From Eledone cirrhosa (taxonomy: Eukaryota), in NCBI GenBank assembly GCA_964016885.1, contig OZ024757.1, positions 30,938,001 through 31,002,000 on the forward strand: DNA of 64,000 bases, written 5' to 3'. The translations under genes were made by a program, and so were the position numbers. The notes below the pieces were generated by a model. That model saw only the letters and a list, made by a program, of their open reading frames with translations, was not told where the DNA came from and ran no database searches. How positions within the stretch are numbered: the first letter of the stretch is position 1; every line of letters starts with the position of its first letter. This document shows positions 1-64,000 of this stretch, piece by piece.

Positions 1-42
1 TAAATGATTATGAGTTCATGCAATTGAGTTATGTTTCGTCAC

Positions 43-149
<107 letters not shown>

Positions 150-200
150 GTATATATATGTATATATATATGTATATATATATGTATATATATGTATATA

Positions 201-285
<85 letters not shown>

Positions 286-295
286 GTATATATAC

Positions 296-327
<32 letters not shown>

Positions 328-615
328 GTATATATGTATATATGTATATATATATGTATATATGTATATATATATATATGTATATATATATGTATATATA
401 TGTATATATATATGTATATATATATGTATATATATATGTATATATATATATATGTATATATACGCGTCTAACCCATGCTAGCATGGAAAATGGACGTTAA
501 ACGAAGATGATGATGATATATATCGAATGAAGCAATGAAGTAAAGAACTCACGTTAATCCCAGTAATTTAATGAGTTCAAGGAAATATACATACATATAT
601 ATATATATACACATT

Positions 616-655
<40 letters not shown>

Positions 656-1062
656 TACACACCCACCCACACACATATATATATATATATAATGTGTGTG
701 TATGTTATATATATATATACATATATATAATGTGTGTGTATGCTTATATATATAATGTATTATTGCATAGGTGTGTGTCTTTTCATGTGACAAGGGAGTG
801 TTCCAATTTCTCCCCCCTACTTTCCCTCAATCCCGAAATTACAGTAATAACATAAATGGATAACAATAAATTATGGAACTATCTTCTTCCAAAATCCTTT
901 GGAAATCCTTTCCATCCACTGGATTCCTCGTGGAGCCATTCCACAATTTATTACCTAGCAATTCCATAATCCTTCACTAATATGTTTTTTTGAGATGAGG
1001 GTATTATTATGTATTGTATTTAATTGTATAACTATGTGGTTCTTTAGACTGTGGTTCCTTAA

Positions 1063-1286
1063 CCCTTTAGCATTTTAACTGGCCGAATCTGGCCAGAATT
1101 CTCTCATCTTTTTTTTTCAAACCAGCTGTAACCAGCTGTTCATACTAATATTAAGGTATAGTTCTCAAAATAAATACTATCAAAATCTCATAGATTCGAT
1201 ATTAAGTTATTGAGATGATTATGTAAAATAAAGCCTTTACCATGAAAATACAATAGTAAATATAGAGTAATGTAAAGGCTAAAGGG
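1063..1286. mobile_element. piggyBac-like MITE (~220 bp), copy 1
   Basis: TTAA-CCCTTTAGCATT...GCTAAAGGG-TTAA: terminal inverted repeats and TTAA target site. Confidence 0.8.
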
Positions 1287-1304
1287 TTAAGGTTTAGTAA
1301 TGCA

Positions 1305-1750
1305 CCTCTCTGAGATCTGTGCCCTAAGTGACTGATTAGTTGGCCTTACCAGTAGCACTTCTCTGAGGTCTGTGCCCTAAGGGGCTGCCTAGTTAGCCTT
1401 GATTGTTACCACTCTCTGAGGTCTGTGCCCTAAGGGGCTGCCTAGTTGGCCTTACGAGTAGCACTTCTCTGAGGTCTGTGCCTTATGGGGCTGCCTAGTT
1501 AGCCTTAATTGTTGCCCCTCTCTGAGGTCTGTGCCCTAAGGGGCTGCCTAGTTGGCCTTACGAGTAGCACTCCTCTGAGGTCTGTGCCTTATGGGGCTGC
1601 CTAGTTAGCCTTAATTGTTGCCCCTCTCTGAGGTATGCCCTAAGGGGCTACCTAGTTAGCCTTAATTGTTGCCCCTCTCTGAGGTCTGTGCCCTATGTGG
1701 CTGCCTAGTTAGCCTTAATTGTTGCCCTTCTCTGAGGTCTGTGCCCTAGG
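1305..1750. repeat. ~53-bp minisatellite (ctctgaggtctgtgccctaaggggctgcctagttagccttaattgttgcccct)
   Basis: About 8 tandem copies. Confidence 0.85.
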
Positions 1751-1855
1751 TAGCACTACTTTAAGCAATTTGAAGGGAAGTAAAAGCCAGTTAAATTCTT
1801 CTCCTCCCCCCCAGTACTTGACTGTTATGTTATTTTATTGATCCTGGGTATTTAA

Positions 1856-2075
1856 CCCTTTAGCATTTACATTACTCTATATATACTATTATATTTTCAT
1901 GGAAAAGGCTTTATCTCACATAATATCTCATATAATATCGAATCCATGAGATTTTGATATTATTTATTTTGAGACCAATACCTTAACATCAGTATGAGTG
2001 GCCGGTTACGACTGGTTTGAACAGAAAGAGGTGAGAGAATTCTGGCCATTTATGGACAGTTTAAATGCTAAAGGG
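1856..2075. mobile_element. piggyBac-like MITE, copy 2 (opposite orientation to copy 1)
   Basis: TTAA-CCCTTTAGCATT...AATGCTAAAGGG-TTAA; body is the reverse complement of copy 1. Confidence 0.8.
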
Positions 2076-2850
2076 TTAAAGGATGGGATGTTGTGTGTGA
2101 CTGCAGCACCAAACCACAGACTACACAGCACCTTCTGATATGCCCTCTGCTGGTAAACCATGACCACAACCACCACCACCAACACACTAACACCACCACC
2201 ACCACCAACACACTAACACCACCACCACCAACACACTAACACCACCACCACCACCACCACCACCAACACACTAACACCACCACCACCACCACCAACACAC
2301 TAACACACTAACACACCACCACCACCAACACACTAACACCACCACCACCACCACCACCAACACACTAACACCACCACCACCACCACCAACACACTAACAC
2401 CACCACCAACACACTAACACCACCAACACCACCACCACCATCACCACCACCACCACCAACACACTAACACCACCACCACCAACACCACCACCACCACCAA
2501 CACCACCACCACCACCACCACCACCACCACCACCACCACCACCACCACACCAACACCACCACCACCACCACCACCACCACCACCACCACCACACTAACAC
2601 CACCACCACCACCACCACCACACTAACACCACCACCAACACCACCAACACCACCACCAACACACTAACACCACCACCACCACCAACACACTAACACCACC
2701 ACCACCACCAGCACCACCACCACCTTGTGTACAATTTAATAATGAACATTAGTTCGCATTCTCCTCTTAATTAGACAACTACTTTGACAACATGGTAATT
2801 AAGAACTATATTCATGCCAGCTTGGAAAAGTGGAAGTAAAATGATAATGG

Positions 2851-2883
<33 letters not shown>

Positions 2884-3259
2884 CATCGCCGATGTTGACA
2901 ATGAGGATGAGGCTGACAACGTTGCCGATGACAATGACAATAATAAGGATGACAAGGTGATGACGATGATGATGATGATGACAACGTTGATGATGATGAG
3001 GATGACAACGAATATGACAACACCGATGACAACAGTGATGATGATGATAAAAATATAGATCGTTAAGTCCAAAATACAAGAAAGAAGACTAATTAGTATT
3101 GTAATAAAGAAACTAGGTCTACTTTAAATTTTCTTCTCAACTTTAAATTGTTTTAATTATAAATTGAGAAAAAAATATTTAAAAATCTTAAATCAGCAAA
3201 TTTAGATTCTGAGAATTTTATCCCTGGCTAGTAAATTTAACTTTTTTGATATCAACCCA

Positions 3260-3525
3260 ACCAAAACTGGCCAAAACTGGACCAAACTAGCTAAAACTGT
3301 ACCAAACTGGCTAAAACTGGACCAAACTGGTCCAAACTGGACCAAACTGGCCCAAAACTAGACCAAACTGGCCCCAAATCTGGACCAAACCAGCTAAAAC
3401 TGGACCAAACTAGCTAACACTGGACCAAACTGGCCAAAACTAGATCAAACTGGCTAAAACTGGACCAAACTGGCCAAAACTAGATCAAACTGGCCAAAAC
3501 TGGACCAAACTGGCCAAAACTGACT
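3260..3525. repeat. ~10/21-bp minisatellite (aaaactggaccaaactggcc)
   Basis: Direct tandem repetition. Confidence 0.85.
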
Positions 3526-3629
3526 GGCTGTGGATTTATATAACAAAGCCATCCGTTTTAAAGGAGTTCTTATGGCATTGGTGGTAATGGTGTGGTTGGT
3601 AGTGTTGGTGTTGTGGTTATAATAAAAAG

Positions 3630-4266
3630 ATTGTGGTGCCCCAGTAGGCCACAATCTAATGTCTGAAACCAGTAATAGAATGTGGTGCCCCAGCATGGCC
3701 GCAGTCTAATGACTGAAACCAGTTAAAAGAATATAGTAATGTGGTGCCCCAGCATGGCCACAGTCTAATGACTGAAACCAGTAAAAGACACAATACAATG
3801 TGGTGCCCAGGATGGCCACAGTCTAATGATTGACACCAGTAAAAAGACATTTAAAAAAATCAACTGGCATTGATATAATTGACTAAAATCTATATTCGAT
3901 GGTGCCCCAGCATGGCCACAGTCTAATGACTGAAACCAGTTATAGAATAAAAGAATGTGGTGCCCCAGCATGGCCACAGTCTAATGACTAAAACCAGTTA
4001 AATGAATACAACAATGTGCTGCCCCAGTATGGCCATAGTCTGACTGAAATCAGTAAAAGACATAATACAATGTGGTGCCCCAGCATGGCCAGAGTCTAAT
4101 GACTGAAACCAATAATAGAATAGAAGAATGTGGTACCCCAGCATGGCCACAATCTAATGACTGAAACCAGTCAAAACACAAATAAATCTACTGGGATTGA
4201 TATAATTGACTAAAATCTATTAAAGATGGGGCCCCAGCATGGCCACGGTCTAATGACTAAAACCAA
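3630..4266 (+). repeat. Tandemly amplified ~55-60-bp unit (gtggtgccccagcatggccacagtctaatgactgaaaccag)
   Basis: About 10 copies; a solitary relative lies at 26192-26250. Confidence 0.85.
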
Positions 4267-4911
4267 TAAATAAATAAATAAATAAATAAATAAGTAAATA
4301 AATGGATAAATATTCACAAATTGCATCGATAATCGATCCTAGCTTAATGACTGTTTAATTAATTGTCCAATTATTATAAAAATCAGGCAGAATTTATTGT
4401 AAAAACTGTGCTACATCTCGTTAGGAACTCATCCAAGAATTGATTAAAATATCAAAATTATTATTGGTATCATTTTTGTTGGTGTTGGTGGTAGGTTGGG
4501 GGGTGGGGGTGGTGTTGGGGTGGTGTTATTGTTTGTGGTGGTGTTGGGGGGTGTTGTTTGTGATGAGGGTGTTTGTGGCGGTGGTGTTGTTTGTGATGGG
4601 GGTGTTGGTGGTGGTGGGATGTTGCTTGTGGTGGTGGTGGTGGTGGTGGTATTGTTGCTGTTGTTGCTGTTGTTGGTGGTAGTGTTGTTTGTGTTTATGG
4701 TGATGGTGTTGTTGTTGTTTGTGGTGGTGGTCGTGGTGTTGTTGGTAGTGGTGTTGTCGGTGGTGTTGGTGGTAGTGTTGTTGTTTTTGGTGGTATTGGT
4801 AGTGGTATCGTTGTGGTGGCGGTAGTGTTGTTGGTGGTATTGCTGTTGTTGTTGGTGTTGTTGCTGTGATTGTTTTTTAGTGGTGTTGGTGTTGTTGTTA
4901 TTGTTGATGAT

Positions 4912-5116
4912 GGTGGTGGATTGGCAGTATCGGTAGAGGGTCGGACGCCATGCTTTCCAGCATAGAGTTACGGCCCTTGCCACTCTGAGTTCAAATCCCG
5001 TCGAGGTTAACTTTTTCTTTCATCCTTACGGGGTCGATAGAATAAAGTACCAGTGATACACTGGGGTAATTGCTGGCCTTGTGCCAAAAGGTAGAAACAA
5101 GTAGAAACAATTATTA
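4912..5116 (+). mobile_element. tRNA-derived SINE family B
   Basis: Closely matches 52922-53116. Confidence 0.8.
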
Positions 5117-5763
5117 TTGTTGATGATGGTGGTGTTGCTGCTCTCGTTGGAAGGAGTGTTGTTGTTGGTGTTGTTGTTGTTGTTGTTGTTGTTAATGGTG
5201 TGATTGTTTTTGGTGGTTTTTATTGTTGAGTTGGTGTTGTTGTTATTGCTGGAGGTGTTGTGATTGTTGTTGGTGGTGGTGTTGGTAATGGTGTTGTTGT
5301 TGTTGGTGGTGGTGGTAATGGTGGTGGTGGTGGTGGTGTTGTTGTTGGTGTTGTTATTATAGGTGATGTTGTTGGTAATGGTGGTGGTGTTGTTGGTGGT
5401 GTTGGTAATGGTGATGTTGTTCGTAATGGTGGTGGTGTTGTTGGTGGTGTTGGTAATGGTGGTGGTGGTGGTGTTGTTGTTGTTGTTGTTATTGTTGTTG
5501 TTGTTGGTGGTGGTGGTGTTGTGATTATTTTTGGTGGTGTTGTTGGTAATGGTTTTGTTGTTGTTGGTGGTGGTGTTGGGAATGGTAGTGTTGTTGGTGG
5601 TGGTGATGGTGTTGTATATATTAGTAGCCCCCACCCATTAAAAAGAAACAATTAAAGTCAATCCATTTCTACATCAAAAGTTATTAATATAAAAGCAACA
5701 CAGTTGATGGAATTCTGGTTTAAATTTTAAATAAACTGCATTTTTTCTACTTTACCTTTCAAC

Positions 5764-5806
<43 letters not shown>

Positions 5807-6478
5807 AACCTTGCTTGCAGAGGACGTTAAACGATGATATATATATATATATATATATATTTATTTATTTATATATATATATTTATTTATTTATATATAT
5901 AGAGAGAGAGAAATGGCTTCTACAGGACTAGAACTGTTTTATTCGAAGGGAATCATCAGGCTTTCCTATATTAAATTGTGTATGTTTTGAGTACTTTACT
6001 TACTGTGGTTACCGGTTAACCCTGATTGAACCTGAGATACACACACACACACACATATATATATATATTAATTGTTTCTACTTTAGGCACAAGGCCAGCA
6101 ATTACCCAGTATATTACTGGTACTTTATTTTAAATATATATATTAATAAAAGGAATTCCAACTTTGTCTGATTTACTCATTTTATTTACAATCCTTTAAA
6201 TTTATAATGGTATTAGAATGAAATAGTATGGTAGAATATTAAATATTAAGTGTTAATTGAACAAGTACTTTCATGCTTTCATCTATCTATATATATATAT
6301 ATGTATGTATGTATAGTGTAGTAAAACATTGAGAGCTTATATCTGTAGTAGGTAGAGAACTCAGTCCATAGGATGAGTTTGGTATAAAGTTAGTTCTACA
6401 ACAAATTAGCAAACCATACTCGAGGACATGCATTTCATATAACAGATTCTCAACCTGAGTTGAGAATTTATTGGGTGA

Positions 6479-6526
<48 letters not shown>

Positions 6527-6556
6527 AGATCAAAAGATGGTTAAAAGAGTTCCATG

Positions 6557-6627
6557 TATTTTATTATGCACATTTCAAAAATAAATATCACCATGCAATA
6601 ACATTTGTGTTTTCATCAGATAAAATA
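6557..6627 (-). ncRNA. Type I hammerhead ribozyme, diverged homologue of 60872-60942
   Basis: Minus strand TATTTTAT-CTGATGA-aaacacaaatgttattgcatggtgatatttattttt-GAAA-TGTGCA-TA-ATAAAATA; flanks 6524-6843 align in reverse to 60571-60978. Confidence 0.7.
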
Positions 6628-6856
6628 GGAAGACATGATATGAAGGTTAAAAAACACTTGTGAATAGTGCAGTTTTAAATCAACATATGAAAGGTAGTTT
6701 TAGATTGATGTGTGATATTGGGAACATTTTTTTTAAATTTTGATCTTATATATTATGTATACTCCAGTCGTACAAACTGTAGAGTGCTTCTTATCCGATA
6801 TCTGTATTGCTTTATTGTACTACAATAAAACTCACCTCCTACATATTTCTAACTCA

Positions 6857-6919
<63 letters not shown>

Positions 6920-7171
6920 CATGTGTGTGTGTGTGTGTATGTGTGTATGTGTGTGTTGATAATTTATAATTGTCAGATCATGTTGAAAGACTCTGTTTAT
7001 CACTTGGGTAAAATAATACAATAAACATTTGTTATAGTTTGAATCTAACACTTGGTGTATATTTTGTTCATCTCTTTGGTATATTCAATTATATTACACA
7101 GCTCGGAAAGGCTTTTTTCTTGGAGCTATTTAATTATAAGAGACTATTTTGAGTTTCTAACTCAGTATATA

Positions 7172-7257
<86 letters not shown>

Positions 7258-7284
7258 CACACATAGAAATGTAGATAAACTTAC

Positions 7285-7308
7285 CTTATCAAAATGACTT
7301 TTCCATCT
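7285..7308 (-). CDS. Candidate 24-nt micro-exon (RWKSHFDK)
   Basis: Minus strand ccttttttatttcttttgcag|AGATGGAAAAGTCATTTTGATAAG|gtaagt: strong acceptor and donor, frame-preserving; peptide resembles, from memory, the HWKVLFDQ segment preceding the EF-hand of vertebrate RHBDL3. Confidence 0.55.
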
Positions 7309-7790
7309 CTGCAAAAGAAATAAAAAAGGAATTATCAATATTTGAGAAATGGAAGACAAATTCATTTATTTACTTTCATGTATTTCATAACATACTAGAT
7401 AAATAATAAAGGGAGTGCCTGTAACTGAGTGCAGAGTAAATATACATACAGATTTCACTGATAAAGCTCTGGTTTAGGAAACAACACCTCAATGTTCTGG
7501 TCATTAACCCAACACATTGACTGTAACACTATGTGGCTTCACACACACACATACACGCACATACATACACACACTCATACACGCACATACATATACAACC
7601 ACAAACACACAAACGCAAACACACATACACAAACACACACATACACCAAGACACACACGTACACACACCAACGCACCCACATACACAAACACACACACAT
7701 AGAGAAAGACACAACCACCCACACACCAACACACACACAAACATACACCAACACACACTCACATACATACATATACACAAATACACACAC

Positions 7791-7896
7791 TTTCCCCTCT
7801 GGTTGATGTTGTTGTTGTCAGCAATAAAAGGCATCCATGGTAAAAGACGTACACACACAAACATACACGCACACACATACACACACTCACACACAT

Positions 7897-7928
<32 letters not shown>

Positions 7929-8822
7929 TTTCCCCTCTGGTTGATGTTGTTGTTGTCAGCAATAAAAGGCATCCATGGTAAAAGACACACAAACAAACAT
8001 ACACACACAAACATACACACACACACACATACACCAACACACACTCACATACATACACACAAATACACACACTTTCCCCTGTGGTTGATGTTGTTGTTGT
8101 CAGCAATAAAAGGCATCCATGGTAAAAGGCACACAAACAAACATACACTCACACACATACACCAACACACACTCACACACATACATACACACAAATACAC
8201 ACACTTTCCCCTCTGGTTGATGTTGTTGTTGTCAGCAATAAAAGGCATCCATGGTAAAAGACGTACACAAACAAACATATACACACAAACATACACACAC
8301 AAACATACACCAGCACACACTCACATACATACATACACACAAATACACACACTTTCCCCTCTGGTTGATGTTGTTGTTGTCAGCAATAAAAGGCATCCAT
8401 GGTAAAAGACACACAAACAAAAATACACACACAAACATACACACACACACACATACACCAACACACACTCACATACATACACATACATACACACACTTTC
8501 CCCTCTGGTTGATGTTGTTGTTGTCAGCAATAAAAGGCATCCATGGTAAAAGACACACAAACAAACATACACGCACACACATACACCAACACACACTCAC
8601 ACACATACATACACACAAATACACACACTTTCCCCTCTGGTTGATGTTGTTGTTGTCAGCAATAAAAGGCATCCATGGTAAAAGGCACACAAACAAAAAT
8701 ACACTCACACACATACACCAACACACACTCACACACATACATACACACAAATACACACACTTTCCCCTCTGGTTGATGTTGTTGTTGTCAGCAATAAAAG
8801 GCATCCATGGTAAAAGACGTAC
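7791..8822. repeat. Eight copies of a conserved ~58-bp unit separated by variable (CA)-rich spacers
   Basis: tttcccctctggttgatgttgttgttgtcagcaataaaaggcatccatggtaaaag at ~7791, 7929, 8073, 8204, 8353, 8497, 8629, 8761. Confidence 0.9.
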
Positions 8823-8981
8823 ACGTGATATAAAAGATTAAACCTATTCCTTTCCGTTCAATATTGTAAGAGTCCAAAGAGAGACAAAGATTTCATTTCT
8901 TCAATCATTCTGTGTTTAGGGACTTACTGCAAATAATTCTACTCTTGTTGCCTTTGTGCTAATGCCACTTCGATTAATTAC

Positions 8982-9040
<59 letters not shown>

Positions 9041-9271
9041 ATGTGTATGTGTATATATGTATATGTATGTATGTATATGTGTGTGTATGTGTATATGCAT
9101 ATGTATATATATATGTATATATGTATATGTGTGTATATGTATATGTGTGTATATGTATATGTGTATATGTATGTGTATATATATATATATATGTATATGC
9201 GTATATATATTTATATGTATATGCGTATATATATTTATATGTATATGCGTATATATATGTATATGTGTATA

Positions 9272-9387
<116 letters not shown>

Positions 9388-9423
9388 CATGCTAAAGTGG
9401 AAGATGGACGTTAAACAATGATG

Positions 9424-9506
<83 letters not shown>

Positions 9507-9625
9507 TATATATATATATTTTATGTTTCTATGAAGCTATTGTAGTACAACATTAATTATATAATAGTATTCTATACCCTTGCTAGCAGGGAAAAAGGAC
9601 GTTAAAAGATGATAATGTTGAATCT

Positions 9626-9663
<38 letters not shown>

Positions 9664-9865
9664 CATACATAAACATGTATATATATATATATATAAACAT
9701 GTGTATATATATATATATAGGTGTGTGTGTATACATTATGTAATGCTATAGTAGAACATTAGCTCTATATAACAGGATAGTTTGTTATGTATGTATGTGG
9801 AAGATAGACGTTAAACGATGATGATGATGTATCTATAACTGTATAGTCTATTATATATGCACATG

Positions 9866-9928
<63 letters not shown>

Positions 9929-10184
9929 ACATATATATATATGTATACATATATATATATGTATGTATGTATATATGTATATATATATGTATATATGTAT
10001 ATATATATATGCATATATGTATATATGTATATATATATATATATATGCATATATGTATATATATATATATATATATATACATATGTATATATATTCATAT
10101 GTATATATATATATATATGTATATATATGTATGTATATATATGTATATATATGTATGTATACACACACACATATATATATGTAT

Positions 10185-10359
<175 letters not shown>

Positions 10360-11319
10360 TATATATATACATTATATATACACACACACACATATACACA
10401 TATGTGGGTGTGTGTTAATATCAGAATCGTATGGTGTAATATATATATATATATATATACGTGTGTGTATATATACAACAGTATTGATAGCCTATACACG
10501 TGTGTATATATAACAGTATATATATAGTGTATATATGTGTGTATATATAACAGTATTGTATAGTCTATTATACAAGAAAGAGATTTCATCAGAGATAAAA
10601 CGAAACACTAAACGAATTTATTGAGAAATATTCCGTCAACAGAGAGAAATATGTTGTGGAAGGTAGCAATGTAATTTTACCTTTTAGTGGGTGAAGTGTG
10701 TGGTGTGGTGTGTGGTGTGGTATGGTGTAGTGTGGTGTGGTGTGGTATGGTGTAGTGTGGTGTGGTGTAGTGTGGTGTAGTGTGGTAGTGTGTAGTATGG
10801 TAGTGTGTAGTGTGGTGTAGTGTGGTGTAGTGTGGTGTAGTGTAGTGTGTAGTGTCTGGTGTGGTGTGGTGTAGTGTAGTGTGGTGTGGTGTAGTGTGGT
10901 GTGGTGTAGTGTGTTGTGTGGTGTGGTGTGGTGTGGTGTAGTGTGGTGTAGTGTGTGGTGTGGTGTGGTGTAGTGTAGGTGCGTGGTGTAGTGTGTGGTG
11001 TAGTGTGGTGTAGTGTGGTGTGGTGTAGTGTAGCGTGGTGTGGTGTAGTGTGGTGTAGTGTGGTGTAGTGTGTGGTATAGTGTGTGGTGTGGTGTGTGGT
11101 ATAGTGTGTGGTGTGGTGTGTGGTGTAGTGTGTCTGGTGTAGTGTCATGTATGGCTTGTGTGTGATGTAGTGTGTATGACTTGTGTGTAGTGTAATTGTG
11201 TGGTGTAACATCAACAACAATAACAACACCACCGCCAGTAGTAACAACAACACCAGTAACTGTTGTTTTAGTCCATACCACGTGCTCAGTAAACCCACTG
11301 TTGTTGCCCAAGCTATGGA

Positions 11320-11660
11320 CCTGTTAACCCACTGTTGATGTTGTAGTCCATACTATGTGCCCAGTTAACCCACTGTTGTCCAAGCTATTTGCCCAGTTAA
11401 CCCACTGTTCAAGCTATGTGTCCAGTTAACCCACTGTTGTCCAAGCTATTTGCCCAATTAACACACTGTTGTCCAAGCTATGTGCCCAGTTATCCCGCTG
11501 TTGTCCAAGCTATTTGCCCAATTAACCCGCTGTTGTCCAAGCAATTTGTCCTGTTAACCCACTGTTGTCCAAGCTATTTGCCCAGTTAACCCACTGTTGT
11601 CCAAGCTATTTGCCCAGTTTACCCACTGTTGTCCAAGCTATTTGCCCAGTTTACCCACTG
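11320..11660. repeat. ~32-bp minisatellite (gttaacccactgttgtccaagctatttgccca)
   Basis: About 10 copies. Confidence 0.85.
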
Positions 11661-11774
11661 ATTATATTTACCTACATAAAACATTTAAAATGTGTCTCCT
11701 GCCACATTTCTCTCCCTCTCTCACTGTTTATTTCTCTTAGGAAAAAACCTTGGTTTTCTTTCTCTGCAGACAGA

Positions 11775-11829
<55 letters not shown>

Positions 11830-11992
11830 GCTCCATAACCAGACCGACACCAACACCAACACCAACACCACCACCACCACCATTCTATATTAGTAAAAAA
11901 AATGAAACCAGTTCTTCCATTTCCAAAATGAATAAATGAATACAAGACAAATACACACACACACAAACATACATACACACACACACACACAA

Positions 11993-12037
<45 letters not shown>

Positions 12038-12142
12038 CACACACACTCATAATACATATATTTATATATATATGAATATATACAATATATATATATATAC
12101 ATATATATATATATGAATATATATATATATACATACATATAT

Positions 12143-15100
12143 AATTAAGTTAAAGATGTACATCCATATATGTATACTGAAATACTAGTATGTATATGAA
12201 TACACACACGTATACATATGTAGATGTACCAAGTTTTTTTCACTGGTCACTTTACTGTGAGTGGCCAGCTATTCTGTATGTAAACACACAGACAAACCGG
12301 TTTTTAGAGTCATACTGGTTTTTGAGGAAACACCTTTCCTCTATTCTCCAGAAAGCCAGACAAGGAATATTGAACTAGTTTCGTTGTTGTTACAACTCAT
12401 CAGCAATATTTACCTATCTTCCGGCCTCTCTAGAGAATCGTAAAAGCACATATCGTTATATGCTTTTTCTATGAAAATTAGTAGTGGGCAGACTAATCCG
12501 CACAGAGTGTGAGTAAGTACCGGTTCAACGGAGACGATAAAAACAAATAACGAAACGAAATTAAATTTCGTTTCGTTTGTAACTCACTTTTGTATGACTG
12601 ACGCTTAAACAATTAAGTTAAAGATGTACATCCATATATGTATACTGAAATACTAGTATGTATATGAATACACACACGTATACATATGTAGATGTACCAA
12701 GTTTTTTTCACTGGTCACTTTACTGTGAGTGGCCAGCTATTCTGTATGTAAACACACAGACAAACCGGTTTTTAGAGTCATACTGGTTTTTGAGGAAACA
12801 CCTTTCCTCTATTCTCCAGAAAGCCAGACAAGGAATATTGAACTAGTTTCGTTGTTGTTACAACTCATCAGCAATATTTACCTATCTTCCGGCCTCTCTA
12901 GAGAATCGTAAAAGCACATATCGTTATATGCTTTTTCTATGAAAATTAGTAGTGGGCAGACTAATCCGCACAGAGTGTGAGTAAGTACCGGTTCAACGGA
13001 GACGATAAAAACAAATAACGAAACGAAATTAAATTTCGTTTCGTTTGTAACTCACTTTTGTATGACTGACGCTTAAACAATTAAGTTAAAGATGTACATC
13101 CATATATGTATACTGAAATACTAGTATGTATATGAATACACACACGTATACATATGTAGATGTACCAAGTTTTTTTCACTGGTCACTTTACTGTGAGTGG
13201 CCAGCTATTCTGTATGTAAACACACAGACAAACCGGTTTTTAGAGTCATACTGGTTTTTGAGGAAACACCTTTCCTCTATTCTCCAGAAAGCCAGACAAG
13301 GAATATTGAACTAGTTTCGTTGTTGTTACAACTCATCAGCAATATTTACCTATCTTCCGGCCTCTCTAGAGAATCGTAAAAGCACATATCGTTATATGCT
13401 TTTTCTATGAAAATTAGTAGTGGGCAGACTAATCCGCACAGAGTGTGAGTAAGTACCGGTTCAACGGAGACGATAAAAACAAATAACGAAACGAAATTAA
13501 ATTTCGTTTCGTTTGTAACTCACTTTTGTATGACTGACGCTTAAACAATTAAGTTAAAGATGTACATCCATATATGTATACTGAAATACTAGTATGTATA
13601 TGAATACACACACGTATACATATGTAGATGTACCAAGTTTTTTTCACTGGTCACTTTACTGTGAGTGGCCAGCTATTCTGTATGTAAACACACAGACAAA
13701 CCGGTTTTTAGAGTCATACTGGTTTTTGAGGAAACACCTTTCCTCTATTCTCCAGAAAGCCAGACAAGGAATATTGAACTAGTTTCGTTGTTGTTACAAC
13801 TCATCAGCAATATTTACCTATCTTCCGGCCTCTCTAGAGAATCGTAAAAGCACATATCGTTATATGCTTTTTCTATGAAAATTAGTAGTGGGCAGACTAA
13901 TCCGCACAGAGTGTGAGTAAGTACCGGTTCAACGGAGACGATAAAAACAAATAACGAAACGAAATTAAATTTCGTTTCGTTTGTAACTCACTTTTGTATG
14001 ACTGACGCTTAAACAATTAAGTTAAAGATGTACATCCATATATGTATACTGAAATACTAGTATGTATATGAATACACACACGTATACATATGTAGATGTA
14101 CCAAGTTTTTTTCACTGGTCACTTTACTGTGAGTGGCCAGCTATTCTGTATGTAAACACACAGACAAACCGGTTTTTAGAGTCATACTGGTTTTTGAGGA
14201 AACACCTTTCCTCTATTCTCCAGAAAGCCAGACAAGGAATATTGAACTAGTTTCGTTGTTGTTACAACTCATCAGCAATATTTACCTATCTTCCGGCCTC
14301 TCTAGAGAATCGTAAAAGCACATATCGTTATATGCTTTTTCTATGAAAATTAGTAGTGGGCAGACTAATCCGCACAGAGTGTGAGTAAGTACCGGTTCAA
14401 CGGAGACGATAAAAACAAATAACGAAACGAAATTAAATTTCGTTTCGTTTGTAACTCACTTTTGTATGACTGACGCTTAAACAATTAAGTTAAAGATGTA
14501 CATCCATATATGTATACTGAAATACTAGTATGTATATGAATACACACACGTATACATATGTAGATGTACCAAGTTTTTTTCACTGGTCACTTTACTGTGA
14601 GTGGCCAGCTATTCTGTATGTAAACACACAGACAAACCGGTTTTTAGAGTCATACTGGTTTTTGAGGAAACACCTTTCCTCTATTCTCCAGAAAGCCAGA
14701 CAAGGAATATTGAACTAGTTTCGTTGTTGTTACAACTCATCAGCAATATTTACCTATCTTCCGGCCTCTCTAGAGAATCGTAAAAGCACATATCGTTATA
14801 TGCTTTTTCTATGAAAATTAGTAGTGGGCAGACTAATCCGCACAGAGTGTGAGTAAGTACCGGTTCAACGGAGACGATAAAAACAAATAACGAAACGAAA
14901 TTAAATTTCGTTTCGTTTGTAACTCACTTTTGTATGACTGACGCTTAAACAATTAAGTTAAAGATGTACATCCATATATGTATACTGAAATACTAGTATG
15001 TATATGAATACACACACGTATACATATGTAGATGTACCAAGTTTTTTTCACTGGTCACTTTACTGTGAGTGGCCAGCTATTCTGTATGTAAACACACAGA

Positions 15101-18100
15101 CAAACCGGTTTTTAGAGTCATACTGGTTTTTGAGGAAACACCTTTCCTCTATTCTCCAGAAAGCCAGACAAGGAATATTGAACTAGTTTCGTTGTTGTTA
15201 CAACTCATCAGCAATATTTACCTATCTTCCGGCCTCTCTAGAGAATCGTAAAAGCACATATCGTTATATGCTTTTTCTATGAAAATTAGTAGTGGGCAGA
15301 CTAATCCGCACAGAGTGTGAGTAAGTACCGGTTCAACGGAGACGATAAAAACAAATAACGAAACGAAATTAAATTTCGTTTCGTTTGTAACTCACTTTTG
15401 TATGACTGACGCTTAAACAATTAAGTTAAAGATGTACATCCATATATGTATACTGAAATACTAGTATGTATATGAATACACACACGTATACATATGTAGA
15501 TGTACCAAGTTTTTTTCACTGGTCACTTTACTGTGAGTGGCCAGCTATTCTGTATGTAAACACACAGACAAACCGGTTTTTAGAGTCATACTGGTTTTTG
15601 AGGAAACACCTTTCCTCTATTCTCCAGAAAGCCAGACAAGGAATATTGAACTAGTTTCGTTGTTGTTACAACTCATCAGCAATATTTACCTATCTTCCGG
15701 CCTCTCTAGAGAATCGTAAAAGCACATATCGTTATATGCTTTTTCTATGAAAATTAGTAGTGGGCAGACTAATCCGCACAGAGTGTGAGTAAGTACCGGT
15801 TCAACGGAGACGATAAAAACAAATAACGAAACGAAATTAAATTTCGTTTCGTTTGTAACTCACTTTTGTATGACTGACGCTTAAACAATTAAGTTAAAGA
15901 TGTACATCCATATATGTATACTGAAATACTAGTATGTATATGAATACACACACGTATACATATGTAGATGTACCAAGTTTTTTTCACTGGTCACTTTACT
16001 GTGAGTGGCCAGCTATTCTGTATGTAAACACACAGACAAACCGGTTTTTAGAGTCATACTGGTTTTTGAGGAAACACCTTTCCTCTATTCTCCAGAAAGC
16101 CAGACAAGGAATATTGAACTAGTTTCGTTGTTGTTACAACTCATCAGCAATATTTACCTATCTTCCGGCCTCTCTAGAGAATCGTAAAAGCACATATCGT
16201 TATATGCTTTTTCTATGAAAATTAGTAGTGGGCAGACTAATCCGCACAGAGTGTGAGTAAGTACCGGTTCAACGGAGACGATAAAAACAAATAACGAAAC
16301 GAAATTAAATTTCGTTTCGTTTGTAACTCACTTTTGTATGACTGACGCTTAAACAATTAAGTTAAAGATGTACATCCATATATGTATACTGAAATACTAG
16401 TATGTATATGAATACACACACGTATACATATGTAGATGTACCAAGTTTTTTTCACTGGTCACTTTACTGTGAGTGGCCAGCTATTCTGTATGTAAACACA
16501 CAGACAAACCGGTTTTTAGAGTCATACTGGTTTTTGAGGAAACACCTTTCCTCTATTCTCCAGAAAGCCAGACAAGGAATATTGAACTAGTTTCGTTGTT
16601 GTTACAACTCATCAGCAATATTTACCTATCTTCCGGCCTCTCTAGAGAATCGTAAAAGCACATATCGTTATATGCTTTTTCTATGAAAATTAGTAGTGGG
16701 CAGACTAATCCGCACAGAGTGTGAGTAAGTACCGGTTCAACGGAGACGATAAAAACAAATAACGAAACGAAATTAAATTTCGTTTCGTTTGTAACTCACT
16801 TTTGTATGACTGACGCTTAAACAATTAAGTTAAAGATGTACATCCATATATGTATACTGAAATACTAGTATGTATATGAATACACACACGTATACATATG
16901 TAGATGTACCAAGTTTTTTTCACTGGTCACTTTACTGTGAGTGGCCAGCTATTCTGTATGTAAACACACAGACAAACCGGTTTTTAGAGTCATACTGGTT
17001 TTTGAGGAAACACCTTTCCTCTATTCTCCAGAAAGCCAGACAAGGAATATTGAACTAGTTTCGTTGTTGTTACAACTCATCAGCAATATTTACCTATCTT
17101 CCGGCCTCTCTAGAGAATCGTAAAAGCACATATCGTTATATGCTTTTTCTATGAAAATTAGTAGTGGGCAGACTAATCCGCACAGAGTGTGAGTAAGTAC
17201 CGGTTCAACGGAGACGATAAAAACAAATAACGAAACGAAATTAAATTTCGTTTCGTTTGTAACTCACTTTTGTATGACTGACGCTTAAACAATTAAGTTA
17301 AAGATGTACATCCATATATGTATACTGAAATACTAGTATGTATATGAATACACACACGTATACATATGTAGATGTACCAAGTTTTTTTCACTGGTCACTT
17401 TACTGTGAGTGGCCAGCTATTCTGTATGTAAACACACAGACAAACCGGTTTTTAGAGTCATACTGGTTTTTGAGGAAACACCTTTCCTCTATTCTCCAGA
17501 AAGCCAGACAAGGAATATTGAACTAGTTTCGTTGTTGTTACAACTCATCAGCAATATTTACCTATCTTCCGGCCTCTCTAGAGAATCGTAAAAGCACATA
17601 TCGTTATATGCTTTTTCTATGAAAATTAGTAGTGGGCAGACTAATCCGCACAGAGTGTGAGTAAGTACCGGTTCAACGGAGACGATAAAAACAAATAACG
17701 AAACGAAATTAAATTTCGTTTCGTTTGTAACTCACTTTTGTATGACTGACGCTTAAACAATTAAGTTAAAGATGTACATCCATATATGTATACTGAAATA
17801 CTAGTATGTATATGAATACACACACGTATACATATGTAGATGTACCAAGTTTTTTTCACTGGTCACTTTACTGTGAGTGGCCAGCTATTCTGTATGTAAA
17901 CACACAGACAAACCGGTTTTTAGAGTCATACTGGTTTTTGAGGAAACACCTTTCCTCTATTCTCCAGAAAGCCAGACAAGGAATATTGAACTAGTTTCGT
18001 TGTTGTTACAACTCATCAGCAATATTTACCTATCTTCCGGCCTCTCTAGAGAATCGTAAAAGCACATATCGTTATATGCTTTTTCTATGAAAATTAGTAG

Positions 18101-20358
18101 TGGGCAGACTAATCCGCACAGAGTGTGAGTAAGTACCGGTTCAACGGAGACGATAAAAACAAATAACGAAACGAAATTAAATTTCGTTTCGTTTGTAACT
18201 CACTTTTGTATGACTGACGCTTAAACAATTAAGTTAAAGATGTACATCCATATATGTATACTGAAATACTAGTATGTATATGAATACACACACGTATACA
18301 TATGTAGATGTACCAAGTTTTTTTCACTGGTCACTTTACTGTGAGTGGCCAGCTATTCTGTATGTAAACACACAGACAAACCGGTTTTTAGAGTCATACT
18401 GGTTTTTGAGGAAACACCTTTCCTCTATTCTCCAGAAAGCCAGACAAGGAATATTGAACTAGTTTCGTTGTTGTTACAACTCATCAGCAATATTTACCTA
18501 TCTTCCGGCCTCTCTAGAGAATCGTAAAAGCACATATCGTTATATGCTTTTTCTATGAAAATTAGTAGTGGGCAGACTAATCCGCACAGAGTGTGAGTAA
18601 GTACCGGTTCAACGGAGACGATAAAAACAAATAACGAAACGAAATTAAATTTCGTTTCGTTTGTAACTCACTTTTGTATGACTGACGCTTAAACAATTAA
18701 GTTAAAGATGTACATCCATATATGTATACTGAAATACTAGTATGTATATGAATACACACACGTATACATATGTAGATGTACCAAGTTTTTTTCACTGGTC
18801 ACTTTACTGTGAGTGGCCAGCTATTCTGTATGTAAACACACAGACAAACCGGTTTTTAGAGTCATACTGGTTTTTGAGGAAACACCTTTCCTCTATTCTC
18901 CAGAAAGCCAGACAAGGAATATTGAACTAGTTTCGTTGTTGTTACAACTCATCAGCAATATTTACCTATCTTCCGGCCTCTCTAGAGAATCGTAAAAGCA
19001 CATATCGTTATATGCTTTTTCTATGAAAATTAGTAGTGGGCAGACTAATCCGCACAGAGTGTGAGTAAGTACCGGTTCAACGGAGACGATAAAAACAAAT
19101 AACGAAACGAAATTAAATTTCGTTTCGTTTGTAACTCACTTTTGTATGACTGACGCTTAAACAATTAAGTTAAAGATGTACATCCATATATGTATACTGA
19201 AATACTAGTATGTATATGAATACACACACGTATACATATGTAGATGTACCAAGTTTTTTTCACTGGTCACTTTACTGTGAGTGGCCAGCTATTCTGTATG
19301 TAAACACACAGACAAACCGGTTTTTAGAGTCATACTGGTTTTTGAGGAAACACCTTTCCTCTATTCTCCAGAAAGCCAGACAAGGAATATTGAACTAGTT
19401 TCGTTGTTGTTACAACTCATCAGCAATATTTACCTATCTTCCGGCCTCTCTAGAGAATCGTAAAAGCACATATCGTTATATGCTTTTTCTATGAAAATTA
19501 GTAGTGGGCAGACTAATCCGCACAGAGTGTGAGTAAGTACCGGTTCAACGGAGACGATAAAAACAAATAACGAAACGAAATTAAATTTCGTTTCGTTTGT
19601 AACTCACTTTTGTATGACTGACGCTTAAACAATTAAGTTAAAGATGTACATCCATATATGTATACTGAAATACTAGTATGTATATGAATACACACACGTA
19701 TACATATGTAGATGTACCAAGTTTTTTTCACTGGTCACTTTACTGTGAGTGGCCAGCTATTCTGTATGTAAACACACAGACAAACCGGTTTTTAGAGTCA
19801 TACTGGTTTTTGAGGAAACACCTTTCCTCTATTCTCCAGAAAGCCAGACAAGGAATATTGAACTAGTTTCGTTGTTGTTACAACTCATCAGCAATATTTA
19901 CCTATCTTCCGGCCTCTCTAGAGAATCGTAAAAGCACATATCGTTATATGCTTTTTCTATGAAAATTAGTAGTGGGCAGACTAATCCGCACAGAGTGTGA
20001 GTAAGTACCGGTTCAACGGAGACGATAAAAACAAATAACGAAACGAAATTAAATTTCGTTTCGTTTGTAACTCACTTTTGTATGACTGACGCTTAAACAA
20101 TTAAGTTAAAGATGTACATCCATATATGTATACTGAAATACTAGTATGTATATGAATACACACACGTATACATATGTAGATGTACCAAGTTTTTTTCACT
20201 GGTCACTTTACTGTGAGTGGCCAGCTATTCTGTATGTAAACACACAGACAAACCGGTTTTTAGAGTCATACTGGTTTTTGAGGAAACACCTTTCCTCTAT
20301 TCTCCAGAAAGCCAGACAAGGAATATTGAACTAGTTTCGTTGTTGTTACAACTCATCA
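12143..20358 (-). mobile_element. Left arm of a 468-bp tandem array (~17.6 units) of a hammerhead-ribozyme retrozyme-like element; ribozyme on the minus strand
   Basis: Exact 468-bp periodicity (aattaagttaaag at 12143, 12611, ...; ORF track repeats every 468). Each unit contains the reverse complement of AATATTG-CTGATGA-GTTGT-AACA-ACAAC-GAAA-CTAGTT-CAATATT. Left end abuts a (TA)n tract. Confidence 0.9.
12366..12410 (-). ncRNA. Type I hammerhead ribozyme (representative left-arm copy; 17 intact copies up to 19854-19898)
   Basis: Plus strand aatattgaactagtttcgttgttgttacaactcatcagcaatatt is the exact reverse complement of the motif at 20503-20547. Confidence 0.9.
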
Positions 20359-23300
20359 TTCGTTATTTGTTTTTATCGTCTCCGTTGAACCGGTACTTAC
20401 TCACACTCTGTGCGGATTAGTCTGCCCACTACTAATTTTCATAGAAAAAGCATATAACGATATGTGCTTTTACGATTCTCTAGAGAGGCCGGAAGATAGG
20501 TAAATATTGCTGATGAGTTGTAACAACAACGAAACTAGTTCAATATTCCTTGTCTGGCTTTCTGGAGAATAGAGGAAAGGTGTTTCCTCAAAAACCAGTA
20601 TGACTCTAAAAACCGGTTTGTCTGTGTGTTTACATACAGAATAGCTGGCCACTCACAGTAAAGTGACCAGTGAAAAAAACTTGGTACATCTACATATGTA
20701 TACGTGTGTGTATTCATATACATACTAGTATTTCAGTATACATATATGGATGTACATCTTTAACTTAATTGTTTAAGCGTCAGTCATACAAAAGTGAGTT
20801 ACAAACGAAACGAAATTTAATTTCGTTTCGTTATTTGTTTTTATCGTCTCCGTTGAACCGGTACTTACTCACACTCTGTGCGGATTAGTCTGCCCACTAC
20901 TAATTTTCATAGAAAAAGCATATAACGATATGTGCTTTTACGATTCTCTAGAGAGGCCGGAAGATAGGTAAATATTGCTGATGAGTTGTAACAACAACGA
21001 AACTAGTTCAATATTCCTTGTCTGGCTTTCTGGAGAATAGAGGAAAGGTGTTTCCTCAAAAACCAGTATGACTCTAAAAACCGGTTTGTCTGTGTGTTTA
21101 CATACAGAATAGCTGGCCACTCACAGTAAAGTGACCAGTGAAAAAAACTTGGTACATCTACATATGTATACGTGTGTGTATTCATATACATACTAGTATT
21201 TCAGTATACATATATGGATGTACATCTTTAACTTAATTGTTTAAGCGTCAGTCATACAAAAGTGAGTTACAAACGAAACGAAATTTAATTTCGTTTCGTT
21301 ATTTGTTTTTATCGTCTCCGTTGAACCGGTACTTACTCACACTCTGTGCGGATTAGTCTGCCCACTACTAATTTTCATAGAAAAAGCATATAACGATATG
21401 TGCTTTTACGATTCTCTAGAGAGGCCGGAAGATAGGTAAATATTGCTGATGAGTTGTAACAACAACGAAACTAGTTCAATATTCCTTGTCTGGCTTTCTG
21501 GAGAATAGAGGAAAGGTGTTTCCTCAAAAACCAGTATGACTCTAAAAACCGGTTTGTCTGTGTGTTTACATACAGAATAGCTGGCCACTCACAGTAAAGT
21601 GACCAGTGAAAAAAACTTGGTACATCTACATATGTATACGTGTGTGTATTCATATACATACTAGTATTTCAGTATACATATATGGATGTACATCTTTAAC
21701 TTAATTGTTTAAGCGTCAGTCATACAAAAGTGAGTTACAAACGAAACGAAATTTAATTTCGTTTCGTTATTTGTTTTTATCGTCTCCGTTGAACCGGTAC
21801 TTACTCACACTCTGTGCGGATTAGTCTGCCCACTACTAATTTTCATAGAAAAAGCATATAACGATATGTGCTTTTACGATTCTCTAGAGAGGCCGGAAGA
21901 TAGGTAAATATTGCTGATGAGTTGTAACAACAACGAAACTAGTTCAATATTCCTTGTCTGGCTTTCTGGAGAATAGAGGAAAGGTGTTTCCTCAAAAACC
22001 AGTATGACTCTAAAAACCGGTTTGTCTGTGTGTTTACATACAGAATAGCTGGCCACTCACAGTAAAGTGACCAGTGAAAAAAACTTGGTACATCTACATA
22101 TGTATACGTGTGTGTATTCATATACATACTAGTATTTCAGTATACATATATGGATGTACATCTTTAACTTAATTGTTTAAGCGTCAGTCATACAAAAGTG
22201 AGTTACAAACGAAACGAAATTTAATTTCGTTTCGTTATTTGTTTTTATCGTCTCCGTTGAACCGGTACTTACTCACACTCTGTGCGGATTAGTCTGCCCA
22301 CTACTAATTTTCATAGAAAAAGCATATAACGATATGTGCTTTTACGATTCTCTAGAGAGGCCGGAAGATAGGTAAATATTGCTGATGAGTTGTAACAACA
22401 ACGAAACTAGTTCAATATTCCTTGTCTGGCTTTCTGGAGAATAGAGGAAAGGTGTTTCCTCAAAAACCAGTATGACTCTAAAAACCGGTTTGTCTGTGTG
22501 TTTACATACAGAATAGCTGGCCACTCACAGTAAAGTGACCAGTGAAAAAAACTTGGTACATCTACATATGTATACGTGTGTGTATTCATATACATACTAG
22601 TATTTCAGTATACATATATGGATGTACATCTTTAACTTAATTGTTTAAGCGTCAGTCATACAAAAGTGAGTTACAAACGAAACGAAATTTAATTTCGTTT
22701 CGTTATTTGTTTTTATCGTCTCCGTTGAACCGGTACTTACTCACACTCTGTGCGGATTAGTCTGCCCACTACTAATTTTCATAGAAAAAGCATATAACGA
22801 TATGTGCTTTTACGATTCTCTAGAGAGGCCGGAAGATAGGTAAATATTGCTGATGAGTTGTAACAACAACGAAACTAGTTCAATATTCCTTGTCTGGCTT
22901 TCTGGAGAATAGAGGAAAGGTGTTTCCTCAAAAACCAGTATGACTCTAAAAACCGGTTTGTCTGTGTGTTTACATACAGAATAGCTGGCCACTCACAGTA
23001 AAGTGACCAGTGAAAAAAACTTGGTACATCTACATATGTATACGTGTGTGTATTCATATACATACTAGTATTTCAGTATACATATATGGATGTACATCTT
23101 TAACTTAATTGTTTAAGCGTCAGTCATACAAAAGTGAGTTACAAACGAAACGAAATTTAATTTCGTTTCGTTATTTGTTTTTATCGTCTCCGTTGAACCG
23201 GTACTTACTCACACTCTGTGCGGATTAGTCTGCCCACTACTAATTTTCATAGAAAAAGCATATAACGATATGTGCTTTTACGATTCTCTAGAGAGGCCGG

Positions 23301-24114
23301 AAGATAGGTAAATATTGCTGATGAGTTGTAACAACAACGAAACTAGTTCAATATTCCTTGTCTGGCTTTCTGGAGAATAGAGGAAAGGTGTTTCCTCAAA
23401 AACCAGTATGACTCTAAAAACCGGTTTGTCTGTGTGTTTACATACAGAATAGCTGGCCACTCACAGTAAAGTGACCAGTGAAAAAAACTTGGTACATCTA
23501 CATATGTATACGTGTGTGTATTCATATACATACTAGTATTTCAGTATACATATATGGATGTACATCTTTAACTTAATTGTTTAAGCGTCAGTCATACAAA
23601 AGTGAGTTACAAACGAAACGAAATTTAATTTCGTTTCGTTATTTGTTTTTATCGTCTCCGTTGAACCGGTACTTACTCACACTCTGTGCGGATTAGTCTG
23701 CCCACTACTAATTTTCATAGAAAAAGCATATAACGATATGTGCTTTTACGATTCTCTAGAGAGGCCGGAAGATAGGTAAATATTGCTGATGAGTTGTAAC
23801 AACGAAACTAGTTCAATATTCCTTGTCTGGCTTTCTGGAGAATAGAGGAAAGGTGTTTCCTCAAAAACCAGTATGACTCTAAAAACCGGTTTGTCTGTGT
23901 GTTTACATACAGAATAGCTGGCCACTCACAGTAAAGTGACCAGTGAAAAAAACTTGGTACATCTACATATGTATACGTGTGTGTATTCATATACATACTA
24001 GTATTTCAGTATACATATATGGATGTACATCTTTAACTTAATTGTTTAAGCGTCAGTCATACAAAAGTGAGTTACAAACGAAACGAAATTTAATTTCGTT
24101 TCGTTATTTGTTTT
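20359..24114 (+). mobile_element. Right, inverted arm of the same 468-bp array (8 units + 15 nt); ribozyme on the plus strand
   Basis: Reverse complement of the left-arm unit from ttcgttatttg (20359) to ttcgttatttgtttt (24114), followed by a (TA)-rich tract. Last unit has a 3-nt (aac) deletion. Confidence 0.9.
20503..20547 (+). ncRNA. Type I hammerhead ribozyme (representative right-arm copy; repeats every 468 bp, 8 copies)
   Basis: Stem I AATATTG/CAATATT, core CTGATGA (20510-20516), stem II GTTGT/ACAAC with AACA loop, GAAA (20531-20534), palindromic minimal stem III ACTAGT, GUU triplet with predicted cut after 20540. Confidence 0.9.
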
Positions 24115-24159
24115 CATACATATATATATATATATATATTCATATATATATATATATGA

Positions 24160-24234
<75 letters not shown>

Positions 24235-24263
24235 TATATTCATATATATATATAAATATATTA

Positions 24264-24306
<43 letters not shown>

Positions 24307-24797
24307 TCATATATTCATATATTCATATATATATATAAATATATATATATAAATATATATATATAAATATATATATATATTATATATATATTCATATATT
24401 CATATATAATATATATATATATAAATATATAAGGTATATATATATATATATAAAATAGAGTGAGAGAGAATGGCAAAGGAACAATGTAGTGGACTGGACT
24501 GATTTAGTTATGGTGAAGATGGTGATGGCGGTGATGACTATGGTTAGTGGTGGTGGTGGTGGTGGTGGTGGCTAATATGGTGGTTATAGTTGTGACTAGT
24601 GAAGCACGGTTAATTTCATGGTTCAAATGCTGTTCACAGGAGAACAATTCAGTTGTATGTTTGTATATTTCACCATAAATAAACATCAGACTGGGGAGGA
24701 GAAGGGAGGGAAGGGGACGGGCATGGGTGAGATAAGGGCAAACTAAACAAAATATATTGTTCACTGATTCAAGGACAATGCTGTTCATTTAGGGAGA

Positions 24798-24956
<159 letters not shown>

Positions 24957-24981
24957 GTGTGTATGTCTGTATATATATATG

Positions 24982-25018
<37 letters not shown>

Positions 25019-25896
25019 GTTTACATATATATAAAGTCATATATATATATATGACTTTATATATATGTAAACCTTTATATATATATATATATATAGATAT
25101 AGACATACATACACACACACATATATGTGTATGTTTGTATGTATGTATGTGTACATAAATATATTTATATCTATATCAATATGAATATATCTTCATGTAT
25201 ATATATGTGAATATACATATATATATATTATATATATATATACACACACATGTGTATGTTTTTATTTATGTATGCGTATATAAATATATTTATATATATA
25301 TCAACATAAAAAAACACTTCATTTTCCACTGGTTTGAAGTAATCTTTATGTGGTGACTGAACTTGCTGGAAATAGTAGCCATATCCTCCTAAATTCCGAC
25401 CTCTGATAAATAGAAAATCCATTCAAAGCCTGTTTCATGCAACATATATACATCTTTAGAAATAGGGCATGAAACATTCAACATCATTGTCCAAATATAT
25501 CAGAATCTACCTTAATAAACTGTCAATTTTATCAATGGTATTGAGTAGTTATTCTCACTTTTGTCAATACTAAACACACACACACATATATATATATATA
25601 TAAAGTAAGTCCATAGAATCATTAGATAAAATATATACAGTATTTCTTCTCCCAATCAGCATAAATCAACCACACAAAATATCATTTAAACGAGGCTATA
25701 AGTTTAAAATATACTTATGAAGAAACAATAGATAAATGATATAGCTTTTTATCTGCGACTCACAGCTACAAAAATTTTACCTAGTATTTCTGATAGCCTG
25801 TAGAAATTGACTAGACATACAGTTAACCATACATAATTAGGTACAAAATCAAAGTTAGAAGAAAAAGTGTACATAAACATACCAAAATCATCAAAA

Positions 25897-25981
25897 TATC
25901 TCTACCCCCGGTGCTTTCATTCCATTTTTGGATATATCCGATCTTGGATAAATCAACAAGGTTAGAAATCATCAGGAGATA
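25897..25981 (-). ncRNA. Degenerate type I hammerhead motif
   Basis: Minus strand TATCTC-CTGATGA-tttcta...tggaat-GAAA-gcaccggggg-TA-GAGATA; stem I perfect, stem III mismatched. Confidence 0.5.
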
Positions 25982-26254
25982 AACTCAATTGGACAAAGAT
26001 TTTTCTTACATGATCCCTGCCAGAAATGAATTAAAAATGGCTAAGAATCATCACGTGGCTAGTGGTCAAGGCAGAAAGTTTGTGATTGGTGCCTGTCGGC
26101 GAGTAGGCTCGTTGCTAGAAAGCGCAGCCGAATACTGCCTAAGGTTTTACTCAACCTTACGGGAGTATATAAAATTTATATATATATATAGGGCGGTGCC
26201 CCAGCATGGCCTCAGCCGGATGGCTGAAACAGGTAAAAGAGTAAAAGAGTATAT

Positions 26255-26587
26255 GGAGGCACATGGCTTAGTGGTTAGAGCATTGGCCTTGCAATCGAAA
26301 GGTTGTGAGTTCAATTCTCAGCCCGGGTGATGTGTTGTTTCCTTGAGCAAGACACTTTATTTCACATTGCTCCAGTTTACTCAGCTGTAGAAATGAGATG
26401 ATAGGGACTGGGGTCCATATCATTCCACTGCAAAATGGTCGTGGAGGCAAAAAAGCACCCAGCACTCACTGTAAATGAGGTTGGTGTTAGGAAGGGCATC
26501 CAGCTGTAGAAATCAAGCCAAAATCAGTTCCCGTCCCACCCTTGCAAGCAGGGAAAAAGCAGACGTAAAATGAAATATTGATGATGA

Positions 26588-26590
<3 letters not shown>
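26255..26590 (+). mobile_element. tRNA-derived SINE family A
   Basis: A box TGGCTTAGTGG, B box GAGTTCAATTC, ccttgagcaagacactt body, LINE-like tail ending (gat)n. Confidence 0.85.
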
Positions 26591-26627
<37 letters not shown>

Positions 26628-26630
<3 letters not shown>

Positions 26631-26893
26631 ACTGCGATGGTATGGACATGTGATGCGCATGGAGAATGACCGCTGGGTAAAGAAGTGCCAAGAAATCCCA
26701 GTAGAAGGAAGACGCAATAGAGGAAGACCACAAAAAACATAGGCGGTTGGGTGGAGGTGGTGGGAGCTTACCTCAGGTTGCTGAAGCTCACGGAGGAGAT
26801 GACAAAGGACTGTGACAAATGGAGAGATGCTGCGCTGAATAGGACCCATCCCACCCTTGTAAGCAGGGAAGAGTGGACGTAAAATGATGATGA

Positions 26894-26897
<4 letters not shown>
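26628..26897 (+). mobile_element. RTE LINE 3' fragment
   Basis: Translates RLRWYGHVMRMENDRWVKKCQEIPVEGRRNRGRPQKT*, tail ...gtggacgtaaaatgatgatgat. Confidence 0.8.
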
Positions 26898-26947
<50 letters not shown>

Positions 26948-27680
26948 TGGAATTAATATCAATAACTACGACTTATAGTAAAGATTTGAATTATTGAAGA
27001 ACGTCAATCACCAGTGAAGTCATTCTTCCTCTTTTTTTCAAACTTATCTTACTGTACCAAGGAATTCCCTTCATTTTATACTATACACACAAACACGTAC
27101 ACACACACACACATATATATATATGTGTGTGTGCGTGTATAGTAGAAAATGAAGGGAATATATATATTTATTTAGGTTTGTTGGTTCACTGGATAGAATT
27201 GGTCATTCCGTATAGTCAACCTTGATGTAATATTAGGAAGAGCACTCGACGTAGTGCAACTCACCCGTCTTCGTTTGTGTAGTTGCTGATGCGAGTACGG
27301 AGTTACTTATTATAAAATAACAGGAGGCTGGACTGGTGTAATTCCTTAAAGATTTATTATACTATGAACATTTCAATGACCGGGTTCACTATGAATCCGG
27401 TGACATCATCATGTATTTCGAAATTTATCCAACAAAGGAATATAATAATAGACACAATCCAAAGGGCTGAAAAGCAGAGAGAAATGCCCAGGATGAGAAG
27501 GCGGCCAAATATTTAGCAGTTGTTAGTCCGGGCAGCCACCTTCAAGTCTTATATATATATATATATATATCAGTGTGTTGTAGTTTGCTTGAAGCATTGT
27601 GGAAAAGGAAATACAAATGTATATATATATATGTATGTATATAGAAGGATTTAAATGGATACAGTTCAGTTAAAAGGAAT

Positions 27681-27801
27681 TTATTGACACGTGTTTCAAT
27701 AACAGTTACATAACCTGAAAACAGCTGCTATCTACAAAGTATTAGTTATGCAGACATTCAATATTTCAATGTTATTATCAACTGTCATTTCATCAGAATA
27801 A
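27681..27801 (-). ncRNA. Type I hammerhead ribozyme with greatly extended stem II
   Basis: Minus strand: TTATT-CTGATGA-AATGACAGTT...(~70 nt)...AACTGTTATT-GAAA-CACGTG-TC-AATAA; palindromic stem III ACACGTGT, canonical GUC triplet. Confidence 0.75.
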
Positions 27802-27840
27802 TTTTATTGAGAACCTGTTTGGTTTTTATAGAGAATATTG

Positions 27841-27879
<39 letters not shown>

Positions 27880-28104
27880 AATGGCTTCTACAGGACTAGA
27901 ACTGTTTCATTGGGAGAAATCATCAGTCAATGTAATATGGCAGTATTTATACATTTTCAGGTGGTAGGATAAGGTGGTGATTGGGATGGGTGGAGGTCAT
28001 TGGCTGATGGATTTAAAGAAAGGGGATTCTTTAAAAACTATGTTTAGAGAAAATACATAGTGATACAAAAGCAGAAGTAAATACACACTAAGCACCTATA
28101 AACA

Positions 28105-28910
28105 AACACACACACACATAGGCAGATTGTATGATGCCTGTATACGAACAGCAATGGTACATGGGCATTACGTGCAGAGGACCTGCGTAGACTGGAAAGG
28201 AACGAAGCATGCATGCTTCGTTGGATGTGTAATAGTAATATACGTGAACGGCAAAGCATAAATGAACTAAGTGAGACATTAGGAATAAGAGGGATCAGAT
28301 GCTGTTTACTTGAGAGAAGACTATGTTGGTATGGTCACGTGATGCGCATGAAAGATGACAGCTGCATAAAAAAGTGCAGGGCGATCAAAATTGATGGTAG
28401 TTACGGAGTAGGTAGACCCAGAAAAACCTGGGATCATCTGATAAATTCCGACCTCACACACTTACACCTCTCCAAGACAATGTCACTGGACCGAGATCTT
28501 TGGCGCTACGCAGTAATACAGAAGACCCGCCTTGCCTATGTGCAAAGCGAAACCTACAGTCAGTAGGCACCTCTTAACCAAATATACACCCCAATCCACT
28601 ACCCCTACCCTATCCTCCCACTCCCACCAACAGCACGAGAAAATGAGATCAAGATCGTGTAGGTGTCACGACAAAAAAAAAACACACACAGTTCACGCTG
28701 TAATGTGGCCGTGTAGGTAACACAGTAAAAAGTTCCCAGTTCCACACTGTAAATGTGGTTGATGTTAGGAAGGGCAGCCGTAGAAAACCTGCCAGATAGT
28801 GCTATATGAGCGAGACACGGTCACCCGACCAGCCTTGCCTCAAGTGGGACAACTCCCGTCTAACCCATGCTAGCGTGGAAAATGGACGTTAAATGAAGAT
28901 GATGATGATG
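28105..28910 (+). mobile_element. RTE-clade LINE 3' fragment (ORF C-terminus, 3' UTR, (gat)n tail)
   Basis: ORF 28213-28566 MLRWMC...RRLCWYGHVMRM...GRPRKTW is the typical post-RT C-terminus of RTE elements. Confidence 0.85.
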
Positions 28911-28957
28911 TATATAAATATATACATATATATATACATATATATATATATATACAT

Positions 28958-28992
<35 letters not shown>

Positions 28993-30164
28993 CCTAATTA
29001 TATTTTTTTCATTACAAACAAATAATATAATATTATATAATATAATATAATGTAATACAATAAAAAAGCCATGCATGTGTATATATTCGTATGATGACTC
29101 AACCATAATGCAATAATTGTAACTGTATTTAAAACTATCAAAATCTATTGGAATCTATTGGAAACTATTATAACAAATTATTCTCCAATCACCCATCAAT
29201 AATTCTAATTATTTCCTTAACATAATTTAATAATATTTTCAAATGAAATTTTTCCATGCACTTATGAAAATCTATATCCAATATTTACCTGATTTTTCTC
29301 TGACTTTGAACCATTTTATTCAATCAAAGCAACAGAGAAAAATGGTGGAAAGATTATATGAAAATAAGCGAAAATTATTATGGTGGTGGTGGTGATGATG
29401 GTAATGATGGTGATGATGATAGTAGTGATGGTGGTGGTGATGATGAGAATGGTGGTGGTGATGATGGTGGTGATGGTGATGGTGATGGTGGTGGTGATGA
29501 TGGTGATGATAGTGATGGAGATGGTGGTGATGATGATTAGGAAGATGATGATGATGATTAGGAAGATAATGATAATGATGATGATTAGGATGATAATGAT
29601 GATGATTTTGATGATGATGATTTCTAATTTAAGCACAAACCCAGCTATTGGTTGGTGAAGGTGAAGAAGTCAATTATATCGACCCCAGTACTTGACTGGT
29701 ACTTTATTTTATCAACCTTGGAAGGATGAAAGGCAAAGTTGACCTCAGCAAGATTTGAACTCTAAACATAAAAATCCAGAAGAAATTTTGCCAATCTACA
29801 ACCCTCAATAATGATGATGGTGATAATTATTAAGCGCGGTTGATTGCTGGCCTTGTGCCTATATAAGAAACCATTATTATTATTATAAGGGCAGTGGGTT
29901 GGCAGAATCGGTAGAGCATTGGACAATATGCTTCGTGGCATATAGTTACGGCCCTTTATGATCTGAGTTCAAATCCCACTGAGGTTAGTTTTGTGTTCTG
30001 AGATCAAATCTTAACCGTGGTTAGCTTTGCCTCTCATATTTACAGGGTCAGTTAAATCTATTTTCCCCTTCCCTTCAATTTACTGGCCTTGTGCTATGAG
30101 GGCAGTGGATTAGCAGGATTGGTAGAACATTGGACAACATGCTTTATGGCAAAAAGTTATGGCT

Positions 30165-30762
30165 TTTTGTGTACTGAGGTCAAATCCCACTGAGCTTAGC
30201 TTTGTGTTCTGAGGTCAACTCCTATGGAAGTTAGCTTTGTGTTCTGAGGTCAAATCCCTCTGAGGTTAGCTTTGTGTTCTGAGGTCAAATCTCATGGAAG
30301 TTAGTTTTGTGTTCTGAGGTCAAATCTCATGGAAGTTAGTTTTGTGTTCTGAGGTCAAATCTCATGGAAGTTAGTTTTGTGTTCTGAGGTCAAATCTTAC
30401 TGTGGTTAGCTTTGTGTTCTGAGGTCAAATCTTACTGTGGTTAGCTTTGTGTTCTGAGGTCAAATCCTTCAAGGTTAGCTTTGTGGTCTGAGGTCAAATC
30501 CCTCAAGGTTAGCTTTGTGGTCTGAGGTCAAATCTTGCTGAGCTTAGTTTTGTGTTCTGAGGTCAAATCTTACTGTGGTTAGCTTTGTTTTCTGAGGTCA
30601 AATCTTACCATGGTTAGCTGTGTTCTGAGGTCAAATCTTACTGTGATTAGCTTTGTGTTCTGAGGTCAAATCCCACTAGGTTAGCTTTGTGGTCTGAGGT
30701 CAGATCCCTCTGAGCTTAGTTTTGTGTACTGAGGTCAAATCTTACTGGAGGTCAAATCTTAC
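30165..30762 (+). repeat. ~37-bp minisatellite derived from the SINE family B B-box region
   Basis: gttagctttgtgttctgaggtcaaatc... about 16 copies directly following SINE B heads at ~29888 and ~30100. Confidence 0.8.
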
Positions 30763-30808
30763 TTATATATATATACATACAAATATATATATATATATAT
30801 ATATATAT

Positions 30809-31140
30809 GGAGACACATGGCTTAGTGGTTAGAGCATTGGCCTTGCAATCAAATGGTTGTGAGTTCAATTCTCAGACCGATGTGTTGTTTCCTTGAGCAA
30901 GACACTTTATTTCACATTGCTCCAGTTCACTCAGCTGTAGAAATGAGATGATAGGGACTGGGGTCCCTATCATTCCACTGCAAAGTGGTCGTGGAGGTGT
31001 CATGGCAAAAAGCACCCAGCACTCACTGTAAATGAGGTTGGTGTTAGGTAGGGCATCCAGCTATAGAAATCAAGCCAGAATCAGTTCCCGTCCCACCCTT
31101 GCAAGCAGGGAAAAGTGGACGTAAAATGATCATGATCATG
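30809..31140 (+). mobile_element. tRNA-derived SINE family A
   Basis: Highly similar to 26255-26590. Confidence 0.85.
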
Positions 31141-31365
31141 ATATATATATATATATCTACATACATATATATATATATATATATAAATAAATATATATAT
31201 ACATACATATATATTTATATATATATAAATACAAATATATATATATATAAATATATATATACATACATATATATTTATATATATATAAATACATATATAC
31301 ATACATATATATTTATATATATATACATACATATATATTTATATATATATACATACATATATATT

Positions 31366-31479
<114 letters not shown>

Positions 31480-31586
31480 CATACATACATATATATATAC
31501 ATACATATATATATATATATATACATACATATACATACATATATATATATACATACATATACATATATATATATATATATACATAC

Positions 31587-31680
<94 letters not shown>

Positions 31681-31682
<2 letters not shown>

Positions 31683-31983
31683 TTGCAAGGGTGGGACGGG
31701 AACTGATTCTGGCTTGATTTCTATAGCTGGATGCCCTTCCTAACACCAACCTCATTTACAGTGAGTACTGGGTGCTTTTTTGTCGTGGCACCTCCACGAC
31801 CACTTTGCAGTGGAATGATAGGGACTGGGGTCCCTATCATCTCATTTCTACACCTGAGTAAACTGGAGCGATGTGAAATAAAGTGTCTTGCTCAAGGAAA
31901 CAACACATCACCCGGTCTGAGAATTGAACTCACAACCTTTCGATTGCCAGGCCAATGCTCTAACCACTAAAACATGTGCCTCC
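31681..31983 (-). mobile_element. tRNA-derived SINE family A (inverted, tail truncated)
   Basis: Reverse complement of 30809-31107. Confidence 0.85.
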
Positions 31984-32764
31984 ATTCTGGGATTTATTTA
32001 TCATGGACATTTTTTTAATAATTAAAAAAAAAACTATATGTGCATGCCCTCTGTTGGGCTTATGAAAAGGATATAATAACCCCAAAATTAACAAATATAT
32101 GATATGATGTACTAAGTTTCACCACATATGTCTGATATCCAGAGAAGTTGATATGAAATTAATTTGATAAAAATGTAAAAAAAATAAATAGACATGGGTT
32201 GGTGGGAAAAAGACTCAGAAATAATTTCTTGTCCCTTTTTTAAAAAAATATTTTTCCTTTTTGTTTTTAAATATTTTTTCTTTCTTTTTTAAATATCTTT
32301 TCTTTTTTTAAAAATATTCTATCTTTTAAAAAAATATTTTTTCTTTTTTTAAAAATATTTTTTCTTTTTTTAAAAAAATATTTTTCCTTTTTTTAAAAAA
32401 TATATTTTTTGAAATATTTTTCCTTTTTTTTTTTTTGAAATATTTCCCCTTTGTTTTTATCGTTTATGAAATAATGTTGTTATTTAATGATTGGTGAAAT
32501 ATTTAGAGTTAGCAGTTCCAGTAATCTCCGAAATGTCAGAATGGACAGAAACGCAATCAATCAAAGATACAGTAAAAACAATGGCAGCGAAGTTTTAATT
32601 TTTCAATGTCAGATAATGTTGGATGGAGTTAAGGGTGGAAATGATGGAGAATATAAAATGATACGTGATACTACACTATATATCACTATATATTGGGTCT
32701 ACAAATTTCATACTTGACGACCCAATAGTATAGTGATATATAGTGTAGTATCACATATCATTTT

Positions 32765-33925
32765 ATATATGATATTACGCTATATAATACTACATGATAT
32801 ATATATGATATTATGCTATATAATACTACATGATATATATATATGATATTACGCTATATAATACTACATGATGTATATATGATATTACGCTATATAATAC
32901 TACATGGTATATATATATGATATTACGCTATATAATACTACATTATATATATATGATATTATGCTATATAATACTACATTATATATATATATATGATATT
33001 ACACTATATAATACTACATGATATATATATGATATTACGCTATATAATACTACATTATACTGTTATATACTATAATATGTTATACTGTCATATACTACAC
33101 TATATTATATTATGCTACATAACACTATACTATATGTTATACTGTCATACACTACACTATATGATACTACACTATATAACACTATACTATATGTTATACT
33201 GTCATACACTACACTATATGATACTACACTATATAACACTATACTATATGTTATACTGTCATACACTACACTATATGATACTACACTATATAACACTATA
33301 CTATATGTTATACTGTCATACACTACACTATATGATACTACACTATATAACACTATACTATATGTTATACTGTCATACACTACACTATATGATACTACAC
33401 TATATAACACTATACTATATGTTATACTGTCATACACTACACTATGGTACTGTACTACACTATATTGTACTATATGCTACATGATAATATGCTACATAAC
33501 ACTATACTATATGTTATACTGTCATACACTACACTATATGATACTACACTATATAACACTATACTATATGTTATACTGTCATACACTACACTATGGTACT
33601 GTACTACACTATATTGTACTATATGCTACATGATAATATGCTACATAACACTATACTATATGTTATACTGTCATACACTACACTATATGATACTACACTA
33701 TATAACACTATACTATATGTTATACTGTCATACACTACACTATGGTACTGTACTACACTATATTGTACTATATGCTACATGATAATATGCTACATAACAC
33801 TATACTATATGTTATACTGCCATACACTACACTATATGATACTACTGCACTATATTCTACTATATACTATTCTACACTATACAACATGGTACTACGCTAC
33901 ATAACACTATACCATATTATGTGAT
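32765..33925. repeat. Nested minisatellites (~38-bp, 60-bp and 149-bp periods) of tacac/tatac-rich units
   Basis: Periodicity visible in sequence and in ORF translations (LYYMLYCHTLHYMILHYIT)n. Confidence 0.8.
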
Positions 33926-34002
33926 ACTATCATACACTACATACCAATCTTGCACCATTGAAGTGAAACATGGATGCTTTCATCCAAACAACAAAAGCAC
34001 TT

Positions 34003-34011
34003 TGATGGCAC

Positions 34012-34059
<48 letters not shown>

Positions 34060-34070
34060 GATGGCACCTA

Positions 34071-34103
<33 letters not shown>

Positions 34104-34117
34104 CTTGATGGCACCTA

Positions 34118-34159
<42 letters not shown>

Positions 34160-34173
34160 CTTGATGGCACCTA

Positions 34174-34206
<33 letters not shown>

Positions 34207-34256
34207 CTTGATGGCACCTACTACTACTATTACTACTACTACTACCTTGATGGCAC

Positions 34257-34296
<40 letters not shown>

Positions 34297-34439
34297 CTTG
34301 ATGGCACCTACTACTACTACTACTACCTTGATGGCACCTACTACTACTACTACTACTACCTTGATGGCACCTACTACTACTACTACTACTACTACCTTGA
34401 TGGCACCTACTACTACTACTACTACTACCTTGATGGCAC

Positions 34440-34476
<37 letters not shown>

Positions 34477-35108
34477 CTTGATGGCACCTACACTACTACT
34501 ACTACTACTACTACTACTACCTTGATGGCACCTACACTACTACTACTACCTTGATGGCACCTACACTACTACTACTACCTTGATGGCACCTACACTACTA
34601 CTACTACTACTACCTTGATGGCACCTACACTACTACTACTACTACTACCTTGATGGCACCTACACTACTACTACTACTACTACCTTGATGGCACCTACAC
34701 TACTACTACTACCTTGATGGCACCTACACTACTACTACTACCTTGATGGCACCTACACTACTACTACTACCTTGATGGCACCTACACTACTACTACTACC
34801 TTGATGGCACCTACACTACTACTACTACCTTGATGGCACCTACACTACTACTACTACTACTACCTTGATGGCACCTACACTACTACTACTACCTTGATGG
34901 CACCTACACTACTACTACTACCTTGATGGCACCTACACTACTACTACTACCTTGATGGCACCTACTACTACTACTACTACTACTACCTTGATGGCACCTA
35001 CACTACTACTACTACTACTACCTTGATGGCACCTACACTACTACTACTACTACTACCTTGATGGCACCTACTACTACTACTACTACTACCTTGATGGCAC
35101 CTACACTA
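34003..35108. repeat. Compound repeat ccttgatggcacctac + (tac)n
   Basis: More than 30 copies of the anchor with variable TAC tracts. Confidence 0.9.
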
Positions 35109-35877
35109 ATACTTCGACGCATTCAGAACATAAGCTGGCGACATCTGACTTTGCATGCCCATGTACACACACATACACACTTCCATATACACTGCCAAGT
35201 ACAACACACACACACACACACACACGCACACACAAACACACACTTCCATACACACTGCCAAACACAATACACACACACACAAGCACACACTTCCATACAC
35301 ACTACCAAGCACAATACACACACACACACACACAGACCTGCACCCACCCACACATACAAACACACGCCCATACAAACACATACCCATACACACACAACCC
35401 CCCCCCCCATACAAACACAAGCACACAGACCCGCACACACATGCCCATAGACACATCCGAACATACACACAAACACACAAACACAAACACACAACACACA
35501 AACACACACACACAAACACACACACACAAACACACACACAAACACACACTCATACACACAAAATATGCACACAAGCATATAGAACTGCACATACAAACCC
35601 ACACGTCCTAACCCAATACACACACACATAAACATACACGCACACACAAACACACACACATAAACACATGCACACACAAACACACACACACACACACAAC
35701 ACATACATGCACCCCCCTCCAATACTGCTTGTCCAGCTGATTCTCTGGTAATTATTCCACAGTGGAACATGGAATCGAAGCGGTGCTATCTCCCTCTAGG
35801 AGAAGAACAATGCATCAGGAAATTTCATTAAGTCTTCACTCTCTTGATTCCTTATCTTAATTCAATGATGCTGTATA

Positions 35878-35928
<51 letters not shown>

Positions 35929-36008
35929 ATGTGTATGTACATACACACATATGGACACATACATGCAGATGCATATATATATATATACATATACATACAC
36001 ACATACAG

Positions 36009-36074
<66 letters not shown>

Positions 36075-36130
36075 ACTTATATATTATGGAATACTGTTGG
36101 CTTCTTGCTACAATAATTCCTATACTTTTC

Positions 36131-36207
<77 letters not shown>

Positions 36208-36479
36208 TATATATATAATAAAAATAATAATAATGAAAATATTGTGTACAGTGCTCAGGTGCACTACAACTCATCAAAAGTGTATGTATAGTACATAGGG
36301 TAATATATATATATATATATATGCTTTTATACATGTGTGCTTTTGCTGTAAAAGCAACAATAGTAACAAGAACAACAACAACAACAACAGTAGCAAACAG
36401 GAGAGGATTTAATCCTTAATTCTTAATCCAATGTAAATGTAAAGAATCAAAGGAGCTTTATTTTCCAACAACAACAACA

Positions 36480-37606
36480 ACACACCACCACCATCATCAT
36501 CAACAGCAACAATACACCACCACCACCACCACCACCACTAACAACAACAATGACAATACAACACTAACTACACCAGCACCATCACCACCATCGCCATCAT
36601 CCCCATCATCACCAACACCATCACCATCACCATCACTGATAACACCTATAACAACAACATCACCACCAGCATCACTACCAACAACATCATCACCAACAAC
36701 ACCCCCAACAATATCACCACCACCACCATCACCAACATCACCAACACCACCATCACCAACATCACCATCACCGCCACCACCATCACCATCACCACCACCA
36801 CCACCAACATCACCATCACCACCACCACCACCAACATCACCATCACCACCACCACCATCACCACCACCACCACCATCACCACCACCACCAACATCACCAT
36901 CACCACCACCACCACCACCATCACCACCAACAACAACAACACCATAACCAACACCAACACCACCACAAACATTACCACCACCACCACCAACAACAGCAAC
37001 AACAACAACACCATAACCACCACCATCATCACCATCACCACCACCACCAACAACAACACCACCATAACCAACACCAACACCAACACCACCACAAACATCA
37101 CCACCACCACCAACAACAGCAACAACAACACCATAACCACCACCATCATCACCACCACCACCACCATCACCACCACCACCATCACCACCACCATCACCAC
37201 GACCACCAACAACAACAACACCATAACCAACACCACCAACACCACCATCATCATCATCACCACCAACATCACCATCGCCACCACCACCATCACCACCACC
37301 ATCATCATCACCACCACCATCACCACCACCACCACCACCAACATCAACATCACCACCACCATCACCACCAACAACAACAACACCATAACCAACACCAACA
37401 CCACCACAACCAACACCAACACCACCACAAACATCACCACCACCACCAACAACAGCAACAACAACACCATAACCACCACCAACAGCAACACCATAACCAA
37501 CACCACCAACACCACCACCACCACTACCATCATCATCATCACCACCAACATCACCATCGCCACCACCACCATCACCACCACCATCATCATCATCACCACC
37601 AACATC

Positions 37607-37637
<31 letters not shown>

Positions 37638-40336
37638 GTAATCATTTCTATGTCTACAATAGCATGAACATTGTTAATCCTGATTTGGCAACTCCCCCAC
37701 CCCCCAGTCCACTGCACTCCATCCCCCCCCACTCTGATAACAGAGAATTTCCACTGATCCACTGTTGCCATGACAACAGTAATTCACTGTACATTGTGGA
37801 TGTAGATGGGTTGGAGTAGGGGTTTATTAGCTGCCCCCTTAAACACCACCAACATCAATATCAACATCACCACCACTACCTCCACCACTAATACCACTAC
37901 CACCACCACCACCATAAACACCAACAACACTAACACAACCACCAACACCACTAATACCACCACCACCAACACCATAAATACCAACAACACTAACACCACC
38001 ACCAACACCACTAATACCACCACCACCACCACCAACACCACTAATACCACCACCACCATAAACACCAACACCACTAACACCACCACCAACACCACTAATA
38101 CCACCACCACCACCACCAACACCACTAATACCACCACCACCATAAACACCAACAACACTAACACCACCACCAACACCACTAATACCACCACCACCACCAC
38201 CAACACCACTAATACCACCACCACCATAAACACCAACAACACTAACACCACCACCAACACCACTAATACCACCACCACCACCATAAACACCAACACCACT
38301 AATACCACCACCAACACCACTAATACCACCACCAACACCATAAATACAAACAACACTAACACCACCACCAACACCACTAACACTACCACCAACACCACTA
38401 ATACCACCACCAACACCACTAATACCACCACCACCACCATAAACACCAACAACACTAACACCACCACCAACACCACTAATACCACCACCACCACCATAAA
38501 CACCAACACCACTAATACCACCACCAACACCACTAATACCACCACCAACACCATAAATACAAACAACACTAACACCACCACCAACACCACTAACACCACC
38601 ACCAACACCACTAATACCACCACCAACACCACTAATACCACCACCAACACCATAAATACAAACAACACTAACACCACCACCAACAATACCACCACCAACA
38701 CCATAAACACCAACAACACTAACACCACCACCAACACCACTAATACCACTACCACCACCACCACCATAAACACCAACAACACTAACACCACCACCAACAC
38801 CACTAATACCACCACCACCACCACTAATACCACCACCAACACCACTAATACCACCACCATAAACACCAACAACACTAACACCACCACCAACACCACTAAT
38901 ACCACCACCATAAACACCAACAACACTAACACCACCACCAACACCACTAATACCACCACCACCATAAACACCAACAACACTAACACCACCACCAACACCA
39001 CTAATATCACCACCAACACCATAAACACCAACAACACTAACACTACCACCAACACCACTAACACCACCATCAACACCACTAACTCAAACTAAAACAAAAT
39101 AACACCACCACCACCAATATCAACATTACCACCAAGAACACCTACTCCAACACCACCACCACCATCAACTTCACCACCAATACCACTAACACTACTAGCA
39201 CGAACACCAAAAACCCCAACATCAACACCACCAATATCAACACCACCACCAACACCACCGTCAACATCACCACCACCATCAACACCACCACCAACACCAC
39301 CATCAACATCACCACCAACACCACCATCAACATCACCACCACCGCCATCAACATCACCACCAACACCACCATCAACATCACCACCAACACCACCATCAAT
39401 ATCACCACCACCACCATCAACACCACTACCACCATCACCATCAACACCACCACCAACACCACCATCAACATCACCACCACCACCACTATCAACACCACCA
39501 CCAACACCACCACCAACACCACCACCACCAACACCACCACCAACACCACCATCAACACCACCATCAACACCACCACCAACACCACCATCAACATCACCAC
39601 CAACACCACCATCAACATCACCACCAACACCACCATCGACATCACCATCACCACCAACACCACCACCACCACCATCAACACCACCACCAACACCACCACC
39701 AACACCACCACCAACACCACCACCAACACCACCACCAACACCACCATCAACACCACCACCATCGACATCACCACCACCACCAACACCACCAACACTAACT
39801 GAAACTCCCGAAACACCACCATCACCATACCACCACCACCATACCACCACCACCATCTCTAATACCAACACCATCTCCAACAACAACAACAGCAGGACTA
39901 CAATCAAAATCAACAAAGCCTCCACCACTACTACCACTGTCACTACCGCAACCACCACCACCGCAACCACCACCACCCCCACCATCACTACTGCAACCAC
40001 CACTGTCACTACCACCACCACTACGACCAACACCACCACAACCACCACTACTACCACCACCACCACCACCAACATCACCACCACCATCATCACCAACACC
40101 ACCAACATCACCACCACCATCACCACCAACATCACCACAACCACCACCACCAACACCACCACCACCAACATCAACACCACAACTAACATCACCAACACCA
40201 CCACTACCGCTACCACCAACACCACCACCACCACCACCACCACCACCACCACCACCAGCAACCCCACCACCACCACCACCACCACCGCCACCACCACCGC
40301 CACCACCACCACCAACAACAACACCACCACCACCAT
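36480..40336. repeat. (CAC/CAA/CAT)n trinucleotide-derived low-complexity region
   Basis: Composition; similar tracts at 2160-2722, 4480-5610, 47488-48880. Confidence 0.9.
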
Positions 40337-40623
40337 TTGAGATAATATAACTACACTTTCTTCAATCTGTGTTTTGTTAAATGAAGACAAGTCTATATTG
40401 CTGGAGGGGTGTGAAGGTTGTAGAAGCTGTGGAAAATAGGAGGGGAGGGGGGCGATGGTTGAAGTAGTTACCATGGTGATGTGCAGTATATTTAATTAGG
40501 TTCCTACGATGACCATGGAGTATACTACCTGCATGTGTTACGTGAAGGTTATTCACACACACAAATATATATATTTATATATATATACCAGCACACATAC
40601 TCATATACACACGCATATACACA

Positions 40624-40681
<58 letters not shown>

Positions 40682-41294
40682 TATATACCAGCACACATAC
40701 TCATACACACATATATATACCAGCACACACACTCATATACACACACATATACATTTATATATACCAGCACACACACTCATACACATATATATATATATAC
40801 CAGTACACATACTCATATACACACGCATATATATATATATATATATACCAGCACATATACATTTATATATACCAGCACACACACTCATACACATATATAT
40901 ATATACCAGCACACATACTCATATACACATGCATATATATATATATATATACCAGCACACACACATATATATATATATTTATACCAGCACACACACACAC
41001 TCATATATATATATACCAGCACACACACACTCATATATATATATATATATATATATCAGCACACACACACACACATATATATATATACCAGCACACACAC
41101 ACACACATATATATATATATACACCAGCACACACACTCATACACATATATATATATATACCAGCACACACACACACACACGTATATATATATATATATAA
41201 GCACACACACACATTCATATTCACACACACACACTCATATTCACACACACACTCATATACACACACACACTCATATATACACGCACATACTCAT

Positions 41295-41360
<66 letters not shown>

Positions 41361-41729
41361 TTCAGCATACAAATACTCATACACACATAATATTACACAC
41401 ACACACACACATATTCACACACCTGTTCACTTAATGACTCTTATACATACATATATACATACTTACAAAAACTCATACATGCTCACATAAACATACACAC
41501 ATACACACAAACACTCATACACACACACACAAACACTCATACACACACACAATAACCCATAAATACATCTGCATAAAGTACATTTGCACACGCAAACATA
41601 CATACATATGCATAAGCATACACACAAACTCTAATACATACACACACACAAAAACTCACTCATACATACACATGCAAACACTCATAAATACATATTGCGC
41701 AAAGCACATTCACGCTCACAAATGCATAC

Positions 41730-43480
41730 ACACACAAGCACACTCACACAAACATACACAAGCACACTCGCACAAACACACACAAGCACACTCACACAAA
41801 CACACACAAGCACACTCGCACAAACACACACAAACACACTCACACAAACACACACAAGCACACTCGCTCAAACACACACAAGCACACTCACACAAACACA
41901 CACAAGCACACTCGCACAAACACACACAAGCACACTCGCACAAACACACACAAGCACACTCGCACAAACACACACAAGCACACTCGCACAAACACACACA
42001 AGCACACTCGCACAAACACACACAAGCACACTCACACAAACACACACAAGCACACTCACACAAACACACACAAGCACACTCACACAAACACACACAAGCT
42101 GACTCACAGAAACACACACAAGCACACTCACACAAACACACACAAGCACACTCGCACAAACACACACAAGCACACTCACACAAACACACACAAGCACACT
42201 CACACAAACACACACAAGCACACTCGCACAAACACACACACGCACACTCGCACAAACACACACAAGCACACTCGCACAACCACACACAAGCACACTCACA
42301 CAAACACACACAAGCACACTCACACAAACACACTCGCACAAACACACTCGCACAAACACACACAAGCACACTCACACAAACACACACAAGCACACTCACA
42401 CAAACACACACAAGCACACTCGCACAAACACACACAAGCACACTCACACAAACATACACAAGCACACTCACACAAACACACACAAGCACACTCACACAAA
42501 CACACACAAGCACACTCGCACAATCACACGCAAGCACACTCGCACAAACACACACAAGCACACTCGCACAAACACACACAAGCACACTCGCACAAACACA
42601 CACACGCACACTCGCACAAACATACACAAGCACACTCACACAAACACACACAAGCACACTCACACAAACACACACAAGCACACTCACACAAACACACACA
42701 AGCACACTCGCACAAACACACACAAACACACTCACACAAACACACACAAGCACACTTGCACAAACACACACAAGCACGCTCCACAAACACACACAAGCAC
42801 ACTCACACAAACACACACAAGCACACTCACACAAACACACACAAGCACACTCGCACAAACACACACAAGCACACTCACACAAACATACACAAGCACACTC
42901 ACACAAACACACACAAGCACATTCACACAAACACACACAAGCACACTCGCACAATCACACGCAAGCACACTCGCACAAACACACACAAGCACACTCGCAC
43001 AAACACACACAAGCACACTCACACAAACACACACAAGCACACTCGCACAAACACACACAAGCACACTCACACAAACACACACAAGCACACTCGCACAAAC
43101 ACACACAAGCACACTCACACAAACACACACAAGCACACTCGCACAAACATACACAAGCACGCTCACACAAACACACACAATCACGCTCCCACAAACACAC
43201 ACAAGCACACTCGCACAAACACACACAAGCACACTCGCACAAACATACACAAGCACACTCCCACAAACACACACAAGCACACTCGCACAAACACACACAA
43301 GCACACTCGCACAAACATACACAAGCACACTCACACAAACACACACAAGCACACTCGCACAAACATACACAAGCACGCTCACACAAACACACACAATCAC
43401 GCTCCCACAAACACACACAAGCACACTCGCACAAACACACACAAGCACACTCGCACAAACATACACAAGCACACTCACAA
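41730..43480. repeat. 21-bp minisatellite (cacaagcacactcgcacaaac-type)
   Basis: About 80 copies; gives the spurious (HKHTQAHS)n ORF. Confidence 0.9.
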
Positions 43481-44061
43481 AAAAACACAAGCACATACAC
43501 GCAGACACATTCTCTCTGATGCAGACGCATCAAACATTCACACAAATTGGCCCCAGTGCATTACTGGTACTTTATTTTATCGACCCCCAGAAAGACGAAA
43601 GCTAAAGTTGACCTCAACAAGATTTGACCCCAGAACTTAAAAGACCAGCACTTGATGCAACAATAATTGTTTCTGGGGGGAAGGGGAAGTCGATTAATTT
43701 TACCTCAGTGCATTACTGGTACTTTATTTTATTGACCATAGATTGACAAAAGATAAAGTTGACCTTGGCAGGATTTGACCCCAGAACTTGATGCAAAAAA
43801 TAATGGTTTCTGATTTAGGTACAAGGCCAGAAATTTGAAGGGGGAGGGGAAATACGATTAATTCAACCGTAGTGTATTACTGGTACTTTATTTTATCGAC
43901 CCCAAAATGATAAAAGGCAAAGTTAACCTCAACAAGATTTGGTCCCAGAACTTAAAAGACCAGCACTTGATGCAACAATAATGAAATAAATTAATTTCTT
44001 CTATAAATAGAATCCTTTCAATTGCTATGGAAATGTTTCCATAGCAACCACTATTGAAATA

Positions 44062-44238
44062 ATTGTTTCTACTTTAGGCACAAGGCCAGCAATAACCCAG
44101 TACATTACTGGTACTTTATTTTATCGACCACGTAAGGATGAAAGGCAAAGTTAACCTCGGCGGGATTTGAACTTAGACTGTAAAGGGACATAACTATGCT
44201 AGAAAGCATGGCGTCCAACCCTCTACCAATACTGCCAA
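44062..44238 (-). mobile_element. tRNA-derived SINE family B
   Basis: Reverse complement of the family B sequence. Confidence 0.75.
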
Positions 44239-44745
44239 ATAATCCTCTGTTAGGTTTCTATGGTTACCTCTCTCTTCTACACAATGCCTCTACACAAAAC
44301 AACTTCTAAACACAGAGAACAAGGCTTTTTTTTCCATGGTGACAATTACAGTTTCCATAGCGATGACTACATAGTTGTCATGGCAATAATTACAGTTATC
44401 ATGGGGATGACTACACAATTGCCATGGCAATGACTACACAATTGCCATGGCAATGACTACACAATTGCCATGGCAATGACTGCACAGTTGCTATGGCGAT
44501 GACTACACAGTTACCATGTCAATGACTGCACATGTTTAATTAAAATATTTTGAAGACCATTCACTATGAATTTTAAAGAAGTGACTATGTCACTTACTTA
44601 TTCTCAGCAAAAACAAAGGGGAGTAATCGACAGTCCTGTTTCTCACTCATTAGCAGTTATCAAGACTACTCACCCCTTCGCTTCAGCTAAGAATTATAGA
44701 AGCTGGATTCTTATAGAATTCCAGTAATGTTTAAGAGCTGATTAA

Positions 44746-44967
44746 CCCTTTAATGTTCAAACCGCCCAAAACCGGCCAGAATTCTCTACCTTTTTCTGTT
44801 GAAACTGGCTGTAACTGGTCACTCAAACTGATGTTAAGGTATTGTTCTCAAAATAAATACTTTCAAAATCTCATAGATTCGATATTATGTGAGATAATTA
44901 TGTGAGGTAAAGCCTTTACCATGAAAATATAATAGTATATATATAGAGTAGTGTGAATGCTAAAGGG
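44746..44967. mobile_element. piggyBac-like MITE, copy 3
   Basis: TTAA-CCCTTTAATG...AATGCTAAAGGG-TTAA; body similar to copy 1. Confidence 0.75.
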
Positions 44968-45247
44968 TTAAACAGAGTGGTTACCGGTGTGTATATACAT
45001 GTATAGACTAAAATAAAACTACTTCAGTCATATTACACAATAAATAGCTCAAGTACTATACAGGCTAAAAACTATAATTTATAGAGCTTCATTTACACAA
45101 ATTATATTTAGGTGTAATAATGTATATTATTTCATGCAAAAAATAACTTTTAAAATAAAAATATAATTTCACCTACAAATCGTGCTTATATTGCAGTTTC
45201 GTTCAACAGAGAAAAAGATACTAATTAAGAGATAATTTATTAATAAA

Positions 45248-45282
<35 letters not shown>

Positions 45283-45756
45283 TCAGCGTTTAATGTCTAA
45301 GTTCCACGCTAGCATGCGTTTGATTGGCTGTCCCATTTGAGACAAGTCAGGTTAAGTGACCATGCCTTGCTCATTCTGAACTATTCCTGGCTTAGTTTCT
45401 ATGGCTAGAAGCCCTTCCTAACACCAACAACATTTACTGTGTGTACTGGGTGCTTTTTGTTGTGACACCTACACAACCACTTTACAGTGTGTACTGAGTG
45501 CTTTTTTTTAAATTTATATATTACTTTCTTTTTTTTCAGCAGTTCACCACCACCATCACACCACCAATTCTTTTCTTGTGAAAAAGAGATTCTACCCTCA
45601 AAATGACATGCCATATAAGGTAAAAATGTTAATTCTTTTCTTGTTCTGTTTTTTCTTTTTACTTTACTCTTGTTTACACTCTTGTATATCTAACTTGCAT
45701 TGTACGAACTTTCCTTGAAACAATCTTAACCACATATATGATAATACTTTATAGAC

Positions 45757-46603
45757 CAGTAGTTTCTAACCTTTTGTGCCCCATATCTCACCTCAACACC
45801 TCAAACATTTTTAGTGTACAATAACACATGTGGAGGAGGTGAGGCAGGAGTTTCTGACAGTAATGTCTACCAAAGTTGCCTTGGTATAGGTGATGCCAGA
45901 TGTACAATAACACATGTGGAGGAGGTGAGACAGGAGTTTCTGACAGTAATGTCTACCAAAGTTACCTTGGTATAGGTGATGTCAGATGTACAATAACATG
46001 TGGAGGAGGTGAGACAGGAGTTTCTGACAGTAATGTCTACCAAAGTTACCTTGGTAACGGTGATGTCAGGTGTACAATAACACATGTGGAGGAGGTGAGA
46101 CAGGAGTTTCTGACAGTAATGTCTACCAAAGTTACCTTGGTATAGGTGGTGTCAGATGTACAATAACACATGTGGAGGAGGTGAGACAGGAGTTTCTGAC
46201 AGTAATGTCTACCAAAGTTACCTTGGTATAGGTGATGTCAGATGTACAATAACACATGTGGAGGAGGTGAGACAGGAGTTTCTGACAGTAATGTCTACCA
46301 AAGTTGCCTTGGTATAGGTGGTGTCAGATGTACAATAACACATGTGGAGGAGGTGAGACAGGAGCTTCTGACACTAATGTCTACCAAAGTTACCTTGGTA
46401 TAGGTGATGTCAGGTGTACAATAACATGAGTGGAGGAGGTGAGACAGGAGTTCCCAACCATAATTTGTTCCCAAGTAGCCGAGGTGTAAAAATAATAAAG
46501 CAAAACCTGAAGTTTGCTCTTATTAACATCATTTTCAAATTACCCCCCTTGAATATTCAAATTGCTCCCCTGTGGGGCATATGCCTTACGTTGGGAACTA
46601 CTG
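45757..46603. mobile_element. Non-autonomous hAT (Charlie-type) element carrying an internal ~86-bp tandem array (45815-46452, ~7 copies)
   Basis: Termini CAGTAGTTTCTAAC / GTTGGGAACTACTG, flanked by a perfect 8-bp direct repeat TTATAGAC (45749-45756, 46604-46611). Confidence 0.8.
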
Positions 46604-46856
46604 TTATAGACTATACATTCCTGCTGGCATTTCTGTTCACTTTTTTCCCCACTTCCTGTAGAGCTTTACTCAACCTATGAAACTATTATTTATAGTTATT
46701 TACATTGTGGCAGCTGCCCAAAAGTAAAATCAAACATATCTTAAAATATATATATTTTAAGACTTTTTTCTAACTATATCAACTGTTAAACTAATATATC
46801 TTCTTTGTAGTAGTCTACCATTTGCTGTGTTGTTGTCTGTTTACTTTTCACACACG

Positions 46857-46898
<42 letters not shown>

Positions 46899-49348
46899 TA
46901 CACAAGCATACATACACACACAAATATACATACACACATGCATACAGACAAACATACATACACACACACATGCACATGCACACACATCCACAGAAACATA
47001 CACACACACACACACACACACATACATACACACAAACATACATACACACAAACACACATATACACATACACACACATGCACACAAACACACAAACATACT
47101 TACACGCACACACGCACATACACACACATACATACATACACACAAACATACATACACACACACATGCTTACACACACACACATATATACACATACACACA
47201 AACACACTTGCACACACACACGCACACATACAAACATACACACAAACATACTTACACACATACACACACACATATACATATACACACATACACATGCACA
47301 CTTGCACATACACACATATAGCCACACATACACACATATAGCCACACATACACACATACACACACACACACACACATTGTACATCAGCACTAAACTGTGT
47401 TAATCTGTTTTTACCTATTTAACAAGACAGTTATCGTCATTTTACAGTAATATATATATATATTTTTTTCAGACATTTACAAAACTATATCACCACCACC
47501 ACCACTACCATCTCCATCATCACCACCACCCTCATCACCTGAACCATCACTGCCACCACCACCACCACCACCACCACTGCCACCTCCATCATCACCACCA
47601 CTGCCACCTCCATCATCACCACCACCCTCATCACCACCACCCTCATCACCACCACCATCACTACCACCACCACCACCACTGCCACCTCCATCATCACCAC
47701 CACCCTCATCACCTGAACCATCATCACCACCACCATCACTACCACCACCACCACCACTGCCACCTCCATCATCACCACCACCCTCATCACCTGAACCATC
47801 ATCACCACCACCATCACTACCACTACAACCACCACTGCCACCTCCATCATCACCACCACCACTACCGCCACCTCCATCATCACCACTACCACCACCCTCA
47901 TCACCATCGCCATCACCGCCACCTCCATCATCACCACCCCCACTCCCACCACCATCATCATCACTGTTATATATATACATTTTCTTTTCTTTTTTCAGAC
48001 AATTATAAAACTATATCAACACCACCACCACCACCACCACCACACCACAACCACTTCCACTACCATCACCACCACCACTACCATCACTACCACCACCACC
48101 ACCACTACCATCACTACCATCACCACCACCACGAACCACTACCACCACTACCACTACCACTACCATCACTACCACCACCACCACCACCACCCATTCTCTG
48201 TCTATTCCAATTGCAATTAGTAAGAGATTTTTGGTAGATATGGAACATTGGAGAACTTAAAAGTCTGAGACCAATTAGTCAGGCTACAAGATAATTTCAA
48301 ATCAATAGGAGACAAAACAGCAACAACAACAACATCATAATTATTATCACCACCACCATCACTAGCAATAACACAACCACCACCACCACCATCACTAGCA
48401 ATAACACCACCACCACCACCGCCACCAACACTAGCAATAACACCACCACCACCACCGCCACCATCGCTAGCAATAACACCACCACCACCACCACCATCAC
48501 TAGCAATAACACCACCACCACCACCATCACTAGCAATAACACCACCACCATCACTAGCAATAACACCACCACCACCACCATCACTAGCAATAACACCACC
48601 ACCACCACCGCCACCATCACTAGCAATAACACCACCACCACCACCACCAACAACATCAACACCAGACCACTTCAAAACCACACTACCACCACCACCACCA
48701 CCAACAACACCAACACCACACCACATCAAAACCACAACCACCACAACCAACAACAACATCAACACCACACCACTATCACCACCACCACCATCAACAACAA
48801 CAGCATCAACACCACACCGCATCAAAACCACACTACTACCACCACAACCACCACCACCATCAACAACAACAACAACAACATTGACGACAATAAGAATGAT
48901 AAACAAGAATTAACCCCCCCCCCCCAAAAAAAAAAAAACAACAACAAAAGACAAAACGAAATTAAAAAAATTATCACATTAAAGAAATCAACATGGAAGA
49001 CATATTTGTTGGTCAATGTCTTCTTCAACCATTGTTTTAAGCCTTTCATTATTTGTGGTGTATTCTTAGCAAGTTGTTCCAACAGTTAATGATTGGTTAG
49101 TTCAATGCCTTCCACCAGAAACAACCACAGGAAGTCTCTGTCAAATCAACCAATGAAAGGTTGTCGTCTGTCTTTCGTTCACTTCTTCTGTCTTTTGTGT
49201 CTTCTCTCTCTCTCTCTGTCCCTCTCTCACTCTCTCCATCTCTCTCTGTGACATTACCATGTTTATAAATTTCTAATGAAAGCTTCAGACTTCTATAATT
49301 TACTAAGAATTTTAAAAATAACCAAGAATTTGAAAGGATTTAGTAATA

Positions 49349-49524
49349 CAGGTAAAATTCTGTTATAACGAATATCATTATAATAAATTTTTCAGTACAA
49401 CAACATTTTTTTCAATCCCCGGCCACACGCTCGATGTGTCAGGTCGATCTCTTTATAAAGAATTTTTCGTTACAACAAATTTTTTTTTACACCCCGCGAA
49501 TTTCGTTTTAACTTAATTTCACCG
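49349..49524. mobile_element. Degraded pogo/Tigger-like MITE
   Basis: TA-CAGGTAAAATTCTGTTATAACGAA...TTCGTTTTAACTTAATTTCACCG-TA imperfect inverted termini with internal gttacaac/gttataac repeats. Confidence 0.5.
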
Positions 49525-49767
49525 TATATAACCTTAACTTTGTCATTATCAAATTAGTGTTTGGAACATAACTTAACAAAGGGTTATATAAAAACATTAT
49601 TTCCGTTTACGCCTTGCCTGTCACCTCAATCTTTCTATTTCTTCTGATGAAGCACTAGCGTCCGAAATGTTAAGACTCTCTTCCTGCTATTTCAAGCATT
49701 AAACTAATATATTCCTTCCATGTACTGTGTCATTTGCTTTGTTATTTTTGTTACTTTTTTTACCTTT

Positions 49768-49819
<52 letters not shown>

Positions 49820-49821
<2 letters not shown>

Positions 49822-50165
49822 ATATTAATTCAAAATATTAATAAATATGTGATCAAATATATTTTATTATATATATTTCAGAGATACTGTGCTGTTTCCT
49901 CAGTACGTCCTCATCAGATAAAATAAATTGATGTCTGACATACCTCAACCGTGCTGATGGTTCAATTCCAGTCTTGGCAGAATTGATGATGTTGGTGCCA
50001 AGACTGGAATTGAACCATCAGCACAGTTGAGGTATGTCAGACATCAATTTATTTTATCTGATGAGGATGTACTGAGGAAACAGCACAGTATCTCTGAAAT
50101 ATGTATAATAAAATATATTTGATCACATGAATGTCTATATTTATTAATATTTTGAATTAATATTA
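49820..50165. mobile_element. Fold-back palindrome (~160-bp arms, 16-nt spacer) with a hammerhead in each arm (49860-49925 minus, 50050-50115 plus)
   Basis: Arms ...gtcttggca / tgccaagac...; right arm TATTTTAT-CTGATGA-ggatgtactg...cagtatctct-GAAA-TATGTA-TA-ATAAAATA. Confidence 0.75.
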
Positions 50166-50256
50166 ATAACTCCAGAAAACTTCTTTGTTGAGTGCTTCTA
50201 ATCTATTGTAAAACTATATTCATTGATTAATCAATGAACCTTGTTTAACTTTTGGT

Positions 50257-50337
<81 letters not shown>

Positions 50338-50565
50338 ATGTGTAAAGAATGTGATCAAGTGCAGAGATACTATAAAGAAAGCTTATAAATAGAGTGAAGA
50401 CCCTTAAAAGATGTAAAAAGAAGCATCCATTGCTTGCTATCAACCCCATATCTTGGAATCTGGAAGATATGGGGTTCAATTCCTTATAGCAGCAAATTGC
50501 AACTTATTTTTCCGTATTTTTTCCATCTACACATGGGTCTTCTTTAGGTTGGTTTTGCTCTTAAA

Positions 50566-51350
50566 ATCTGTCCAGCGATTCTTTTCTGAGACATTCTAAC
50601 CACATGTCTGTAATATCTGAACTATGATCTCTCAATTCAGAGAAGTAGCAGCTCTACCTGGAGTGACTCTCTGATCTGTCCAGCGATTCTTTTCTGAGAC
50701 ATTCTAACCACATGTCTGTAATATCTGAACTATGATCTCTCAATTCAGAGAAGTAGCAGCTCTACCTGGAGTGACTCTCTGATCTGTCCAGCGATTCTTT
50801 TCTGAGACATTCTAACCACATGTCTGTAATATCTGAACTATGATCTCTCAATTCAGAGAAGTAGCAGCTCTACCTGGAGTGACTCTCTGATCTGTCCAGC
50901 GATTCTTTTCTGAGACATTCTAATCACATGTCTGTAATATCTGAACAATGATCACTCAATTCAGAGAAGTAGCAGCTCTATCTGAAGTGACTCTCTGATC
51001 TCCGAGCTACAAATCTGTTCAGTGATTCTTTCCTGAGACATGCTAACCACATTTCTGTAATATATGAATTGTCATTTCTCAATTCAGAGAAGTAGCAGCT
51101 CTACCTGGAGTGATTCTCTGATCTCCGAGCTACAAATCCGTCCATCGATTCTTTCCTGAGACATTCTAACCACATGTCTCTAATATCTGAGCTTTGAGCT
51201 CTCAATTCAGAGAAGCAACAGCTCTACCTGGAGTGACTCTCTGATCTCTGAGCTACAAATCTGTCCAGCGATTCTTTCCTGAGACATTCTAACCATATGC
51301 CTGTAATATCGGAGCTGTGATCTCTCAATTCAGAGAAGTAGCAGCTCTAT
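50566..51350. repeat. 109-123-bp tandem repeat, ~7 copies
   Basis: tctgtccagcgattcttttctgagacattctaaccacatg...ggagtgactctctga. Confidence 0.9.
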
Positions 51351-51829
51351 TGGAGCCTATGATATGACATAACAGAGTAATTTCCCCTTACTTGTACATG
51401 TTTTATTTATTCCATTTTGTACATATAAACACAATTTATGTAATATATATAATAAATATGAAATATTCAAAAGAGACAAATCAATAGAGATCAATCAAAG
51501 AAAAAGAAAGTAACTAAATACTATAAATAAGAGGAAAAGGAGGGAAAGGATGAGGATTATTCAGTAAAGAAAGAAAGGGGGAAGAGGAGAGGGTGACAGA
51601 CTCTACACCTAAGACAGAGTGGTGTTTAGGGTTGCGTTCTGTGGACAACATGGCAAAGGCATTGCTGCGGACACTGGCCACCGATGCTTTTCTTTCTCTA
51701 TAGCCCCACGCCTCACCCCTCCACCCGTCATCTCCCAGTCCACCCTGACACACCCCACCTTGACACATCCCACCCTAACCACTGAAAAATTAAAAAAATT
51801 CAATGACAGACAAAACAGCGAAAAACAAA

Positions 51830-52320
51830 ACAAAATCAATCAAATGAATCCAAACAAAATCAATCAATTAATCAATCAAACAAAATGAATCAATCAACGA
51901 AATTCAAACAAAATGAATCAAAATCAATCAAATGAAATCAATGAATTTCAATCAATCAAACAAAATCAGTCAAACATAATCAAACGAAATCAATCAAACA
52001 AAATCAATCACTCAAAATCAATCAAAGAAATTCAAACAAAATCAATCAAACAAAATAAATCGATCAAAATCAACCAAACAAAATCAAACGAAATCAATGA
52101 AATAAAATCAATGAAATGAAATCAATGAATCAAAATCTATCAAACAAAATCAATCGATATCAATCAAACAAAATCAATCAATCAAAAAAAATCAATCAAA
52201 CAAAACCAGCCAATCAATGAAACGAAATCAATAAAATCAAATCATACAAAATCAATCAAATAAAATTAGTCAATGAATCAATGAAATCAAATCAATGAAT
52301 CAATGAAATAAGATCAATAA
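51830..52320. repeat. (aatc/aaac)-rich degenerate satellite
   Basis: Composition. Confidence 0.8.
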
Positions 52321-52335
52321 AATTGCAGTACATAC

Positions 52336-52434
52336 GTCTATCATGTGTTGAGGTTCAAGACAGATCATTTCATTGGTTGCAATATCATCTGCTGGGATTC
52401 CATTGAGAGAGTACTCACAATCCAATGCAGCCAT
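52336..52434 (-). CDS. Candidate first coding exon (MAALDCEYSLNGIPADDIATNEMICLEPQHMID), possibly of a rhomboid-like gene
   Basis: Unique-sequence island; ATG in gaagATGG context, 33 open codons ending phase 0 at a GTATGT donor; polypyrimidine-TTACAG acceptor upstream at ~52838. Confidence 0.45.
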
Positions 52435-52921
52435 CTTCACCTATACAGTCGTTATCTAAACATCTAGTCATGTCTACACATCACACTACACTACTAACAC
52501 ACACCTCTCTCTCTTTATATATAGTCAGGTGGAACTTTCTGGTCGGTACATATGGTTGGAGAGAGAGAGAAAGAGCCCCCTTTCTTTTATATGTTGTTAT
52601 GTTACTGTTGTTGTTGTGGTTACTATTGTTGTTGTTACTGTTAATGTTTTTGTTACTCTTGTTTTTACTAACGTTGTTGTTACTGTTGTTGTTGTCGACG
52701 GTATGGTATAATATAATTTTTACAATAGTATTTGTTGGTATTATTGTTATAATTATTGCATCTATTGTTGTTGTTATGTTGTTGTTATCAGTACTGTTGT
52801 AATATCCTTATTGCACTGGTGCCATACTGTAAAAAACCTGTAAAAAACAAACAAAGACATCATTAGCCATATTTCTAATGAAATACGCTCTCTCTTACTA
52901 ACATTATTATTTCATTATCAA

Positions 52922-53116
52922 GGGTGGTGGATTGGCAGTATTGGTAGAGAGTCGGACGCCATGCTTTGCAGCATAGAGTTATGGCCCTTGCCATTCTGAG
53001 TTCAAATCCCGCCGAGGTTAACTTTGCCTTTTATCCTTACGGGGGTCGATAAAATAAAGTACCAGTAATACACTGGGATAATTGCTGGCCTTGTGCCAAA
53101 AGTAGAAACAATTATT
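52922..53116 (+). mobile_element. tRNA-derived SINE family B
   Basis: ggtggattggcagtattggtag...GAGTTCAAATCC...gataaaataaagtaccagt...ggccttgtgccaaaagtagaaacaatt. Other copies: ~4912-5116 (+), ~29888-30095 (+), ~44062-44238 (-), partial at ~29630-29800, ~43548-43975, ~53300-53470 (-). Confidence 0.8.
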
Positions 53117-54569
53117 TCATTATCAAGATAGTAATATCAATATAACTTCACATATAGTATGTTGAAAGATTTTAATTTAGATAGGGATAGGATAGATTTT
53201 AATTTAGATAGAGGCTCCGTCATACGGTGTGTCTAGGACACTTTTAAACCTAGCGGAGCCCAACCCTCTCCAGGTCTGAACACAGCCGATTTTTTTCTAT
53301 ACAGGAAGAATCGACTCCAGCACTGGACTGGTACTTTTTTTATCGACCTCGAAAGGATGAAAGGCAAAGTTGACCTCGGTGGGATTTCAACTCAGAGAGT
53401 GCAATAAGGTGGGATGAATACTGTAAAGCATTCTATCCGATGTCTTAACGACTCTGCCAATTCACCGCCTTTACATAGGAACTCTGCAAAAATGGATGAT
53501 TTTGATTCATAGAACCAGAAACAGTTTTGGGTAGGTTGGTCTTAAAAGGTTCACATTCAGGTCTTATATAAAATTATGCTGGAAGATTCTAATTTAAATA
53601 GGAACTCTTTAAAATGGGTGGTTTTGTTTTATAGAACCAGAGCTGGTTTTGGCCAGGTTAGTATCAAAAGGATTAAAATAGTATTTGGGCAGATTTACTA
53701 AAATTATTATTTCATTGCTAAGATAGTAACTTAAGATATGGTTCTTATATAAAATTATGCTATAATATAAAAGATTTTGATTTATATAGGAACCCTTTAT
53801 AATATTGCGTTGAGGTTGGGGTTGTGTTATAGAAATAGATCTGGATTTTAGCCAGGTCTGTATCAAAAGGGTTAAATGAATTAGTTATATGAAAGACACA
53901 AGTGAAGCAGTGATGAATAGAAGACATGAATGAATGAGTAAATAAATGAATGAATGAGTAAATAAATGAATGAATGAGCAAATGAGATGTAGAATAAAAG
54001 AGTGAGGGTGGATAGGATGGTCGGTGGAGCATCTGGCAGTGTGTGGGGGGGGGGGGTTCAGTGATGATAACAGCTACTAGAGGGTCTATAACTGAAGTGT
54101 CAGTATCAAAATTTAGGGTATGTATCTAGAGTGGTAGAGTGGGAGAATGGGTGGGTGGTGACCCTGGGTGGAGTGTGGATGTTAGGACTTAGGAGGAGTG
54201 GAAGTGACCCTGGATAGAGTAGGGTTGGGGATGTGCTGCGATACTGAGAATAGCTACCACATGGGGAGGGCTGGTGGTTTGTAGGTGGTGTGGTAAGGGT
54301 AAAGACCCCCTTCGATTACAAATGATCTTGGGATTTGAACCTCGAAAGTTGCCCTTCGAGGCACAAATCCAGGCGAGGATGTTTGTGAAAGACCAGCAGT
54401 CACCCATGCATACCAGTCTCCCCTCTCCATGCCACCGATGTTGTCCAGGGGAAACGCAATGGCTGATACAGCTTAGCACCAGTGACATCACAACTCATAT
54501 ATACACTGTACATACACTATATATACATTATATATACACTATATGTGATGTTGTCTAAGGCTGATACAG

Positions 54570-54735
54570 CTTGGCACCAGTGATGTTGCAACTCATTTCT
54601 ACAGCTGAGTGAACTGGAGCAATGTGAAATAAAGTGTCTTGTTCAAGGACACAATGCATCACCTGGTCTGAGAATCAAACTCACAACCACACAATTGTAA
54701 GCCCGATGCTCTAACCACCAAGCCATGCACCTTCA
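54570..54735 (-). mobile_element. Diverged SINE family A-related head; continues leftwards into ~54300
   Basis: catttctacagctgagtgaactggagcaatgtgaaataaagtgtcttg...ctctaaccaccaagccatg; similar older copy at ~57010-57147. Confidence 0.65.
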
Positions 54736-54849
54736 CAAGGTGGGGTGGTTATGGGGCAGTAATAATAAGTATAGCTGGTAAGGGGTGATAGCTGAAGGGT
54801 GGAGCAATACTTGGGAGCGGGGGTCATATCAAGTTTTAGATTGGTAGGC

Positions 54850-55790
54850 AGGTCTTCACCAAAACAGCATGTCCCCAACCCTTGCAATCCTTTGGCATCT
54901 CTGTTGTGAGGTTCAACTCCTCAACCCTTTAGCATTTACATTATTCTATATGTACTATTGTATTTTCATGGTAAAGGCTTTATTTCACATAATTATCTCA
55001 CATAATATCGAATCTATGAGATTCTGGTATTATCTATTTTGAGAACAATACCTTAATGTCAGTATGAGTGGCCAGTTACAGCCAGCTTGAACAGAAAGAG
55101 ATGAGAGAATTCTGGCTGGATATAGCTGGTTTAAATGCTAAAGGGTTAAGGTCAGCCCTCATTATCTGATCCCATGTCATCTTGGGTCTGCCTCTTCCAG
55201 GAGTTCCTTCCACAGAGGTTTCTCTGCATTTCTTTATGCAGCTGCCATCTTCAGTTTGCATCACATGTCCATACCAATGCAGACTTCCTTCTTGCACACT
55301 ACATCCAATTCTTCTTATGCAGAGTTTTTCTGTCAACTCACTCTTGCTACTTCATTCATGAACAATAACATTATACATCCATTGAAGCATACTTGTTTCA
55401 TTTTTGTTGTTTAAGCCTTCCCAGATCTTCTGCAACCAGGGCCCATGTTTCAGTGCCATGTAGCATTGCAGTTTGCATGCATGTATCATACAGTTGACCT
55501 TTCACTCTGACCGAGAAACCCTTCTTTGTCAGCAGAAGTAACTGCTTTCACCCTGGCTATCACATTTTGAGAGCATCCTCCCCCCATTGTGGATTAGGTC
55601 ACCTTCACCTAGATAACAAAAGCTGTTAACAATTTCTAAGGAGCTTCCCCTGGAAATTAAGGGCATTTATTTCACATGTACTTTACTAGTACTTATATCT
55701 CCTATGTAGCTGCCACATATAAAGTGTATTTTCTGTATTAACCTGCCTGCAATCCCATTATATCTCATGTGTGTCCAGAGATTACACTGT
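54850..55790 (-). mobile_element. Degraded RTE LINE fragment
   Basis: ORF 55076-55336 LHWYGHVMQ...CIKKC...GRGRPKMTWDQ. Confidence 0.75.
54925..55145. mobile_element. piggyBac-like MITE, copy 4, nested in an RTE LINE fragment
   Basis: tcaa-CCCTTTAGCATTTA...TAAATGCTAAAGGG-TTAA interrupting LINE sequence. Confidence 0.8.
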
Positions 55791-55815
55791 GTGCACCTTA
55801 TGCAATTTCTGCCCA

Positions 55816-55853
<38 letters not shown>

Positions 55854-56239
55854 TAGAGAGAGTTAGAGAGAGAAAGAAAGAGTTAGGAAGGAAACTATCA
55901 CCTAGTGGTTGTCACTTGATAGTCATATTATATTATATAGATATGTATATACATATCTATATAATAAATCATAATCTCCTTTGTGGGTGAGTGTATGTAT
56001 GTATATATAACGTGTGTGAGTGTATATATGTATATATAATGTGCGTGAGTGTATATATGTATATATAATGTGCGTGAGTGTATATATGTATATATAATGT
56101 GTGTGAGTGTATATATGTATATATATAATGTGTGTGAGTGTATATATGTATATATATAATGTGTGTGAGTGTATATATGTATATATATAATGTGTGTGAG
56201 TGTATATATGTATATATAATGTGTGTGAATGTATGTATG

Positions 56240-56277
<38 letters not shown>

Positions 56278-56511
56278 AAATACTGAAGGTGAAAAAGCAC
56301 TGAAGTATATTTAAAGATTATTTTTTTCTTTAACCCGACAAAATGAATAATTTTATAACTGGTTTCCATTGGTAACAACCTTATCAAATATTAAATATTT
56401 AAAAAAAAACGTCTTTTCATATATTCTGTAAGCAATTTGAATATATGTGAATTCTCTGTTGAAAATTCTGCTGATATATATGTTTTTTACGAAGATGTGG
56501 TGGTATATATA

Positions 56512-56594
56512 CAGGGTGTCCCCCCAAAAAAAATGTATAAATATATTTATTAGAATGCTGTGGAAGCATGTATACATTTTTATGGGACACCCTG
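56512..56594. mobile_element. Very short Tc1/mariner-type MITE
   Basis: TA-CAGGGTGTCCC...GGGACACCCTG-TA. Confidence 0.7.
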
Positions 56595-56714
56595 TATATA
56601 TTGGCACTCCATTAGTTACTACACTGAGTGTTCCAAATGATATGATCAATGGAAAAGCTGGCTTGTGAAATTAACATGCAAGTCGCTGAGCATTCCACAA
56701 ACATGTACTTTTAA

Positions 56715-56934
56715 CTCTTTAGCATTTAAACCGGCTATATCCGGCCAGAATTCTCTCACCTCTTTCTGTTCAAACCGGCTATAACCGGCTGCTCATACTG
56801 ATGTTAAGGTATTGTTCTCGAAATCAATATAAAAATCTCATATATTTGATATTATGTGAGATAATTATGTACGATAAAGCCTTTACCGTGAATATATAAT
56901 AGTATATATATAGAGTAATGTAAATGCTAAAGAG
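56715..56934. mobile_element. piggyBac-like MITE, copy 5
   Basis: TTAA-CTCTTTAGCATTTA...TAAATGCTAAAGAG-TTAA. Confidence 0.75.
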
Positions 56935-57148
56935 TTAACATAGTTCTCAGGGAGATTCAGCAGGACACAAAATGTGAGGAGGCTGGCCCTTCAAATTACA
57001 CATACAACTAACTCATCTTTGCCAGCTGTGTTGACTGGACCAATGTGAATTAAAGTGCCTTGCCCAAGGCCACAATGCACTGTCAGGAATCGAGCTCACA
57101 AGCTTATGATCATGAGTCGAGTATCCTAACCACTAAACCCTGCATCTT

Positions 57149-57182
<34 letters not shown>

Positions 57183-57769
57183 AACAGAGGCATGGCTCAC
57201 AAACTTATTTATATCTTTCAAAAAGCTATATTTCCTTTATACTTTATAAGCTAAACAATGTGGTACATATGTGTGTGAGTGTGTGTGTATGTGTACGTGT
57301 CTGTGCATGTGTGTATGTATGTATATATATATAGTAATAATAAATGTGAAGACTAAAATCTGAAGAGGGCTCGATAAGGATTATATATTTATATATATAT
57401 AAAAAAAAAAAAATATATATATATATATAGATATATAAAAACCCTGAAACGTTTTTCGAAATATTTACTTCTGTGTCCACAGATTGATTTTCTTTAGTTT
57501 GAGAAGATCCCGTTAAGGGCGAAAGCAGCGATTCTTTGCTTGAACTTTAATCTGTTCTTATAATAAATATATATATATAGTGAGAGAGAGAGAGAGTGAG
57601 ATATCAAGATTTTACTAGTTTTAAACTAGTATGACCATTATTCAGTAGAGGACTTGATACTTGAGATAGTAGAGTGGAGCTATATCAGAAAGAGGTGGGG
57701 CCCAGCGATTGAGCTCTTGATGTTTCAACAGCTAATTCCAGACCATATATATATATGTATATATATATG

Positions 57770-57935
57770 ATTGATCTCTGATCCTGATTTCCCTTATACC
57801 ATGTATATTTATCTATGTCCCTGTGCTGGAAGAAGGTATTCATAATAGAGAGTCCATTGCTAGAACAAAAGTCTAGTAAGGCCTCTCCATTTGTATTTTG
57901 ATCAGGGTCACCATTCCTTCCAATGATGCAATTAT
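57770..57935 (-). pseudogene. LINE apurinic-like endonuclease fragment (RTE type)
   Basis: IIGRNGDPDQNTNGEALLDFCSSNGLSIMNTFFQHRDIDKYTWY motif. Confidence 0.75.
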
Positions 57936-58079
57936 GCAAACACCCTCTGTTTATATGACAACACAAGAGCTAGAATGACAGGGTCATTCTACTGACATGG
58001 CTTAAACAAACTGCTTGCATAACTGCAAACGAATTGAATATTATTATTAATATTCGAAAAACTCAGATTACATTTCTTG

Positions 58080-58527
58080 TCATCATCATCATCGTTTAAC
58101 GTCTATCTTCCACGCTAGCATGGGTTTAGACGGGAATTGTCCTACTTGAGGCAAGATTGGTTGCCTTGCTCGTATGGGGCTGTCTGGCAGGTTTTCTACG
58201 GCTGGATGCCCTTTCTAACACCAACCACGTTTACAGTGTGGACTGGGAGGTTTTTACCGTGTTACCTACACGGCCACATTACAGCGTGGACTGTGTGTTT
58301 TTTTGTTGTGACACCTACACCGCCTCATTTATTTAGGACTGGATGTTGTGGTACCAACATAACTTTACAGAGAAAGGGGATGATGAGGGTGCGGGTGGGG
58401 GTAGTGGGAGGAGGGGGGGGGGGTGTATTTGATTAAGAGGTGCCTACTGACTGTAGGTTTCGCTTTGTACTTAGGCAAGGCGGGTTTTCTGTATTACTGC
58501 GTAACGCCAAAGATCTCGGTCCAGCGA

Positions 58528-58532
<5 letters not shown>
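58080..58532 (-). mobile_element. RTE LINE 3' end, same family as 28105-28910
   Basis: Reverse complement similarity to 28480-28910 including aagatctcggtccag and the (cat)n tail. Confidence 0.8.
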
Positions 58533-58570
<38 letters not shown>

Positions 58571-58655
58571 AAAGTTTTATTTAAAATTGTTGGGTTACAA
58601 CGAGTAAATATTTTATAACTGATATAAAAGCACTCAACAGTTTCTGGAGTAGGTT

Positions 58656-58998
58656 TACGATATTAAACAAATGGAAACTATATTTATAAAACCATATTTA
58701 TTTCATTATATATATTTCTGGGATATCATATTAAAAATATGGTATGCCTTCCTCAGACAAAATACAATACATAAGCTGTTTTATAAATAATTTTGACATA
58801 CCTTATAATAATGCAACTTCCATTTAATTTAAATGGAAGTTGCATTATTATAAGGTATGTCAAAAATTATTTATAAAACAGCTTATGTATTGTATTTTGT
58901 CTGAGGAAGGCATACCATATTTTTAATATGATATCCCAGAAATATATATAACTAAATAAATATGGTTTTATAAATATAGTTTCCATTTGTTTAATATC

Positions 58999-59001
<3 letters not shown>
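58656..59001. mobile_element. Near-perfect fold-back palindrome (~170-bp arms) with a degenerate hammerhead in each arm (right copy 58893-58958 plus)
   Basis: Centre catttaatttaaatg at ~58828; TATTTTGT-CTGAGGA-stem II (catatt/aatatg)-GAAA-TATATA-TA-ACTAAATA. Confidence 0.65.
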
Positions 59002-59042
<41 letters not shown>

Positions 59043-59262
59043 ATATGTATAAGATAGGGTGTGGACCATAACTAACCAGAGTACTCGGTACTTAGGGTAG
59101 TAGAATGGGCAATATGAAGGATTTGTGACCACGACGGCTGAGCGCCGGCCGTTCAGACAGCTAGATCCAAACGTTGAGATCTAACTGTCGAAGCAGCCAT
59201 ATATATATATATGTATATATATATATACACACACACACATATATATAGATATATACACACAC

Positions 59263-59316
<54 letters not shown>

Positions 59317-59394
59317 ATATATATATATATGTATATATATATATACACACACACATATATATATATATATATACACACATATATATATATACAC

Positions 59395-59439
<45 letters not shown>

Positions 59440-59452
59440 TATATATATATAT

Positions 59453-59493
<41 letters not shown>

Positions 59494-59519
59494 TATATAT
59501 ATGTGTATATATATATATG

Positions 59520-59567
<48 letters not shown>

Positions 59568-59576
59568 CACACACAC

Positions 59577-59608
<32 letters not shown>

Positions 59609-59611
59609 GTG

Positions 59612-59669
<58 letters not shown>

Positions 59670-59673
59670 CACA

Positions 59674-59710
<37 letters not shown>

Positions 59711-60145
59711 GGATGATTTCTAATGAATGAAACAGTTCTAGTCCTGTAGAATCTCATCTATATTAAAACTGTTATACTCTGCTATGTATTGAGTACCTTA
59801 CTTACTGTGGTTACCTCCGATTCAACCCGGAATAACGTATATATATATATATATATAGAAATGGCCTCTACAGGATTGGAACTGTTTCATTTGGAGGAAA
59901 TCATCAGGAATATATATAATCGAATTTCGTATTTCTAAAAAATACGGTATGTTTATAGATAAACATTTAGAAAGCCGTAGCTATGCAAAACACAAGGGCC
60001 CTCCCATGATAGCCCAGGTGTTTTACATCGCTACGGCTTTCTAAATATTTACCTGTAAACATATTGTATTTCTTTAGACATACAAAATTTCAATATATAT
60101 CTGTATACAGCTATGCATGAAGCTAAATCCTAATTCTATTCTCAT

Positions 60146-60210
<65 letters not shown>

Positions 60211-60211
<1 letters not shown>

Positions 60212-60532
60212 TAGCTGAATTACCCGAGCCTTGCTGGGTTTCACACATTTCTTTGTAAGTAAATGATGATTGATTTTAAATTAGTGATATAATTTATAGA
60301 GAAACACTCCATTAGGGTATCTTAATATTATTGAAATTTGCTGATAAGTATATTTCATTTTAATCAAAGGGTATGTGCCCCCAGGGAACCCTTTGATTAA
60401 AATGAAATATACTTATCCAAGTACCCTAGGCAATGTAGTTTCAGAATATATATGGTTATGGGAGTCTATCTCCAAAACCATAGGAGTAGTTCGTGAACAA
60501 ACAAACAAACAAACAGACAAACAGGTACTACA

Positions 60533-60540
<8 letters not shown>
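60211..60540 (+). mobile_element. Probable non-autonomous Helitron/Helentron-like element
   Basis: Starts ctagctgaattacccgagccttgctgggt (subterminal hairpin), internal 30-bp inverted repeat (60343-60418), (caaa)n/cagaca tract before the 3' end, inserted in (TA)n. Confidence 0.4.
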
Positions 60541-60574
<34 letters not shown>

Positions 60575-60871
60575 GGAGGTGAGTTTTATTGTAGCACAAT
60601 AAAGCAATGCAAATATTGCATAAGTAGCACTCTACAGTTTGTAGGACTGGAGTATAAATAATATAATCTCTCTATCACCCATCTCTCCTCCTCTCTCATC
60701 CTTCCTTCTTATACTCCTCCCCCACCATTCTTTACTCTCATCTCCTGCTCTTCCTTACCCCCCCCCCCTCGTTTTTCCCAATCTCATACATCAATCTTAA
60801 ATTATTTTTCATATGTTGATTTAAAACTTCACTATTCACAAGTGTTTTTTAAGCTTCATATCATGTATCTC

Positions 60872-60942
60872 TATTTTATCTGATGAAAACGCAGATATCG
60901 TCCCATGATGATATTTGTTTTTGAAATGCGTATAATAAAATA
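60872..60942 (+). ncRNA. Type I hammerhead ribozyme within a dispersed repeat
   Basis: TATTTTAT-CTGATGA-long stem II (gcagatatcgtc/gatgatatttgt, loop ccat)-GAAA-TGCGTA-TA-ATAAAATA. Confidence 0.75.
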
Positions 60943-61231
60943 CTTGGAACTCTTTTAACAATCTTTTGATCTTATATTATATATATATATATATATATAT
61001 AATAAGGGGACATGAAGGTTTTATTTTTTCACCTCCATTTTATTTCCTATTATGCAGCATTTCAGAGGTGATAAATAGCTTAATAGCTTCTTGTTCAATC
61101 GCATCACTCGTCAAATAGGTGATTTAATTATGGAAGATGGCATTTTATATGTTATACTTCCATGTAGTATATAGTTTTTTCTAGAGTTGACTCCAATCAG
61201 TATTACTTTTATCATTCTGCCTGTTGTTGAT

Positions 61232-61292
<61 letters not shown>

Positions 61293-61520
61293 TATATATA
61301 TGTGTGGGTATATATATATATATGCGTATATATATATATATGTATATATATATATGTATATATATGTATAAATATATATGTATATATAATATTAAGGATA
61401 CTATTTATAGTTATGTATATTTTAAACTATAAACAGGGAATGTCAGTAATTTATTACTACCTTATTACCAGTAAGATAAATAGCTCAATGTAATAACATC
61501 AGTTGTTCTACAGAGCAGTT

Positions 61521-61838
61521 ATATAGAATTCACAAGAATCAAAGCTATGTTCAAAGCATTTATTCACTTACAATTGTTTCATTCAAACCTAGGCTTGGGG
61601 TCTTCAGAGCATTTTTCAATGTTTGTAGATATAATTGACTTCCTATCCAACTCAGGAGACATACAGATGTACATCAATATATATATATGTATTTGTATGT
61701 CTCCTGCGTTGGATAGGAGTTCAATTATATGTACAAACATTAATAAATGCTCTGAAGACTCCAAGCCTAGGTTTGGATGAAACAATTGTAAGTGAATAAA
61801 TGCTTTGAACATAGCTTTGATTCTTGTGAATTCTATAT
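61521..61838. mobile_element. Fold-back palindrome (~150-bp arms) with a hammerhead in each arm (right copy 61749-61793 plus)
   Basis: Mirror ORFs [12 protein letters not shown] on both strands reflect the symmetry; GCT-CTGAAGA-c tccaagcc ta ggtttgga t-GAAA-CAATTG-TA-AGT with palindromic stem III ACAATTGT; stem I short. Confidence 0.7.
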
Positions 61839-61839
61839 G

Positions 61840-61870
<31 letters not shown>

Positions 61871-61877
61871 GTATATG

Positions 61878-61944
<67 letters not shown>

Positions 61945-62049
61945 GTATATATGTATATATATATATATGTATATATATATATGTATATATACATATGTAT
62001 GTATATATATATATATGTATATATATATATGTATATATACATATGTATG

Positions 62050-62083
<34 letters not shown>

Positions 62084-62127
62084 TATGTATATACATATGT
62101 ATATATATGTATATGAATATGAATATA

Positions 62128-62166
<39 letters not shown>

Positions 62167-62197
62167 GAATATGAATATATGTGTATATACATATATA

Positions 62198-62238
<41 letters not shown>

Positions 62239-62552
62239 CCTTAATGATATTAGCTTTTAAAGAATCTCCCTTTTCTTTAATTCTATCGACCATGACTGAC
62301 CCCCCACTGATTTTATAGACATCTGTTAGCTTAAGAGAAACTTATTGACAAGGAATGGTATGCCATCCGGAACCTGTTTATAGAATTCTGTCTGCCCTTG
62401 TTACTCTAAAAACATAAATAAATAAAAATAAACTATAGCTTTGTAGAATTAGCTTTTAATGAATTCCCTTTTCTATCAACCAATGACCTGCACCCCACCC
62501 TCTCCTACCACTTGTAGAGACCTATAAATACCATATTTATTTTTTGATACCC

Positions 62553-62603
62553 AGATTCCTGATGATTTCTAATGAATGAAACAGTTCTAGTCCTGTAGAA
62601 TCT
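62553..62603 (+). ncRNA. Type I hammerhead-like motif of a dispersed short repeat family
   Basis: AGATTC-CTGATGA-tttc taat gaat-GAAA-CAG ttctagtc CTG-TA-GAATCT; GUA triplet; U-U instead of the usual G-C at the base of stem II. Related degraded copies near 5911-5960 (-), 27878-27927 (-), 59712-59755 (+), 59858-59910 (-). Confidence 0.6.
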
Positions 62604-62605
62604 CA

Positions 62606-62641
<36 letters not shown>

Positions 62642-63357
62642 AACGAGTAGGACCCCGACGGCTGAGCTCAAGCCGTTTGGACGGCTAATTCTTACCACAT
62701 TTCCTTCGTTATATATATATATATATATATAACGCACACACACACACATATATTCATATACACACACACACATATACATTATATATATATATATATACAC
62801 ACACATATATTCATATACACACACATATTCATATACACACACACACATATACATTATATATATATATACACACACATATATTCATATACACACACACATA
62901 TATTCATATACACATACATATATTCATATACACACACACACATATACATTATATATATATATATATATGCACACACATATATTCATATACACACACACAT
63001 ATATTCATATACACACACATATATTCATATACACACACATATATTCATATACACAAATACATATATGTATGTACGCATGTTTCTATGTATGTATGTGTTA
63101 GTGTATTTACATAGACACATACACATACACACTCTCACACACCACACATTACACACCACAGACATATATATAGAGAGAGAAAGAGAGAGATAGATGAGTG
63201 TTATCAATTAATCAATAAATACTTGTATATGTCAGGAAATTGCTGCACAAAGCAAAATAAAACGAGTAAAAGATTAGGAAAACCAGCAACAAGTGGAAAG
63301 ATAATGAGAATTAGCAACAAACAACAGGAAGTGAGAAATAGCAACACACAGACACAC

Positions 63358-63390
<33 letters not shown>

Positions 63391-63427
63391 CATGGAGGCA
63401 CGTATATATATATACATATATATAGAT

Positions 63428-63552
63428 GGAGGCACATGGCTTAGTGGTTAGAGCATTGGCCTTGCAATCGAAAGGTTGTGGTGATGTGTTGTTTCCTTGA
63501 GCAAGACACTTCATTTCACATTGCTCCAGTTTACTCAGCTGTAGAAATGAGA
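63428..63552 (+). mobile_element. SINE family A 5' half (a 3' half lies on the minus strand at 63748-63925)
   Basis: ggaggcacatggcttagtggttagagc...gtagaaatgagat. Confidence 0.8.
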
Positions 63553-64000
63553 TATATATATGTGTCTGTATATGTATGTCTGTATATATATGTATATATT
63601 TGTGTCTGTGTGACATGTGTATGTGTCTGTATGTATATGTCTGTATGTATATGTCTGTATTTATATATATATATATATATATATGAATATATATATATAT
63701 ATATATGAATATATATAAATATATATATATGTATATATATATATATATCATCATCATCATCATCATCATTTTACGTCCACTTTTCCCTGCTTGCAAGGGT
63801 GGGACGGGAACTGATTCTGGCTTGATTTCTACAGCTGGATGTCCTTCCTAACACCAACCTCATTTACAGTGAGTGCTGGGTGCTTTTTGCCGTGGCACCT
63901 CCACGACCACTTTGCAGTGGAATGATATTCACATAGACACATACACACATACACACAGACATACACATACAGATAGACATATATGTGGCTGTATGTATAT

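Follow-up and report, generated by a model that had tools for sequence, protein, structure and literature searches.

How a 12-kb array of nearly identical, ribozyme-bearing units came to be written into the genome of Eledone cirrhosa is the question raised by the locus studied here, which lies in a 64,000-nt stretch of contig OZ024757.1 (positions 30,938,001 to 31,002,000; the window).

Layout of the array and its ribozyme

Tandem Repeats Finder reported two 468-bp arrays in the window, at 12143-20358 and 20359-24114, and direct comparison revealed them to be reverse complements of one another. The whole array (12143-24114) is formed by two head-to-head arms, with 17.6 minus-strand and 8.0 plus-strand units, and the sense strands of both arms face outwards into (AT)n. 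The extent, the period of 468 and the total of ~25.6 units agree with the first-pass annotation, which had described a single tandem array; this holds for the repeat unit but not for the one continuous run, as the strand switches at 20358/20359. The near-zero divergence it had reported was also recovered: there are zero mismatches between units of the left arm, and a 3-nt deletion at 23804, in the right arm, is the sole difference. Complete hammerheads total 25, 17 on the minus strand (left arm) and 8 on the plus strand (right arm), and an 18th minus-strand copy is cut within its core. The motif and the predicted cut after 20540 were both located where the annotation had placed them. An 11-12-nt stretch of interrupted microsatellite is repeated on either side of the insertion, forming a target-site duplication. 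The unit has a GC content of ~0.36. Its longest ATG-initiated ORF on either strand encodes 62 aa, bearing out the earlier claim of no meaningful ORF; the unit is therefore non-coding, and lacks an RT and GIY-YIG ORF. Units are numbered from window position 20541 (nt 1), the base after the predicted cut, and the features are as follows.

12019..12142, no strand: left (AT)n microsatellite flank (the target); the target-site duplication has its left copy in the final 11 nt, 12132-12142
12143..20358, minus strand: arm B, 17.56 identical units read leftwards, with 17 complete hammerheads; the arm's outer boundary is unit nt 230 (site B) and its inner boundary unit nt 439, within a hammerhead core
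20358..20359, no strand: central head-to-head junction, blunt with zero inserted bases, joining unit nt 439 to nt 287
20359..24114, plus strand: arm A, 8.03 units with 8 hammerheads, starting at unit nt 287, outer end at nt 301 (site A)
20503..20547, plus strand: first plus-strand type I hammerhead; stem I, 20503-20509 with 20541-20547; CUGAUGA, 20510-20516; stem II, 20517-20530; GAAA, 20531-20534; palindromic helix III
20540, plus strand: predicted cut of this hammerhead, after the GUU ending here
20541..21008, plus strand: one cut-to-cut monomer of 468 nt, the predicted circular RNA
20770..20844, plus strand: 'tail' segment of roughly 70 nt, between site B (~20770-20775) and site A (~20841-20844)
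20874..20913, plus strand: hairpin, unit nt 334-373; three A-to-G changes (unit 338, 342, 343) mark the window haplotype
23786..23813, plus strand: last plus-strand hammerhead, with the 3-nt deletion in its stem II region at 23804
24115..24452, no strand: right (AT)n flank; 24115-24125 are the right copy of the target-site duplication

The hammerhead search suggested in the first-pass annotation gave a match to Rfam HH9 with E=1e-7, at 37.7 bits against a gathering score of 52; at the gathering threshold, Rfam returned zero matches in the window. Helix III is a palindrome with no space for a loop, and two hammerhead copies co-fold through it, so that in the modelled fold the ribozyme is complete only as a dimer. 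This loopless form is usual in metazoan and Penelope-type hammerheads, where the dimer is active and the monomer circle quiet, according to the accessible text of PMC4209133.

Alignment of 19 hammerhead copies from four subfamilies revealed an invariant core and a cut triplet of GUU, GUC or GUA in 18 of the 19. Stems I and II covary across these copies, with 84.8% of cells paired, a score reached by 0 of 500 shuffles in a test that can be inflated by relatedness of the copies; slid controls were all lower (≤45% paired). The sense strand of the unit folds with z=-9.5 relative to 100 shuffles and the antisense strand with z=-5.9, and the unit is strongly self-complementary, although a consensus fold of the whole unit is hampered by misalignment near site B. 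Each unit carries one hammerhead, on one polarity only. A transcript with this ribozyme would be expected to cleave itself and to yield a covalent circle.

Insertion ends across the families

Searching the same genome with the unit gave 237 unit matches from 39 of 263 candidates, and the dispersed near-identical arrays foreseen in the first-pass annotation were found. The 150 rows among the matches listed were grouped into 28 loci, all of which were fetched, giving 29 with the window. Exact junctions of site A with (AT)n numbered 2,002 genome-wide (control, 0), and the window family (family 1) has about 2,000 insertions. Family 2 is a sister family with a 472-nt unit, 69% identical to family 1, and equivalent A and B sites. 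Family 3 is older, with a 434-nt unit, 69% identity and 1,394 hammerhead pattern matches. Long arrays occur at C3 113.97 Mb (35 units) and in L194 (at least 20 units).

Family-1 arms end at unit nt 300-305 (site A) or 230-235 (site B), where (AT)n begins. Two outward ends were obtained at 22 of the 29 loci, and all 22 had one A and one B; six loci had one scored end, and L057 was excluded, its two ends lying in separate pieces. In family 2, two ends were scored at 8 of 20 fetched loci, again A+B in every case, and a further locus with unique flanks (L115) was A+B by eye. When ends facing outward and lying no more than 20 kb apart were paired over the first 131 Mb of C1, starting from the first 100 A ends listed and 46 B ends, the result was 30 A+B, 1 B+B and 0 A+A; 2 of the 30 A+B pairs were already among the 22. 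As two B+B insertions exist (L215, and L052/L110, a chimera of families 1 and 2), the pairing is a strong rule, not an absolute one. Either end type may sit left or right, arm lengths are uncorrelated (rho 0.15), and no length bias was observed between A and B arms (p=0.42). The use of each site once per insertion suggests that a single complex acts on a single RNA.

Some A/B pairs in C1 are merely 50 and 110 nt apart. The arms of L105 (unit 61-230 and 251-304) have no sequence in common, and the same is true of L214, so two primings are needed. Target duplications in interrupted flanks were detected in 10 of 31 insertions (shuffled mean 3.6, maximum 9 in 5,000). They are mostly 10-13 nt long, which would imply 3' overhangs able to prime at both ends. 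Microhomology at 14 central junctions was 1.64 nt versus 0.75 by chance (p=0.006), and 7 loci carry 10-24 inserted bases at the central joint, as expected for end joining of two cDNAs. Near-symmetric junctions were seen at 2 of 22 loci (L042 and L043).

Three further observations concern the ends. Six of 49 inner arm ends cluster at unit nt 116-121, where pausing or joining may be favoured. L057:827-905 contains an isolated tail piece (unit nt ~229-304) flanked by two (AT)n runs. At L110:3000-4410 (L052), family-1 sequence in one arm gives way to family-2 sequence, with the register kept, at a common 11-nt stretch near unit nt 288; the cause may be nested insertion or a switch of template from one circle to another.

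A candidate Penelope-like partner

Penelope-like candidates were sought by their GIY-YIG domain. The genome is rich in elements that combine RT, a Cys-rich linker and GIY-YIG at the C terminus, with 10,597 GIY-YIG candidates. One Neptune/Nematis-type family is our candidate partner, and several other Neptune-type families exist (L092-L095). Pfam RVT_1 and GIY-YIG domains were identified on a member of the candidate family (L103), and a CxxxxCxxC linker is present in the family. The family has a 4,734-nt tandem unit, and, among 146 scored hits, open 784-aa frames with identical scores number in the dozens. The copies run into (AT)n at ~+126-131 or +163-172 after their own hammerhead, ~40 nt apart. 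L098, a clear two-arm copy, has one of each end, and L214 is the other instance of A/B pairing in this family.

In L155 and L214, a family-3 retrozyme hammerhead is joined to the post-cut sequence of the candidate, within one base of both predicted cuts. These fusions involve family 3, not window family 1, which counts against the partner link, and a pattern search for the reciprocal Neptune-to-retrozyme junction gave 0 matches. At a third locus (L212), a family-1b arm faces a 2.5-kb truncated candidate copy in one (AT)n. We rejected L212 as proof of co-insertion on account of its ambiguous ages, the retrozyme units differing at 8/1,069 compared positions and the Neptune arm having 12 private changes in 1,158; it could represent two successive insertions.

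The unit and the candidate Neptune repeat showed no sequence similarity, and comparison with 48 GIY-YIG loci gave no homology beyond inserted retrozyme copies; this pLTR comparison covered the candidate family and the 48 loci, a minority of the genome's families. The hammerhead of young intact Neptune copies is off the consensus core (U3-A8; C in GAAA) and may be inactive. In L213 (G000:C5:17.088-17.097 Mb), a 436-aa ORF lies upstream of the 784-aa RT-EN frame and overlaps it at a U-UUU-UUA heptamer resembling a -1 frameshift site; canonical Penelope-like elements are described as single-ORF.

Template, mechanism and related systems

Substitutions private to one or a few loci were found to be fixed in all units there, in both arms where two exist, giving arms of a single haplotype; partly fixed substitutions common to both arms of one insertion were absent. 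Since new variants are fixed in every unit, each insertion was probably copied from one monomer, re-read many times. Among the 210 seams that span the cut site, 195 match exactly, 12 have a locus-fixed GUC triplet and 3 differ nearby, with no indel at the cut bond in any; 1 of 49 inner ends lies within 10 nt of the cut site, without a pile-up. A ligated circle would fit these data best, with precise template jumping or a homogeneous linear multimer also possible. The 35-unit array contains repeated multi-unit variant blocks, the product of later block duplication. Arrays can thus also grow after insertion, so that length alone is no measure of the number of rounds.

Template-borne variants show an excess of A-to-G changes, four of them in one hairpin (window 20874-20913; L048, L050, L056, L058, L059). 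A>G exceeded T>C by 8 to 1 among 22 variants carried by at least two units, and by 13 to 9 over all sites (p=0.25; two divergent pieces skipped). Each of the three haplotype-marking changes (unit 338, 342, 343) converts an A-U pair to G-U. The excess may hint at RNA editing, reverse-transcriptase error or selection for G-U pairs.

We propose that the array is probably one recent non-LTR retrozyme insertion, made by twin-primed rolling reverse transcription of a retrozyme circle. In the putative order of events, arrays would be transcribed, and neighbouring hammerheads would pair as dimers and release 468-nt monomers, to be ligated to circles; a lone circle, unable to close helix III, would be stable. 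A Neptune-type RT/GIY-YIG protein would then nick both (AT)n strands ~10-12 nt apart, followed by priming of cDNA from both DNA 3' ends on the same RNA, at site A and site B, 70 nt apart. Each enzyme would circle the template a variable number of times. Finally, the cDNA ends would be joined via short microhomology or templated inserts and filled in, leaving head-to-head arms in a target duplication. The first-pass annotation had proposed rolling reverse transcription with mobilisation by Penelope-like elements. Locus-fixed variants and Penelope-type ends favour the former, corrected to two priming events per insertion instead of one, and the signature of the arm ends agrees with the latter.

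In the accessible text of PMC11167929, both strands of the target are cut and extended by a purified Penelope-like protein, which initiates at two positions inside the RNA; these positions bound the tail. In the same in vitro system, the start site is alike on both strands and hammerhead cleavage is unnecessary, which counts against our model. We give an even chance to a dedicated two-primer integration of Penelope-like elements and their retrozyme parasites, in which an enzyme dimer on two fixed sites of one ribozyme-made circle primes both ends of a staggered cut and rolls twice, with no separate second-strand priming. If true, a single step would account for the inverted repeat, the tail on one side and the tandem copies, and the present arrays would be the cleanest genomic record of Penelope-like integration.

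Twin priming could also have used long uncleaved linear transcripts, or linear monomers with end-to-end template jumps, with no covalent circle. Uncleaved RNA is the main in vitro substrate in the accessible text of PMC11167929, source arrays of 35 and at least 20 units exist, and the L155 and L214 fusions could be template jumps. However, private variants in every unit of both arms demand a one-unit bottleneck and then re-multimerisation, partly fixed variants show no ordered sharing between arms, and the 210 seams have no indel scars or end pile-up at the cut site, making a linear template unlikely. We consider it very unlikely that a single priming was followed by fold-back self-copying of the cDNA, with the second end made by the endonuclease at the other site (a route drawn from the accessible text of PMC3846280 and PMC8557442). 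The marked self-complementarity of the unit and the two nearly symmetric junctions (L042, L043) would suit it, but the arms of L105 and L214 each hold sequence absent from the other, the C1 pairs just 50 and 110 nt apart argue against it, and both sites are reverse-transcription starts in the one purified system (PMC11167929).

Expansion of some arrays after insertion would also be compatible with a satellite that spreads as DNA, through extrachromosomal DNA circles or recombination, and whose hammerhead is a relic. This is highly improbable given the fixed strand-specific ends at ~2,000 (AT)n sites, the target duplications, and the conserved core, NUH cut triplet and covarying stems across families 69% identical. 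Still less credible is an assembly artefact in the array or its inversion: the absence of any difference over 17 units could raise this suspicion, and the exact unit count rests on the assembly, but like anatomy with different junctions and flanks recurs at dozens of loci in two families. In addition, run X1 has contigs in which sites A and B adjoin TA repeats, with loose ends at 20844 and 20775, respectively, though X1 may be the assembled sample. A separate question within twin-primed copying of a circle is whether the family-1 enzyme comes from a Penelope-like family other than the one in the fusions, to which we assign somewhat less than an even chance. The further Neptune-type families, the 10,597 GIY-YIG candidates and the lack of repeat homology between unit and candidate favour another source; against it, all three retrozyme/Penelope chimeras seen (L155, L214 and L212) involve one family, which has many intact identical copies.

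In L1 twin priming, cDNA is primed from both strands of the target, and the resulting 5' inversion is joined through microhomology. The retrozyme differs in lacking a poly(A) tail, in having two fixed, internal priming sites that may lie on either side, and in arms each longer than a unit. Viroids and viroid-like replicons have no genomic DNA form and carry ribozymes in both polarities, whereas here the arrays are genomic, with thousands of DNA copies, and the hammerhead occupies a single strand. The label 'viroid-like' in the first-pass annotation is apt for shape only. The likeness to hammerhead viroids and viroid-like satellite RNAs, in the accessible text of PMC11722881, lies in size, a branched stable fold and hammerhead processing of multimers, the last predicted here.

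By every DNA feature tested, the window element is a non-LTR retrozyme; its reading as a young retrozyme, as in the first-pass annotation, is supported by dispersed near-identical arrays, locus-fixed variants and covarying hammerhead stems. With the metazoan retrozymes of coral, mussel and axolotl/newt (satellite 2), as described in the accessible parts of PMC7229834 and bioRxiv 10.64898/2026.07.22.740005, it shares a non-coding tandem unit, one type I hammerhead, GC <50%, dispersed arrays, target duplication >4 nt and co-occurrence with Penelope-like elements. Its unit is not unusually long, as had been suggested: 468 nt barely exceeds the 150-450 bp of the former source and falls within the 51-972 bp of the latter. 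Published retrozymes are head-to-tail repeats, whereas most insertions here are two-armed with paired ends. Inverted arms, fixed priming sites and partner fusions are absent from the accessible text of both sources, and 'inverted' and 'head-to-head' have 0 occurrences in that of PMC7229834.

EN+ Penelope-like elements (Poseidon PAc, PMC11167929; Adineta Penelope, PMC3846280; Neptune/Naiad, PMC8557442; all from accessible text) resemble the retrozyme in their inverted 5'-truncated copy, a tail at one end only, AT-rich or (TA)n targets, and internal priming downstream of a dimer-type hammerhead. Their insertions combine an inverted 5' copy with duplications of 8-10 nt and, at one end, a tail of 30-40 nt (PMC8557442, PMC3846280). 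The retrozyme differs in having no ORF, a tail of ~70 nt versus 30-40 and arms that are both whole-unit multimers; homology between it and the repeat of the single partner candidate compared was not detectable.

Penelope-like mobilisation and circular templates have been proposed for retrozymes (PMC7229834; bioRxiv 10.64898/2026.07.22.740005), on the basis of co-occurrence and hammerhead similarity, as has more-than-unit copying of circles (PMC4209133). The origin of Penelope-like inverted repeats and tail is called undefined in the accessible text of PMC8557442. The present loci add insertion-level evidence on both questions, namely start sites used in pairs, copying over several rounds in each of the two arms, and fusions to one particular intact family. 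Elements of this type are already known; what is new is the anatomy of the insertions and the partner fusions, as no description of paired two-site, two-arm or twin-primed retrozyme insertions was found in the literature, mostly open-access and supplements aside (Fig. S9 of PMC7229834; the 2026 preprint). A 468-nt RNA, an (AT)n target and the candidate protein make up a minimal system in which the mechanism is directly testable, and a compact enzyme writing circular-RNA concatemers into a defined repeat may interest genome engineers.

Contigs from runs X4, X5 and X6, with three other organism labels and studies, read across the seam between units with high identity; they could come from close relatives, horizontal transfer or mixed samples, and contigs do not distinguish a circle from a tandem array. 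Summed depth is very high in X1, and the kind of all six unit-bearing runs is unrecorded, none being listed as RNA, so the depth has no bearing on expression. Elsewhere in the window, a 143-aa reading frame at 28135-28566 resembles the C-terminus of an RTE-type LINE. Further hammerhead-like motifs occur at 6619 (-), 60880 (+), 49644 (+), 5959 (-), 27926 (-), 59907 (-) and 62559 (+); these seven come from three or more additional dispersed families, and several of them end in (AT)n. A short head-to-head pair from an unrelated hammerhead family lies at 49800-50250 (cores at 49917, minus strand, and 50058, plus strand), with both ends in (AT)n and one arm ~90 nt longer, the inverted-plus-tail signature.

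Follow-up and report, generated by a model that had tools for sequence, protein, structure and literature searches.

Animal retrozymes and Penelope-like elements (PLEs) are the closest described systems to the array analyzed here. For retrozymes, stable predicted folds, long target duplications, and a proposed PLE-driven copying of circles into tandem cDNA have been published (PMC7229834), and a link to the pLTRs of PLEs has been drawn from distribution and phylogeny, with arrays ascribed to local amplification (bioRxiv 10.64898/2026.07.22.740005). Inverted copies and one-sided tails of 30 to 40 bp are known features of PLEs (PMC8557442), and the PLE tail has been explained in vitro by two internal reverse transcriptase (RT) start sites (PMC11167929). 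How retrozymes move in animals and why PLEs leave inverted copies with a one-sided tail are open questions in the available text of these papers. A stable fold is expected of a retrozyme and is not news alone; the main interest of the present locus is its insertion footprint, which makes the copying mechanism of retrozymes and PLEs testable.

The window, a 64,000-nt stretch of an Eledone cirrhosa contig (OZ024757.1), carries a 468-nt unit in 17.56 minus-strand and 8.03 plus-strand head-to-tail copies, all inside (AT)n. The left arm (positions 12143 to 20358, minus strand; 17.56 copies with no differences) and the right arm (20359 to 24114, plus strand; 8.03 copies) meet head to head at 20358/20359 without overlap or insert. 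An 11-bp target-site duplication borders them on the plus strand, with its left copy in an (AT)n tract (12132 to 12142) and the identical 11 bases after the right end (24115 to 24125), followed by (AT)n. No window copy has a substitution, and the sole difference is a 3-nt deletion in the last right-arm copy. The left arm ends outward at a position here called start site B and the right arm at start site A. One unit, taken as 20405 to 20872 on the plus strand, has a multibranched predicted fold, a GC content of 0.36, and no LTR structure. The longest open frame in the unit is 57/65 codons, and none exceeds 65 codons in the multimer.

A putative type I hammerhead ribozyme was identified at 20503 to 20547, on the plus strand only in the Rfam alignment. 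It consists of stem I (20503-20509/20541-20547), CUGAUGA (20510-20516), stem II (20517-20530), GAAA (20531-20534), and a 2-bp palindromic stem III. The predicted cut falls between 20540 and 20541, after GUU, where older subfamilies have GUC. The match to Hammerhead_HH9 (RF02275; 37.7 bits; E value, 9e−8) is below the gathering score of 52, and at the gathering threshold the whole window gave no Rfam matches. The unit resembles HH9 in its type I core and in the alignment of the stem I bulge and differs in that stem III is cut down to two base pairs. Matches to miRNA and sRNA families at the E-value level were rejected as chance matches to AT-rich hairpins. Self-cleavage of the monomer may be weak given the 2-bp stem III, the GUU triplet, and a core that is partly paired in the minimum free energy (MFE) structure of the unit. 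Hammerheads with a short stem III may need dimers, as reported for axolotl retrozymes (PMC7229834), and in one study eight of nine frog retrozymes were without cleavage.

The first-pass annotation, made from the letters alone, had described the whole unit as a multibranched, strand-specific RNA structure. Linear folding of the plus strand gave an MFE of −153.7 kcal/mol compared with −99.2 ± 5.4 for shuffled sequences (z = −10.1), and the minus strand gave −126.9 kcal/mol (z = −6.1); on neither strand was any of 100 shuffles as good. Circular folding returned −151.1 (z = −10.0) for the plus strand versus −123.7 (z = −5.2) for the minus strand, with 40 shuffles each. These predictions confirm the fold as real but strand-biased rather than strictly strand-specific, as the minus strand also beats its shuffles.

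All six hairpins named in that annotation, together with the extension of stem I, were found where it had placed them. Five of the six had mean pair probabilities of 0.89 to 0.98 on the plus strand, with aaaagcatat/atgtgctttt (20446 to 20471) at 0.98. The sixth, ctggccact/agtgaccag, had been put forward as a hairpin of the ribozyme strand, but it has A-C on that strand and forms on the minus strand only (mean pair probability, 0.08 on plus versus 1.00 on minus). The extended stem I is predicted as a rod that encloses the hammerhead (20475 to 20570, plus strand); in place of the ~35 bp proposed for it, the MFE contains 28 pairs over a length of ~35 nt. The UA bulge described in this stem, at the site of a putative tertiary contact with loop II, is present at 20501-20502. 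Of 42 family units, 41 retain it, as do all five aligned units of a sister family (see below). Further plus-strand elements are a hairpin unnamed in the annotation (20407 to 20445), which is kept in the sister family and is a hotspot of A>G changes (20410, 20414 to 20416, and 20419); gaggaaa/tttcctc (20572 to 20589), with double-sided changes in four of its seven pairs across families; and a multiloop domain (20598 to 20789), which holds hairpins at 20621-20640 and 20684-20755 and whose closing stem (20598-20605/20782-20789) has two double-sided changes in the sister family.

The expected asymmetry between strands was recovered. The plus strand was more stable by −27.4 kcal/mol compared with a shuffle gap of −4.2 ± 4.8 (z = −4.9; −1.6 to −5.3 in seven other units), a null that is lenient because shuffled sequences hold little structure, and G-U counts were therefore weighted more. 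With G-U pairs forbidden, the two strands reached −108.7 (plus) and −106.5 (minus) and the gap was almost gone; the gap therefore stems from G-U pairs, in agreement with the source proposed for it. The accompanying statement that many imperfect positions are G-U on this strand was too strong: the excess exists but is weak, with 14 G-U pairs of probability >0.5 on the plus strand versus nine on the minus strand, and the six named hairpins contain three G-U and two A-C. Three of the 13 G-U pairs (20410, 20414, and 20415) go back to recent A>G changes that are confined to five to seven loci.

An alignment of 42 family units (88 to 100% identical) was used to look for selection on the fold. Within the family, double-sided changes occurred in three of 154 pairs (0 to 2 in slid controls), and 98.7% of cells pair. 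Substitutions common to at least two loci were at paired positions in 28 of 60 cases versus 66% expected (P = 0.002), and 45 of 54 singleton substitutions were at paired positions. A sister family of ~430 nt with 67% identity showed the same helix order when folded (40 of 1,096 candidates scored). Between the two families 24 of the 154 pairs had changed on both sides, a number reached in none of 500 shuffles and in slid controls only as 2 to 8; this alignment has 12 sequences (seven family and five sister units), whose relatedness makes the shuffle test too favorable, it misplaces several helices, and the signal amounts in essence to a single split. The covariation suggested as a check on the fold was thus present, most clearly in stem I, the hairpin at 20572-20589, and the multiloop stem 20598-20605/20782-20789. 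Shared changes in stems kept the pair in 14 cases versus seven that gave A-C (P = 0.09), and the G-U versus A-C argument from which RNA-level selection on this polarity had been proposed is weak alone. In these comparisons, selection on the RNA fold of plus polarity is nevertheless supported, mainly by the avoidance of stems by shared changes and by the cross-family double-sided changes.

The sister family, sampled at 30 loci (L144 to L173, G000) and at L035:7790-8190, has a CUGACGA core, a GUA triplet, and A and B ends homologous to those of the 468-nt family. At L053:5317-5660 one arm runs from the 468-nt family into sister-family sequence, possibly a recombinant unit.

The G-U strand bias could also be mostly mutational and not due to selection for wobble pairs: paired RNA would have undergone A-to-I editing, and reverse transcription would have fixed the edits. 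This possibility competes with the G-U selection argument and not with the model of mobility. ADAR prefers a UAG context, and the A>G change at 20419, which lies in such a context, was fixed independently in seven loci of different subfamilies. The three window G-U pairs noted above are clustered A>G changes, and locus L184 has four A>G changes in both arms. However, the bulk of fixed changes had 19 A>G versus 16 T>C distinct events (seven versus six among private ones), and the excess of A>G over T>C looked for there was not found; editing also cannot account for the double-sided changes or for the deficit of shared changes in stems. Editing as the main source of the bias is therefore regarded as somewhat doubtful. 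Edits that became fixed on reverse transcription may still account for a share of the G-U excess. Among all family copies, copy-private G>A changes exceeded C>T on the ribozyme strand (86 versus 50; context-corrected z = 2.3) in both arm orientations, an excess that matches what deamination of single-stranded cDNA would give.

A search of the genome with the unit identified at least 259 matches (38 of 233 candidates scored). A pattern for the A-end junction with (AT)n had 2246 genome matches (control, 0), and a B-end pattern had 698 redundant matches. The insertions were studied in 130 regions. Of these, 31 were unit matches or the window; a further 80 belong to the first 100 A-end matches on contig C1, and the remaining 19 were taken at B-end matches or suspected exceptions. 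The first 90 regions contained 62 insertions with paired A and B ends and one with two B ends, and the 40 further regions contained 22 with A and B; no insertion had two A ends. Across the 130 regions, A+B pairing was therefore found in 84 of 85 paired insertions, with L178 and L179 looking like a single duplicated event. The sole B+B insertion among the 85 lies at L085:650-2285. A B partner was present at 50 of the 80 loci selected by their A end, and at the other 30 no partner was detected in the 4.6 to 6.5 kb fetched.

The two ends are ~70 nt apart in the unit. Start site B (20764 to 20777, plus strand) lies within a weak small hairpin, with outer arm ends at 20770 to 20776 in unit terms, and the surrounding region (20760 to 20802) had one shared variant in 43 nt versus 59 in 468. 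Start site A (20833 to 20844, plus strand) is the end of a mostly unpaired U-rich linker, with the outer arm end at 20844 in unit terms. The 69 to 74 nt between them (20771 to 20844, plus strand) form a "tail" at one end of each insertion and include a hairpin at 20804-20832. Both sites have a similar U-rich motif followed by CGUC (window positions 20766-20782 and 20831-20848), which suggests a duplicated initiation signal.

No junction running from plus to minus was seen in BLAST maps of 90 regions; the arms were always divergent, and both target 3′ ends were therefore extended with DNA complementary to the ribozyme strand. The divergent arms are the firmest evidence for the polarity of the RNA, and by both its hammerhead and its insertion geometry the unit has the plus strand as its putative RNA. 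Dispersed insertions of the family have target duplications of >4 bp. Duplications of 11 to 33 bp with marker bases were identified in 11 of 63 pairs (11 bp in the window) and are hidden in the remaining pairs because of pure (AT)n. The arms reach 27 units, with a median of <2 units.

These dispersed insertions also bear on a further reading, in which a satellite or MITE-like element carries the hairpins as inverted repeats at the DNA level or the array is an assembly artefact. Both strands do fold better than shuffles, identical copies can be misassembled, and the window copy number comes from the assembly alone. Against this stand an intact hammerhead on one strand and more than 2000 dispersed insertions, which end at fixed positions, differ in haplotype, and come with target duplications of their own, by which such a reading is refuted for the 468-nt family as a whole and left extremely improbable for the array.

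The form of the template was approached through the predicted cut site and the alleles of the two arms. Among 62 arms of each kind, 48 A arms and 47 B arms ran through the cut site, and arm 5′ ends were not enriched there (six of 124 within 10 nt versus ~5.6 expected by arithmetic). Of 536 read-throughs of the cut site, 517 were clean, 17 had one substitution, two had a 1-nt deletion, and none had an insert at the cut. When a multicopy arm was fixed for a derived allele, the opposite arm had it too in 70 of 73 cases. Fixation in a single locus, with absence from the other sampled loci, was seen for 32 alleles, often in both inverted arms. The clean read-through and the alleles shared between arms therefore fit one circular template, used again and again for copying from both ends.

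Non-LTR RTs are known to jump between templates, and a cleaved linear monomer on which the RT jumps from end to end across the cut could in principle give multimers; templated inserts at several arm junctions fit such jumping. It is made highly unlikely by read-throughs with no inserts and only two 1-nt deletions near the cut, by the lack of a pile-up of 5′ ends at the cut, and by haplotype-pure arrays.

An alternative with the same PLE machinery and polarity needs no circle: the template would be a linear multimer, transcribed from an array already in place and left uncleaved, and long arrays would grow later by unequal crossover. The clean read-through fits this alternative as well. Hammerhead mutants had no effect on PLE insertion in vitro (PMC11167929), and local amplification has been proposed for arrays (bioRxiv 10.64898/2026.07.22.740005). 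Variants recurring with periods of 2, 2, 3, and 6 units in four arrays (L049, L063, L041-L043/C3_113, and L074) are also in its favor and show later duplication or multimeric templates there. However, the 32 private alleles, fixed in every covered copy of their loci, would need a one-unit bottleneck, and the youngest haplotype already forms 25-copy arrays with no substitutions, yet the median arm is <2 units. A linear multimer as the general template is accordingly judged unlikely, and the single circle is preferred.

The candidate enzyme was sought among PLEs of the same genome. Starting from a PLE fragment next to L035, a young family was found whose L105 copy has an intact 775-amino-acid ORF (150 of 22621 candidates scored), in which RVT_1 (E value, 2e−6; under the cutoff) and GIY-YIG (E value, 3e−6) domains were identified; Pfam found no families in two PLE fragments of L035. 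A CxxxxCxxC linker in the ORF suggests the Neptune clade, for which a Cys linker motif has been described (PMC8557442). Insertions of the L105 family (L104 to L123) lie in (AT)n, the same microsatellite target as that of the 468-nt retrozyme, and eight of these 20 loci have an inverted arm, with a tail of ~60 nt at one end and no tail at the other. Neptune-clade elements are thus a candidate source of the enzyme.

The L105 pLTR showed no sequence relation to the 468-nt unit, and no autonomous element with a pLTR resembling the unit was found in the one PLE family examined (L105). By eye, a minimal hammerhead-like motif was seen in the pLTR of this element (L105:2362-5290 for the PLE). The sister-family unit was rejected as the pLTR of the L105 PLE, with only one true junction in the genome. 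At L035:7790-8976 (minus strand) lies a unique chimera, where a sister-family unit follows directly on the 3′ end of a Neptune-type ORF; a template switch between the two RNAs may have produced it. At least four other PLE-type RT/GIY-YIG copies, 38 to 54% identical to L105, were observed (L067:2430-4676, L083:1601-3823, L136:1858-3012, and L124:3251-3436), two of which directly abut retrozyme arms; they showed no similarity to the unit beyond the insertion itself, and none was assigned as its partner.

Overall, the 468-nt family is probably a non-coding hammerhead retrozyme with a plus-strand RNA of conserved, branched predicted fold, likely self-cleaving and circularizing, and likely copied into (AT)n by a Neptune-type Penelope RT from both ends of a staggered cut. 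The back-to-back chains with two fixed starts suggest that a Penelope-type enzyme copied one RNA circle repeatedly from both cut ends. The plus strand of the unit would be transcribed, fold, cleave itself, and ligate into a circle. After a staggered cut in (AT)n, each target 3′-OH would prime on the plus RNA, one at A and the other at B; both enzymes would then roll around the one circle for up to tens of turns, and the two cDNAs, with little or no homology at their junction, would end up joined head to head. The fold would be of use both for ribozyme activity and for presenting the two start sites to the enzyme.

A more specific version is more tentative, with somewhat less than an even chance: two PLE RTs may roll around one folded, sometimes edited, 468-nt circle whose fold sets the sites at a distance of 70 nt in such a way that A always falls to one target strand and B to the other. 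Counting against the assignment of strands in both versions, an anole PLE had no difference in start sites between strands in vitro (PMC11167929). If true, the two-RT reading would prove rolling-circle retrotransposition from genomic data and account in general for two features of Penelope elements, the inverted copy and the tail at one end.

A viroid or viroid-like replicon was rejected as an account of the unit, which has a hammerhead on the plus strand only, a branched fold, and DNA copies with marks of retrotransposition. L1 twin priming, in which the two target strands prime on RNA of the same polarity, gives a 5′ inversion. The present insertions are alike in their apparent two-strand priming on one RNA polarity; unlike L1, the second priming site is fixed here and the 5′ end of the first arm is not tied to it.

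By sequence features, the unit fits the animal non-LTR retrozymes of coral, mussel, and axolotl (PMC7229834; bioRxiv 10.64898/2026.07.22.740005), with tandem non-coding units, a type I hammerhead, low GC (36% here), a highly self-paired, stable predicted fold, a long target duplication (>4 bp), and co-occurrence with PLEs. At 468 nt it is longer than the 170- to 400-nt RNAs of PMC7229834 and within the 51- to 972-bp range of bioRxiv 10.64898/2026.07.22.740005. Two-armed inverted retrozyme insertions with two fixed starts are not described in the available text of either source ("inverted" occurs 0 times in that of PMC7229834). A literature search, with subscription journals and supplements outside its coverage, found, among the papers listed, no paper on two-armed retrozyme insertions and none combining rolling circle, twin priming, and tandem arrays. 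With the Neptune and Poseidon PLEs (PMC8557442; PMC11167929) the insertions share an inverted 5′-truncated copy, a tail at one end, two internal RT starts, AT-rich or (TA)n targets, and a hammerhead in the repeat. They differ from those PLEs in a unit without an ORF, a tail of 69 to 74 nt versus 30 to 40, arms that are multimers of up to 27 units, and A+B pairing in 84 of 85 cases. The available text of the cited papers lacks the PLE insertion signature on retrozyme arrays, the strict A+B pairing, and the alleles shared across arms. The 468-nt family offers a substrate that is young, abundant, and defined in sequence and start sites, and its genome also contains a candidate clade for the enzyme. 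Both the movement of retrozymes and the inverted, one-sided-tail copies of PLEs are therefore open to in vitro tests that combine a purified RT with a 468-nt circle.
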